This document shows, piece by piece, positions 1 to 62,882 of a stretch of 62,882 nt of DNA. The DNA comes from Octopus bimaculoides (Eukaryota): positions 107,755,152-107,818,033 of the forward strand of contig NC_068983.1 of assembly GCF_001194135.2 (NCBI RefSeq). The letters are read 5' to 3'. Positions within the stretch are counted from its first letter, which is position 1, and each line of letters opens with the position of its first letter. The notes under the pieces are model-generated. The model ran no database searches. It worked only from the letters and a program-made list of their open reading frames with translations, and was not told the DNA's origin. A program made the position numbers and the translations under genes.

Positions 1-13
1 AATAAATGAGTAT

Positions 14-480
14 ATGCATATATACGTACAGGTATGTGCATACCTACGTCTACCTGTGTATATAGGTGCGTATCTGGGTACAGGACATTGCAAACAAAAC
101 GTAGACAAGAAAATAATAATAACCAGAGTACAGAAAACACACAGGCCACATAGAGAACATTTTCCTTCATCAACTACCCCCATTTTAACACCGGCGTTTT
201 GAAGAGTAGAGCAGGACGCATCGTTAAAATGGCTCTTCCTATGGACCGCAAATTAAATTTGTATACACAAATTAAACTTGTGCCATGGAGAAATGTAGTG
301 GCGGACAAAAAACAAGACAGGAAAACAAATGGAAAAGAAAACAAGACAGGAAAACAAGCGGAAAAGGCTATACAGCCAGACGTGAAAAATTATGTGTATA
401 ATGAACGCTGTGAGGCACGAACTGAAAGCGGGACGAAGTAAGTTCGTGTGTTTGCTCGGCGATAGCCAAGGAAGAAAAGG
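14..480. repeat. Dispersed CpG-rich repeat, copy 1 (unclassified)
   Basis: Aligns by eye with 4203-4569 over most of its length, e.g. shared GCAGGACGCATCGTTAAAA and CTATGGACCGCAAATTAAATTTGTATACACAAATTAAA. Confidence 0.8.
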
Positions 481-1389
481 ATTAGTGACCAACACAGTTT
501 ACACCTAGAAAATTTTCCATTCATGAGGTAATAGTCATCATAACACTATGTTAGTAGACACTTGTTTAAAGTGCTGCATAGCGAGTTCAAAACAAAGAGC
601 CATGCGGTTGTGAAGTGAACTTCTTAACAGTTGAGCTTAAACTGCTAAATACATCCCTGTATTTTTACAACTTTTGGATGCCTTAATATGTTCTCATTAT
701 TTGCACATTAACTTTTTTTTCATCAACAATACTAGTGGATACCCATGGAAAATTCATGAGTGATAAATATTAATTTTTGTAGTTAATTACTTGTGGCAAA
801 CTGTATTGAAAAGGTATGATTTAATAAAAACGACTTCGTCTTTAGCATTTAATAAATAATAAAATATACATGCAAATATATCATATATATGTATGCATGT
901 GTGTGTAATATATCATTTGTGGGTATGTATATATGACTACACATGGACAGTTAAACTAATATACATTTCTGTTCAGTATTCAGTTAACTAAAGTGCAGAC
1001 ATAATGAGAGAGTCACATCTCAACTAACTAAATGATCTGTCAGTATTTTTACTGTGGGCCAGTGGACTAGACAGAAAGATAGAAAGAGAAAAGTAGATAG
1101 AGGGGGGAGGGAGAGAGACATTGCAAATTATATCAGCAATTTTAATCTATAAAACAACCACTGGCTAATATATTTCAGGTTTGTTTTATAATTATGCTAG
1201 TTTTGCAATAACTCCTAATATCATTAAGCCTGTTTTTGTAATATTGCAACTGCAGTGAATGATTATTTGATATTGAAGTTTATTCAAATTGTTTATTGTT
1301 ATAATATTTCTAACAAAAGCTAAGCTTTGCAGTGCTGATTTCCTGACATATATTATATTTAGAAATGCTTTTAAGGAATGAAAGATGTC

Positions 1390-1984
1390 TACCTTTTCAT
1401 ATGTAATAATCAACAGGGTTGCAGACTGGGAAGTTAGATGGCCAGATGTAGGGGCGATGTGGTCACAGAAATTGTCTGACAGCCATGACTGGGTTCTTCT
1501 GCTTGTGTGGCATAGTGCAGAGTCCTGTTCCCAGACATATGGTCTTCCAGTAGCCACCCTCTTGACCCAGGGCAGCACTACCTCCACCAGGCACTTGATG
1601 TAGGCCTCTATGGTGGGCCATGTTGGAAGATGAATGGATGCATAACATCGCCATCACTAGTGATCACTCCAAACACCATGATGTTGACTGGGCATTTGAT
1701 TTTCATCACTCTCGGTACATGTTTTGGGGACATGGTAAGCCAATGGTTGTTCTGTGTGTTCACTATTTGTTTGTATTTGAGCTTCCTGCACAAATGCCAA
1801 GCAGTACAGAATATCATTTCTAAATTTCTGGCTGAGAGAATTGGATCATGGTGCTGTTTTTCCCACAGACAATGCCCAACTGACCCTACTATAGTGTTTT
1901 GTCGACAGAATCAGAAACAAACAATGTGCATGCATGCACGAAATCAAAAATTTGGAATGGCAACATTTTACTCATCACACCCTG
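1390..1984 (-). mobile_element. Truncated maT/DD37D-type transposon with frameshifted transposase
   Basis: Minus-strand fragments IMVFGVITSDG, VWEQDSALCH and WPSNFPVCNPVDYY; restoring one deleted base gives 37 residues between the 2nd and 3rd Asp; end CAGGGTGTGATGAG at 1984 abuts TA. Confidence 0.8.
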
Positions 1985-2035
1985 TATATATATATATATA
2001 TTATATATATATGCACACACACACACACACACACA

Positions 2036-3656
2036 CACTGGCCAAAATATGTTTATGACTGATGATGACATTCCTTCATTAATTTATTTTTAACAAAACT
2101 GTATAAAATTATTTTTCATTATACAATCTATGTAGAATTTTGTTCTCTTTCAAATGATATAGGCATTATATATCTTTCTGCAATTTGAATAATTTTAATG
2201 TGCAATTAATTCAAATGTTTAAAAATTGTCAGCAAAATAAGTTTAAAACCATACCAACATTATTTTGTTTGAATTAAAAATTTACAACACAAAAGATTAA
2301 CAAACAAAAATTTATTATTAGTATCTGGTTCCATAACCGTTATTTTCAATCATGGACTTACAATGGTGGGACATAGAGTTTGACAAATGAGCACAAAAAT
2401 CACTTGGAATGTTCTACCATATTTCTTCAGTAAAATTATATAATTGGGACAAATTTGTTAAATTTTTAGCATGATCTCTTCTAGAAACATAATTCCATAA
2501 ATTTTGTATCAGATTCAAATCTGGGCTCTGCAGAGGCCTCTCAATAACCACCATGTTATTGCACTCAAAATATTGCAAATTTCCTTGCCTTATTATGAAC
2601 AGGGCAATTGTCCTGCTGGAAAATAGATCCCGGTGGTATCTGATCATTTAAATATGGCAGCACATATTTATTTACTAATAGCCTACACTGTTCAGTCTGC
2701 CATCAATCTTAACATTTGGACCAACAACTAAGCTGTTGAACATGGCCCACACCATTACCCCCCCCCCCTCCTGCTTGCAGTGTTTTCTTGATCACTTAGG
2801 ATGGAATTCTTCAGTTGGATGGCGTCTAACATAAGTCTTTCTGTCTCATCCAAAAATGCAGAAGTGGGATTCATTGCTCCAAAGAACTTTTAACCAATCT
2901 CTGGCTGTCCATTCAATATGGCTTTTAGCAAACTTGATCCACTTCTGCTGGTTTGTCTCAGAAATTATTAGCTTCTTTTGAGTGATCCAGCTGAACAGTC
3001 CAAATTCTTTTAGGTGGTTTCTTACAGTTTGTGGTGTAAAGCTGATGTCAGTTTCATCAGATAATTGCTTGTAAATGTCCACTGCTGTTAGCATTTGGTT
3101 ACTTTCAGAGAACCTATGAATTCACTGATCCATCTGTACCGTTGTTTTTCTCAGAGCGCCCATTCTTTGCCAATCTTTGTATTGGCCAGTGGCTTAATAA
3201 AGCTTCCATGCTTGAATACAACCCATTTTGCTGCATCCTAATTGCTTGCTAATGTTCATGAAGGACACATTTTGCTGATGAAGCAACACAATCTTTGATC
3301 TAGTAACTGGGCTGATACTACAGCGCTTTCCCATAGCGAATTAATGTGTAACATTGCTCGATTATTAAACATAACAGTGCAGTACGACCAGCCATTTGAC
3401 CACCCATTTGGTTATTAATTTGCATAATCTTGGTGCAGTCTTAAACTTATTTTGCTGACAATTTCTAATCATTTGAATTAATTGCACATTAAAATTATTT
3501 GAATTGTGGAAACATATATAATGCCTATATCATTTGAAAGAGAAAAAATTCTACATAAACAGTAAAAAGTAAAATAATTACATACAGTTTTGTTAAAAAT
3601 ATATTTATGAAGGAATAGAACTGTCATCATCGGTTTTAAATTTACTTTAGCCAGTG
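2036..3656 (-). mobile_element. Full-length but decayed Tc1-like transposon
   Basis: About 185-bp imperfect terminal inverted repeats (CACTGG.../...CCAGTG followed by TA); transposase fragments DWLKVLWSNESHF, FQQDNCPVH and QSPDLNLIQNLW. Confidence 0.9.
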
Positions 3657-3660
3657 TATA

Positions 3661-3760
<100 letters not shown>

Positions 3761-3785
3761 CATACACACACACACACACATACAT

Positions 3786-3990
3786 ATCATCATCATCGTC
3801 CTCCTCATCATCATTTAACGTCCATTTTCCGTGCAGGCATGGCTTGGACAGTTTGACAGGAACTAGCCAGCCAGGGACTTGTCCAGACTCTGATTGTCTG
3901 TTGTGGCTTAGTTTCTATGGCCGGTTGCCCTTCCTAATGCCAACCACTCCACAGAGTGTGTTGTGTGCTTTTTACATGCCACTAGCATGA
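3786..3990 (-). mobile_element. RTE-like LINE 3' end fragment
   Basis: Reverse complement of the tail GGAGTGGTTGGCATTAGGAAGGG...GGACGTTAAATGATGATG also seen at 5500-5650. Confidence 0.8.
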
Positions 3991-4054
3991 GTACATTTAT
4001 GCAACACTGGTATGAGTGCATTTCCTGCAGCACTGACACCTGCAAGGAACAAGC

Positions 4055-4096
<42 letters not shown>

Positions 4097-4202
4097 NNNN
4101 NNNNNNNNNNNNNNNNNNNNNNNNNNNNNNNNNNNNNNNNNNNNNNNNNNNNNNNNNNNNNNNNNNNNNNNNNNNNNNNNNNNNNNNNNNNNNNNNNNNN
4201 NN

Positions 4203-4567
4203 TATACGTACAGGTATGTGTGTACCGACATCCACCTGTATGTATAGGTGCATATCTGGGTACAGGACATTGCAAACAAAACGTAGACGAGAAAACACAC
4301 AAGCCACAAAGAGAACATTCTACTTCATCAGCTACCCCCGTTTTAACACCAGCGTTTCGAAGATCGAGGCAGGACGCATCGTTAAAACGGCTCTTCCTAT
4401 GGACCGCAAATTAAATTTGTATACACAAATTAAATCTTGCCATGGAGGAATGTAGTGGCGGACAAAAAACAAGACAGGAAAACAAACAGAAAAGGCTATA
4501 CGGCCAGACGGGAAAAATTATTTGTGTATGAACGCTGTGAGGCACGAACTTGAAAGGGACGAAGTAG

Positions 4568-4569
<2 letters not shown>
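4203..4569. repeat. Dispersed CpG-rich repeat, copy 2
   Basis: Direct-orientation copy of 14-480 with substitutions and indels. Confidence 0.8.
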
Positions 4570-4605
<36 letters not shown>

Positions 4606-4611
4606 TGTGTG

Positions 4612-5652
4612 TATCACTCAGGATGAAAGGTAGACCGTATGATGCATGTGTGTAAACTGCCATGCTACACGGCGGTGAAACATCGGCCATGACTACTGAG
4701 GACATGCATAGGCTTGAAAGAAATGAAGCTTGTATGATCGGTTGGATGTGTAATGTCAGTGTGTATACACAACAGAGTGCTAGCGAAAAGCTGGACATAA
4801 GAAGCATCAAATGTGGTGTGCAAGAGAGTTGGCTGTGCTGGTATGGTCATGTGTCACATATGGATGAGGACAACTGTGTGAGGAAGTGCCACACCCTAAC
4901 TGTGGAAGGAACCTGCAGAAGAGGTAGACCCAGGAAGTCAAGGGATGAGGTGGTGAAGCATGACCTTTGAACATTGGGCCTCACAGAGGCAATGACAGGA
5001 GACTGAAACCTTTGGAGATATACTGTGATTGAGAAGCCCCAACAACTTAAGTGAGGTTGCAACCATGGCTGATGCCAGTGTTGCATGTCTAGCCCATTTA
5101 AAAGTACCCTTGATGCATCAGGTGATATGATATGCTTGAGAAGACCGGTTGAGTCAAGCAAAACTAAAATCGTAGTTGTGGCCAGTGCTACCTGACTGGC
5201 TCCCATGCCAGTGGCATGTAAAAAGCACCATCTGAATGTGGTCGATGCCAGGTCCGCCTGACTGGCTCCTGTGCTGGTGGCACGTAAAAAGCACCATCCA
5301 AACATGGTCGATGCCAGTGCCCCCTGACTGGCTCCCATGCCAGTGGCATATAAAAAGCACCATCTGAACACAGTTAATGCCAGGTCCACCTGACTGACTC
5401 CTGTGCTGGTGGCACGTAAAAAGCACTATCCAAACATGATCAATGCTTGACCCACCTGACTGGCTCCGGTGCCAGTGCCACATAAAAAGCACCCACTACA
5501 CCCTTGGAGTGGTTGGCATTAGGAAGGGCATCCAGCTGTTGAAACATTGTCAGATCAGTTTGGAACCTGGTGCAGCTGCTGGCTTTCCAGACCTCAGTCA
5601 AACAGTCCAATCCATGCCAGCATGGAAAATGGACGTTAAACGATGATGATGA
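4612..5652 (+). mobile_element. 5'-truncated RTE-like LINE (C-terminus after the RT domain plus 3' UTR)
   Basis: ORF 4662-4970 with LCWYGHVSHM and GRPRKS motifs; ends in (GAT)n tail. Confidence 0.85.
5183..5500 (+). repeat. 66-bp minisatellite, about 4.8 units, in the LINE 3' UTR
   Basis: Units start at 5183, 5249, 5315, 5381 and 5447; core CTGACTGGCTCC..TGC..GTGGCA..TAAAAAGCAC. Confidence 0.9.
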
Positions 5653-7489
5653 TATATATATATCTATATCTATCTATTTATATACATATATGTATCTATC
5701 TGTCTACCAATCTATATATTTATTTATCAATATCTATTTATACATATCAAAGCCAGATGTAGAGGATTCTTTGGAAACAATGTGATCCAATAATTGTTGT
5801 TGTTAGGCCTAACTTGGCCTAACAATAAAGTAAATCATGAGCGATATCCAAGCTACAGTGGAGAAGACAAGCCACTGAATTTGGTTAAAAAGAGATGAGC
5901 AATGGCTAGAAGAATATTGAGGGAAGTCTATTAACCAGTTAATCTATCAAGTGGGGCCTCAGCTCAGTAAGGAGTGCCAGTGTGCAATAATGTCATTGAG
6001 AGGAAAGCCCCCATAATGGTACATTCTCTCCTGATGACCCCACAAACCTACTAGTACCAAATATGTGTAGCACTTGTATCTGTAAATTGTTTGCAAATAA
6101 TATACAAATGTGTGTATATATCTATATATCCATTCAGTTTGTTTATGGGAAACATTTTGAATATGCATACAAAAGCTCCTATTTTATTAAGCCGGTTACA
6201 ACCTAACAATACCAACTGTCAATAATAACATTTGGGGATTGCACCAAGCTGTGCTGGTATAATGCTGGATAAATATAGTATTGAAAATCATGGAATTTAT
6301 AAATATTTTAATGCATCACTATGCACATCTCCACAAATCATAGTCCATATTCATGGGATGATTATAGTACAGACCAACATAGCTTCTCTGGATATCAGGT
6401 GGATCATATTCACGCATTCATTTCTTCAGGCGATATATATATATATATATGATATCACTCACTGGTTGTAAAAGCATTCCACCATCATATAAGAGTGTTG
6501 ATCATTTCCACTGTTCCATGGAAACATGTCTGGCCATGGAAAAAAATAGCTTAGTTGGTAACAAGCAAGAGTTGGGGACTGAAAAGGCATCCGGCCATAG
6601 AAGATCTACCTTAACAAATTCCAGCTCATTCATACAAGTATGGAAAAGTGGACATTAAATTGATGATGATGATGATGATGTTAATGATTACGGCAATGAT
6701 GATGAAAACAGCAATGAAGATGTTGATGCTGATTAAATTTAAAAAGGCAAAGGAAAAATTAGGAGAAGAAACAGTAATCACAAAGAGACTTAAACCACTT
6801 AACCTTGCTATGGTCCATGTATATTACTATAATGTTTCTGGTGCTGCACCATTTCGCACATGGCTGATTGGTTTTTGTAGTCCTTTCATAGTTTGATGAC
6901 ACTTTATATTCATCACTCTTGATTTTAAGCTGAAATTTCATCAAAGGCATTTTTGCCTTTCATTTCTTAAGTGTTGATATAATAAACAGTGTTGTGTACT
7001 GGAATAGAGTTACTGAGCTGTATCTTTCATCGAGAAACAACTGGCTTGTTGCCCATTCAGAATAAATCAATATTATGTGTTGCTTCTGGTGATTGTGATC
7101 AGCCAATAGCCCTTATATCCCACTATTTGTAGCTTTAAATATACGACCCCTAATTTAAAGGAGTGAAATATTTTTTTTCTGTCTCTTGGAGTAGTTCAAG
7201 TGAATATACATAAGTTTCTTCATTGGCTTGGCAATATTTTGAATATAGTATTTCACTAAGACAAAACACTGTTTAATATCTGAAGTCAAAAATATATTCT
7301 TTTATATTTTCTTAAATGCTGTCACCCAATTCCATGTCAGTGACAGCATTTAATCAATAAATTTAGTTAGATCAACACAATTAAGAAAAAAAATTTGTGC
7401 TCCGTTTAATGAAGCATTAAATCTATTATTAAACTAGAATTGTTCCCAAACCTCCTTTAAAGTTATTAATTTATGCTTTTATCTTTTAC

Positions 7490-7770
7490 TTGTTTCTCTC
7501 ATTGGTGGTGCACCAGCAAAAGTCAAACAAATAAGTCTGGTAGTTATTTTATCGGTCTCTTTTGCTGAGCTGCAAAGTTATAGGGACATAAACTGACACC
7601 TGTTGTCAAGCAGTGGTGGTGGGACAAACACAACTACTCACACACACATGTATGCATGTATGCACAACAGGCTTTCAAGGCATTGGTTGGCCCTGAGTTA
7701 TAGCAGAAACAATTGCCCAAGATACTGAGCAGTAGGACTGAACTTGAAACTACATGGTTGCAAAACAAGC
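7490..7770 (-). mobile_element. Degenerate tRNA-derived SINE (family A)
   Basis: Similar to the reverse complement of 14969-15365. Confidence 0.65.
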
Positions 7771-8284
7771 CATGCCTGCAAAGAAAACACTTATAATACC
7801 GTGTATTACTGTAGTAGTCCTCCTCACTAATGCTGTTGCTTTGCTTTCCTAATCTGTTTGTTTACACTTGTTCACATTTATTAAATAGAAACATATCTGA
7901 TGAAGAATCCAAGTTTAATTCTTTAATTTATGGATAATGTAATATTTAAAAGCACATTTATTTTTAATTATTGTAATTAATTGGTAGAATATTTCCACTG
8001 AATCGGAAAGAAAGTCTATGACATTTAGCCAGCCAATTATAGTGTGCAACCAATCACTGTATACCGTTGAACTATGTACACAAGCAGCTATTATTCTACA
8101 ATAATGAAAATTATTGCAACCACCTTAACTATCAACAATCAGATTGAATAATGATGTAAGGCTTACACCTTTATGATAAGGAATTTGGGTAATAATGAGA
8201 GTATGTTGGATTGGTTTCTAAATGGAATTTTCTGCTATTCTTGCTTGTTAATGCAAGATATCTTCCAATGTATACAAGTAAAGC

Positions 8285-8500
8285 TGTAAACTGGTAGAAT
8301 TGTTAGCATGGACAAAGCACTTTGTGGCATTTCATCTGTCGTTAGTTTTTATGTTCTGAGTTTGAATTCTGCCAACGTTGACTTCGCCTTGCATTGTTTC
8401 ATAGTAGATAAAATAAGTACCAGCTGAGCACTGGGATTGATGCAATTGACTCAACCACTTCCTGAAATTGCTGGAACTGTGCCAAAATTTAAAATCAGTA
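8285..8500 (+). mobile_element. Short tRNA-like SINE (family C)
   Basis: TTCTGAGTTTGAATTC...GATAAAATAAGTACCAG...GTGCCAAAATTT, shared with many copies in the window. Confidence 0.75.
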
Positions 8501-8554
8501 ATAAAAGTGTGCACGTGTGTGCACAAATACTGGTCAGTAGTGTATGTGTGTCTA

Positions 8555-8617
<63 letters not shown>

Positions 8618-8706
8618 TTTTCCCTATTTCTCTCTTTGTCGCCTTATTCCTTTACTCTTCTATGCCATCATTTCATTAATCTATACCCTTTTCATTTTCC
8701 CTCTTT

Positions 8707-8762
8707 GTCTCTGATGACAGAATATCCCATACTCTGGGATATCCCAGAAACAGCTGTAAGAC
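8707..8762 (+). ncRNA. Type I hammerhead ribozyme motif, base of stem II mutated
   Basis: GTCT-CTGATGA(8711-8717)-stem II ATATCCCA/TGGGATAT-GAAA(8747-8750)-palindrome ACAGCTGT-site GTA-AGAC. Confidence 0.85.
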
Positions 8763-9889
8763 TTTGAATTTTTTGCCTTGCCTCACTACTTTAATCAATA
8801 TGCACACACACATATATATGTACATCATACATATATACATAAATATATATATACATATATATATGTATATATATAGACATGCACATGCTTATATATATAC
8901 ACACACACAAACACATAAATAATTTTAATAATTTTAATTATATATATACACATATATACATATATACATATNNNNNNNNNNTATATATATATATATATAT
9001 ATAAAAGAGAGAGAGAGAGAGAGAAACAGACAGACAGACAGACAGAGAGAAAATGTTAGATACAGCTAAGATTTTTTTGTAGTAGTGTTAATTGGCATAA
9101 GTATGTCAATTTAATTTGACTGAAAGCATTGCAAGTTCTTCATGTAACCAACTATATGTTCAGTTATACTGGAAGGATATCATCATCTTTACATTTAAAT
9201 TGAGATACAATTTTAAATTTAAATATTTATATATTTATACTGAAGCATATACATGCTTTCATACACAAACACATATATCTAATACCAAAACAAACCAACC
9301 AAAAATGAAATATAACAATGAAAAACATATGAGAAGGAGAGTAAAATTTTCTCAAAATTAGTATTTGTTAGAGTGCTTATACATAAATTATAGACAGCTC
9401 ATATATTATGGAGAGAACTCTTCCGTCACAACAAATTAAAAGGAAGTACTTTATGAGAAACAAACACAATCCTCATGCATTTACTAACAAACCAAAAACA
9501 TTTAACAAGGTTTCATGTATTTCTGTCAAAGAGGAATTGAGAAAGCTAGGCCTGTAACTATGTCAATGAAGTAGGATGGGGCTAAATTTTGGGTCGAAAT
9601 TTGCTAAATATTTAATGTGGTATTTATAGTTCATTAAAGTGTCTACGAAACCTCCATGTTCAAGTAATTGTTACTTAATCCTCTTAGTACCATCTTTGTT
9701 CAATACCTGCTTCACAGCTTTCTGACCATCCAGTCTAGAAGGCTGTGAGGCAACTCTTGAACAAAGGTTGTTAAAGTTGTGTTAATTCAGTATTTACTTG
9801 TAAAATTTTAGATTACTGGAAATAACACAATAAAACTACTGAAAAATAACAATGAAAACTAATGGCAGCATACTCATAGTCTTTTAACT

Positions 9890-10077
9890 TTTACTTGTTT
9901 CACTTATTGCACTTTGGCCATGCTGGAGTATTACTTTGAAAGGTTCTGTTAAACAAAGCAGTCCCAGTACTTTTTCTTTTTGTAAGGTCTCTTTTGCCAA
10001 ACGAAGTTATAGGGACAGAAACAAACCAACACCAGTGATGGGGTACAAACACAAAGACATACTATAGATATATATAC

Positions 10078-10108
<31 letters not shown>

Positions 10109-11228
10109 CGACAGAGTGTAAGTACTTTGAGAGAAAAGTTAGACCTAAGAAGCATCAGCTGTGGTGTGCAAGAGAGATGATTGTGCTGGTATGGACATGT
10201 GGCAAGAATGGATGAGGATAGCTGTGTAAAAAAGTGCCACACCCTAGCAATTGAGGGAACCTGTGGAAGAGGTAGACCCTGGGATGAGGTCGTGAAACAC
10301 AACCTTCGAACATTAGGCCTCATCGAGGCAATGACTAGTGAACGAGACCTTTGGAAATATGCTGTGTGTGAGAAAACCCGGCAAGCCAAGTGAGACCATA
10401 ATCTGTGGCCTCTGCCAGGGGTGTAGACAACCCATTTATTCATACCTTTACTTCATTGGACACTAAGAACCCTGCTTGCGAAGACCTGTTGAGGCAAGTG
10501 AATTTGGAATTTGAAATCTGAAATCAAAATCGAACCGAATCCGATGACTGGCATCCATGTCAACCTCTCCTTCATTAGACACTAAACACTGCTTGCGAAG
10601 ACCTGTTGGGGCAAGTGAAATCATAATTGAACCATACTCAATGACTGGCACTTGTGCCAGTGGAGCACTAACAGCACTAACAGCACTGTCCGGGCATGTT
10701 CATTGCCAGAGCAGCTGTCTGGCTTCCGTACTAGTGGCCCGTAAATAGCACCATTTGAGCATAATCGTTACCAGCGTTGCCTTCTAGCACTTGTGGTGGT
10801 GCCGCTGGACTGGCTCCCGTGCAGGTGACATGTAAAAAACACCTTTTTGAGCGTGGCTGTTACCAGTACTGTGTGACTGGCCTTCGTGCCGGTGGCACGT
10901 AAAAGCACCCACTACACTCTTGGAGTGGTTAGCGTTAAGAAGGGCATCCAGCTGTAGAAACTCTGCCAGATCAGATTGGAGCCTGGTGCAGCCTTCTGGC
11001 TTGCCAGTCCTCAGTCAAATCATCCAATCCATGCTAGCATGGAAAGCGGACGTTAAACGATGATGATGGTGATGATGATATACAATGGGCTTCTTTCAGT
11101 TTCTGTTCACCAAATCCACACATAAGGCTTTGGTCTGCTTGGAGTTGTAGTAGAAGACATTTGCATAAGGTACTACACAGTAAGACTGAACCCAAGGCTA
11201 CCTGGTTGACAAGCAAACTTCTTAACCA
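9890..11228 (-). mobile_element. Family A SINE split by a nested LINE insertion
   Basis: SINE 3' half at 9890-10070 and 5' half at 11078-11228, separated by an RTE-like fragment. Confidence 0.7.
10110..11077 (+). mobile_element. 5'-truncated RTE-like LINE
   Basis: WYGHVARMDEDSCVKKCHTLAIEGTCGRGRPW; same 3' UTR and (GAT)n tail as 4612-5652. Confidence 0.85.
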
Positions 11229-11269
11229 AAAACAGTCAGGCCATTAAGAATAGTGTAGAAAGGAAATAT

Positions 11270-11490
11270 TGGTTTTAAATTTTGGCACAAGGCCAGCAAT
11301 TTGGGGGGAGAGGGTAAGCTGATTATATGGACACCAGTCATCAACTGGTACTTATTTTATTGATCCCAAAAGAATAAAAGACAAAGCTGACCTCGGTGAA
11401 ATTTGAACTCAGAATGTAAAGATGGATGAAATACCACTAAGTATTTTATCTTTTGCCCAGTATGCTAATAATTCAGCCAGTTCGCTGCTT
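11270..11490 (-). mobile_element. Family C SINE
   Basis: TTGGCACAAGGCCAGCAATT...AATTTGAACTCAGAA. Confidence 0.8.
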
Positions 11491-14069
11491 TATAGAAAGG
11501 AAATATTAAGAAGCTCAATGATTATTAAACAGTTCAATCACTAAATATTGTTTAATTGGAGGGTATGTGATTAAAAAAACAGTGATAAAAATATTGCATA
11601 ATAATAAACATGTGCAATGAAGGTATATATAACTTGAGTGATTTGAAATTCATGACTCGAATATAATTCAATGAATGTGAAACAAAGATAGCAACTGAAC
11701 ATCAGGGGTATTTTCTATTTCGTGCAAGAGAGAAACTATATTTGGTAGCGCAAGAGGAAAATATTCGATAAAATATGAATAAAGAATACACAGCATAAAA
11801 GAAGGATTATGAGGTGCTAGACAAGCATTAGATTTTTCATCACAATATTAAACCTCATAAGATGTATGACATAAACCAGTTAAACCCTTGCTTGTATGTA
11901 TGTGTGTGTGTGGGGGGGGAATAGATGTTAATGACAGCATTCACAGTTGGTAGAGGTGGTGAGAATGCTGTTGTTTATCTGCAAGATAGTCCTTATTGAA
12001 CAGACCTATGACCAATGACATTTCGACCATGAAACTCCATCCCTTCTCTTAAGCATTGCATATCTAAGACAAATTGCCTATGGTGACTTTTTCAAAACAG
12101 TAGTGTGTAATTTGAAGCAAGTTTGACTGTTATTTCCAGCAAATCGAGGAACCATGTATATGTTCTTTGCTTGGCTTGTGGTGGCGATGATTGTTGAAGT
12201 GATTTGTAAATGAAGCAGAAATCTGAACTTGAAGCACTACAGGGAAAAATAATCATTTGATGCTGTAAGAATATTTAAGAAAGTGAGAAAGACTTCATAC
12301 TCTCTCTCTCTCCCTCTCTTTCTTTCTCTCTTTCTCTCATTTATACCATTTATACACATTCTCTTTTTCACAATTACACATGCATAAGCACTCACCCCCA
12401 AGACTTGTATCGTATATATGCCTCATACGTTTAAAACAGAAAAGATGGCGATAAGACTTACATCTAAAGTATGTTTGAAAGATATACATTTGTCTTGACT
12501 GCATGGTAGAATTTAGTGTCACTCAAATGACAGCTTTTGCTTTCAAAGAGGAGATAATGCCAGTTATAGATTTTAATGGTGATTTAAAAGAAATAGATGA
12601 TAGCTATGGAATTGTGCACTGGGTATGGATAAAAGGATAGAACGTTAAGAATGGCATAAAAGATGTGCGGTATATGCTTTTTTTTTCTTAAAAAAAAAAA
12701 AGAAATGGTAAACAATAATGAATATAATAGAGAAAAATATAAATATTGATTGTTGGAGGAGACAGTAAAAGTATTAAAACTCAAGGTATTCCAAGCCTGC
12801 ACCAATGACCATGCAGTTATTTGTGAGCCAATGTTACTGATGATTTATACTTATAGTGTTAGAATTACAAATAGAAAAGAAAAAAGGCATAAAGAATCAA
12901 AAGAAAAAACATAAGAAATCTATAGAAGCAGAATTAAAAAAACAAAACTACTGTAATAAGACATTAGCAACTAGAAGCTACTAAAATGTCTAAATAGAAT
13001 TGTGAAATAGTAAACACAAGTTTTAGAGGAGAATGGACTGAAACGTTTTAAGGACAGATGGTTGAAAAGACATTTTGGATCAAGATGTAGTCAGTAAAAG
13101 AATATTTCCTAAAACTATTGCATGCTTTCATTCCCTAAAAAGATTGTAAGGAAGATTATAAGAAATAAAGAAAGATATTGATAAAACGACGGAGAAAATG
13201 TATAGTGGGGAAAATACATAACAACAGTTAGAAGGTTAGAAAACAAAATGTAAAAAAGAAGTTCAGCCGAAGAAAATAAATGCCTGAGGAATTCTTATAT
13301 TTCAGAATGTTAGCATATCTAGTGTAGTTTTGTCATAAATCATTCAAAACATTGTCTCAGAAAAACAGCCAGAATATGAAATACTACTTGACATTAAATT
13401 GATCTCAATCTAAATTCCACATCTGTAGAGTATTGAGAAATAGATACCATACTTAGTACATCGCTTCCTTACAAAGTGACTGAGATTTATTTAGGGTGGG
13501 GTTTTTGATGATTCTGACATTTTAGAACTATGACAAAGATAAACTTCTCTAACATTAATTATGAATATACACATAATTATTTTAAAATATAATTTATATT
13601 TCTAAAGCAAGAAATGTTTATAAATGTCTTGTAAATGAATTTTACATTGGGTATCACTTTATATTAATAAGAATAGGAAGGTATTATCCGTAGTTGAATT
13701 TTACTAGCCATTTAATATGATGAATTAATATTTATATCCAAGACGTGAGACATGCATCACTATCATGGATTTCTTCCCTTTATCTTATTTTTTTTTTACC
13801 ATTTAGTCAAGAAGGGAAGGATAGTTCTTATAACTATTTTCCCTAGGCTTCTAAGATTGGTAGGAAGATGATAAGAATCGAGAATCAAAGACTAGTTTTC
13901 AATACATACAACGGAGTAAAAACAGTTAAAAGCATTCAAAGATCGGGTAGTGGTGTAAAACTGAGTAATGGAATAAATCTGCCACCAAATAACTCACACC
14001 ACTAGAAGCTCAAAAAAATAGCACAAGATTTTGCTGCTCTAACAAGTCTATTAATCTATCACCTAGATT

Positions 14070-14460
14070 GGTTTCAAATTTTGGCACAAGGCCAGCAATT
14101 TTGTGGGAGAGGGTAAGTCGATTACATTAACCCCAGTGTTCAACTAGTAATTATTTTATCGACCGATGAAAAGCTAAATCAATCTCCATGGAATTTGAAC
14201 TCAGAATATAAAGACAGACAAAATGCCACTAAACATTTTGCCCAGCATGCTAATGGTTCTGTCAGCTTGATGCCTTCTGCTACCCTAGGTTAATACTTTA
14301 TTATATTGGTTTCAAATTTTGACATAAGATCACCAGATTTGAGAGGGGATGGAGTAAGGTAATTTCATCAACTCTAGTGTTTAACTGGTGCTTATTTCAT
14401 AGACCCCAAAAAGATCAAACACAAAGTCGACTTCATCAGGTTTAACACATGGAAAGCTAC
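14070..14460 (-). mobile_element. Two adjacent family C SINE copies
   Basis: Two starts GGTTTCAAATTTTG at about 14070 and 14308. Confidence 0.75.
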
Positions 14461-14575
14461 TATGAATACTGCCAAACAGTTTTTCTATATTTTAACAACT
14501 TTCTTATTTGCCATTTAGTTAATATTTGGATATTTTTAAAGTTACTAAGTGGAATATCTAATAGAGGAGCAAAGT

Positions 14576-14639
<64 letters not shown>

Positions 14640-14968
14640 GACTTGTTATTTAGTGTCAGAGTCAGTCCTGATTGAGCTGACTTATGCTAGAAAGCAGTCC
14701 AGCCATGACCACACACAGATTTCTATCTTTCTTTTTCAAGCGAAATGTATTGAAGACTACATTATCTAAGATGTCTTTCTTTCCTTAAAATGTCAGAGAA
14801 GGGGAAGTGATTTGAAGATTTGATTCATTGCTTGTCTTGCTGTTGTTTTTACTCTAGAGCAAGCCTGACTGAGCAGACCTCTGGAAGGGATAGCTGAGAA
14901 TGCTTAGGAGTAAAAAATTTAAAGGATTCATAAAAATGAAGAGCTTCAAATAAAATATTGCACAATAT

Positions 14969-15365
14969 AGGTGTAGGAGTGGCCGTGTGGTAAGTAGCTT
15001 GCGTACCAACCACATGGTTCCGGGTTGAGTCCCACTGCATGGCACCTTGGGCAAGTGTCTTCTGCTATAGCCTTGGGCCGACCAAAGCCTTGTGAGTGGA
15101 TTTGGTAGATGGAAACTGAAAGAAGCCCGTTGTATATATGTGTGTGTGTGTTTATATGTTTGTCTGTGTTTGTCCCCCCAACATTGCTTGACAACCGATG
15201 CTGGTGTGTTTCCGTCCCCGTAACTTAGCGGTTCGGCTAAAGAGACTGATAGAATAAGTACTAGGCTTACAAAGAATAAGTCCTGGGGTCGATTAGCTCG
15301 ACTAAAAGGCGGTGCTCCAGCATGGCCACAGTCAAATGACTGAAACAAGTAAAAGAGTAAAAGAG
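14969..15365 (+). mobile_element. Full-length tRNA-derived SINE (family A)
   Basis: A-box-like TGGCCGTGTGG, B-box-like GGGTTGAGTCCC, CCTTGGGCAAGT motif, internal (GT)n, (GTAAAAGA)n tail. Confidence 0.9.
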
Positions 15366-15399
15366 AGACTAATGCATATATAGATAGATTCATTTATTC

Positions 15400-15795
15400 T
15401 TGTGTTTTAGTTAGTGGAAGCCATGCAGAGTACTACTTTGAAGGGTTTAATCCAGCAAATCGTTCCCAGCACTTAATTTTATTTCAAGTCCAGTACTTAT
15501 TCTCTCAGGTCTTTTGTTGAACTACCAAGTTACATGGCCATAAACAACACCACACTGGTTGTCAAGTGGTGGGTTGGATGAACACAAAGACATGCACACA
15601 GACGTGCACACATACATGCTCACGCATACATGTACGTACAACATGGGCCTCTGCAGTTTTTGTCACCAAAAATGCACTCTTGAAGCATTAGTCAGACAGG
15701 GTTCTCAATAGAAGTTATTTGTGAATGTATTCATTGTGAAAATGAACCTAAAACCATATGGTTACAAAGCAAACTTCTTAACCAGACAGCCATAA
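15400..15795 (-). mobile_element. Degenerate family A SINE, inverted relative to its neighbour
   Basis: Diverged similarity to the reverse complement of 14969-15365. Confidence 0.6.
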
Positions 15796-16654
15796 GACTT
15801 TTGGGTATTCTTAAGCCATAGAGTTCACCAAATGGAATAAGTTCTTGTTTCTTAATGAGAAGAGAATTATGACAGTTTGATCAAGGCCTTCCATTTTATG
15901 AACTTCATGCAATTGATTTTTTTTGTTGATGTGAACCATTATCGCAGAAACTCGTGGTCGTTAGTGTTTTGTTGTATTCTTTCAAAATACAAAAGTTCAA
16001 GCTATGGACAGAACCTGTTGCTGTGTACCAGGCAATTATTATAATGGAATAACATAGTAAAGCTGTCACATAAAAAATAAAAGAAAGGCTTAAATGGTAC
16101 CCAAAGAAGTTAAATCTATAAATGAGTTAGAATATCATATGACAGATTTACAGTGCTAGAAGATAATCATTAAAAAAAAAGAGATTTCCAAATATCTGAC
16201 ATCTTGAAGATAGGGTATAAAAAAATAACCAGAAGTGCATCTATGTCAATATAAACCTAGATCTAATAAAGAAGTATATGCACAGAATGGCTGAGATAGA
16301 ATTGTAATAGAATCATAAGAGTGTTATTCATAACTTATTTCAATACAGAGCTGTACTAAAAAACAAACATATTTTGAAGAAAATATCTCTGCCAAAGAGA
16401 GATGTAACTACATCACCTATTATTCTTTCCACATAGTAACAATTACCCTTTGGATGACAAGATGTCAACATGGTCATTAGAGACAATTTTGTAATTAGTA
16501 CTCTAGACAGAGTAGATAAACAGAATAAACTACAATAACATCTATATCTCTGCACTGGTGTATTTTGTGTGTTTGTATGTATGTATATAATTATATATGT
16601 ATGTAATTATGTATACATATTTGTGTGTGTATGTATGTATGTGTGAGTGTGTAT

Positions 16655-16706
<52 letters not shown>

Positions 16707-16921
16707 GTATGTATACATATATTTATATACATATATATATATGTATGTGTATGTATACATATATTTATATACATATATATATATGTATGTGTATGTATAC
16801 ACATATATATATATACACGTATATATATGTATGTGTGTGTGTGCATGTGTGTGTGTATATATATATATATATAGATATAGATATTTGTACATACACACAC
16901 ACACACATACACACATATATT

Positions 16922-17215
16922 GCTTGACCTAGTGGTTAGAGTGTTGCACTCATGATCATGATATCATGGTTTCAATTCCTAGACCAGGTGGTGCTTTGTG
17001 TCCTTGAGCAAAACATTTCCTCTCATGTATCTTAGAGATCACTTCAACACTTGACATGTGGTACACTGTGCACCTCTATTGGCAAAGTCAATTTGACAGA
17101 GAGAGTGAGTTAATGTGCAGCACATACATTTGACCACTATAAACAAATCATCTGTGCAGGTGGTTTGGCTAAAGCTGAACACTCATACTTTGTCTCTTTG
17201 GTGGGAGAGTCCATC
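16922..17215 (+). mobile_element. tRNA-derived SINE (family B)
   Basis: GACCTAGTGGTTAGAG A-box-like and GGTTTCAATTCC B-box-like head followed by GTCCTTGAGCAA. Confidence 0.65.
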
Positions 17216-17314
17216 AAATATATATAAAATATATAGTTTAATCAGAGCTTGTTATTAACAATAACTCACTTTAATACAGAAGGAAAATGTAATGCTCGTT
17301 GTGAGCTATATTCA

Positions 17315-18045
17315 AAATAATATTATTATGGAGGCAACACAGGCGAAGTCTAAAAGAGCATAATTGAAATACGCATCCAAAACTTATGGCATCGCTGCTG
17401 ATGGTGGACCAGCCCTGGTATGTAGATGTATTTATGAACTTAGTGTAACATCCTGATGAGGGGAATGTCTTGGTCTAGAGCACTGCGACGCGTAATCACG
17501 GAAGTGTGAATTTGAGTCTCATAGGTGACAACCATTACTTTTTTCTGCAAAATAGGGGTAGCTTATCCTGTTCAGGCTATATTATTAGCATTATCCTGCG
17601 TTTGAGAATTTAAAATCACTTCTTTAACTTTCTAAGACATCTCAACGCTTCCAAAAGCAAACTTCGTTTGTTTGTTTACGTTCATCGTAATTTGAATTTA
17701 ATATGAAATATGTCATATTCCTTGGCACATCTCTGAAACGGTCCGTAGATGTGATTTTTTTTTCTTTCGTTAGTTTTAATATGTCTTTAATACTTAATCC
17801 TTTCAAGTTAAATTTTTAATTTCATTATACAATGTACGATTTTAAATGTAATTATGATATTTTTTAAAATTCAATCATATTTTATGCATTGCATTGATAT
17901 TGTCTATTTATATATATTTGTGTATTTTGGAATTTTGTTTCCATTTTATAGAGAATATATGTATTTATATACATAAGTTTTGGATGTGTATTTCAATTAT
18001 GTTCTTTTAGACTTCGCCTGTGTTGCCTCCATAATAATATTATTT
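17315..18045. repeat. 74-bp inverted repeat cassette enclosing a split hammerhead
   Basis: Arms 17315-17388 and 17972-18045 match at 72 of 74 positions. Confidence 0.95.
17448..17752 (+). ncRNA. Discontinuous type I hammerhead ribozyme candidate (275-nt stem II region)
   Basis: ACATC-CTGATGA(17453-17459)-GGGGAATGT ... ACATCTCT-GAAA(17735-17738)-near-palindrome ACGG-T-CCGT-site GTA(17745-17747)-GATGT. Confidence 0.65.
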
Positions 18046-18046
18046 C

Positions 18047-18113
<67 letters not shown>

Positions 18114-18114
<1 letters not shown>

Positions 18115-18290
18115 ACTCTTTACTCTTTTACTTGATTCAGTCCTTTTGACTGCAGCGATGCTGGAGCACCACCTTTAGTTGAAAAAATTGACCCCAGGAC
18201 TTATTCTTTGTAAGTCTAGTACTATTCCATTGCCCTTTTTTGCTGAATCACTAAGTTACAGGGACGTAAACATACCAGCATTTGCGAGCA
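18114..18290 (-). mobile_element. Family A SINE 3' portion
   Basis: CTCTTTTACTTG...GACCCCAGGACTTATTCTTTGTAAG. Confidence 0.8.
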
Positions 18291-18659
18291 AGACAAATGA
18301 AACGATACAAAATATAATGATTTATCACATACCATGGTTTCATTGTTACCATTTACATTACATAAATGTCTGCAAATCTTCAGTGTAACCATCATAGAAA
18401 ATATAATTTGCAGAACTATACATGAAACGTCCTCACGAGAGAGAACATGCATACAGTTCTATCAATTATATTTGGGGGTATATTTCAAATGTCTTCATTT
18501 TGGTATGCCAAAGCTGGAAATGACTCTGCAGAAAATAATTTTCTGCATCAAAGCTTGCTGATTAGAGAACATGGTTATTTTTCTTAGTGGTCAGACCATA
18601 TAGGGTCTACATTTAGCATATTAGGAGTCCACCTAGTGGTCATTCCTCTTACATGTATG

Positions 18660-18699
<40 letters not shown>

Positions 18700-18705
<6 letters not shown>

Positions 18706-19050
18706 AGGCAAAGTGGCTGAGTTCCTTTCAAGTGCTGGGCCACACGGAGGTAAAGTGGCTAAGATGCTTTTGAATATTGGGCCTCATGAAGGCAATGACC
18801 AAAACCTTTGGGATTATGTCATACTTGAGAAGAAGACCAATTCAAGCCGAGCAAAATCACAGTTGTAGCAGATACCGGTATCATGCAAATGACACCCATG
18901 CTGGTGGCACATAAAAAGCACCCAGCACACTCCTGGAGTGGTTGGCATTAAGAAGGGTATCCATAGAAAACCATGCCAAATCAGACTGGAGTCTGGTGCA
19001 GCATGCCAGCCTCAGTCAAACTGTCCAACCCATGCCGGCATGGACAACGG
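18700..19050 (+). mobile_element. RTE-like LINE 3' fragment
   Basis: Single 66-bp-type unit plus GGAGTGGTTGGCATTAAGAAGGG tail. Confidence 0.7.
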
Positions 19051-20726
19051 CTATACAAATAGTGTGATATAAGCCATTCAAAAATTCCCATTGCTTTTTT
19101 CTTACACCTTCATTATCATTAATAGTGTGTGTTTTCTTCCTGCTTCTTTGATATTAATGATATTTTGTTTAAGCCTCTTTTTAGTTGTTGATAATGTTTT
19201 ATGTTGAAACATTTTCAGTAGTAGGATTTGAGCTTACATTACAACTTATGCTTCATTGTCTTTTGTTTTCCAGTTAATATGCTTCATTTATTCATCATTG
19301 TGTTTTCAATATTTAAATGCACAGTCTGTTTAATAACAGCTTTGCAATATTTCATCTTAAACTGTTTGCTTTACATTTTCATTTTCAACTGTTGCATGCT
19401 TTCATTGCTTTAACAACAGTAATTATAGTTTTAGTGTTTTTCTCTTCAAAATAAGTAATACTAAGATTACATTGTTATTAAATATCAACATATTGGGTTG
19501 CTTCACTTCCATTTTGTATGTAACAATATTTGATCATATAACTGCATGTCATATATAAACAAACAATACACTTCTTTTGTTCAGTTTTCATCAAAAGGGT
19601 GACAATAACGTACATTAGATGACCTTAATTTCTTACTACACATAATTGTAGATAGGATAACACTGTTTATGATGATATTTCAATACAGTTAGTAACAAAT
19701 ACTAACTGTATTAAAATGCATCAAAGTGTGTGTGTGTGTGTATGTGTGTGCACATATATATTTTTATGTATTAAAATTTAATGGCAGTATTTAGGCAGTA
19801 ATTTTTCATTGCTATATAAGTGTATGTTTTTTTAACATAGTTGCATTTCATCTTATGGCCCTATGTTATGTTTTCCACAGTTGACATTTGAGCTTACTTA
19901 ATGCTGCATGCCTTACCAGCATTTGTCCCATATGCATGCATATACACTATAGAAATATATGATGCAATGATATTGAATAAAGTAAAAGTGCTATCTTAAA
20001 GATAACATGCTTGCACTGACTATCTTCCAGTGTTCTTTTGTTTTAATTATCTTTATATTTCATTATATTATTGCTCTTGACACGAATTCATTTTATATTC
20101 ATCAAGTTTTCTCCTAAGATGCTTTACATGAAAAAGGTAATTTCATTACATTTGTAAGACAAGCAGTGTGAATGTTGTCTGTGTATGTTATAATATGCAA
20201 GCCACAGTATCAGTATAATTTTTATATTGAATACTTGCACATAGAATATGGAATATGGTGTGTATGTATTTAGTATTTTTGTTATCTTATTTCTTCAGAC
20301 TTTTAAAAATATTTCCAGTAAACATCCAGAATTGAAACCATAAACCAGATTATTTAAAAAAATTAATTCAGTCGTTATATTTCATCCTTTCCACAGTGGT
20401 TCGTTCTTCAATTACTAACAGAGGTATAAAAAAAAAGACATAAGGAAAACCACTACAAAATGTAAGTAGGAATACCTTCTCTGATTCCATTGATATTAGA
20501 AAATAGGAAAAAATACAGATAAATTCTTGGAAATATTTGTTCCAAACCCAACTTCTATTATAAGTACTTTTTGTTTTATTATTATTATTATTAATTTTTG
20601 TAATTTACCTCATGTTATTCTGTTAAAGTTAGTTACCTTTTAACCCAAAAGTTTTTGATTAAAAACCACAAGATGTTTTTCGTTTGATCTCTTTTATTTC
20701 TCTATCTTTCTATCTCTTTCTCTTTT

Positions 20727-20764
<38 letters not shown>

Positions 20765-21059
20765 AAATTTCGAATGATCAATACTTACAGTTTATTGATT
20801 AACAAAAGCAACTGTGTTTATGCATACAATTCAAAAATCAATAAAAATGTGAAAATATGTTCAGAAAATTCCAGTAATGTTTTAGTAATACATGCTCAGA
20901 TTTGTTGCTCACATGTTATATATACATGTATGTATGTATGCATGCATGTATATATGTATGTATATATATGTGTGTGTGTGTGTATATATTCATATATGTA
21001 AACATACACATATAGATATACACATAGATATATACATACACATGTTTATATATATATGC

Positions 21060-21112
<53 letters not shown>

Positions 21113-21439
21113 TACATACATATATATATACATGCATGCATGCATTTATATGCTTGCACACACATACATACACACTTATATGTACGTGTGTGTGTGTGTG
21201 TGTGTCACCTTATGCAGAAATGGAACTGGTAACTTCCACTATTCTTTGCCATAGATTATCATTGAACAGTCTCACTTGAAACTGCTAATGGACCTTACTT
21301 ATAACTATTATTTATTCAATCATGAAACTGTGTAACACATACCTATCTTAGTCTGATACTTTCCCTATTTTTGAGAAACTGGTATGGCTAATATCCTTGA
21401 CTGGGGCTATTTTTTACTTTTACATCTCTGTGACTTCTC

Positions 21440-21715
21440 CCTCCCAGACATAGTGATTTGGGACAGAGAAGAGAAACTGTTTACAGTTGTGGAAATCAGT
21501 TGCCCAGCAGATGCTAACATAAAGCTAAAGATTAGTGAGAAAGAAAATACCTACACTGAACTATTGAGAAATCTACAGTTATTCTAACCAGATTACAAGA
21601 TCAGATTTATACCTGTGGGTTTCTGGGATATGTAACACACTGCCAAAGTACCAATCTAGAGAAATTAGGCTTCTCAAAACCAGAAAGCTGATTCAAAGAC
21701 TACAGATCAAGTGTC
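21440..21715 (+). mobile_element. Relic of a restriction-like-endonuclease (R2/R4-superfamily type) LINE C-terminus
   Basis: PDIVIWDREEKLFTVVEISCPAD...KISEKENTY, a PD-(D/E)xK-type layout; internal stop and deletion. Confidence 0.8.
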
Positions 21716-21989
21716 AATTGAGTACAGCAATGTATTGATATACAAATTAATTTATTCCTAAAGACTGCTCGTAAAGTGAAAACTCATAAAACAGAGTAAT
21801 AATTTCACATAGTAGCAATGTAATAAATCATAATTCAGAAAAATATTTTATCTATAAAATTTATAATACTTGTGCATAAATAGCAATAAAACAATAGTAG
21901 AATGTAAAGAATATTTTATGTAGAATAAAAAGAATGTCAAGATCATTCATAATAGAAAATATTATTGTTATCTTTTTCTGAATCACTTT

Positions 21990-22235
21990 CACTCACACAA
22001 GACATGTGCAAACCATCACTTGTAGACATGATCACCAATTCACAAGCACTCACAGACAAACTTGTAGATTTCTTTTAAAAAAACAAGTCTAGAGTTGTTT
22101 GTTTAGAAGAAGCTTGTCTTTGCTCTCTGTAAATTTCTCAGTAACAATCAGATGCATTTGTTATGGTAGTAGAAACCTTTGCACTTAGTTCAGGGTCTCA
22201 TAAAGCGGGACCTCGTAAAGTGAGGTATTACTGTA
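21990..22235 (-). mobile_element. Possible pogo/Tigger end fragment
   Basis: Minus strand starts TA-CAGTAATACCTCACTTTACG, resembling Tigger TIRs; no partner end found. Confidence 0.4.
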
Positions 22236-22929
22236 TGAGCCACCAATGAGCAGAAATGATTGTGAAATATCGATATCTGTTGTCCTCATTCACTGCCAGG
22301 GTGATTTTTTTAATATTTGGCTTTGGATTATACTGTTTCTTTTAATACTCTGTCTTTAAAGAGTAATTCCCTAGATGAATCACTGCAGCCTAAAAGCATT
22401 TAACAACTCACATACATTAGTATGTGGCACTGATAATGTATACAGGTACTTATTGTTATTTTCACTACTACTATTTCAATTTGTGGTCTTCAAATGCAGG
22501 TGTCATGATAAAAAGCATCCAATACACTCTGTAATCAAGCAGTGACAATGCAGAGTTTGAGAGGACTCTTTAATCTCTCGCTTATTGCTATACAACCTAT
22601 ATAGTGCTGGTGCTATGGAAAATTGCACCCATTACATTCTGTAAAATGGTTGGTGTTAGGAAGGGCTTCCAGTCATAGAAACTGTGCCAGAATTGAAACA
22701 TTGAAGCAAGATGAGGCCCTAACAACCTTTAGATCCTCTTTAACTGTGCAACATAAAACAGAATTTAAAATGATGATGACGACAATAATGATTATCATTT
22801 GGGTAAAATTCAACAAGTGAAAGCATTCATTTCATATGAGGGTATAAAATAGCTTTTACATAGTAAATTAATGGAATATTAGCAATGATTCAAGTTTCAT
22901 AGCTTGATAATGCTCTGAGTATATAAATG

Positions 22930-23016
22930 TTTTTCATTACATTTGCATTCTTCAGCCTGCAAAAATGTCAATATCAATTAATTTTGTAGCCTGAAGAATG
23001 CAGACCTGATGGAAAA
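22930..23016 (+). ncRNA. Candidate pri-miRNA hairpin
   Basis: About 33-bp imperfect stem, about 16-nt loop, four G-U pairs on the + strand; no known mature miRNA recognised. Confidence 0.4.
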
Positions 23017-24133
23017 TCTGCATTGAATCCAAGTGATAGCAGTTACTTCCAGTCATGAAATTTGACCCACTGCTAATGCTCTGTTAATTTACTGTATAAA
23101 GAATACTTTATATATATATATATNNNNNNNNNNNNNNNNNNNNNNNNNNNNNNNNNNNNNNNNNNNNNNNNNNNNNNNNNNNNNNNNNNNNNNNNNNNNN
23201 NNNNNNNNNNNNNNNNNNNNNNNTATATATATATATATATATATATATGTATACATATTATGTATGTATGTGTGTATGTATTACTCCAGCATTGTCAAGA
23301 AATAAAGCACTCAGTGAAGATAATTTGGCATAGTTGTATGAATTTAGTATTTCAGCATGTCGTTTATATTATCTATGACAGTGGCTTTTTATGTCTTAAA
23401 GTTTTGCTTGCATAAATTTCAGCAGGGTAATAACTTACTACAAAAGAAAATAATGTAAAGCATTCTGTTGATATATAGATTGATAGATGGATGAATGGAT
23501 GGATGGATGGATGGGTTGACAGATGGATGAACAGGGCAGAAAGAGAGATGGATGAACAGAATGTCAAGGGAATGGATGGATATAATTATAAGATTTGGCA
23601 ACTATATCACCACTATTGTGAAGCAACTATGTTCCAACATTAAAGATAAGTACATGCATAGAGGTAGATGTGCTTAAAAAGTGATGTTATTTTTTTTTTT
23701 AATATATATTCCAGAAAGAGTGTGTGTTGTGTGTATTAGTCTTTGAAGGCAGTACCAATGTATACCAACAAAGTTTTATTTAACATGTTCAACTTGTTAT
23801 ACAGTTTCCAGATAATGGGCATGTTCTTAATTTGGTGCAATTTCAAAAGTTTACCACTGTACGTTATATGTATGTGTTCCTTTGCCAGTTGTTACTTAGT
23901 GACTGCAATGTATCTTTTAAAATTTTGTGTAGTTGAAGTTAGCTTTTTTATTGTTTATGCAGACTAGTTTGTGATATTAACGTTCTTTTATGTCATTTAT
24001 TTCTTATTTTTCCTTGCGCTTCCTCTCCTTCCGTCACCATCTCCCATCTTGCATTTTATTTCTCTCTTCCTTTTCTTCCATTCAACCTTTAAATCTCTTG
24101 CATCCTTATGTGCACAGCTATTTGTCAACTTTT

Positions 24134-24262
24134 CTCTTGACGAAGGAAGCCAGCATTACAGTAATGTCTCTAAGCAGGCATATATTGGTTGCATATTCAT
24201 GACTTTTGCACATTCCATTATGACAATTACATAATTCTGAGCTCCCAGAAACAGCTGTCGAG
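24134..24262 (+). ncRNA. Type I hammerhead motif with 104-nt stem II region, C3 changed to U
   Basis: CTC-TTGACGA(24137-24143) ... GAAA(24248-24251)-ACAGCTGT-site GTC-GAG; stem II base GGAAGCCAG/CTGAGCTCCC. Confidence 0.7.
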
Positions 24263-24418
24263 TCAAAACACCATGCACTCTTCCCTTAATTTTCTGCATT
24301 TTATGGTCCATGTAAAGGTAAATTTATATGTCAATATATATAGATATCTATATGATTGTACATATGTGATTTTTTTCTGAATATATTTAGTTTTTGTATT
24401 TATACACATTCCTATATA

Positions 24419-24474
<56 letters not shown>

Positions 24475-24590
24475 GAGGCCTACTCATGTTTATCTGCATT
24501 ACTACTACCTCTGTCTTTGTCTCTTTCTCTCACTCTCTCTCTTTCTCTATATACATACATATATATATATATATATACATACATATGTAT

Positions 24591-24631
<41 letters not shown>

Positions 24632-26002
24632 CATATTTATATGTTGGTAAGCATATAAATGTTTGTATCCATGTTTATGCATGATGTCTATTTCTTATTG
24701 TACATATAAAACTATAGGTGAACATCAATGTTTTTCATTCTTTATTTTTCCTCCACTTCATTGATAACATTTGAACTTTATTGGAAGATTTATTGATTAA
24801 AAAGTAAATTTTTTTTTTTTTTTTTTGATGTTTCGTTATATTGAAATCGTGGATGCTTTCAAAAAATTTTTTGAAAGGTATGCAGATGAAAAAATTTCAA
24901 AACAAGAACTCCATGAAATGATCNNNNNNNNNNNNNNNNNNNNNNNNNNNNNNNNNNNNNNNNNNNNNNNNNNNNNNNNNNNNNNNNNNNNNNNNNNNNA
25001 TATATATATATATATATATATATATAGGTTACTTGTTGTGCCTGTTAATAATTTCACATGTAATTAATACAATAATTACTGAAGTTAGTATTATTCTGAA
25101 TTTTATCTCATGTTTCCTTATTAACTACATGACCGTGGATTTAAATTTTTATAAAGAAATTGTGTTTTGTCTCTGAGAAAGCAACATAATTCTGTTGAGA
25201 TCTGTTTAGTTGATAGCAAGTTACATTTTTCAATGGTTGAGTAGTTAACAGTACATATCCACCTAAAAGCATAATTGCTCCAACAGTGCAACCTCTTAGT
25301 CTTTTACTAGTTTCTGTCAGTGTATTCCATCTATGATGGAGAACTATTTCATAATCTAGCTGTGTATCAGTGTATTACACTTAAAACATGTATGTCATTG
25401 AAAGTCTGATAAACTGCAGTATCATCTTGAGAAAGTATCTCTTATAGATATTTAGTGTTAAAAAAAGAACACAGAAATATATCAGTAGCAGATGAAAATT
25501 GTTAGCAGCATTGCTGAATGTATATTTCTCCATCTGTGGGCTTTGTCACTAGCAAGTATCGACTAGTAACCGTATGTTATGACAAAATTGGCCACTATTA
25601 ATAGAGTAAGACAGTGACTGAAAAATCACTGTTGTAATTAGCCAAGAAGCTGGATAAAAATTCATTGAGTGATAAAAGCAGTATTAGTTCAAAATAGCAA
25701 TCTGTGTATCATACTTAAATCGTATACATCACTGAAATCCTGATAAACTGTTGTATTCATCTCAAGGAAGCATCTCTTTTAGACATTTGGCATTAAAAAA
25801 CACAACGTCATTTCCGGTACTTATTTGTCTGTAACTTAAACTATCGATCCTTATTTACCAAATAATCAAGTTATGGGACACAGTATAAATACAACACTGT
25901 TTCCACTTTTAACTGATGTAAACATAGACATAAAACTAGATACACACAAACACACACCCTAACCAAAGATACACATACATGCACACACAAATGTAACTAT
26001 GC

Positions 26003-26260
26003 ATGGCCTAATGGTTAAAGTGCTGGGCTCATGACCATAAGGTGCTGGATCGATTCCAGGATCAGGTGATACATTGTATTCTTAAATAAGGCACATTGCT
26101 TCAGACGCATTAGCTAAAATTAGAACCAGCCAATTGCTTTAACACACCTTTCCTTTTCCCCTCTTGTTACACTTTTGCCTTTCAGCTGGGTCATGAACAG
26201 AAGCTCTGGTTATTTACGTTGGCTCATGACTACTTAAGCACCTAGAGCAATTTGTGAAAG
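26003..26260 (+). mobile_element. Degenerate tRNA-derived SINE
   Basis: TGGCCTAATGGTTAAAG and GGATCGATTCC promoter-like boxes. Confidence 0.55.
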
Positions 26261-27076
26261 CTTGGTCCCAAATCATACTCACTTGTGACAGATGGCTGTT
26301 GGGGTTTATGCATATATGTATATATGTGTGCATGCACTCACACATATACACACAGTGTTTATAAAATTCTATTTATAAGTCTTTGGTCAGTTCAAGTTAC
26401 AGTAAAAGACACTTACTGAAGTTTTCTCACAGCGACACCCAGCTTGGCCCATATGGTCAGGTTGCAAACTTGATCTCTCCACATTTCTCAGAATATATAT
26501 ATATATATATATATATATANNNNNNNNNNNNNNNNNNNNNNNNNNNNNNNNNNNNNNNNNNNNNNNNNNNNNNNNNNNNNNNNNNNNNNNNNNNNNNNNN
26601 NNNNNNNNNNNNNNNNNNNNNNNNNNNNNNNNNNNNNNNNNNNNNNNNNNNNNNNNNNNNNNNNNNNNNNNNNNNNNNNNNNNNNNNNNNNNNNNNNNNN
26701 NNNNNNNNNNNNNNNNNNNNNNNNNNNNNNNNNNNNNNNNNNNNNNNNNNNNNNNNNNNNNNNNNNNNNNNNNNNNNNNNNNNNNNNNNNNNNNNNNNNN
26801 NNNNNNNNNNNNNNNNNNNNNNNNNNNNNNNNNNNNNNNNNNNNNNNNNNNNNNNNNNNNNNNNNNNNNNNNNNNNNNNNNNNNNNNNNNNNNNNNNNNN
26901 NNNNNNNNNNNNNNNNNNNGCAAAACAAAAATGGCAACATTTACACGTCATCTATTTCTTAACATAACGGCAGTAGAATATTTGTAGGATTAAAAAAAAA
27001 AAACATGCATCTGTCAAATATTACAACGGAAATCAGCTCACTAAATGTGAGTAAAAATATTTCCAGTTATGATGTA

Positions 27077-28319
27077 TTGGGTTTGCAACTAAGTTCCCAC
27101 CGTTTTTATTAATTCAAATATTTTAAAAGGTTTAGTAAAAAATAACTAATTAATCAATTGTTTACAACTTCTTCCCAACGTTCAACGAGATTTTCAATAC
27201 TCGTTGGTAGAAATCACCCGATTTCGACTCAAAAAATTGATCCAACCAAGCTCTCAATTCTGCATCAGCATTAAATGAAACTCCGCGCATAGCATTTGAA
27301 AGAGGTGGAAATCCATCGGTGCCAAATCAGGAGAGTACGGCAGGTGTGGCAGCACTTCCCAGTCATGCATTTGAATGGCTTTCTTGGTCATATTGGCGAT
27401 ATGAGGGTGAGTGTTGTCATGCAGCAGAAGAACTCCATGCTGCCGATTAGGTCTTTTCTCTTGAATAGCCATGTTGAGTTGCTCCATCTGTTGAAGATAG
27501 AGTCCTACATTGACCATTTGGTTCCATTCAATCAATTCATAAAGGATAATCCCTTCCCAGTCCCACAATGTGCACATCGTTTTACGTGGATGAAGGTCTT
27601 GTTTTACACACCGTGTCGCTTATTTACCAGGGCTAAGCCATTCCTTACACTGCTTCATATTGATGTACAGGCACCATTTTTCATTGCCAGTAATGATTCA
27701 GTAAAGAAATCATTGCTTGTATCCATGAATTGAGCAGTGATGAGCAAGCCAAAAAGTGGAGATTGTGGCTCGTTGATTTTCATTGTTGTCGCTTAAAGCA
27801 TGCAGAACCCATTGCTCCATACTTCTGAACCTTTCCCATCGAGTGAAGATGCTTCTCTATAGCAGTATGGGAGCATTCCATTTTCTCGTCGTTTGACGAG
27901 AATTTTCATGCAAAAGTTGGTTTAATCACTCTTCATCAAACTCAACTGGACGACCAGAATGAGGTGCGTCTTTGAGGTCAAATTTTCCATTTTTGAACTT
28001 GGCATACCAATCACAAGCAGTTCTTACAGCTATGGCACCCTCTCCATATACAGCCTAAATGTCACGGGCAGCTTTTGTAGCCTTAGAACCTTGATTAAAA
28101 GCAAAAAGGAGATGGTGTCAAAAATGCTCGTTTTTCTTAATTTGACATTCCATTTTAATGATCTGAAAATAAACTAAAATTAACTAAAATTAACTAGAAA
28201 AAAAAGTAGATTCCAAAATGATTCAAAAATAAATTCTCGAAAAAATAGATTCAAAAATTTAAAAACGCAATAAATTCCAAAATTTTAAAAAAACGGCAGG
28301 AACTTATTTGCCAACCCAA
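27077..28319 (-). mobile_element. Full-length decayed mariner (DD34D)
   Basis: TIRs TTGGGTTTGCAACTAAGTTCC / GGAACTTATTTGCCAACCCAA, TA on both sides; HDN...YSPDLAPMD with 34 residues between the Asp residues. Confidence 0.95.
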
Positions 28320-29841
28320 TACTAATTAGAAATGTAAATGTATTGGTATTTAAGCAGGCAATCATCAACGATGGCTTTGTATTCTTTACCTCTAATAGAG
28401 AATTAGAAGAACAAACTTCCTTTATGCCAATTCTAATTAAATCATAAATTTAAAATATAATAGCTTAAAATACCAAAATGTTTTATTTGTTTGTATATTA
28501 TTATAATTTTAAACATTTGTTTGCATCATGAAGGTGCATTAAGCATTGAAGATTGTACCAAATCACCTGAGTGGAATGGTATTTACTCTTGCATGGTTTT
28601 CTACAAGAGTTAAGCTGTAAAGCAATGTAATGTGAACTGGCAATATGTGCACTCTGCAATCTTATTGTACATCTATGCTAAGGACAATTTCCAAGGCTTT
28701 TATGATAGAAATCATAAAAACTGCTAGTCTTACTACACAAATATCATAATTTAGCATAGTTAAATTGAAGAATAAAGAAAGTTCAATTTTAAATGTCCCC
28801 CATATTGGTTTCACTTTTTATTTGAAAGTAGTATCTTTTGCTTTAGAAAAAAAATTCAATAGATTTAAAGTTTAGGCCAAGCTGTCAATTTGTTATGATG
28901 GAAAACTGTAACAGAAGTCATGAAATATGTGACATTTGCCACTAGTAATGTCACTGAAACTACAGTAATGTTAAATACATTTCAAATTTGTTATAACTTT
29001 TGCTGTGGTAGTTTTTGCTGTTTTTTCTTGCTATCTTGTTTTATTTTTGCTTCTTTCATTGGTTAGTTACTGCTCAGAACTATGTCTTTTCAATATTAAA
29101 TAATTTTACATTAAGGAAGATTTTCTGTTCAAAATTTTATGTTCAGAAAAGCATTTTTGTTTATCATATTTTGGCAGCTGAATTATTTAGAATGCAAAAA
29201 AGAAATAAAGAAATTTGGGAAATGGTTAAGCAACAGAAGTTGCTTCACAACATTTGAGGTTAGTTAACTGGAATTATGGTCAGTTTAAAACTGTTTAAAA
29301 ATACATAATTCTGAAATCTGGTCCCACTTGTAAAAAATGGCTTGTTATTTTACATAGATTTTAAGAATCTAATTCATTTGCTAAGAAAAATATTCTGTGT
29401 AATTTTCAGACTAACATTGTTTAACAATGATTACTATCTTACATATGTACAAAAACCACATTTTATGAAAAAGGTTACAGCCAATTAACTTTAATAAATG
29501 TTGCTTTAGATGCAAGAGTGATTTGAGATAAGATCATTTGGAAGAATATTTCATGCTAGTTTCAGTATAAATCAGAAAACAGCTTTCAATAATCCTGTTT
29601 TCCAGTATGCATGGAAAAGATATATGATGTACAGAAAGCAATATGCATCATTCTTGTGTTTGAGGAGAAGCCATAGGCTGTCAAGACTAAGCAGAAGGTT
29701 GACTGACTGATGCACTGTTTTTTGGTGAGTTAATACTTCAGAATTGAATTGTATGGTTAGTCGTTGGTCAGGCTACAAGTGTTTTCTGTCATAATGATAA
29801 TGTTAAACAAAATAACATGTGTTATTTTCAAATGCTTTCAG

Positions 29842-30022
29842 AAACTCATTATGTACTGATGCTAGACCTCAGAACAGTATCATCTTTTGCACATACAAGC
29901 AACACACAAACACAAACTCAGGCAGCTGCACTGAAAGTAAAACATTTAAGTATTCTGAAATCTAGTCATGCTTGTAGATATTCAGGAGGCATTTCATTTC
30001 AGAAATTTATTTCTGACATAAG
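29842..30022 (+). other. Candidate exon, possibly non-coding (with upstream candidate exon 29606-29724)
   Basis: TGCTTTCAG acceptor and AAG/GTGAGT donor, one open frame; upstream exon TTTTCCAG...G/GTGAGT leaves a 117-nt GT-AG intron but has stops in all frames. Confidence 0.3.
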
Positions 30023-32561
30023 GTGAGTCTGTCATCTCTTAGAAGAATTATATTAAGGTGTCAGTCTGACAGCAACTCAGTCATATGATTTCATAACCAT
30101 TTAGTTTCCATTTGCTAATAGATACCAGCTTAAGGAATCAAGTGGAATCCTAATTAATTACTGGGATTTAACCTATCCTTTAACTGCTGCAAATGTCACT
30201 TCATTAACTAAGACCTATAGACATTCTATTATTATTATTTGAAACTGTCTATAACTTTGTCAGGTTCTATTGGCCAAACGTTTTTGTGAGAATTTAGATA
30301 ACTTTATTTATTTATTTAGTTTAATAAATTGAAAAGCATTGTGGAATTGATTTGGTAACACATAAACATTAAAATTATGTTAGACACTTGTAGATCAACA
30401 CATTGGTTAAGTAAGTTTGCATCAATACTTAATTTGAACTATATTTACAATAAACAGCAGTAGAAGAGAACTGTGTATAAAAATCACAGTTTGTAGCACC
30501 AAAACTGCACCTAAAATATCATACCAGATTGAGACTATCGATTGAAAAATCATTATGTTATATCATGACTGTAAAATGAAGTCACCAAGATATTTTATTA
30601 TAGTAAGTGCCAACAAAGCTAGGTTCTGCCAATGTTTGAAGTATTTCTAAAAAAAAATCACTTTTATTACTATGTATTTTCATATATGTTGGCAAACAAT
30701 CTAAAGCAAGAGATATCAGTGTCTTTTGAGGATCCAGATGGAAATATAAAAGAAAGATAAAAAAAATCTCATCACTCCCATACTAATGCCAAAACTTTTG
30801 GTCATTTTCCAAATGAATTTTTGCTAAATTCCATTCATGCATTTCCTAATGGGTCATGATCACCTATACAGAAAAATTATGTTGATAAGACATTCTACAA
30901 CAAACATATGGCTTGTGAGTTCAAAATCTGCTGAGATTTCAAAGTATTTAAAGGAAAGCCATTATATTCTAGTTTAGGGGAATTGGTACCAGAATTTCTG
31001 GGAGAAAGTGCTTGTAATAGATTAGTGTCTTCATCTGCATAATATTACAGAAATTAGCATTATGAAACAGCACCAATGATCTGTATGATTCATTTAAAGG
31101 ATTAAATTATCTCATGATCACCTACTCTCTTTTATTTTGGTCATTATCAATCCTACTAGCTTGAATATCATTTCCAAACTAATTAAAAAGACTCTGTAAG
31201 GAGAATAGTTGTAACAATCTACTTAGTCTGCCTCATTGAGCACTAAGCCATGGCAATTCTTGGGCCAATTATTTGTCAGTTCAGCCCTATGTGATTATAA
31301 TGATGTAACCACCACCAACACCACCACCATATAATGGAAGACTTACATTATATATTCATCAAATTATCACCTGATCTTACTTTTTAAATCTTGCTTAGCA
31401 ATAGAGAGAACAAGTGTTCTATCTTACCTTACCTATTTTAACAGATTAATGAATGATTTCCAGTGATTTATGTTAGATGCAGGTAATAGGTTTCTAAAAC
31501 TTCTAACGTGGCACTGCACCATCCAAACTTGAAGCATAGTTAAATCTCTGTCTCTTTCTGTCTATCTGTTTGACTGTCTCTCTTTCTCTCTCTCCCCCTC
31601 CACCCCAATGTTACTATGTCACAATTAACATTTCCAGAATAACTTACTCTTATTTCCAAAAGGGAGGTGAAGTACTGATTATTAAATCTCCTACCCCTAT
31701 CACTGAAATACAGTAGATAAGAACATCTAATCTACACATTCATTACTTTATCCATTCAGGCATCCATCCTACTTTGCCACAAAACCATTTTGATACATTC
31801 AGATTGTTTGCGATAAAAGTTTTTTTTTTTTTAGCCATAATCCCATATCTTAAAGCCTTTGTTTAAAATCTTAGAAGAGAGAGAAGATGTAGAATTCACA
31901 TCTGCTGGATGTTTTCATCAATTTTCTACACAATTGCCAGATAAAACTGCCATTCTGTGTATCCAGGTAGAATCCAAAATTATATTATTTTGCATTATTT
32001 TTATTTTTATCTCTGAAGCTTAAGGATTATAAACAAGGGAATCAACTGAGATACAAAAGTACTGTAAAAAAAAAAAATGAAACGTGAAAATTTTTTAAAT
32101 CATTAAAATAATGCCAGCTAGCAAAGAGAAAAATGTAAGATAACTCAAGANNNNNNNNNNNNNNNNNNNNNNNNNNNNGATATTTTACCTTGAGATCTGA
32201 AAAAATATTTTGTGAAGACTTGAAATTTGTCTAATTATTGATTAGCAACAGCTTTAGATCACGATAGGAAAAAGGTGCTGATGTCTGGTTAAACTTTTAA
32301 GAAGGGAATCATTATTTTTTTTTTTTTTTCAGCCAAAACGTAAATAGATAATTCAATATAAGAAAATGAATGCATAATTAATAAACCTGTCTGTCTGTTT
32401 ATGTATCTATCTATCTGTTTATTCATCTTTCTTTATCTTTTTTATCTGTCCAACCATCTTTATATGTATGTATGTGTGTATGTGTGTGTGTATGTGCGTG
32501 CATGTGTGTGCTTCTTTTTGGGATATATGATCCTGGTGATACACGCACACACATACATATC

Positions 32562-33110
32562 CAAGATCTGATCCAAAAGTATTGGGGCTGTTGCTATAGT
32601 AACAAAGCTAAAGTACACAGAGTGGAGCTGCTTGGCACACATCAACCTTGAACTCTGTTATGCATGCTCATTAATCTATAACATTCTTACTCACTTATGT
32701 TGTTTATAACAGTGCTTGAGAGTAGTGTGTAGAATGTGGTCTTCTCAAAAAGAAGATTGGGTTTCAACTGTACAGGATCTCCTTGATTGTGTTAATAAAG
32801 ACGGAAACTCTTTGAAGATAGGATGAATTGTGGGTCTATGGCTATGACCCCGAAACCAAGGCAACAATTAAATCCCAAGAATTAAAGAAACAAGATTTTG
32901 AAACATCAAAGAAATCCAAGAGAACATGATGAAGCAGCCACATACTATCTCCAAAAAAAGTTCCAGGAATGTTTCCATCAATGGAAATGACCCTGGCTAA
33001 AGTGTGAGGCTTCAGAAGGGGACTACTTCAAAGGAGATTAAATGCTGAATTGATATGTATTGTAGTTTTCTTTTTATAGAACCAGTCCTGATATTTTTGA
33101 TCAGGCCTTG
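32562..33110 (+). mobile_element. Internally deleted mariner
   Basis: About 28-bp TIRs (CAAGATCTGATCCAAAAG / TTTTTGATCAGGCCTTG followed by TA); DELWVYGYDPET motif. Confidence 0.75.
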
Positions 33111-33534
33111 TACATACATACATACATACAAAAATTCTCTGTTGTTGATGCTGAAATTCCAATGAAGGAACCTGGTATCTAGGTTAGAAACTGATTCTTT
33201 CTCTACTGGCAAGAAATCTTGAAATAAACTGAATAATGACATATGCACACACACACGCACGCACGCGCGCGCATGAAAGGAAAATGTACTAAAAATGTCA
33301 GTCAAAGTGACCAGCAGCAGGAATTTGAACAACAAATGAACAAGGGTATATTAAGCACCGTTAACGATAATTTCTTGCCTTGCCTTCTCTCAGGAAACAT
33401 GAAAAAATCGGTTTGTGCTTTTGAGATCAATTCCAAAATAAGAAGGGAGATAATCTCAAGAACTAAGTATTTTCCAAGATTGACCTGGCATTAGCACATA
33501 CATATCAACATACATACAAAGAGGATATCTACGG

Positions 33535-33740
33535 ACAACTGCTTCTGTATCCAGACTATGGATTCATATTCATACCAATAATAATTGGAGCACTAGGTTT
33601 TGTTAGCAAATGCTTAAAGAAAAATCTGGATAAACTGGGATTTTCAGAAAGAGAAACTGACTGGCTAAGTTGTACAAGTGCAATTTGTGAGTGGAACAGT
33701 AGAAATATGCAAGACTTTTCTCAAATTCCAAATGTAAATT
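33535..33740 (+). mobile_element. Second restriction-like-endonuclease LINE C-terminal relic
   Basis: LYPDYGFIFIPIIIGALGFVSKCLKKNLDKLGFS, homologous to the end of 21440-21715. Confidence 0.75.
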
Positions 33741-33904
33741 TGTCTGTGTTAACTACATCCCAAAGACAGAGCCTTGTATCTTTGTTGAAAACCAGCTCCT
33801 CGTTAGTGGAAGATTTATAATAATTAAAAAAGTAGAAGATACATACATACATACATACATATATACATAGAGAGACCAAAAATAAAATTCTTTCGTGCTA
33901 CATT

Positions 33905-34302
33905 ACTCTTTTACTCTTTTACTTGTTTCAGTCATTTGACTGCAGCCATGCTGGAGCACTGCCTTTAGTCGAGCAAATCGAACCCAGGACTTATTCTTTG
34001 TAAGCCTAGTACTTATTCTATCAGTTTCTTTTGCTGAACCACTAAGTTACGGGGACGTAAACACACCAACATCTGTTGTCAAGCGATGTTGGGGGGGGGA
34101 CAAAGACAGACACACAAACATATACACACACATACGTATATACGACGGGCTTCTTTCAGTTTCCGTCTACCAAATCCACTCACAAGGCTTTGGTCAGCCC
34201 GAGGCTATAGTAGACGACAATTGCCCAACGTGCCACGCAGTGGGACTGAACCCAGAACCATGTGGTTGGTAAGCAAGCTACTTACCATACAGCCACTCCT
34301 AC
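33905..34302 (-). mobile_element. Full-length family A SINE
   Basis: Reverse complement closely matches 14969-15365. Confidence 0.9.
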
Positions 34303-35025
34303 ATATATATTTTTAAAAATTGACAATAAAGTAAGTGATAATTTGCATTCAGTTTCATAAAGAAAAGATTTCAGGTAAATCTCACTTCCCATTTTTTTAT
34401 GACCAAAAAACCTGAACCTGGCATGTGGTGCAAAGAAAGGAAAGTGGTAAAGATGATAGAGATGACAGTTCTCTAGGAAGTGAACATCGAAGATGCTTTC
34501 TTTAGGAAAAACAGAAGAGACAATGCTTTTTTGTAGAGATTGATATCAGAGGACCTAATATATAGCTAGACAGACAGACAGACTCATACAAGCAGTGTCA
34601 TTTGTTTACAATCGTGTGCAAAAACATGTCTGGACTGTTAATTGATCAATAGTTGAGGGGAAATATTACCTTCTTTCAAAGCATGTGAGAGCTGGTGATA
34701 GGATGAGTATCCAGCCCAAGAAAAATCTGTCCTCTGAAGTTCATCTCAACCATGCAACTATGGAAATGCTGATATTGATGATGATGATGATAATGATGAT
34801 ATGACATAATTGTTAACTTTTTAGACTAGTATGAAGAATACATAAAAGAGATCATTAACGTGGCAGATGAGTTTAATTATTTTACAAGTTTATATATTCA
34901 TAAATAAAATATGAAATACTAAAGTTTGGTTGACTTTCTAGGGTCTGACTCTTAGAGTCAGTAGATGGTATCTTATCATCAGTACAACACCAAAGTTATT
35001 GTTAATCAAGCGGTACTATAATAAG

Positions 35026-35406
35026 TGGAGGCACAATGGCCCAGTGGTTAGGGCAGTGGACTCGCAGTCATAGGATTGCGGTTTCGATTCCCAGACTGGG
35101 CGTTGTGAGTGTTTATTGAGTGAAAACACCTAAAGCTCCACGAGGCTCCGGCAGGTGGTGGTGTCGAACCCTGCTGTACTCTTTCACCACAACTTTCTCT
35201 GGCTCTTACTTCCTGTTTCTGTTGTGCCTGTAATTCAAAGGGTCAGCCTTGTCACACTGTGTCACACTGAATATCCCCGAGAACTAACGTTAAGGGTACA
35301 CGTGTCTGTGGAGTGCTCAGTCACTTGCACGTTAATTTCACGAGCAGGCTGTTCCATTGATCGGATCAACTGGAACCCTCGACGTCATAAGCAACGGAAT
35401 GCCAAC
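35026..35406 (+). mobile_element. Young tRNA-derived SINE with intact target-site duplication
   Basis: A box TGGCCCAGTGG, B box GTTTCGATTCC; 11-bp TSD ACTATAATAAG at 35015-35025 and 35407-35417. Confidence 0.92.
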
Positions 35407-35784
35407 ACTATAATAAGCAGGAAAAGATGCTATGTAACTAATGAGTTACTCTTAATTTAGTGCCCGTTTTGATCATTGCACTTAACACGTTGATGTTTTC
35501 CTGTATATATATATTGAATTGAGCTTTTAAATTTTTTGCAACTTAAATTCCTCTCGGGTCACAAAAAGCAGTTTTTAACCCCTGTTGTTACCTTAAGCTT
35601 AATTTAAACACACCCAATAATTACAAGCCATCTTTGGCTAAATTTTCTTCCTATTTTAATTATTCATTTTTAATTCTTCATCTGTCTTAATTCTTCACTT
35701 GTTTTATTGGTTCTAGCAAACCATTTCCACTGCTGTGCAGAACCATAACAATTAGTTAATTAATTATCTTCTCTCATTAACTTA

Positions 35785-36240
35785 CTCTTTTCTTTCTTTT
35801 ACAGTTTCTCCTTCTTTTTCATTCCCTCCTTCTCCTCCTCTCCCTTCTTTTCCATTTTCTTTACATTCTTTTCCCTTCTTTTCCTCATCTCCTCCCTTTC
35901 TTTTTCCTGCTCCTCTCCTCCTCTTCTTCCCCTCTTCTTCCACCCCTCATCTTCTTCTACTCCTCCTCTTCCACTTCCCTTCATCTTCTTCCTCCTCCCC
36001 TTACTGCTCCTCACCTCCTCTTCCTGCTCCTCCCCTCCTCTTCCTGCTCCTCCCCTGCTCCTCCCCTCCTCTTCCTGCTCCTCCCCTCTCCCTCCTCTTA
36101 CTTCTCACCCCTTCCTCCTCCTCTTACTTATTAATCTCTTCCTCATTCTTAATTTTCTTCTTTGTTTCCCCCTTTCCTTCTCCTTTCCTCACTTTCATTC
36201 ATCTTCTTACCTTTGCCTCCCCCTTCCTCCTCCACCCCTT
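35785..36240. repeat. Long polypyrimidine/polypurine low-complexity tract
   Basis: About 450 bp of nearly all C/T on +, with repeated CTCCTCCCCTCCTCTTCCTG. Confidence 0.9.
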
Positions 36241-37077
36241 CATACCACACAAACAGCACATGTAGAAGATAATGTGGAATTCAAGGTACAATTTGCACTT
36301 TTAATAATCTTACTCCCTGAGCTCTACCATGTACAGGTAACCTTTGAACTGTGTTCACACACACACACACACACACACACATACATAGAAGTATTCGGTC
36401 ATACAACTCACCAGTTTTAGTTATCTTCAGCTATTCTGCTCTACCACCATGATCATCACTCCAATAAGATATGACACTGATATAACTTTTCACATTGTAA
36501 AAAGAAAAAAATACATAAAACAAGTCAAAGATATATGGAGACAAGTATATACTGTTGATGCAATATCACTTGTAATCCTTAGTCTTTTAGACTCTGAAGT
36601 CTATGAATATGTGATCTATAAGTAAGAATATTGCTATAAAGCAAAGAATAGGTAGTCAATATCTCAAATTTTTTATGCTTGTTGTTTGGCTCCAGGTAAG
36701 CTTAGATGAAGCAAACCTATGATTGAAATCATTCTACTGTGTCCATTTTATTTATTTAATTATTCATATTTCTTCTCCAACATGTATAAGACTATATCAT
36801 CCAATGCATTTTAAGACACATGAGTTGATAGTGATTTGGTTGCTATTTTTTGCAGGTCAAAACTACATAGTGATATCCTTGTTGGCTCTAAATATTCTTA
36901 TGGATGCTGATGTTTTTGTGTTTCAGTAAATCAAAAAATCTACTTACAATTAATCAGGATTAATTTCTTTTTTCCTTTGAACATATTGTCAACGGATTAT
37001 ACCTGAACTTTCTTTTGATCTTGAATTATCCCCATTCCTTCTCTTGTAATAAATAAGCGATCAATATTTAATTGCTA

Positions 37078-37300
37078 GTTAAGGTGGTGACCTGGCAGAC
37101 ACATTAGCACACTGGGAAAAGTGCTCAGTAGCATTTCATCCATTTTTACCTTCTGAGTTTAAATTCCAAGATTGACTTTTGCAATCCATCCTTCTGGGGC
37201 AGATAAAATAAGTACCAGTTGAGTACTGGTGTCAATATAATTAACTCATTCCCTCCCGCAAAATTTCTGGCCTTGTGCAAAAACCTGAAACCAATATTTA
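37078..37300 (+). mobile_element. Family C SINE
   Basis: AAGGTGGTGACCTGGCAG head; GATAAAATAAGTACCAG core. Confidence 0.8.
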
Positions 37301-38219
37301 ATTGCTAGTCACAATTCTTTGCCTAAATGTTTCTGGCTTAAACCAAGCTGAGATTCTTCTTCAAATATTAAATTTTATCTCAATATTTCAGGTATCAATA
37401 TTCTGAGTAATCTCCAATCCCAGACCTTACTTATATTCATATGTTCATAAAAAAACAAAAATAGGAGTTAACTAAACTATAATTTAGTCACAAGATTTCT
37501 GACATTCAGCTGTTTCAAAGACCTTGACACACTCTAATACATCATAATTTCTTTCTAAGTATATTGATATCAAAATATATCGATCTAATTTCATATTTAA
37601 GAGAATTTGTACCAAGTATAAGTGGAAACTCACTACAGGGTGAGCAGACAGCATGAAAAAATCTTCAAAAGAAATTGCACCAAGAAAGTTGCTCAACCAG
37701 TTGGTTCCTGATGCTATGAGAGAATTGGGGACACACCTAGGTCATGACTTTTAGGTGCCCTCCTGCTGTTTTTGAAAAGCAATCTTTAATAGAGATTGAA
37801 CTCAGAACCTTCTGGTCATCTCATTTCCCTGATTTGTTGTGAAGATCACCAAAAGAACTTTCACTTTAGACCTATTTCAAACTGCTTAGTTAATTTTTCT
37901 CTACATCAAATACTGTTAAAGATTGTGCATAACTTTAAAGATTTATTTTGCTGCTTGGAATTTGATTTGGAGTTTTGAAGTGGCAAAGTCCTTTTTTGTT
38001 CTAAAAATTTCAGTTTAAGATTAATGAAAAACCTAAGTTACAAATTTTAATAATTTCAAGCGATTAAAATGCAGCACAAAAGGATTACGCGTCTATGGTC
38101 AGGTTTCTTTAAGTACTCAATACCTGATCTGTGTGTATTTAAGTACATTCAGTTCTCAATGTATGAGAGGCATTCTATAAAATTGAAATACTATGAAAAT
38201 TTGGCTCATCCTTGAGATT

Positions 38220-38368
38220 CATACCAACCACATGGTTCTGGGTTCAATCCCAGTGTGTGGCACCTTGGGCAAGTGTCTTCTACTATTGCCTCGGGCTGAC
38301 CAAAGCCTTGTGAGTGGATTTGGTAGACGGAAACTGAAAGAAGCCTGTCGTATATATGTGTGTGTATA

Positions 38369-38423
<55 letters not shown>

Positions 38424-38676
38424 ATGTATGTATGTATATATGTATGTGTGTGTATATGTTTGTGTGTCTGTGTTTGTCCCCCCAACTTCGCTTGACAACC
38501 AATGCTAGTGTGTTTATGTCCCCGTAACTTTAGCGGTTTGGCAAAAGAGACCGATAGAATAAGTACTAGGTTTACAAAGAATAAGTCCTGGGGTCGATTT
38601 GCTCGACTAAAGGCGGTGCTCCAGCATGGCTGCAGTCAAATGACTGAAACAAGTAAAAGAGTAAAGAGAGTAAAGA
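38220..38676 (+). mobile_element. 5'-truncated family A SINE
   Basis: CCTTGGGCAAGTGTCTTC motif through the GTAAAGAG tail. Confidence 0.9.
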
Positions 38677-38799
38677 GTATATATTTTACTTTTATTGATA
38701 ATTGTTACCATGTTGAAATCCTGAGCCACTTCTATTTATTTTCATTGTTTTTCTTTGTATATATATTTGCGAGTATGAGTGGTGTGATTTTCAAAAAAT

Positions 38800-40100
38800 G
38801 GTGAATCTTAGTTCATATTCATTCTCTTCATTAATTGTTTTCCTAAGGAGGAGTTACGTCGTTGTTTTGAAGAAATTATTCCTTCACATCACAAACATCT
38901 CCCATGCTTTTGCTGATTTTTCTTTTATGTAATTTCTTCTTCTTTTCCCTTTTGTGCTTTCACCAACCATTTGTAGGTTTTCCCCTGCATGATGATAATG
39001 TGGTACTTGATGTGGTACTACAGCTTGGTACTGTTAGGAGAAAGGTGTTTGTGTTCATCTGTTTCTAATCATGGGCATAAAAACATTTCAGTTGCCATCC
39101 TCAGAGGTTTGGCATATAGTGCTCTGAAAACAGGTGTTTGTAGTTCATTTTGCTGATGCAACCTCATAAGTTGCATTTTTCTTCTTTTCCCTTCTTCTTT
39201 CCAGTTATTTGGGACATTCAGCTCTAAGATGTGCTTTAAAAAAATAAATAGAGCAATGAACCAGGAATGCAAGATTAATGATACAGAGTTTCTACTCTGT
39301 ATCATTAATCTTGCATTCTTTTTCTCAGTACCTTCTACTAGGAACAGTTCCAAAATAGTCTTATGGCCTCCAAGAATCATTAGGACTTGGCAAATTCATG
39401 TGGATTTCCTTTGACCATGTTTCATCTTGCATTATCCTTGCTTTGACCACTCTTCCTTACTGCAATACAAAAGTGATAATTAGTCACACATCTACATCTT
39501 TCATAATGTTTCTTATTATAACTAGTGTTTTTTTTAAGTAATATGCTGGGACACAAATATATAATCAGATATATGTTTGACAATTTCATTTATAGTTTAG
39601 CTGAGTCTTCAGTTTTGAAGTTATGGCAGATAGAGCAATAATCTTTGTCTTTTTTCAGTTGAGAGAATTTCTCCTGATTTGTCTTGGAGAGCATGTATTA
39701 TTTGATATGAGGAGAAATTTAGCCTGCTTCTCTCCTTTTATAAGTAGAGATATATAATTTCTCTCTCTGATTCCTCCTGGATTATCTCCTGTGGCAAAGA
39801 AATGCCACATATTTTTCTTGGAACTGAAATAGGTCTAAAAACTCCATTTATGTATGAACAGATCACAGTAATTGACTCTATGTAATCATTGATACTGCTG
39901 TTGTTACTTCTGTCACTATCTTTAGAATTATTCATTTCGGTATTTGAGGCATTTTTTTCTATTAATTGATTACTACTTGTAAGCTATTCATTTTCTCCAT
40001 CTTCTTGTACAGTCAGTGTTGCATTTTGACTGTGTTTTTTGCTGGGGTTTTTTCCAGTGTTTAATTGGGTTACATGCTGGTATGTTTGGTTGTCATTTTG
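38800..40100 (-). pseudogene. Decayed ORF relic, probably retroelement-derived, family unassigned
   Basis: Minus-strand protein-like runs (NDNQTYQHVTQLNTGK..., FRPISVPRKICGISLPQEIIQEE, KHKREKKKKLHKRKISK) broken by stops and frameshifts. Confidence 0.35.
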
Positions 40101-40322
40101 GATGTGAAAATGTAATGTGTGTAAATAAAATTTTAGAAGTTTCTAATATAAACCCTGTTTTTGTTGTTGTTTATCCCTAAGTATCAAAGACAAGCTTTGA
40201 TCTCCAAAGAAAACTACATTTAGTAGTGCTTGATTAAATTGCGTTTAATAAAGAGAAGAAAACCAACAGCATCAGACTGTGAGTATCAAATAATGATTGT
40301 GATGATGAAGATGATAATAATG

Positions 40323-40371
<49 letters not shown>

Positions 40372-40384
40372 TAATACTAATATA

Positions 40385-42114
40385 CCAGGCAGTGGCTCTC
40401 ATGGCTCCTGATCTTAACTGGTTGGAAGTGTTATCATGTCCATGTTTTCTCTTGGTATAAAAGATGGGTTACAGCAAATATTCTGCTCAGTACCACAGAT
40501 TTGCTTGTCAGTTGTTTGACCTTAACCAGTTTGGCATGTTTCTTAGTGGCTGAAAGTATGTGCATCACTGATCATGAGCAGAAGTAGTAGGGGAGCATCA
40601 CAGCAATGTGTTGAGAGGAATTCTTTGGGATTTGAATAATTCACCTCTGGAAACCTGGTAGTTTTGTTCAACATCCTTAAACCATTATTCAATGACCTTT
40701 TGATTGTAATTGGCTACTTGACCTGAAGAAAATTCTAGGCCCCTCCAGCAAGGTCATGCATTGTTTATCTTCATATGAAATCACCATGTCACGCACATAT
40801 GGCTGTGGTGCATGTGCCTGGTGTACTCTTATCAGACAGGAAGTCATGATAGGCTTCGTATATTTTACTCCAGGGTCACTTTGATGGTATGCACTGCTCT
40901 CTCACTCAATAACAATAATGATAATCCTTTCTGCTCTAGGCACAAGACCTGAAATTTTGTGGGAGGAGGTTAGCCGGTCACATCAACCCCCAGTACTTGA
41001 CTGCTACTCAATTTATTGACCCCGAAAGGAGAAAAGGCAAAGTTGACCTCAGTGGAATTTGAACTCAGAATATAGCAATGGATGAAATACTGCTAAGCAT
41101 GTCATCCAGCATGCTAATGATTCTGCCAGTTCGCCACCTTAAAAATAATTATTATTATTATTATAATAATATACAAAGCAGTGGCTCTCATGGCTTCTGA
41201 TCTTAACTGAGTGGAAGTGTTATCATGGACATGTTTTGTCTTGATATAAAAGATTGGCTATGATAAATATTCTGCTCAATACCACAGATATACTTGTAAT
41301 TTACTTAACCTTAACCAGCTGAATATGTCCCTTAGTAGCTGACAAAATATGCATCTCTAATCGTGAGCAAGTGAGCATCACAGCCATGTGCTGAGAGGAA
41401 TTCTTTAGCATTCGAATAATTCACCTCTGGAAACATGAGTATTTCATTCGTCATTCTTAAACAAACCTTATTCAGAACCTTTGAGTGGGATGGGCTACTC
41501 AACCTGAACAATTTTTAACTGGGCTCCATCTGCAAGGACATACACTGTTTATCTTGATATGAGGTCACCATATCATGTACATATGGTTGTGATGCTTGTG
41601 CCTAGTGTATCCTTATTAGATTTGTATCCTATTGTTGCTTTGATGGCATGCATTACTCTCTTGCTCAATAATAATAAAAATACATTCTAACTTTCTACAA
41701 TAGGTACCAAGGCCTGAAATTTTGGAAGAGGGGCCAGTAGGTTACATAGACCCCAGTACTCAACAGATACATTGACAATGAAAGAATGAAAGGCAAGGGC
41801 AATCATAGCAGTATTTGAACTCAGAACATAAAGACAAACTGCCACTAAACATTTTGTCCAGCATGCTATTAATTTCGCCTGCTTGCTGCCTTAATAATAG
41901 TAATATTTCTATCAGAGGCACAAGACCTGAAATTTGTGGGGAGGGAGCTAGTTGGTTACATCTACCTCAGTGCTTAACTGGTACTTATTTTATCAACCCT
42001 GAATGGAGAGGCAAAGTCAGCCTTGGAGAAATTTGAACTCAGAACAGAAAGACTGACAAAATGCTGCTAAGCATTTTGCCTGGCATGTTAATAATTCTGC
42101 CAGCTTTCTGTCCT

Positions 42115-42159
<45 letters not shown>

Positions 42160-42377
42160 CCTTTCTACTGGAGGCATAAGGTCTCAAATTTGGGTGGGGA
42201 GGGGATTGTCAATTACATCGACCCCAGTGTTTCACTGGTACTTAATTTATCGACCCTGAAAGGACGAAAGGCAAAGTCAACCACAATGGAATTTGAACTC
42301 AGAATGTAGTGACGGGCTAAATGCCACTAAGCATTTCGTCCAGCATGCTAATTATTCTGCCAGCTCACTGCTTTAAT

Positions 42378-42421
<44 letters not shown>

Positions 42422-43100
42422 TAATAATAATGATTTCAGACTTTTGTACAGGGCCCGCAAGTTTAGGGGAAGGCATAAGTTGTATACCTTGACCTCAGTA
42501 TTTAACTGGTACTTATTTTTTTCAGCTCCAAAAGGATGAAAGGCAGAGTCAACCTTGGTAGAATTTGAACTCAGAACATAAATACGGTGCCCAAAGTGCT
42601 CACAATTCTGCCAGCTGAGTAATAATAATAGTAATAATAATAATGGTTTCAAATTTTGCCACAAGGGCAATAACTTTGGGGGAGGGGATGAGTTGATTAC
42701 ATCAACCTCAGTGTTCAGCTGGTACTTATTTTATCCACCCTGAAAGCATGGAAAGCAAAGCTGACCTAAGCAGAATTTGAATTCAGAACATGGCAACAGG
42801 TGAAATACCACTAAGCATTTTGTCCAGCATGCTAACAATTCTACTATTCTACTAGCTCACCACCTTTAACAACAACAATAACAACAATAATAATTATTAT
42901 TATTGTTATTATTTCAAATATCTGCTACAAGGGTAGTAGCTTGGTGGGGGTAGAAATGAGTTGCTTCCATCGACCCCAATGTTCAACTGGTACTTATTTT
43001 ATTCACCCTGAAAGGATGAAAGGCAAAGTTAACCTCAACGAATTTGTACTCAGAACGTAGCAACAGGTGAAATACCACTAAGCATATTCAGTTGGCTAAT
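40385..43100 (-). mobile_element. Head-to-tail cluster of two ~520-bp repeats (40385-40910, 41175-41680) and about 7 family C SINEs, joined by (AAT)n
   Basis: Repeated AATTTGAACTCAGAA and CTAAGCATT motifs, all in one orientation. Confidence 0.85.
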
Positions 43101-44188
43101 GATTTATTAGTTAGGGTCAATAATATCCAAAATTTTCCTTGTGTTTTGGTCATTAATGATTCCATCATCACAAATAAAATACCAAAGTCAATAAAAGACA
43201 AACTTCATTTAATCAAAGAAAAATTCAACTCTAGTTGAAATTCAAACAAAAAAAGCACTATTAACTTTATTGTCTCTTACACATGTATAAAAAAATTTAG
43301 CATTTTCATTTTGTTTTTATTGAAATCTACCACCACTTCCTTCAATTGAGGTATTCTTCCTTCAATTAAACTTATTTAAGTTAGATAAATAAATAAATAA
43401 ATAAAAGAAAAGATCTAACAAATTAACTTTAGATATGTCAGTTATTTTATATAAATAAAAGTTATTTATTTGGAATACATACTGATTATAAAAGAATCTC
43501 TAAGTTTCAAGGAAATAAAATTTTATATTGTATGCTTACAGATTTAAGTATTTCTCTAAAAAGAGATGTAAACTAAAATGTAGCATGTGAATATTAACTG
43601 ACAATCTTTTTTTTTTTTATTACAAGTTCTCATTGTATATATCAGTATTGTAATGTGAAAAGGACAGAAAATGACTGCAGAAATATCTTATAGTTTATAC
43701 ACTTTATTAAGAATGGGCATTGCAAAATATGCTAATAAATATTGGAAATGCTTGGAGTATTGAAACACATTATATTTAATATAATGCATTAGTTGTATGC
43801 AACAAAAAAGCATAGAGGAGAGACAGAATATATAACATGGAACTTCAATAGGAGGGTTTATATTTGGAATGCATTAATAGATAACAGAAACTAAAAACAG
43901 CCTGGAAAATATTTGATGATAAGAACAGATAATATGAATTATTTATCAAAGTAGAATAATCCTTATTTTTGCAATATTGTATCCTGAAGAAACAAACATA
44001 GAGGCACTTTTATCAGAAGTCTCCATATTAGGGTTTGGATCCAATATATTGTCTTTTATATGACAGTAGTAGAGAGAGAAAATTTATAATTGTTTTTCCC
44101 AGCAATTTTTTTTTCTTAAATTATTAACCAGTGAGATATAATGTTAATATTATGGTTACCAACAAAACACTGATGTTACAGAAAAGAT

Positions 44189-44650
44189 AATGATATTGCA
44201 GGAAAGGTTTGTGAACTAGACAATGATATTGTAGGGAAGGATTTGCAAACAATTTAATAAGATAATAACATTGCAAGGAAGGTTTGTGAACAAGGTTGTG
44301 TCATTAATTAACTTGCAGACGATGTTTTGGGGAGAATTTAATGAAATAATGAGATTGTAGGGAAGAATTTGTGGATAATTTTATAAAGTAATGACATCAC
44401 AGGGAAATTTTTGTGAACATTTTAATGAGTTAATGACATTACAGGGAAGGATTTATGAATAATTTGATGGGATAATGACATTACAGGAAGGATTTTTTGA
44501 ACAGTGTAATGAGATAAAGAGATTTCACGAAGGTTTTGTGAACAATTTAATAAGATGACAATACAGGGAAAGTTTTGTGAACATTTTAATGAGTTAATGA
44601 CATTGCATGTAAAAATTCATAAATAAGATAATGTGATTATAACATTGCAA
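44189..44650. repeat. Diverged ~42-bp minisatellite, about 10 units
   Basis: Consensus approximately AATGACATTGCAGGGAAGGTTTTGTGAACAATTTAATGAGAT. Confidence 0.85.
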
Positions 44651-46949
44651 GAACATGTCATTTAATTCTGTATAAAATTGTTTGATACAAATTGTTATAT
44701 ATGATGTGATGTACAAGTGAATTCATTGAATCATCTGTATTCTGAACTGCCATGTCTTGGCTTTTGTGCTTCAATTTACTAAAAACATTTCATTGTCCCA
44801 TTTGGAAAGATGACTATTTTACATGCTCCAGTTGGCTACTCTGTGAGGAATAGGTCCAGATCTTCTGGAATGCTCTGAATGGCATAACATCTACACCCTG
44901 AAATTGGAGTAGCATAGCCATAACCTCTATACCGCTCTGATTTTACAGAGACCTACAATCACACAGTATATGAGACCATTTTTAAAATGTTATTTCTTTA
45001 CCAATTACAACAAACAAAGATGTAAATTAAAATATGCTAAATTAAATGAAAATATACCAGTTAAATGAATACAGATATTTATTAAAGTGAATTATTTTAC
45101 ATGAGAGAGTTTACAAGTTGTGGTTTACCATTGTTAACAGGGACAACTTGGATAATTATTAATCCTATTTCAAAGTGATTACTTCTTGAAAGATTATTCA
45201 AGCTTTATGAATAAGTAAAATATGGAATACTTTACATACTGTATTTGCCAGTGTATAAGATGCACTTTTACATAAGATGCACCCCTACAGAACAAGTATA
45301 TTTTGTAGAAAAACAAATTTAATGTTTCATCACACACTCATAGACTTAGTGTCTCATCTGTAATATAGTTACATTAGATGCATGGCAAATTTTTGTTACA
45401 TTTAAAAATAAAAAAATATCCCCTCTAATATTTTGACACATGCAGCAGTTGGCAAAAAGTTAAGCAAGCCCTATTGCCTTTAGAAGACATATGTGTCACA
45501 ACTCACTATGTTCCTTAACTCAAAAGATCTTATTGAAAATTTTCCAATTTGAAAACCCTGTTCTGTAATTGTTCTGATATAGAACAGAAGTGAAACATAG
45601 TAGATATTAGATTTTTCTCTGTTGCATTAGTGAGTTTCTCACTTCTTTTAACATGAATGTAATCAAATTTAGTATGATTCTTGTGATATCATGTGTTTTA
45701 GAAAAGGCTGACTACTGTAGACGTGTATGGTGTTGTGTCTTACTGGAAGATAAGAGTTAAATATAAAGGTGTATATTTGTGCAAGAAATGATAATATAAT
45801 TTCAGAATTAAACACGTTTATATCAGCTTTCCAATCATGGAATAAATTGACTCATTATGAGACTTTTTTAAATTTTATGTTCTGTGATTTACTACAGCTT
45901 TATTCTTCATGTAAATTCAGCAGTATTTTATGTGGAACGTTTTCCTATGAGATATCTAAGACATTTTTGTTCTGAAATAGTTTCCAGAAAATATGAATAA
46001 TTTTGGAAATTGCTACAAGGCATAATGACATCTTTACAAAGATATCTGTAATTCATAAGGAAAAACAAAAGTGCTCAAAGCTTAAAATTTTCCTTTTGTT
46101 GTAAGACTAGATTTATTTATTTTTATAAATAATTTTCTGATATTTTTTATTCTCCCTTCTCTTCCACTTTTGTTTAAATATCCTTTCTGCTTTTTAAACC
46201 TCATTTCTTGTATCATATGACAAAACATGCAATGTCTCATTTTTCTTCTTTTTTTTTTCTTTCTCAAATTTACCACCGAAGTATTGTCACAAACAAGTTA
46301 ACATTTAGAGATTCTGTCTTGCAGTCATAAAAACAAATTTGTAAATTATATTATTGTTACAATTTTGCTCCACATAAAATTGAAATTATTTCAGTTATTT
46401 CACTCATATCTTGTTAAAAACACTTTTATAACCTCAGTTAATGTTTATCTCATAAGTTTGATAAATAGACTGAATCATTATACCTGCATCATTTACCTCT
46501 TGTTTCTTTATCAAAGGTATCCACCAATAAGTTGTACCCTTTTAGTTCAAGATAATAGGGAGTGTGAGCTGTAATATCTGACTCTTGCAAAGGCATTACT
46601 CACATAAGAAAATTAATATGTCTTAAAGTAAAAATCAGAACTTGGTTATAAATTCAACTCACTGAGAAACTACAGCCTTTCCATATTAATTGTAATGACA
46701 ATATATTACCAAATAATCTGTAATTGTTTTAAAATTCTTGGCAACAAATGGTCTCTATATCTAAATTTCACATATTTTCGAGAGTCATCATCATCATTTA
46801 AAATTTACTTAAATTTATTTTGGCCAAAAGTTAGCTTTGGTCATGTATAAATTAATAACACACGTGATAGATTCTATGAAGTCATTTTTAAGTCAAGTTT
46901 TGAGGCATCATAAGCCCATTCAAGCTGGAAGATTTTACTGACTGAGATG

Positions 46950-48560
46950 TATCCAGATATAAATGTCTTGTCTGGTATCCCTTGAAGAAATTTGTCCAAA
47001 TATCATTTGAAGGTGATGGGATCTTTTTCTTCTTTGATTTCTTTTGGGATAATGTTAAATAGAAACGATATGAATAGCGAGAGGAGGAGAAACAAATAAG
47101 TAAGGAGTACCTAAGTGAATGATACATAGAACCATTCAGGTCTAAGGAGAGAGGATACTATAGCAATGGTAGAAAAGAAAGAAGAAATAGATGTTGGTGA
47201 GTATCCATTCAGTCAAAGGTTTTTCTTTGGATACAGTCTAGGATGTTATGCAACAGTTGAAATGGGAGAGATATAGGAGCAATGCTTTCATTGTGAGTCT
47301 CACCTGAGTTTTAGAGAAAATTAGTAGTTGTTCAGGGCTAAAGTTTTTTATCTTTCTCAAGAGGAAGGGAGTTCTTTTGGGTGTATTTATGATGTATATA
47401 ACCAGGAGAGATTCACAGGGACGATGAAACTAACATTTAGTTTGACATCAATGGCCCTAGCTATCCACTGTTGTTATTGAGGTGACATGAGAGGTGACAA
47501 TGTTTTCTTGATATGTGTAGTCATTGTGCTGTCATCTTGTTGAAAGAGACAAGATATTCACAGCACCATTGGTGATAATGTTTCTGAGGTTTTTATTCAT
47601 GGAATCATCACAGGTTTGATGTGAAGTGTCTAAGCAGCATGTGGATGACACGTGGTTACTGAAAGTTAAGGAGGTGTGAAGGATGGTATTATCTACCATA
47701 AAATGAGCATGTGGTTTGAGGTGATGACAAGGAAGCCAACTCCAGAGGAAACCATATCTGATAGGCAGTGAGTCAAAGTGAACTCTACTAACACTCATTA
47801 TAATCTGATGAGAAGTCTACAGATATAACAAAAAATGTGGAATCTATAGGCTGGTAGTTTTGACAGGAGATTCACATGCCGGGCACAACAATTGAAACCT
47901 TTACTGACATCGAGGGCAACAACGCTACTTTTTCAAATGTCTGTAAAATGAAAACCAACAGGCAAGTGTCAAAGAAAAGTCTCTAGTAGATCTAATTTAT
48001 GAACATAATATTAGTTCTCATTAATGAGGGAGAAAATTCAGGGTATTGGAGAAGGTTGTTGTTAATGACTCCATGTTATCTTTAAATATTGAAAGTGAAT
48101 CCAGTAACATAGTAGATGACTATGTAAGAGCGTTGTCTTTACTGAGAATAGGATACACTGTAGAATATAACCCTACCAAAAGAGGAGAGATTATTTATAG
48201 AATCACAATGGTTGAGAGGTAGTGGAAAGTAGAATTTTGTGATGATGGTAACAATGCTTTTTGGCAAGGGACCAATATAATCAATTGCAATTTGAGGGGC
48301 AAAGAGCTTGTCTGCCTTCGATGTATGAAAACATCCTTCTTTGTTTTGATGATAACCTTCAGGAATTGTGGTTGTGGATAAAAGACCACTAGTTAGTATG
48401 GGTAGGTTTCTTCAAGTTTTACCTTAGCATCTCCTGCTGTTATGAGTGAATAATTTTGAGAACTGGAGCTGTGAGTTTTGGTTGTGTGTATAGGATGTGG
48501 AAGGACATATACAGCATATGATAATATGTAGCTGTTTCTGATGGATCATCGATAAAACAT
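46950..48560 (-). mobile_element. Decayed Penelope-like element (RT C-terminal part plus GIY-YIG region)
   Basis: Minus-strand fragments in the expected order: FHRPCESLLVIYII, APIS-HFN, CIIHLGTP; many stops and frameshifts. Confidence 0.55.
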
Positions 48561-48880
48561 GTGCTGTCAGATTTAACTGGCTTTTAACAGCTGACTTTGA
48601 GCTTGGAAAGCAACCATTCTATAAAGAAAGGAATTTGTTGATTTTTGCTAAAAGAATAAAGTTTCTTTTAAAATTTTATGATGACTTATTGCTCAAATTA
48701 CTGCATTTCATTCAACAATAACTAGATAATTTATTAGTGAATTGATTACTAGTCACTCAAACAAAATATACATGTATACAAACATTTTTAAAATTATTTC
48801 ACTAGAATTCAAAATCATCCTTCAATCCAGAATAGATATATAATATGACTATGATAATGTGTAATATATCGAGTATTCTA

Positions 48881-48915
<35 letters not shown>

Positions 48916-48919
<4 letters not shown>

Positions 48920-49620
48920 AAAATAAAATTTAAAAAAATAATAATGATAAGGCAGAATGCTCAACTGAAAGCATATTTTAATATAGATGTGTGTAAAGAG
49001 GATTAAAAAGGATTTTAACCAGCTTTCATTGCATGGCAAATTTTCAAGTAGAGGGAAAATGAAAATAATGTTTTTTACAAAAATATAGAAAATATATAAA
49101 AAAATAAATATACCAATACACTATACTCAAGAAGTAAATTTATATTTACAATATAAATTTACTTCTTGTTTCTCTAAGAACAGACATAAACTTCCTGTTG
49201 ACAAAGAGTCAAGAACTCCAACTAAAGAGTAGAAAACCCACAGAATTGTCTTCCCTTACACACTCTTCCTGTTTGTCACCACACTTCCTGTTTAACACAA
49301 ACTCTGTCTTTTTTAAACACAACACCATTCTTAATTATATGCATCCTAATCTTTCTAACACATATATACATGGATTACCATTGAACTTTAAAAACTCAAA
49401 GACAATATAATGTATTGGTATGTTTATTTTTTTATGTATTTTTAATTTTTTTGTAAAATACATTATTTTCATTTTCCATCTTCTTGAAAATTTGCCATGC
49501 AATGAAAGCCGGTTAGAAATCCTTTTTAATCCTCCTTATACACATCTATATTAAAATATGCCTTCAGTTTAGCATTCTGCCTTATCATTATTATTATTAT
49601 CATTATTATTTATTTTCCTA
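48916..49620. repeat. Foldback element with ~190-bp inverted arms and an internal perfect hairpin
   Basis: Arms about 48937-49120 and 49411-49595, roughly 90% identical by eye; 19-bp perfect hairpin 49128-49146 / 49150-49168. Confidence 0.9.
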
Positions 49621-49707
49621 TCATTTCTCCACGTGCAGTTAACACAACCCTACCATTTACTGACATATATATATATATACATATATATGTGTGCGTGTGT
49701 GTGTATG

Positions 49708-49738
<31 letters not shown>

Positions 49739-49765
49739 ATATATATATGTGTGTGTGTATGTATG

Positions 49766-49812
<47 letters not shown>

Positions 49813-49994
49813 ATATATATATATGTGTGTGTGTATGTGTATATATGTATGTATATATATATATATGTGTGTGTGTGTGTATGTATATATATGTATGTGT
49901 ATGTATATATATGTATGTATATATATATATATGTGTGTGTGTGTGTATGTATATATATGTATGTATATATATATGTGTGTGTATGTATATATAT

Positions 49995-50400
49995 ATGGCA
50001 CTCTGGTATTGATGAATAGTTGAACAACCAAATCCAAGCTTCTCTGCTAGTTCCTCAACAATTACGATGGGATTTTGTTCCATCAGGGTTTGCATGACAT
50101 CCTTGTCAAGCTCTACAGATCCTCCAGTATGCGGCTAGTCTTCTAGGCTGTAATTTCCGGCCTAGAATTTCTGGAAGCATCGTTGACACTGGCTTATGCT
50201 TATTGTCCAATCCCCATATACTGCATTAATATTCTTTGCACTTTCCATTCTGTTGTAGCCTTTATTGAACTTATTAAGTAAAATTTGATGAATATGCTCC
50301 TTTGTCACTTCCATTACAGCTTTGAAAAAATAACTGTTAAATTCGAACTGCACTCTTCAAAACTTGCACTAAAAATAAGTACAAAGTAAAATTACTACCT
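49995..50400 (-). mobile_element. Mariner 5' fragment (HTH region)
   Basis: KEHIHQILLNKFNKG...SQCQRCFQKF and [16 protein letters not shown]. Confidence 0.8.
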
Positions 50401-50780
50401 GCTTTTATAGAAAGTTGATGCAGGTTTTTTTATCCTGTCCTTCTCTGACTTTTAGTTCACGCAATTGAAAGAAACCACATTATTTACAGAATGGCCCAAT
50501 ATAAACTAGAAAATGTCTCATTAATCCAAATATTCTTGTTGAATAAAAGACATGATACTTAGCCAAACAGAAAATGTTATTGGATATTTTTCTAGTATGC
50601 ATTGTGTACTTCTGGTAGAAAATTCCTGTTAATATCTGAGACTTCATTTTTTAGTTAATCCTTAGTTTTAAATAATTTGCTTTATTCAATAATTCTTTTT
50701 TTTTTTTCAGGGAGACTAAGTGCTTTCTCATTAATGATAAGAATATCTTTAAGTATATTTTTCTTGGTTTACTTACTCAC

Positions 50781-50956
50781 AGGCTGTAATTATCAACTGA
50801 AGATTGCAAAGCTTGACCAGCTTATGTCCAATCTCTTGATTTTTAAAGAGACTCAACAATGTTATGAAATTAGTTGTGTATTCATCTTCAGCATCTTTAG
50901 TTAAGGATTTCGTTCTGTATAGTTTCATGAGTATATAGTCTTTTTCCATAGAACAG
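50781..50956 (-). CDS. Weak candidate coding exon, product unknown
   Basis: Open frame CSMEKDYILMKLYRTKSLTKDAEDEYTTNF...LIITA; strong donor T/GTGAGT but weak AAG acceptor; phase-compatible with 54082-54154. Confidence 0.2.
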
Positions 50957-50989
50957 CTTTGCAGATATCATTAATGGAATTATTATTAT

Positions 50990-51170
50990 TTAAAAGGTGG
51001 TGAGCTGACAGAATCATTAGCAGCTTTTTTTCTGGTTTTATGTTCAGTATTCAAATTTCAAAGAAGTTGACTGAAGGTTGATGAAATAAATAGCTGAGTA
51101 CTGAGGTCGATGTATTTGATTATCCGCCTGCCCCAAAATTATCAGGCCTCATGCTTATAGTATATAGAAA
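50990..51170 (+). mobile_element. Family C SINE, degenerate
   Basis: AAGGTGGTGAGCTGACAGAATC head. Confidence 0.65.
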
Positions 51171-51211
51171 TACTATTATTTAAAAATATTATTATTTCAA
51201 TACTAAGCATA

Positions 51212-52057
51212 CAAGGGGATACCCAAAAGTAACCAGAAACATTCTCTGTGGGACAAGCCCACTGTAATTCAGGCTTCTACTACCAGAAGTCATTTGATGT
51301 GACCCTCAGGCATCAGTCTGCCAACTGGTGTAGCCAGGTGAGGTTGTACTCTCACGTGGTGCATCTTTGTTTTGCAGTGTTACTCTCCTGTTCATCAAAG
51401 GAACAGCATGCTTCCGTGAAATTCTGTTTTCTTCTGGAGAAAACGAAGGCTGAAACAGTTATAATGCTTCAAAACTGTCATGAGCAAAACACAAACTTAC
51501 AAGTGGTTTACATACTTTAAGAATAGTCACTTGTCGCTTGAGGACCAATCTCGTTCAGGGTGACTGTCAACCTCTCAAACGAATGAAAACATGAAAATTC
51601 ATGAATTGATCCAGGAGGACCGTCACTGTACAGCTGATGAGATGACTGGTGTGTTCTGGAGCTCCTGCCAATGAGTTTTGAGCGAGAAGTTGCAAATGTA
51701 AAGGGCTTCAGCAAAATTTGTACCTCGCTTGCTCACAGAAGATCAAAAGCAGTCACGCCTGAATGCGTGTTGTGAACTGAAAGGACAGTTAGAAGTTGAT
51801 CCAGACCTTTTTCGAAGGTCATCGCTGGTGACAAAAGCTGGTGCTATGGAATTTACAGATGTAAAAGAGGTGAAGAAAAAAATGATGGAAGCATTAAAAA
51901 ACATCACTTTGCAAGAGCTCCAGCACAGCTTCCAACAGTAGAAAACGAGTTTGGACCAATGCATTGAATACTTTGAAGGTGATAAAAGTGTTAACATGTA
52001 AAACTAAGTGAATAAAATAATATTGCAAAATTCTGGTTTCTTTTGGGTATCCCCTCA
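51212..52057 (+). mobile_element. Internally deleted mariner
   Basis: TIRs (C/T)(A/G)AGGGGATACCCAAAAG, TA on both sides; VKFCFLL and KFVPRLLTEDQK; catalytic core deleted. Confidence 0.9.
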
Positions 52058-52218
52058 TATAACTTAGTGGTTAACTATTTAGTACTTATGTTTAATTATG
52101 TTGTTTGTATATGCTTTGTTTGTATGTTTGTGCGTATGAACTTTTTCATATGAATGTTGTCATGAAACATACTTTTACATACAATGTATTATCATCATCA
52201 TCATCATTATTATTATTA

Positions 52219-52256
<38 letters not shown>

Positions 52257-52679
52257 ACTAATTATCAGAATTCCACAACACCATCCCCTACCCTCGAAAA
52301 AGCTCTAAAATTAAGGATATATAGTGCATATTTCATTTTAAATTAACATATTTTAATTATTTTCTCCAGCTATATCAATGTAGTTTCTAAGTATAACCTC
52401 TTTAAATGAAAAAAAAAAAATATTAAAGAATTATATTCTATGAATACTTTCATAATAGACTATCTGTTTGTTCATAACAGGTTTGTGTTAATACCTTTTT
52501 TTCTATTATTCATCATCTATGTTTCTAAACTATTTACTACTTAATGAAGCATTTTCATTTTCATTTTTGTTTTTGCAATTAAATTTTCACTAATTAGAAT
52601 TGGAAATGGAAACAATATCTCTAAGGAAAGATATCTAAATATGCAGTTAACGTTAGATATTCTAAGCACAATTCGAGAT

Positions 52680-53950
52680 AGAAAAGAGAAAGAAGGCCAC
52701 AACCAGAATTCAAACTGTAAACTTAAAGTAGAGCATGGATTGACCAAATTTTCAGTTTGCACCATTTCGAAGAAAAAGTAGAATGAGCCAAAAAGTGCAA
52801 CATTGGCACAAGGCATATGCAGGCTTCATAACAGTCATGTCTCACACATGGATCAAGCAGAAAATTTATTATTAATGTGGATAAAACAAAAAAATTAGCT
52901 GATGGTTCAGCTTTGTGAAAAAGCCAAGTCCGTTTCTGAACAGGTTCAGAATGACATAAAACCAGGAGAGTTGACTCAAACCAGCAAAGATTGGTTTGAG
53001 TCATTTGAAAAATGTTCTGGTGTTCACAACATTGTGTGTCATGGCATGTCAGCTCAGACTCACTGCTGTAGAAATATATTGATCTGAATTTTTTAAACTT
53101 GTGGATGAGACTAATCTGTGTTTTCATTAGATTTTTAACCATGATGCTGGTAATTTATGTTTTTTCATAAAAATGTGCCCAGGACTTTTATCCAATAGGA
53201 GGAGGTCAAATTCTCTGAACATAAACTGATAAAACATAGACTATAGATGATACTTTCCTGCACTAATATTTCAGTGGATTTAAGCTAGAGGCCTAGGTTA
53301 CAAGGAAATTGTTTAATGCATGATATAGTGACTTATTTGTTCTCATTATACATGACTACTTCAAAGAGGAGGTTCTTTCTGCTTGTTATGGATAATGCTC
53401 TAGCACACCTTTCCAACCTCATGGACTGAATGCCACAGGTATTTGAATTTATAAAAGTCCACATCCTGCATCCTAAAACTACTCCTGTGCTTTAACTCAT
53501 CGATCAGAAGTGACTTCTTACTTCAAAAAATCATACACAAAGCATTTATTTGAAACCTGCTTTGAAGTGAATTTGTTTACTGAAGTGATGCTAAAAGAGG
53601 TTTGGAAAAATCACTTCACCATTGCAGATGCTGTGCATATAGTAGTGAAGTTGTGGAGAGATACTTTTATCCTGAGTGCTTAAACTCCTTTTGGAGAGCA
53701 CTGTAACCTGATGTTGTCTCTTCAATAGACTTTGAAATGTTTGATAGAAATGACAAATTATTTAGTTGAGAAGCAAAGCAAAGAAGAGAAATGCCCATTG
53801 ACAATCTAAACAAGCTACACCAGGAATAGATTGAATTCTCTCAAGAAAGACTGCACTTACAGGAAGAGAATCAAAATGTAAGAAACAAACCATGTCAAAA
53901 GAAGAAATGAACCATAGCAAAAGAAGATATTAGAAGATATTTTGTCTCTG
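52680..53950 (+). mobile_element. Decayed pogo/Tigger transposase (CENP-B-type HTH plus DDE_1)
   Basis: LCEKAK...SKDWFESFEKCSGVH, LLVMDNALAH, PKTTPVL-LIDQ. Confidence 0.85.
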
Positions 53951-54081
53951 GTGTGAGCTCACAAACATCTGGTCTCCCAGAGGATGTTGAGTCAGATGTG
54001 AGCAATTTTTCTGATAAATTGTTGCAGCTCCTTGGGTTTGTCCTGAAGAATAGATTATGCCATTTCACCATTGATACTTAC

Positions 54082-54154
54082 CATATAAAAAATCCCAAAA
54101 CCTTCAAATTCTTTGCTGTTTCTTTGTTTAAAGTGGTAATTCTAGATGATCTTC
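54082..54154 (-). CDS. Candidate 73-nt exon of an unidentified transcript
   Basis: Strong acceptor TATTTTCTTCTGCAG and donor ATG/GTAAGT; one open frame RSSRITTLNKETAKNLKVLGFFI; could be UTR. Confidence 0.4.
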
Positions 54155-54994
54155 CTGCAGAAGAAAATACTTCTAAAAAACTCTTCTTCTTCCATCATAA
54201 CACTCTGCTGTCCTTCACTTTCAATAAACAGCCAACCAAAATCAAGCAAGAAAGTATACTATTTTTCAAATGCTAATTTAAAATATTAAAGAAAATTTTT
54301 TATTTGCCTCTTGGGATGCATAGATGTTAAATTATTTACCTTTAACATACCACACAGATTGAGACATACCATGAGTTTAATCAAATGATTAAAATGAATT
54401 TGTAATCCTCTAATCTCATCTTATTCCTGGGAAGGTAGTGGGAGCAGAGTCTTCAAGCACACCTTCCACTGGGTTCTGTCATAAGTAACCTTTTTCCAGT
54501 TGATCTGGCTGAATCCCAAAGTAGGACCAAATAGGCCCACAGATGTTATCCAACCATCTTGCTCGTGGTCAACTCCTAGGTCCCCTGCAGATGGGTTTGC
54601 TCATAAAACCTGTCCAGAGATTCCTTTCTTGAGACATTTATAATACCAGAGCTGGGATCCCGCAATTTGGAGAAATATTGACTAAGTAATGTTACTCCAA
54701 AGACCCTTTGAAGGAACCCTAATTCAAGAGGATTCATTCAGATCTTTGGTAGAGGAGCTTGTTTGATAAGTATATTGTAGTCTCCATCCAACACTGTGAG
54801 AACTAGCATGGGCCTACGACCTGTCCTGGGAAGCATAGGATAAATGCACAAGGTTTATATACCTTGAACTCCAGAAAGGGTCTAGAAGGAAGCAAATCCT
54901 GACAGTTGGTAACAGATTTGTAATTATCTTTTCAATCATACTGCTTTTTTAAAATGAAAATTATCATGTAAAACTCTCTGTTTATTTAATATAA

Positions 54995-55150
54995 ACTGTG
55001 GAGTGGTTGGTGTTAGGAAGTGCATCCAGCTGTAAAATCCATGCCAAAGCAGACACGGTAGCCTAGGGTAGTTTTCTACCTGGCCTGGTCCTGTCAACTG
55101 TCCTACCCATGCATGCATGGAAGATGGACATTAAACAATGATCATGAGGA
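54995..55150 (+). mobile_element. RTE-like LINE 3' end
   Basis: GGAGTGGTTGGTGTTAGGAAG...ATGGACATTAAAC. Confidence 0.75.
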
Positions 55151-55528
55151 TTAGCATATATAACTTCATAATAGATATATTTAGCATAAACTGTATGTGT
55201 TTTTATTTATTAAAATTTTCTTTCAGTACATTTAATTTCGCTATATGTTAACTTGTTTACAAATATTACATGGCTTTTAGTATATACACTGATTTTTATG
55301 GATAATTTGCGATATATTAATTCTTGAAATGATGGTCTATATGTAGGCTTGCAGTACTCATTGAGGGTTTGAAATTAACTGTACCTAAATACGTTTTAAT
55401 TGAGTGGTAATGAAATTTTGTGATAATGAATGAGGTTCTGGAATGAAGTAGATTCATTATGTAAGGGTCCATATTTTAATATATATGAGTGTGTGTGTGT
55501 GTGTGTATTATATGTACATATGCATGAG

Positions 55529-55560
<32 letters not shown>

Positions 55561-55983
55561 TACATATGTGTGTGTGTTTATGTCATAAGCTTCAAGAGTT
55601 ATAAAATAAATCTCTTGTTAATGGAACTTTGAAATAAAGTTATGAATAATAGCACCATTAAAATCTCTATATATATGTTTTAATATTCCACTTAGGTGTT
55701 GCAGTATTAATGACCTAGTGTAGAACTCAATATACAAATGTTTCTGTACAAAAGTGTTTCTCGAGTGCAGAGTGGTAACAAGAAAAAAGAGATAACAAAC
55801 GATTATCTTCTGAACTTCATTAGCTTTCAGTTACTTCCACTAGATGTTGTGGTGGACTCATAGTTGAATGCCTGAGTACCACCATTATGGCTTTATCAGA
55901 GCCTCAATCACGAAGAACAATCTATCTGGGAAAACAAAATGACACACACTCACACATATTTATATATACATCTACATACATAT

Positions 55984-56196
55984 ATGTGCAAATTTAGTAA
56001 ATGGAGTAAAACACATTCGGTTAAAATGTCTTAATGTTAAGCTGGTTCCTATGTATTTCCCTGAAGAGAAGATTACATCCTTATCAACATCACCTATTCC
56101 TTTGGAAGGTACAATTTGTAATCTTCGAAACATATGTTGGAAATAAAAGAATTCATTTAACATATGCGTTTTACTCCATTTACTAAATTTGTATAT
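55984..56196. repeat. Inverted repeat enclosing a hammerhead
   Basis: Perfect 24-bp arms 55989-56012 / 56168-56191, extending imperfectly on both sides. Confidence 0.9.
56054..56145 (+). ncRNA. Intact type I hammerhead ribozyme
   Basis: Stem I TATTTCC/GGAAATA (7 bp), CTGAAGA (56061-56067), stem II GAAGATTACA/TGTAATCTTC (10 bp, 39-nt loop), GAAA (56127-56130), palindrome ACATATGT, site GTT (56136-56138). Confidence 0.92.
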
Positions 56197-56818
56197 TTAC
56201 TCAATTACCCAAAATAACAAGGAGTTTCTACCTCATAAACAGGAGTTACACCACAGTCATTTTGTGATCTTTGCTACCTTGGTATCTATTAACCAATTTA
56301 TTTTGTCGAAGTTAATTATTAACTTGGAGAAAATAAATATATATAATAAAACATACATATATGTGTGTGTATATGGAAAAATGTACCCAGTCTACACTGT
56401 AAAGTATTTGCTTCTAGGAATGGCACCTAATAATATAACAAACCAAAAATGAAGCTCCTTAGAGAGATGTGGTGTTTCTTAGAGACCACATCTCAGACAG
56501 CAGCAGCTACCTATCCAAATTATGTGTATTACAGAGTTTATGAGGTATTTGAGGACATATTCGGCAATTTAATAAAACAATACTAATCTCTTTCCATTGA
56601 CATCATGTGATAGTTTCAAATGAGTGTCAGCATAATGCAAGCTGTGTCTTTCATTTCCAATCTTACATGTCTGATATTGGGGGAATATTCCTTTCCTGAG
56701 AATAGGCAAGGGTTGATGATACGAAGAGTATCTGGCAGCAGAAATTCCTCAATAAAATTCAGTGCAACCGATGCAAGTATTGAAAAGTAGACAGTAAACC
56801 GATTATACACACACACAC

Positions 56819-56882
<64 letters not shown>

Positions 56883-57261
56883 CAAGAAANNNNNNNNNNN
56901 NNNNNNNNNNNNNNNNNNNNNNNNNNNNNNNNNNNNNNNNNNNNNNNNNNNNNNNNNNNNNNNNNNNNNNNNNNNNNNNNNNNNNNNNNNNNNNNNNNNN
57001 NNNNNNNNNNNNNNNNNNNNNNNNNNNNNNNNNNNNNNNNNNNNNNNNNNNNNNNNNNNNNNNNNNNNNNNNNNNNNNNNNNNNNNNNNNNNNNNNNNNN
57101 NNNNNNNNNNNNNNNNNNNNNNNNNNNNNNNNNNNNNNNNNNNNNNNNNNNNNNNNNNNNNNNNNNNNNNNNNNNNNNNNNNNNNNNNNNNNNNNNNNNN
57201 NNNNNNNNNNNNNNNNNNNNNNNNNNNNNNNNNNNNNNNNNNNGATTATACACACACACAC

Positions 57262-57325
<64 letters not shown>

Positions 57326-57749
57326 CAAGAAAGAGAGAGGTGAGAGAGAAATTGATTGATTGCCTGTCAGTTCATTGTCTGTAAGTCAGACACAAAAGCA
57401 CACTTCATATTACTAACAGAACAGTCATATTTTTACATCATCTCACAATATGTTATTAGTTATGGTATTTACCTGGTCGGATTGTTATTATTGGTTTGCT
57501 CATAGCCTCTTTGGCACTGATGATGCATACATATGGTGTATACAACCCTGGGTTGACTCAATGATACTACCTGAGTCTGCATAGATTGTGTGCAACTCCA
57601 ATTATAAAGAGACTATGCACTTCTGACCAGCATGTTTGAAGACGTCAATATTATCTAGTGGCAATGTTTAAAAAGAAAACAATGGTAACACTCTGGTCAC
57701 TTATATGCTCAAGCTAGTAATATAGTGTCGGATGATATATTCTTTTCTT

Positions 57750-57929
57750 CTTTTACTTGTTTCAGTCATTTGACTACCACCATGCTGGAGCACTGCTGTG
57801 AAGTGTTTTTGTTGAACAATTCAACTCCAGTACTTATTGTATCGGTCTCTTTGCTGAACCACTAAGTTGTGGGGATGTAAACACACCAACACTGGTTGTC
57901 AAATGTTAAGTAGGGGACAAACACATACA

Positions 57930-57985
<56 letters not shown>

Positions 57986-58150
57986 CACGATGGGCTTCTT
58001 TCAGTTTTCATTTACCAAATCCAATCACAAGGCTTTGGTTGGCCCAAGACTATAGTAGAAGACACTTGCCCAAGGTACCACACAGTGGGATTGAACCCAG
58101 AAACATGTGGTTAGAAAGCAAGGTTCTTACCACACACCCATGACTGTGCC
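57750..58150 (-). mobile_element. Family A SINE
   Basis: Reverse complement of the family consensus with expanded (CA)n. Confidence 0.85.
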
Positions 58151-58384
58151 TAAATATATATTCAAATATTAATTAGAAGCAGCACCAGTGTTGTATACAT
58201 TATCAACCACACATATTCAATGCCTTAAATGTAGTAGTTTGCTGATAGGCTGCAGTTTAGTGCAATGGGGATGACTTTTTCAAAGTGCTAGGTGTTAAAA
58301 CATCTGAAAATCATACACAAGTGAGACAATTCACCCCGAATCCCATTCAAGAGCAAGGTGAAGCCTGTCATATATAAGTATATA

Positions 58385-58543
58385 TATATCATCATCTTCT
58401 TCATCATCATCATCATTTAACGTCCGGTCTCCATGCTGGCATGGGTTAGACAGTTCGAATGGATCTGATGAGCTGGAGAGCTGCACCAGGTTCCAATCTG
58501 ATTTGGCTTGGCTTTTATTGCTGGATGCCCTTCCTAACACCAA

Positions 58544-58545
<2 letters not shown>
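58385..58545 (-). mobile_element. RTE-like LINE 3' end
   Basis: (CAT)n TTTAACGTCC...CCCTTCCTAACACCAACC. Confidence 0.8.
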
Positions 58546-58600
<55 letters not shown>

Positions 58601-58899
58601 TACATACACCTATGTGTGTGTTTCAAGCTGAAACACATTTTTTCCACAGTCTTAAGGCGATGTCCCAGCTTGACTGCAGTCAAATGACTGAAACAAATAA
58701 AAGAATATATGCACACACACACATGCTACCTTCTCTTGTTGGGATCACTGGCCCTTTGTTATCTCCCTTTCATTCAACCTCTTTTTTTTTATTATGATCT
58801 CTCTTTCTTTCAACTTCTTTATTTTTCAATCATTTGCCATGCTGGACTGCTGAAATCTACAAAAATTTTTTCACTCTCTCTGTTTATTTTCTCTTATTT

Positions 58900-58935
58900 C
58901 TTTCTGTTGAAGAGCGTAGGCTCAAAATGTAAAAG
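58900..58935 (+). ncRNA. Decayed minimal hammerhead motif, Penelope-type context
   Basis: CTTT-CTGTTGA-A-GAGC(GTAG)GCTC-AAAA-TGT-A-AAAG; two changes from GAAACGT explicable by CpG decay; follows a CT-rich tract. Confidence 0.6.
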
Positions 58936-59690
58936 ACTTTTTCGTTTTTCCTGAGCATCAAACTAATACACTTGCTTGTTGTTCATACATCTGTCTTCAT
59001 CTTTTGCTTTTCTATAAATTTCAACTTATATATAAAATATATATATTGTTATATTTTGGGATGGTAATTTTTTATTTTTTTTTGCCAAATAAATACAACT
59101 ACTATATACTCATTCTTCACTTCAGCTTTATTATTGTTCTTATTTTAGTGTCCTTTGTCTGAAATCTTTCATCACACATCCTGTGTCTTTTTGAACAACT
59201 CACCTGTTCTGTTGAGTCTGCATGCACCGCCCCCCCCCACATATATTATAGTAAACTGTTACATTGATTATTATATTAGGTAAATAAAATGCACTAGATA
59301 TCCCTCATAAAGAGAATAGCTTGTAGTCCAGCAGGTCACCTCTCTTTGTATATTGTTACTTCACTCTGATTAGTCCATTTGATTGTGATTAAGTTTTGAA
59401 GAATCAGCAAATCCAGGTAAGTCTTGTGGTCTTTTTTATCTTGTATTTTGTTTGTTTGTTCCTTACTATATGACAGCTAAAGCCAAATCATCTTATATAT
59501 TTCATTTTTTTCCCTTAAACAACATTGTGAGTCATTATCATGTGTTCTGCATATATATCTGTTAATAATAACAAAATGTCTTCTATCAGAATATGATACA
59601 TCCTGCTATATATATATTAGTTTGGACCCAATTTATATGGTGTGAGAAATTTGTCTTTTCCAATAGTTTAATCTGTTGTGCATAAATGAA

Positions 59691-59850
59691 AGGCGTAGGA
59701 GTGGCTGTGTGGTAAGTAGCTTGCTTACCAACCACATGGTTTCGGGTTCAGTCCCACTGCGTGGCATCTTGGGCAAGTGTCTTCTACTATAGCCTCGGGC
59801 TGACCAAAGCCTTGTGAGTGGATTTGGTAGATATATATATATACATCGTA

Positions 59851-59903
<53 letters not shown>

Positions 59904-60120
59904 ATATGTTTGTGTGTCTGTATTTATCCTCCCAACATCGCTTGACAACTGATGCTGGTGTGTTTACGTCCCCGTAACTTAGTGGTTCGGCAAAAGAGAC
60001 CGATAGAATAAGTACTAGGCTTCCAACGAATAAGTCCTGGGGTTGATTTGCTCGACTAAAGGCGGTGCTCCAGCATGGCCACAGTCAAATGACTGAAACA
60101 AGTAAAAGAGTAAAGAGAGT
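59691..60120 (+). mobile_element. Family A SINE with internal deletion
   Basis: AGGCGTAGGAGTGGCTGTGTGG head, B box GGGTTCAGTCCC, GTAAAAGAG tail. Confidence 0.9.
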
Positions 60121-60142
60121 AATAATAATAATAATAATAATA

Positions 60143-61050
60143 ATGGTTTCCAATTTTGACACAAGGCCAGTAATTTTGGGAGAGGGGATATATCATTTAC
60201 ATCAACCCTCAGAATTCAACTGGTACTTAATTTATTGAGCTCAAAAGGATGCAAGGCAAAGTCAACCTCTGAAGAATTTGAACTCAGGATGTAAAGATGA
60301 GCGAAATGCTACTAAGCATTTTGTCTGGCACAGCAACGATTCTGCCAGCTTGCCACCCTAATAATAATAATAATAATAACATTAATTTCAAATTTTGACA
60401 CAAGGCCAGCAATTTCAGGTAAATGGGCAAGTCAATTACATCAACTCCAGTGCTCAACCAGTACATATTCTATCGACCCACAAGGATGAATGATAAAGTT
60501 GTCCCTGGTGTTGTTTGAACTCAGAATGTAAAATCAGATGAAATGCCACTAAGCATTTTGCCTGGCACAATAACAATTTTGGCAGCTTGCTACCTTGATG
60601 ATAATAATAACAATCCTTTCTTCTATAGGTGCAAGGCCTGAAATTTGATGGGTGGGGACTTATTGATTGCAATGAGCCCAGTGTTCATCTGGTACATATT
60701 TTTTATTGACCCTGAAAGGATAAAAAGCAAAGTCAACCTCAACAATATTTGAACTCAGAATGTAAAGATGAACAAAATGTTGCTAAGCATTTTGCTCAGT
60801 GTGCTAATAATTCTGCCAGCTTTCCACCTTGATGATAATGATAATATTAATAATAACGATGATGATGATCATGATGATAATAATAATAGAACTTTCTGCT
60901 ATAGGTACAGGGCAGAAATTTTGTGGGAGGAAATTAGTCATTGGCCCAATGCTCAACCAGTACTTATTTTATTGCCTTGGACGGAATTTGAACTTAGAAC
61001 GTAAAGCCAGAAGAAATGCTGATAAGCATTTTTTTTTTTTTTTTGACAGG
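60143..61050 (-). mobile_element. Tandem cluster of four family C SINEs joined by (AAT)/(GAT) runs
   Basis: Four repeats of AATTTGAACT(C/T)AG(A/G)A and CTAAGCATTT. Confidence 0.85.
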
Positions 61051-61900
61051 CTTATGCTTCTGTCAATTCACAATAATGATGATAATAATAATAATAGCAT
61101 GGAAAGCAGACGTTAAACGATGCTGATGATGATGATGATATGTATATACATGCACACACACAGATATATACACATATATTTATACATATATATATATATA
61201 CATATATATATATGTATATATGTCTACATATATAATTAAACATATATATACACATACATATATGCATACATATATATGTATATACATACACACACATATA
61301 TATATATATATAGATATATGTATACATATATGTATATATGGATATACATATACACACACATACATATACATTGACATATATATATATATATATATATATG
61401 CATGCATGCATAGATATGAATATATGTATATACATACACACACACACATATATGTACATATATATATATATGCATGCATGCATAGATATGAATATATGTA
61501 TATACATACACACACACACATATATGTACATGTTTATATACACATACATGCATGCATGTATACATTTGAAACCATATTGGCCTTCCTAAAGTTTATTAAT
61601 ACTAAAATGTATAGATTGATATAAAATCATTAGTTTGAATACATTTCTTTAAAAAGAAGCTAGTAATCTTCAGTTAGTCCAGGAATGTTGATTCTTTCAG
61701 CATTATTGCTTCTAAGTAATACTGATATTGGTTGAAGTTAATCTACATAATATGCTGTGAAACCTGAACGAAAACTTAATTTTTTTTTGTATTTACTTTT
61801 ACTTTCTGAAAAACATCATTTCTCTCAAAATACTGTAGAATTTTAAATAAAATGAAATGTACAAAGAGAGAAAACTATAGGGGAGAAATATGGCATTAAA

Positions 61901-62014
61901 CTCTGACAGCTGTTTCCAGGGCACAGAGTTACTTCATAATATTAGCAGATTCAGTTCAGTAATGGAAGCAAATAAATGTTGGATAAATTCAGCCTCTGTC
62001 TTCAGCGTGGAGAG
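61901..62014 (-). ncRNA. Degenerate hammerhead motif, minus strand
   Basis: CTCT(ccacg)CTGAAGA ... ACAGAG/CTCTGT stem ... GAAA-ACAGCTGT-site GTC-AGAG; registers at the 5' half are shifted. Confidence 0.55.
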
Positions 62015-62317
62015 ATAAAACCCTAAGTTTGCTCTGTTAATATATAAATTAGAATATATGTTTATTTTATTAATAATTTTCTTCCCAATGGCTGTTACTG
62101 AGCTTGTGGGCATGCAATATAGTTGTGCTTACTATCACTTGCTAAAACAATCGAATTTCAAAAACTCTCTCACAGCGTCCAATATTCACTTTAGAAAAAT
62201 GTGCTGCCATACAAAATTTTGGTTCAGTTGGAGTAAAACATGGTGGCCTACAAATTGAAATATGTATGCATATATTTACTTTAAATATATATATATACAT
62301 ATGTATGCCATGTGGGC

Positions 62318-62404
62318 AGTTGCTGATGATTGTACCTGGGCACCAGACATGTAAAAAAAAACAGTTTGGCATGCTCTCAGCACATGAAACTAATAGTAGC
62401 AGCT
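62318..62404 (+). ncRNA. Degenerate hammerhead motif
   Basis: CTGATGA (62323-62329), multi-segment stem II, GAAA (62386-62389), near-palindrome ACTA-A-TAGT, site GTA; stem I AGTTGC/GCAGCT is off by one nucleotide. Confidence 0.45.
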
Positions 62405-62529
62405 AAAAACATATACTGTGTTTATTAAATAATATTTACTGCTGACCAGATGAGGTACTTATTTGCTGATTGTACCATCATGGAAGAGTACACAATATAT
62501 ATATGTACCTGTGTGTGTGTGTTTGTGTA

Positions 62530-62682
62530 TGGATCAAACAGTTTTATTCAAACTCCTTGGTACTCTGAGTTCAAGCGTGTCACTAGTCATTGGCTATTAG
62601 GAGTCTGACATCTAATGGCCAATGACTAGCGACACACTTGAAACTCAGAGTACCAAGTAGTTTAAGGAAACTGTTTGATCCA
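62530..62682. mobile_element. 153-bp palindromic MITE with TA flanks
   Basis: TA-TGGATCAAACAG...CTGTTTGATCCA-TA; about 70-bp arms, 11-nt loop. Confidence 0.85.
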
Positions 62683-62789
62683 TATATGTAACTCAACTCT
62701 CAATGTGTTCAGTGCCCTTCTTTCTTTGTCTACTCAGTTGTATATATATATATGCAGACATACATATGTACATATACACACATACATAC

Positions 62790-62831
<42 letters not shown>

Positions 62832-62840
62832 TCATTCATT

Positions 62841-62882
<42 letters not shown>

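What the first reader, a model, noticed from the sequence alone, without database searches (positions are those of the whole stretch)
55984..56196. Intact hammerhead at the apex of a long hairpin
All core nucleotides and stems are perfect (7-bp stem I, 10-bp stem II, ACATATGT palindrome, GUU site). It is enclosed by a perfect 24-bp inverted repeat that extends to about 45 imperfect bp, with G-U pairs favouring the + strand. This is the same architecture as 17315-18045 but with unrelated sequence, suggesting a recurrent design: a rod-like RNA of about 210 nt capped by a possibly dimer-dependent ribozyme. It is the best candidate here for present-day activity.
Basis: partly seen in the sequence, partly recalled or inferred. 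Interest (0 to 1): 0.9.

Follow-up and report, generated by a model that had tools for sequence, protein, structure and literature searches.

The report
Lone hammerhead ribozyme motif in hairpin repeat
A complete hammerhead self-cleaving RNA motif of the kind common in animal mobile repeats sits inside a roughly 210-base hairpin-forming element in an AT-rich animal-like genome. It is real and not a chance match, but it is probably an ordinary, possibly decayed, relic of a ribozyme-carrying mobile element and not a new kind of system.

Summary
On the + strand, 56054-56145 carries every conserved hammerhead core letter: a 7-bp helix I, a 10-bp helix II with G10.1-C11.1, a 2-bp helix III with a palindromic AUAU loop, and a GUU|G site at 56138/56139. 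A perfect 24-bp inverted repeat (55989-56012 / 56168-56191) encloses it.

My descriptor finds nothing comparable in 400 shuffles. Rfam Hammerhead_1 aligns end to end (26.9 bits, E 4.5e-5 locally), but below its gathering score of 34, mainly because of a 55-nt stretch where the model expects about 10.

The motif matches animal type-I hammerheads from retrozymes, Penelope-like elements and SINE-like repeats. Predicted dimerisation through ACAUAUGU is favourable.

- The G-U strand bias: both strands fold equally well.
- The "recurrent design": the 17.4-kb motif is weak, does not fold into a hammerhead, and has no Rfam match.
- Present-day activity, which is untested.

The locus is single-copy in the window, not tandem, and I could retrieve no homologue. 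So covariation, family membership and the type of mobile element (retroposon relic or MITE-like) stay open. A 15-bp direct repeat hints at a 362-bp insertion into a microsatellite.

Verdict: probably a new member of a known kind; moderate interest.

The parts
55981..56199 (+). Whole hairpin-forming element (219 nt, 29% GC). As RNA it is a long imperfect stem with the hammerhead as an internal three-way junction.
   Evidence: Inverted repeat; folds; composition.
55989..56012 (+). Left arm of the perfect 24-bp inverted repeat, CAAATTTAGTAAATGGAGTAAAAC.
   Evidence: Exact reverse complement of 56168-56191.
56168..56191 (+). Right arm of the perfect 24-bp inverted repeat.
56054..56060 (+). Helix I, 5' strand (UAUUUCC).
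   Evidence: pair probability about 0.7.
56061..56067 (+). Core C3-A9, CUGAAGA.
56068..56126 (+). Helix II: 10 perfect bp (56068-56077 / 56117-56126, G10.1-C11.1) around a 39-nt partly structured insert (56078-56116).
   Evidence: pair probability 0.96. In the Rfam alignment this is a 55-nt stretch where the model expects 10.
56127..56129 (+). Core G12 A13 A14.
56130..56137 (+). Helix III: the palindrome ACAUAUGU, giving 2 bp plus an AUAU loop in the monomer and an 8-bp intermolecular helix in a dimer.
   Evidence: monomer pair probability 0.25; dimer cofold -47.4 against 2 x -17.8 kcal/mol.
56138..56139 (+). U17 and G1.1. The predicted self-cleavage site lies between them (GUU|G).
   Evidence: Position in the motif. 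Cleavage itself is not tested.
56139..56145 (+). Helix I, 3' strand (GGAAAUA).
55974..55988 (+). Left copy of the 15-bp direct repeat ACATACATATATGTG, a possible target-site duplication.
   Evidence: Only two exact copies exist in the window, 377 bp apart.
56351..56365 (+). Right copy of the 15-bp direct repeat.
   Evidence: Joining the flanks gives a plain compound microsatellite.
56192..56350 (+). Unique 159-bp segment between the hairpin and the right direct repeat. It ends in an AT-rich tail (AATAAATATATATAATAAA) and contains a palindrome with 21-nt arms at 56296-56338. It may be the 3' part of a 362-bp insertion.
   Evidence: That it belongs to the element is inferred, not shown.

Best explanation
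This is a solitary copy of a small, non-coding, AT-rich mobile repeat carrying a genuine type-I hammerhead ribozyme motif. The motif is the animal kind found in non-LTR retrozymes, the terminal repeats of Penelope-like elements, and SINE-like repeats such as Sm-alpha.

Proposed mechanism:
- When the + strand is transcribed, the RNA folds into a long hairpin.
- Helix I of the ribozyme continues into the outer stem, and helix II forms the tip.
- The 7-nt CUGAAGA and the 12-nt GAAACAUAUGUU form the catalytic junction.
- The RNA would cut itself after U56138, leaving a 2',3'-cyclic phosphate and a 5'-OH.
- Helix III has only 2 bp with a self-complementary loop. Efficient cutting would therefore need two copies to pair through ACAUAUGU, either in a multimeric transcript or at high RNA concentration.
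- No second copy lies nearby, so this locus is most likely a stranded, weakly active or inactive relic inserted into a (CA)n(TA)n(TG)n microsatellite.

Shown: the motif, its statistical support, the predicted fold and the predicted dimer.
Inferred: transcription, cleavage, the retroelement origin and the insertion boundaries.
For: - The core and helices are complete, and this is the only hit of that quality on either strand.
- The best shuffle reaches 12 bp for helices I + II, against 17 bp here, in 400 shuffles.
- Rfam Hammerhead_1 aligns over its full length, 26.9 bits, E 4.5e-5.
- The + strand minimum-free-energy fold forms all three helices.
- Three features are listed as hallmarks of animal type-I and Penelope-like-element hammerheads: G10.1-C11.1, a 2-bp helix III with a small palindromic loop, and a helix I of about 6 bp. 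Penelope-like-element variants also have a longer helix II (PMC4209133; PMC7229834).
- Low GC (29%) and a 219-362 bp unit size fit the 150-450 bp, under-50%-GC range of animal retrozymes, whose target-site duplications are longer than 4 bp.
- A 15-bp direct repeat flanks a 362-bp unit with an AT-rich tail. Joining the flanks gives a clean microsatellite.
- Penelope-like elements prefer microsatellite targets and often form inverted-repeat structures from truncated inverted copies (PMC8557442).
Against: - No homologue could be found, so there is no covariation and no evidence of a family.
- The Rfam score is below the gathering threshold, and the motif was missed in whole-window searches.
- Helix II is 10 bp with a 39-nt insert, where canonical motifs have about 4 bp plus a loop. 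The canonical loop 1-loop 2 contacts therefore cannot be recognised.
- The cleavage triplet is GUU, not the usual GUC or GUA.
- There is no tandem arrangement.
- No reverse transcriptase or GIY-YIG remnant was seen in the window, though the screen was crude.
- The best-conserved part of the inverted repeat is its outermost 24 bp, which is more typical of DNA-transposon termini.
- Both strands fold equally well.
Confidence: 0.55

Rival explanations
1. It is a miniature inverted-repeat (MITE-like or foldback) DNA transposon. Its internal loop happens to spell, or has acquired, a hammerhead core. The inverted repeat is a transposase-binding terminus, and the ribozyme has no role in the element's mobility. 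If the ribozyme were functional, this would be a new kind of ribozyme carrier.
For: - Size 219 bp, 29% GC, no coding capacity, and a perfect 24-bp terminal inverted repeat that decays inward.
- Possible 8-bp flanking repeat TATATGTG / TATATTTA, matching at 6 of 8 positions.
- The window holds several other elements bounded by inverted repeats, plus Tc1/mariner remnants.
- Both strands are equally stable, as expected for a DNA-level palindrome.
Against: - No second copy of the termini exists in the window, even allowing 3 mismatches.
- The target-site duplication is ambiguous in a TA-rich context.
- A chance origin of the core inside a hairpin is improbable: about 3e-7 per placement, and below 0.05 even under a very generous bound.
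- I found no report of a hammerhead inside a MITE. Of 7 papers holding both terms, I opened one, and it only cites a MITE tool.
Confidence: 0.25
2. It is a pure chance look-alike: an AT-rich imperfect palindrome next to a microsatellite that fortuitously matches the hammerhead descriptor. It has never been a ribozyme.
For: - Single locus with no homologues.
- Below the Rfam gathering score.
- Atypical helix II and U17.
- Minimal-descriptor hits do arise by chance: 0.33 per window when long helix II inserts are allowed.
Against: - No shuffle comes near this quality.
- The E-value is about 0.02 even after scaling to the whole window and all 4227 families.
- Independent family hallmarks that the descriptor does not require are also present: G10.1-C11.1 and a palindromic helix III loop.
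Confidence: 0.15
3. It is a host-domesticated element: a conserved single-copy hammerhead in an intron or untranslated region that processes a host transcript, like the intronic hammerheads of vertebrates.
For: It is a solitary copy with an intact core and long, stable flanking helices.
Against: - No gene context could be established.
- It is embedded between microsatellites and transposon debris.
- No conservation data are available.
Confidence: 0.05

Closest known systems
Canonical type-I hammerheads of animal non-LTR retrozymes (Cervera & de la Pena 2020, PMC7229834)
   Same: Type-I topology, full core, G10.1-C11.1, and a 2-bp helix III with a small palindromic tetraloop ('similar to invertebrate HHRs'). 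The carrier has low GC and a few hundred nt. Helix I is prolonged by the rest of the RNA, so the ribozyme sits at one end of a highly paired molecule.
   Different: Retrozymes are tandem arrays with one ribozyme per unit; here there is a single unit. Canonical helix II is about 4 bp with a loop that contacts loop 1; here it is 10 bp plus a 39-nt insert. The site is GUU. The unit is opened at the far end of the rod, not at the cleavage site.
Hammerheads in the pseudo-LTRs of Penelope-like elements (Cervera & de la Pena 2014, PMC4209133; Craig et al. 2021, PMC8557442)
   Same: A longer helix II, weak or palindromic helix III, dimer-dependent and weak cleavage, insertion into microsatellites, and frequent inverted-repeat structures made by truncated inverted copies.
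   Different: No reverse transcriptase or GIY-YIG remnant lies nearby. There is no unpaired base between A9 and 10.1. The inverted-repeat arms match well only over about 28-36 nt, not the whole overlap expected of two copies of one template.
SINE-like hammerhead retroposons Sm-alpha / Sj-alpha of schistosomes (Ferbeyre 1998; Laha 2000; cited in PMC8490949)
   Same: A short (about 330-360 nt), dispersed, non-coding repeat carrying one type-I hammerhead. Here there is a possible 362-bp unit with an AT-rich tail and a 15-bp flanking repeat.
   Different: No tRNA-like or Pol III head was detected. There is no sequence similarity and no evidence of copy number.
Miniature inverted-repeat and foldback DNA transposons
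   Same: Perfect terminal inverted repeat, about 200 bp, AT-rich, non-coding, set among other elements bounded by inverted repeats.
   Different: I found no report of MITEs carrying ribozymes. The target-site duplication and copy number are not established.

Membership tests
Hammerhead ribozyme, type I (Rfam RF00163) | Conserved core: C3 U4 G5 A6 N7 G8 A9, G12 A13 A14, the A15.1-U16.1 pair, and H17 not G | tested here: met
   CUGAAGA 56061-56067, GAA 56127-56129, A56130-U56137, U56138.
Hammerhead ribozyme, type I (Rfam RF00163) | Three helices around the core with helix I open-ended; G10.1-C11.1 closes helix II | tested here: met
   Helices of 7, 10 and 2 bp. The minimum-free-energy fold forms the junction.
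Hammerhead ribozyme, type I (Rfam RF00163) | Score at or above the curated gathering threshold (34 bits) | tested here: not met
   26.9 bits, E 4.5e-5, full model 1-45, and only when 56040-56160 is searched. No hit in the whole-window or 801-nt searches.
Hammerhead ribozyme, type I (Rfam RF00163) | Self-cleavage at the predicted site | not testable with these tools
   Needs in vitro transcription or end-specific RNA sequencing.
Hammerhead ribozyme, type I (Rfam RF00163) | Compensatory changes in the helices and an invariant core among homologues | tested here: inconclusive
   No homologue was retrievable from the window, the protein database, metagenome contigs or viral contigs. No eukaryotic genome collection was available.
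Canonical animal type-I hammerhead | Short helix II (about 4 bp) whose loop 2 contacts loop 1 of a ~6-bp helix I | tested here: not met
   Helix II is 10 bp followed by a 39-nt insert. Helix I is 7 bp followed by a 5x3 internal loop. Criteria are from PMC4209133.
Canonical animal type-I hammerhead | Helix III of 1-2 bp capped by a small palindromic loop | tested here: met
   AC-AUAU-GU at 56130-56137.
Non-LTR retrozyme | Tandem repeats of 150-450 bp, each with a hammerhead | tested here: not met
   No second copy in the window and no tandem repeat of the unit.
Non-LTR retrozyme | Low GC, non-coding; target duplications, when present, longer than 4 bp | tested here: met
   29% GC. A 15-bp direct repeat lies at 55974 and 56351, but whether it is a target duplication is inferred.
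Non-LTR retrozyme | Expressed as small circular RNA | not testable with these tools
   No transcriptome data available.
Penelope-like element (pseudo-LTR hammerhead) | Association with a reverse transcriptase plus GIY-YIG open reading frame, or with its terminal repeat | tested here: inconclusive
   No YxDD or GIY-YIG signature in stop-free segments of 60 aa or more. No RT or GIY-YIG Pfam domain in the 10 segments scanned (only a Tc1/Tc3 transposase HTH at 2849-3121). This screen is crude, and the window is only 63 kb.
Penelope-like element (pseudo-LTR hammerhead) | Microsatellite target and inverted truncated copies forming inverted repeats | tested here: inconclusive
   The flanks are a (CA)n(TA)n(TG)n compound repeat, and an inverted repeat is present. 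However, the arms align well only over about 28-36 nt.
MITE / foldback DNA transposon | Terminal inverted repeats, small size, no coding capacity | tested here: met
MITE / foldback DNA transposon | Fixed-length target-site duplication, and many copies sharing the termini | tested here: inconclusive
   The 8-bp flanks match at 6 of 8 positions in TA-rich DNA. No other copy of the terminus exists in the window. The whole genome was not searchable.
SINE-like hammerhead retroposon (Sm-alpha type) | Pol III / tRNA-related head, A-rich tail, flanking duplications | tested here: inconclusive
   ARAGORN finds no tRNA-like sequence. The AT-rich tail and the 15-bp repeat are present.

The most novel reading that the evidence does not exclude
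The hairpin represents a family of short elements bounded by inverted repeats, in which a working type-I hammerhead forms the internal junction of a ~210-nt rod. Two origins are possible. One is a DNA-transposon-like (MITE) carrier of a ribozyme. The other is a unit-length DNA copy of a rod-shaped circular ribozyme RNA, opened at its distal loop instead of at the cleavage site. Either would be a carrier architecture not yet described for animal hammerheads.
Probability: 0.12. Interest if true: 0.65.

Novelty: new member of a known kind. Interest (0 to 1): 0.38.

Why it matters
Type-I hammerheads are already known to be scattered through many animal genomes, in retrozymes, Penelope-like elements and SINE-like repeats. 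One more copy is not surprising. The points of interest are narrower:
- It is a complete core that standard Rfam annotation misses because of a long helix II insert. Routine scans may therefore undercount such variants.
- It lies inside a hairpin bounded by a perfect inverted repeat, a carrier shape not typical of described retrozymes. If a genome-wide family with this shape and cleavage activity exists, it would extend the known range of ribozyme-bearing mobile elements.
- It would also give a simple test case for dimer-dependent cleavage.

Tried and rejected
- **Whole-window Rfam at gathering thresholds, and an 801-nt permissive search.** Neither gave a hammerhead. Only a 121-nt search did, so the earlier negatives were filter and threshold effects.
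- **Second copy in the window.** blastn with word size 7, terminus search with 3 mismatches, and a single-sequence covariance model with filters off returned only the locus itself.
- **Relatives elsewhere.**
  - The 74-aa stop-free translation across the element gave nothing against the protein database.
  - Exact open-reading-frame look-ups gave nothing.
  - A 20-mer of the inverted-repeat arm hit 15 metagenome loci. All carry a single arm in unrelated bacterial- or phage-like contexts, so they are chance matches.
  - The core plus helix II 21-mer gave nothing in viral contigs.
- **Organism identification.**
  - A LINE-tail fragment found nothing in the protein database.
  - Full-text search for SINE strings found nothing.
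  - The source is evidently an animal-like eukaryote: microsatellites, SINE-like repeats and a Tc1 remnant. The species is undetermined.
- **Six-frame Pfam scan by coordinates.** A selected-segment scan confirmed only a Tc1/Tc3 helix-turn-helix domain.
- **tRNA-like head.** None found.
- **Bacterial promoter/terminator scan.** Uninformative for a eukaryote.
- **The 17.4-kb 'second hammerhead'.** Rejected as support for a recurrent design.
- **Co-occurrence of inverted repeats and hammerheads.** Elements bounded by inverted repeats cover 5.7% of the window, and both best descriptor hits lie in such elements. With one of the two motifs weak, this is suggestive at most.

Full report
**Context.** The window is AT-rich (about 32% GC) and full of (TA)n, (CA)n and (TAA)n microsatellites. 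It also holds assembly gaps, SINE-like repeats and transposon debris. A Tc1/Tc3 transposase helix-turn-helix domain at 2849-3121(-) is the only Pfam-confirmed piece. The window is therefore a scaffold of an animal-like eukaryote. The species could not be determined with the tools available.

**The observation.**
- The parts are: helix I UAUUUCC/GGAAAUA (56054-56060 / 56139-56145), CUGAAGA (56061-56067), a 10-bp helix II (56068-56077 / 56117-56126) closed by G10.1-C11.1 around a 39-nt insert, GAA (56127-56129), the palindrome ACAUAUGU (56130-56137), and U17 at 56138.
- The predicted cut is therefore between 56138 and 56139.
- The perfect 24-bp inverted repeat is 55989-56012 / 56168-56191. With four non-Watson-Crick positions it extends to 55981-56016 / 56164-56199.
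- The + strand minimum-free-energy structure is a long hairpin in which all three hammerhead helices form (-63.8 kcal/mol, z = -8.2).

**Is it more than chance?**
- In 400 dinucleotide-preserving shuffles of the window, a minimal descriptor hits 0.045 times per shuffle. The best helix I + II total is 12 bp, against 17 bp here.
- Shuffles destroy natural hairpins, so I also counted real junction placements with stems at least this long. There are 180,024, at 1,440 distinct positions, almost all in microsatellites.
- Multiplying by the composition-based probability of the core letters (3e-7) gives a deliberately generous upper bound of about 0.05.
- Rfam found nothing at gathering thresholds over the window, nor in a permissive 801-nt search.
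- When only 56040-56160 was searched, Hammerhead_1 (RF00163) aligned over its whole length: 56055-56144, 26.9 bits, E 4.5e-5, against a gathering score of 34.
- In that alignment, the unaligned stretch in helix II is 55 nt where the model expects 10, which probably accounts for most of the shortfall.
- Scaled to the whole window and all families, the E-value is about 0.02.
- Two family hallmarks that my descriptor does not require are also present. These are G10.1-C11.1 and a 2-bp helix III capped by a small palindromic loop, described as typical of animal and especially invertebrate type-I hammerheads (PMC4209133; PMC7229834).
- I conclude the motif is very probably descended from a real hammerhead.

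- The G-U argument fails. Two G.T positions (55986, 55988) favour the + strand, one A.C (56013) favours the - strand, and one T.T favours neither. The two strands fold equally well (-63.8 against -64.3 kcal/mol).
- The 'same architecture' at 17315-18045 is an element bounded by inverted repeats (76-nt arms at 96%).
  - With helix II inserts allowed up to 400 nt, it holds a descriptor hit: C3 at 17453, G12 at 17735, N17 at 17747, stems of 5/5/3 bp.
  - That hit has G.U at 10.1-11.1 and a ~270-nt insert.
  - The region is no more structured than shuffles (z = -0.31), and its minimum-free-energy fold does not form the junction.
  - Rfam gives no hammerhead there.
  - Such hits arise in 27% of shuffles, and 1% reach 5/5/3.
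- Elements bounded by inverted repeats cover 5.7% of the window. Two descriptor hits both falling in such elements is mildly suggestive, but it is not evidence for a recurrent design.

**How it would work.**
- In the monomer, helix II is firm (pair probability 0.96) and helix I fair (0.7). Helix III is weak (0.25).
- Two copies of 56048-56151 are predicted to pair through the palindrome. The dimer energy is -47.4 kcal/mol, against -35.6 for two monomers.
- This is the double-hammerhead arrangement established for newt satellite and Penelope-like-element ribozymes (PMC4209133; PMC7229834).
- Efficient cleavage would therefore be expected only in multimeric transcripts or at high RNA concentration.
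- No second copy exists in the window, and the unit is not tandemly repeated.
- Helix II is far longer than the canonical 4 bp, so the usual loop 1-loop 2 contacts cannot be recognised. GUU is an allowed but uncommon triplet (established hammerhead biochemistry).
- Present-day activity is possible but unproven. I put it at roughly one in three.

**What carries it.**
- The element is 219 nt, 29% GC and non-coding. Its inverted repeat is perfect only in the outer 24 bp and needs many gaps further in, which is a MITE-like shape.
- A 15-bp direct repeat, ACATACATATATGTG, occurs exactly twice in the window, at 55974 and 56351.
- The repeat brackets a 362-bp unit that starts at the base of the hairpin and ends in an AT-rich tail. 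Joining the flanks restores a plain compound microsatellite. That is a retroposon-like signature.
- Penelope-like elements are reported to target microsatellites and to form inverted-repeat structures from truncated inverted copies, with the hammerhead near the 3' end (PMC8557442). Animal retrozymes are now regarded as their non-autonomous derivatives (bioRxiv 10.64898/2026.07.22.740005).
- No reverse transcriptase or GIY-YIG remnant was seen, though the screen was crude.
- With one copy, the carrier type cannot be settled. I favour a retroelement-derived relic (0.55) over a MITE-like DNA element (0.25), a chance look-alike (0.15) or a domesticated host ribozyme (0.05).

**Comparison and novelty.**
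- The ribozyme works like, and by core, topology and helix III belongs with, animal type-I hammerheads.
- It fails two membership tests. It scores below the Rfam gathering threshold, and it lacks the short helix II and loop contacts of canonical motifs. It also fails the tandem-array criterion of retrozymes.
- Covariation and cleavage could not be tested.
- I file it as a probable new member of a known kind.
- There is a minority reading (about 0.12) that it represents an undescribed hairpin- or inverted-repeat-bounded carrier of a working hammerhead.
- Nothing in this work required a referred step.

Noticed in passing
window 17313-18047: A 735-bp element bounded by 76-nt inverted repeats (96%). 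It contains a weak hammerhead-like core match: C3 at 17453, G12 at 17735, N17 at 17747, stems of 5/5/3 bp, a ~270-nt insert in helix II, and G.U at 10.1-11.1. The junction is not formed in the minimum-free-energy fold (z = -0.31), and there is no Rfam hit.
   Followed up: yes
window 48921-49611: A 691-bp foldback element with 95-nt and 74-nt arm segments at 91-92% complementarity. It is flanked on both sides by (TA)n microsatellite, suggesting insertion into a TA repeat.
   Followed up: no
window 51214-52055: An 842-bp element with 25-nt terminal inverted repeats (96%). It encloses frameshifted open-reading-frame pieces that look mariner-like by eye, but Pfam did not confirm them.
   Followed up: partly
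window 2400-3400 (-) and 1195-1653 (-): Tc1/mariner-type transposase remnants. Pfam HTH_Tnp_Tc3_2 is confirmed at 2849-3121(-). A third, chance-level hammerhead descriptor hit (stems 5/3/3) lies at 2430-2329(-), at the edge of the Tc1-like remnant.
   Followed up: partly
window 11265-11450, 14064-14433, 40921-43035, 60140-60887: A SINE-like repeat family (about 190-260 bp units, 60-80% identity), often followed by (TAA)n. Several copies are clustered head to tail.
   Followed up: no
window 55974-55988 and 56351-56365: A perfect 15-bp direct repeat, ACATACATATATGTG, present exactly twice in the window. It brackets a 362-bp unit that begins with the hammerhead hairpin and is a possible target-site duplication.
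   Followed up: partly
window 56296-56338: A palindrome with 21-nt arms (90% complementary, 1-nt spacer) just before the AT-rich tail of the putative 362-bp unit.
   Followed up: no
window 18052-18104 and 18661-18704; 57250-57316 and 57933-57985: Unique segments of about 560-660 bp are bracketed by the same microsatellite on both sides: (TA)n in the first pair and (CA)n in the second. This may be a recurring pattern of insertion into microsatellites, or an artefact of assembly around them. N gaps lie next to several of them.
   Followed up: no
loci L001, L002, L004, L009, L014: The 20-mer of the inverted-repeat arm matches a 26-nt stretch just upstream of an ATG in five near-identical metagenome contigs. 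It looks like a bacterial or phage ribosome-binding region and is unrelated to the element.
   Followed up: yes
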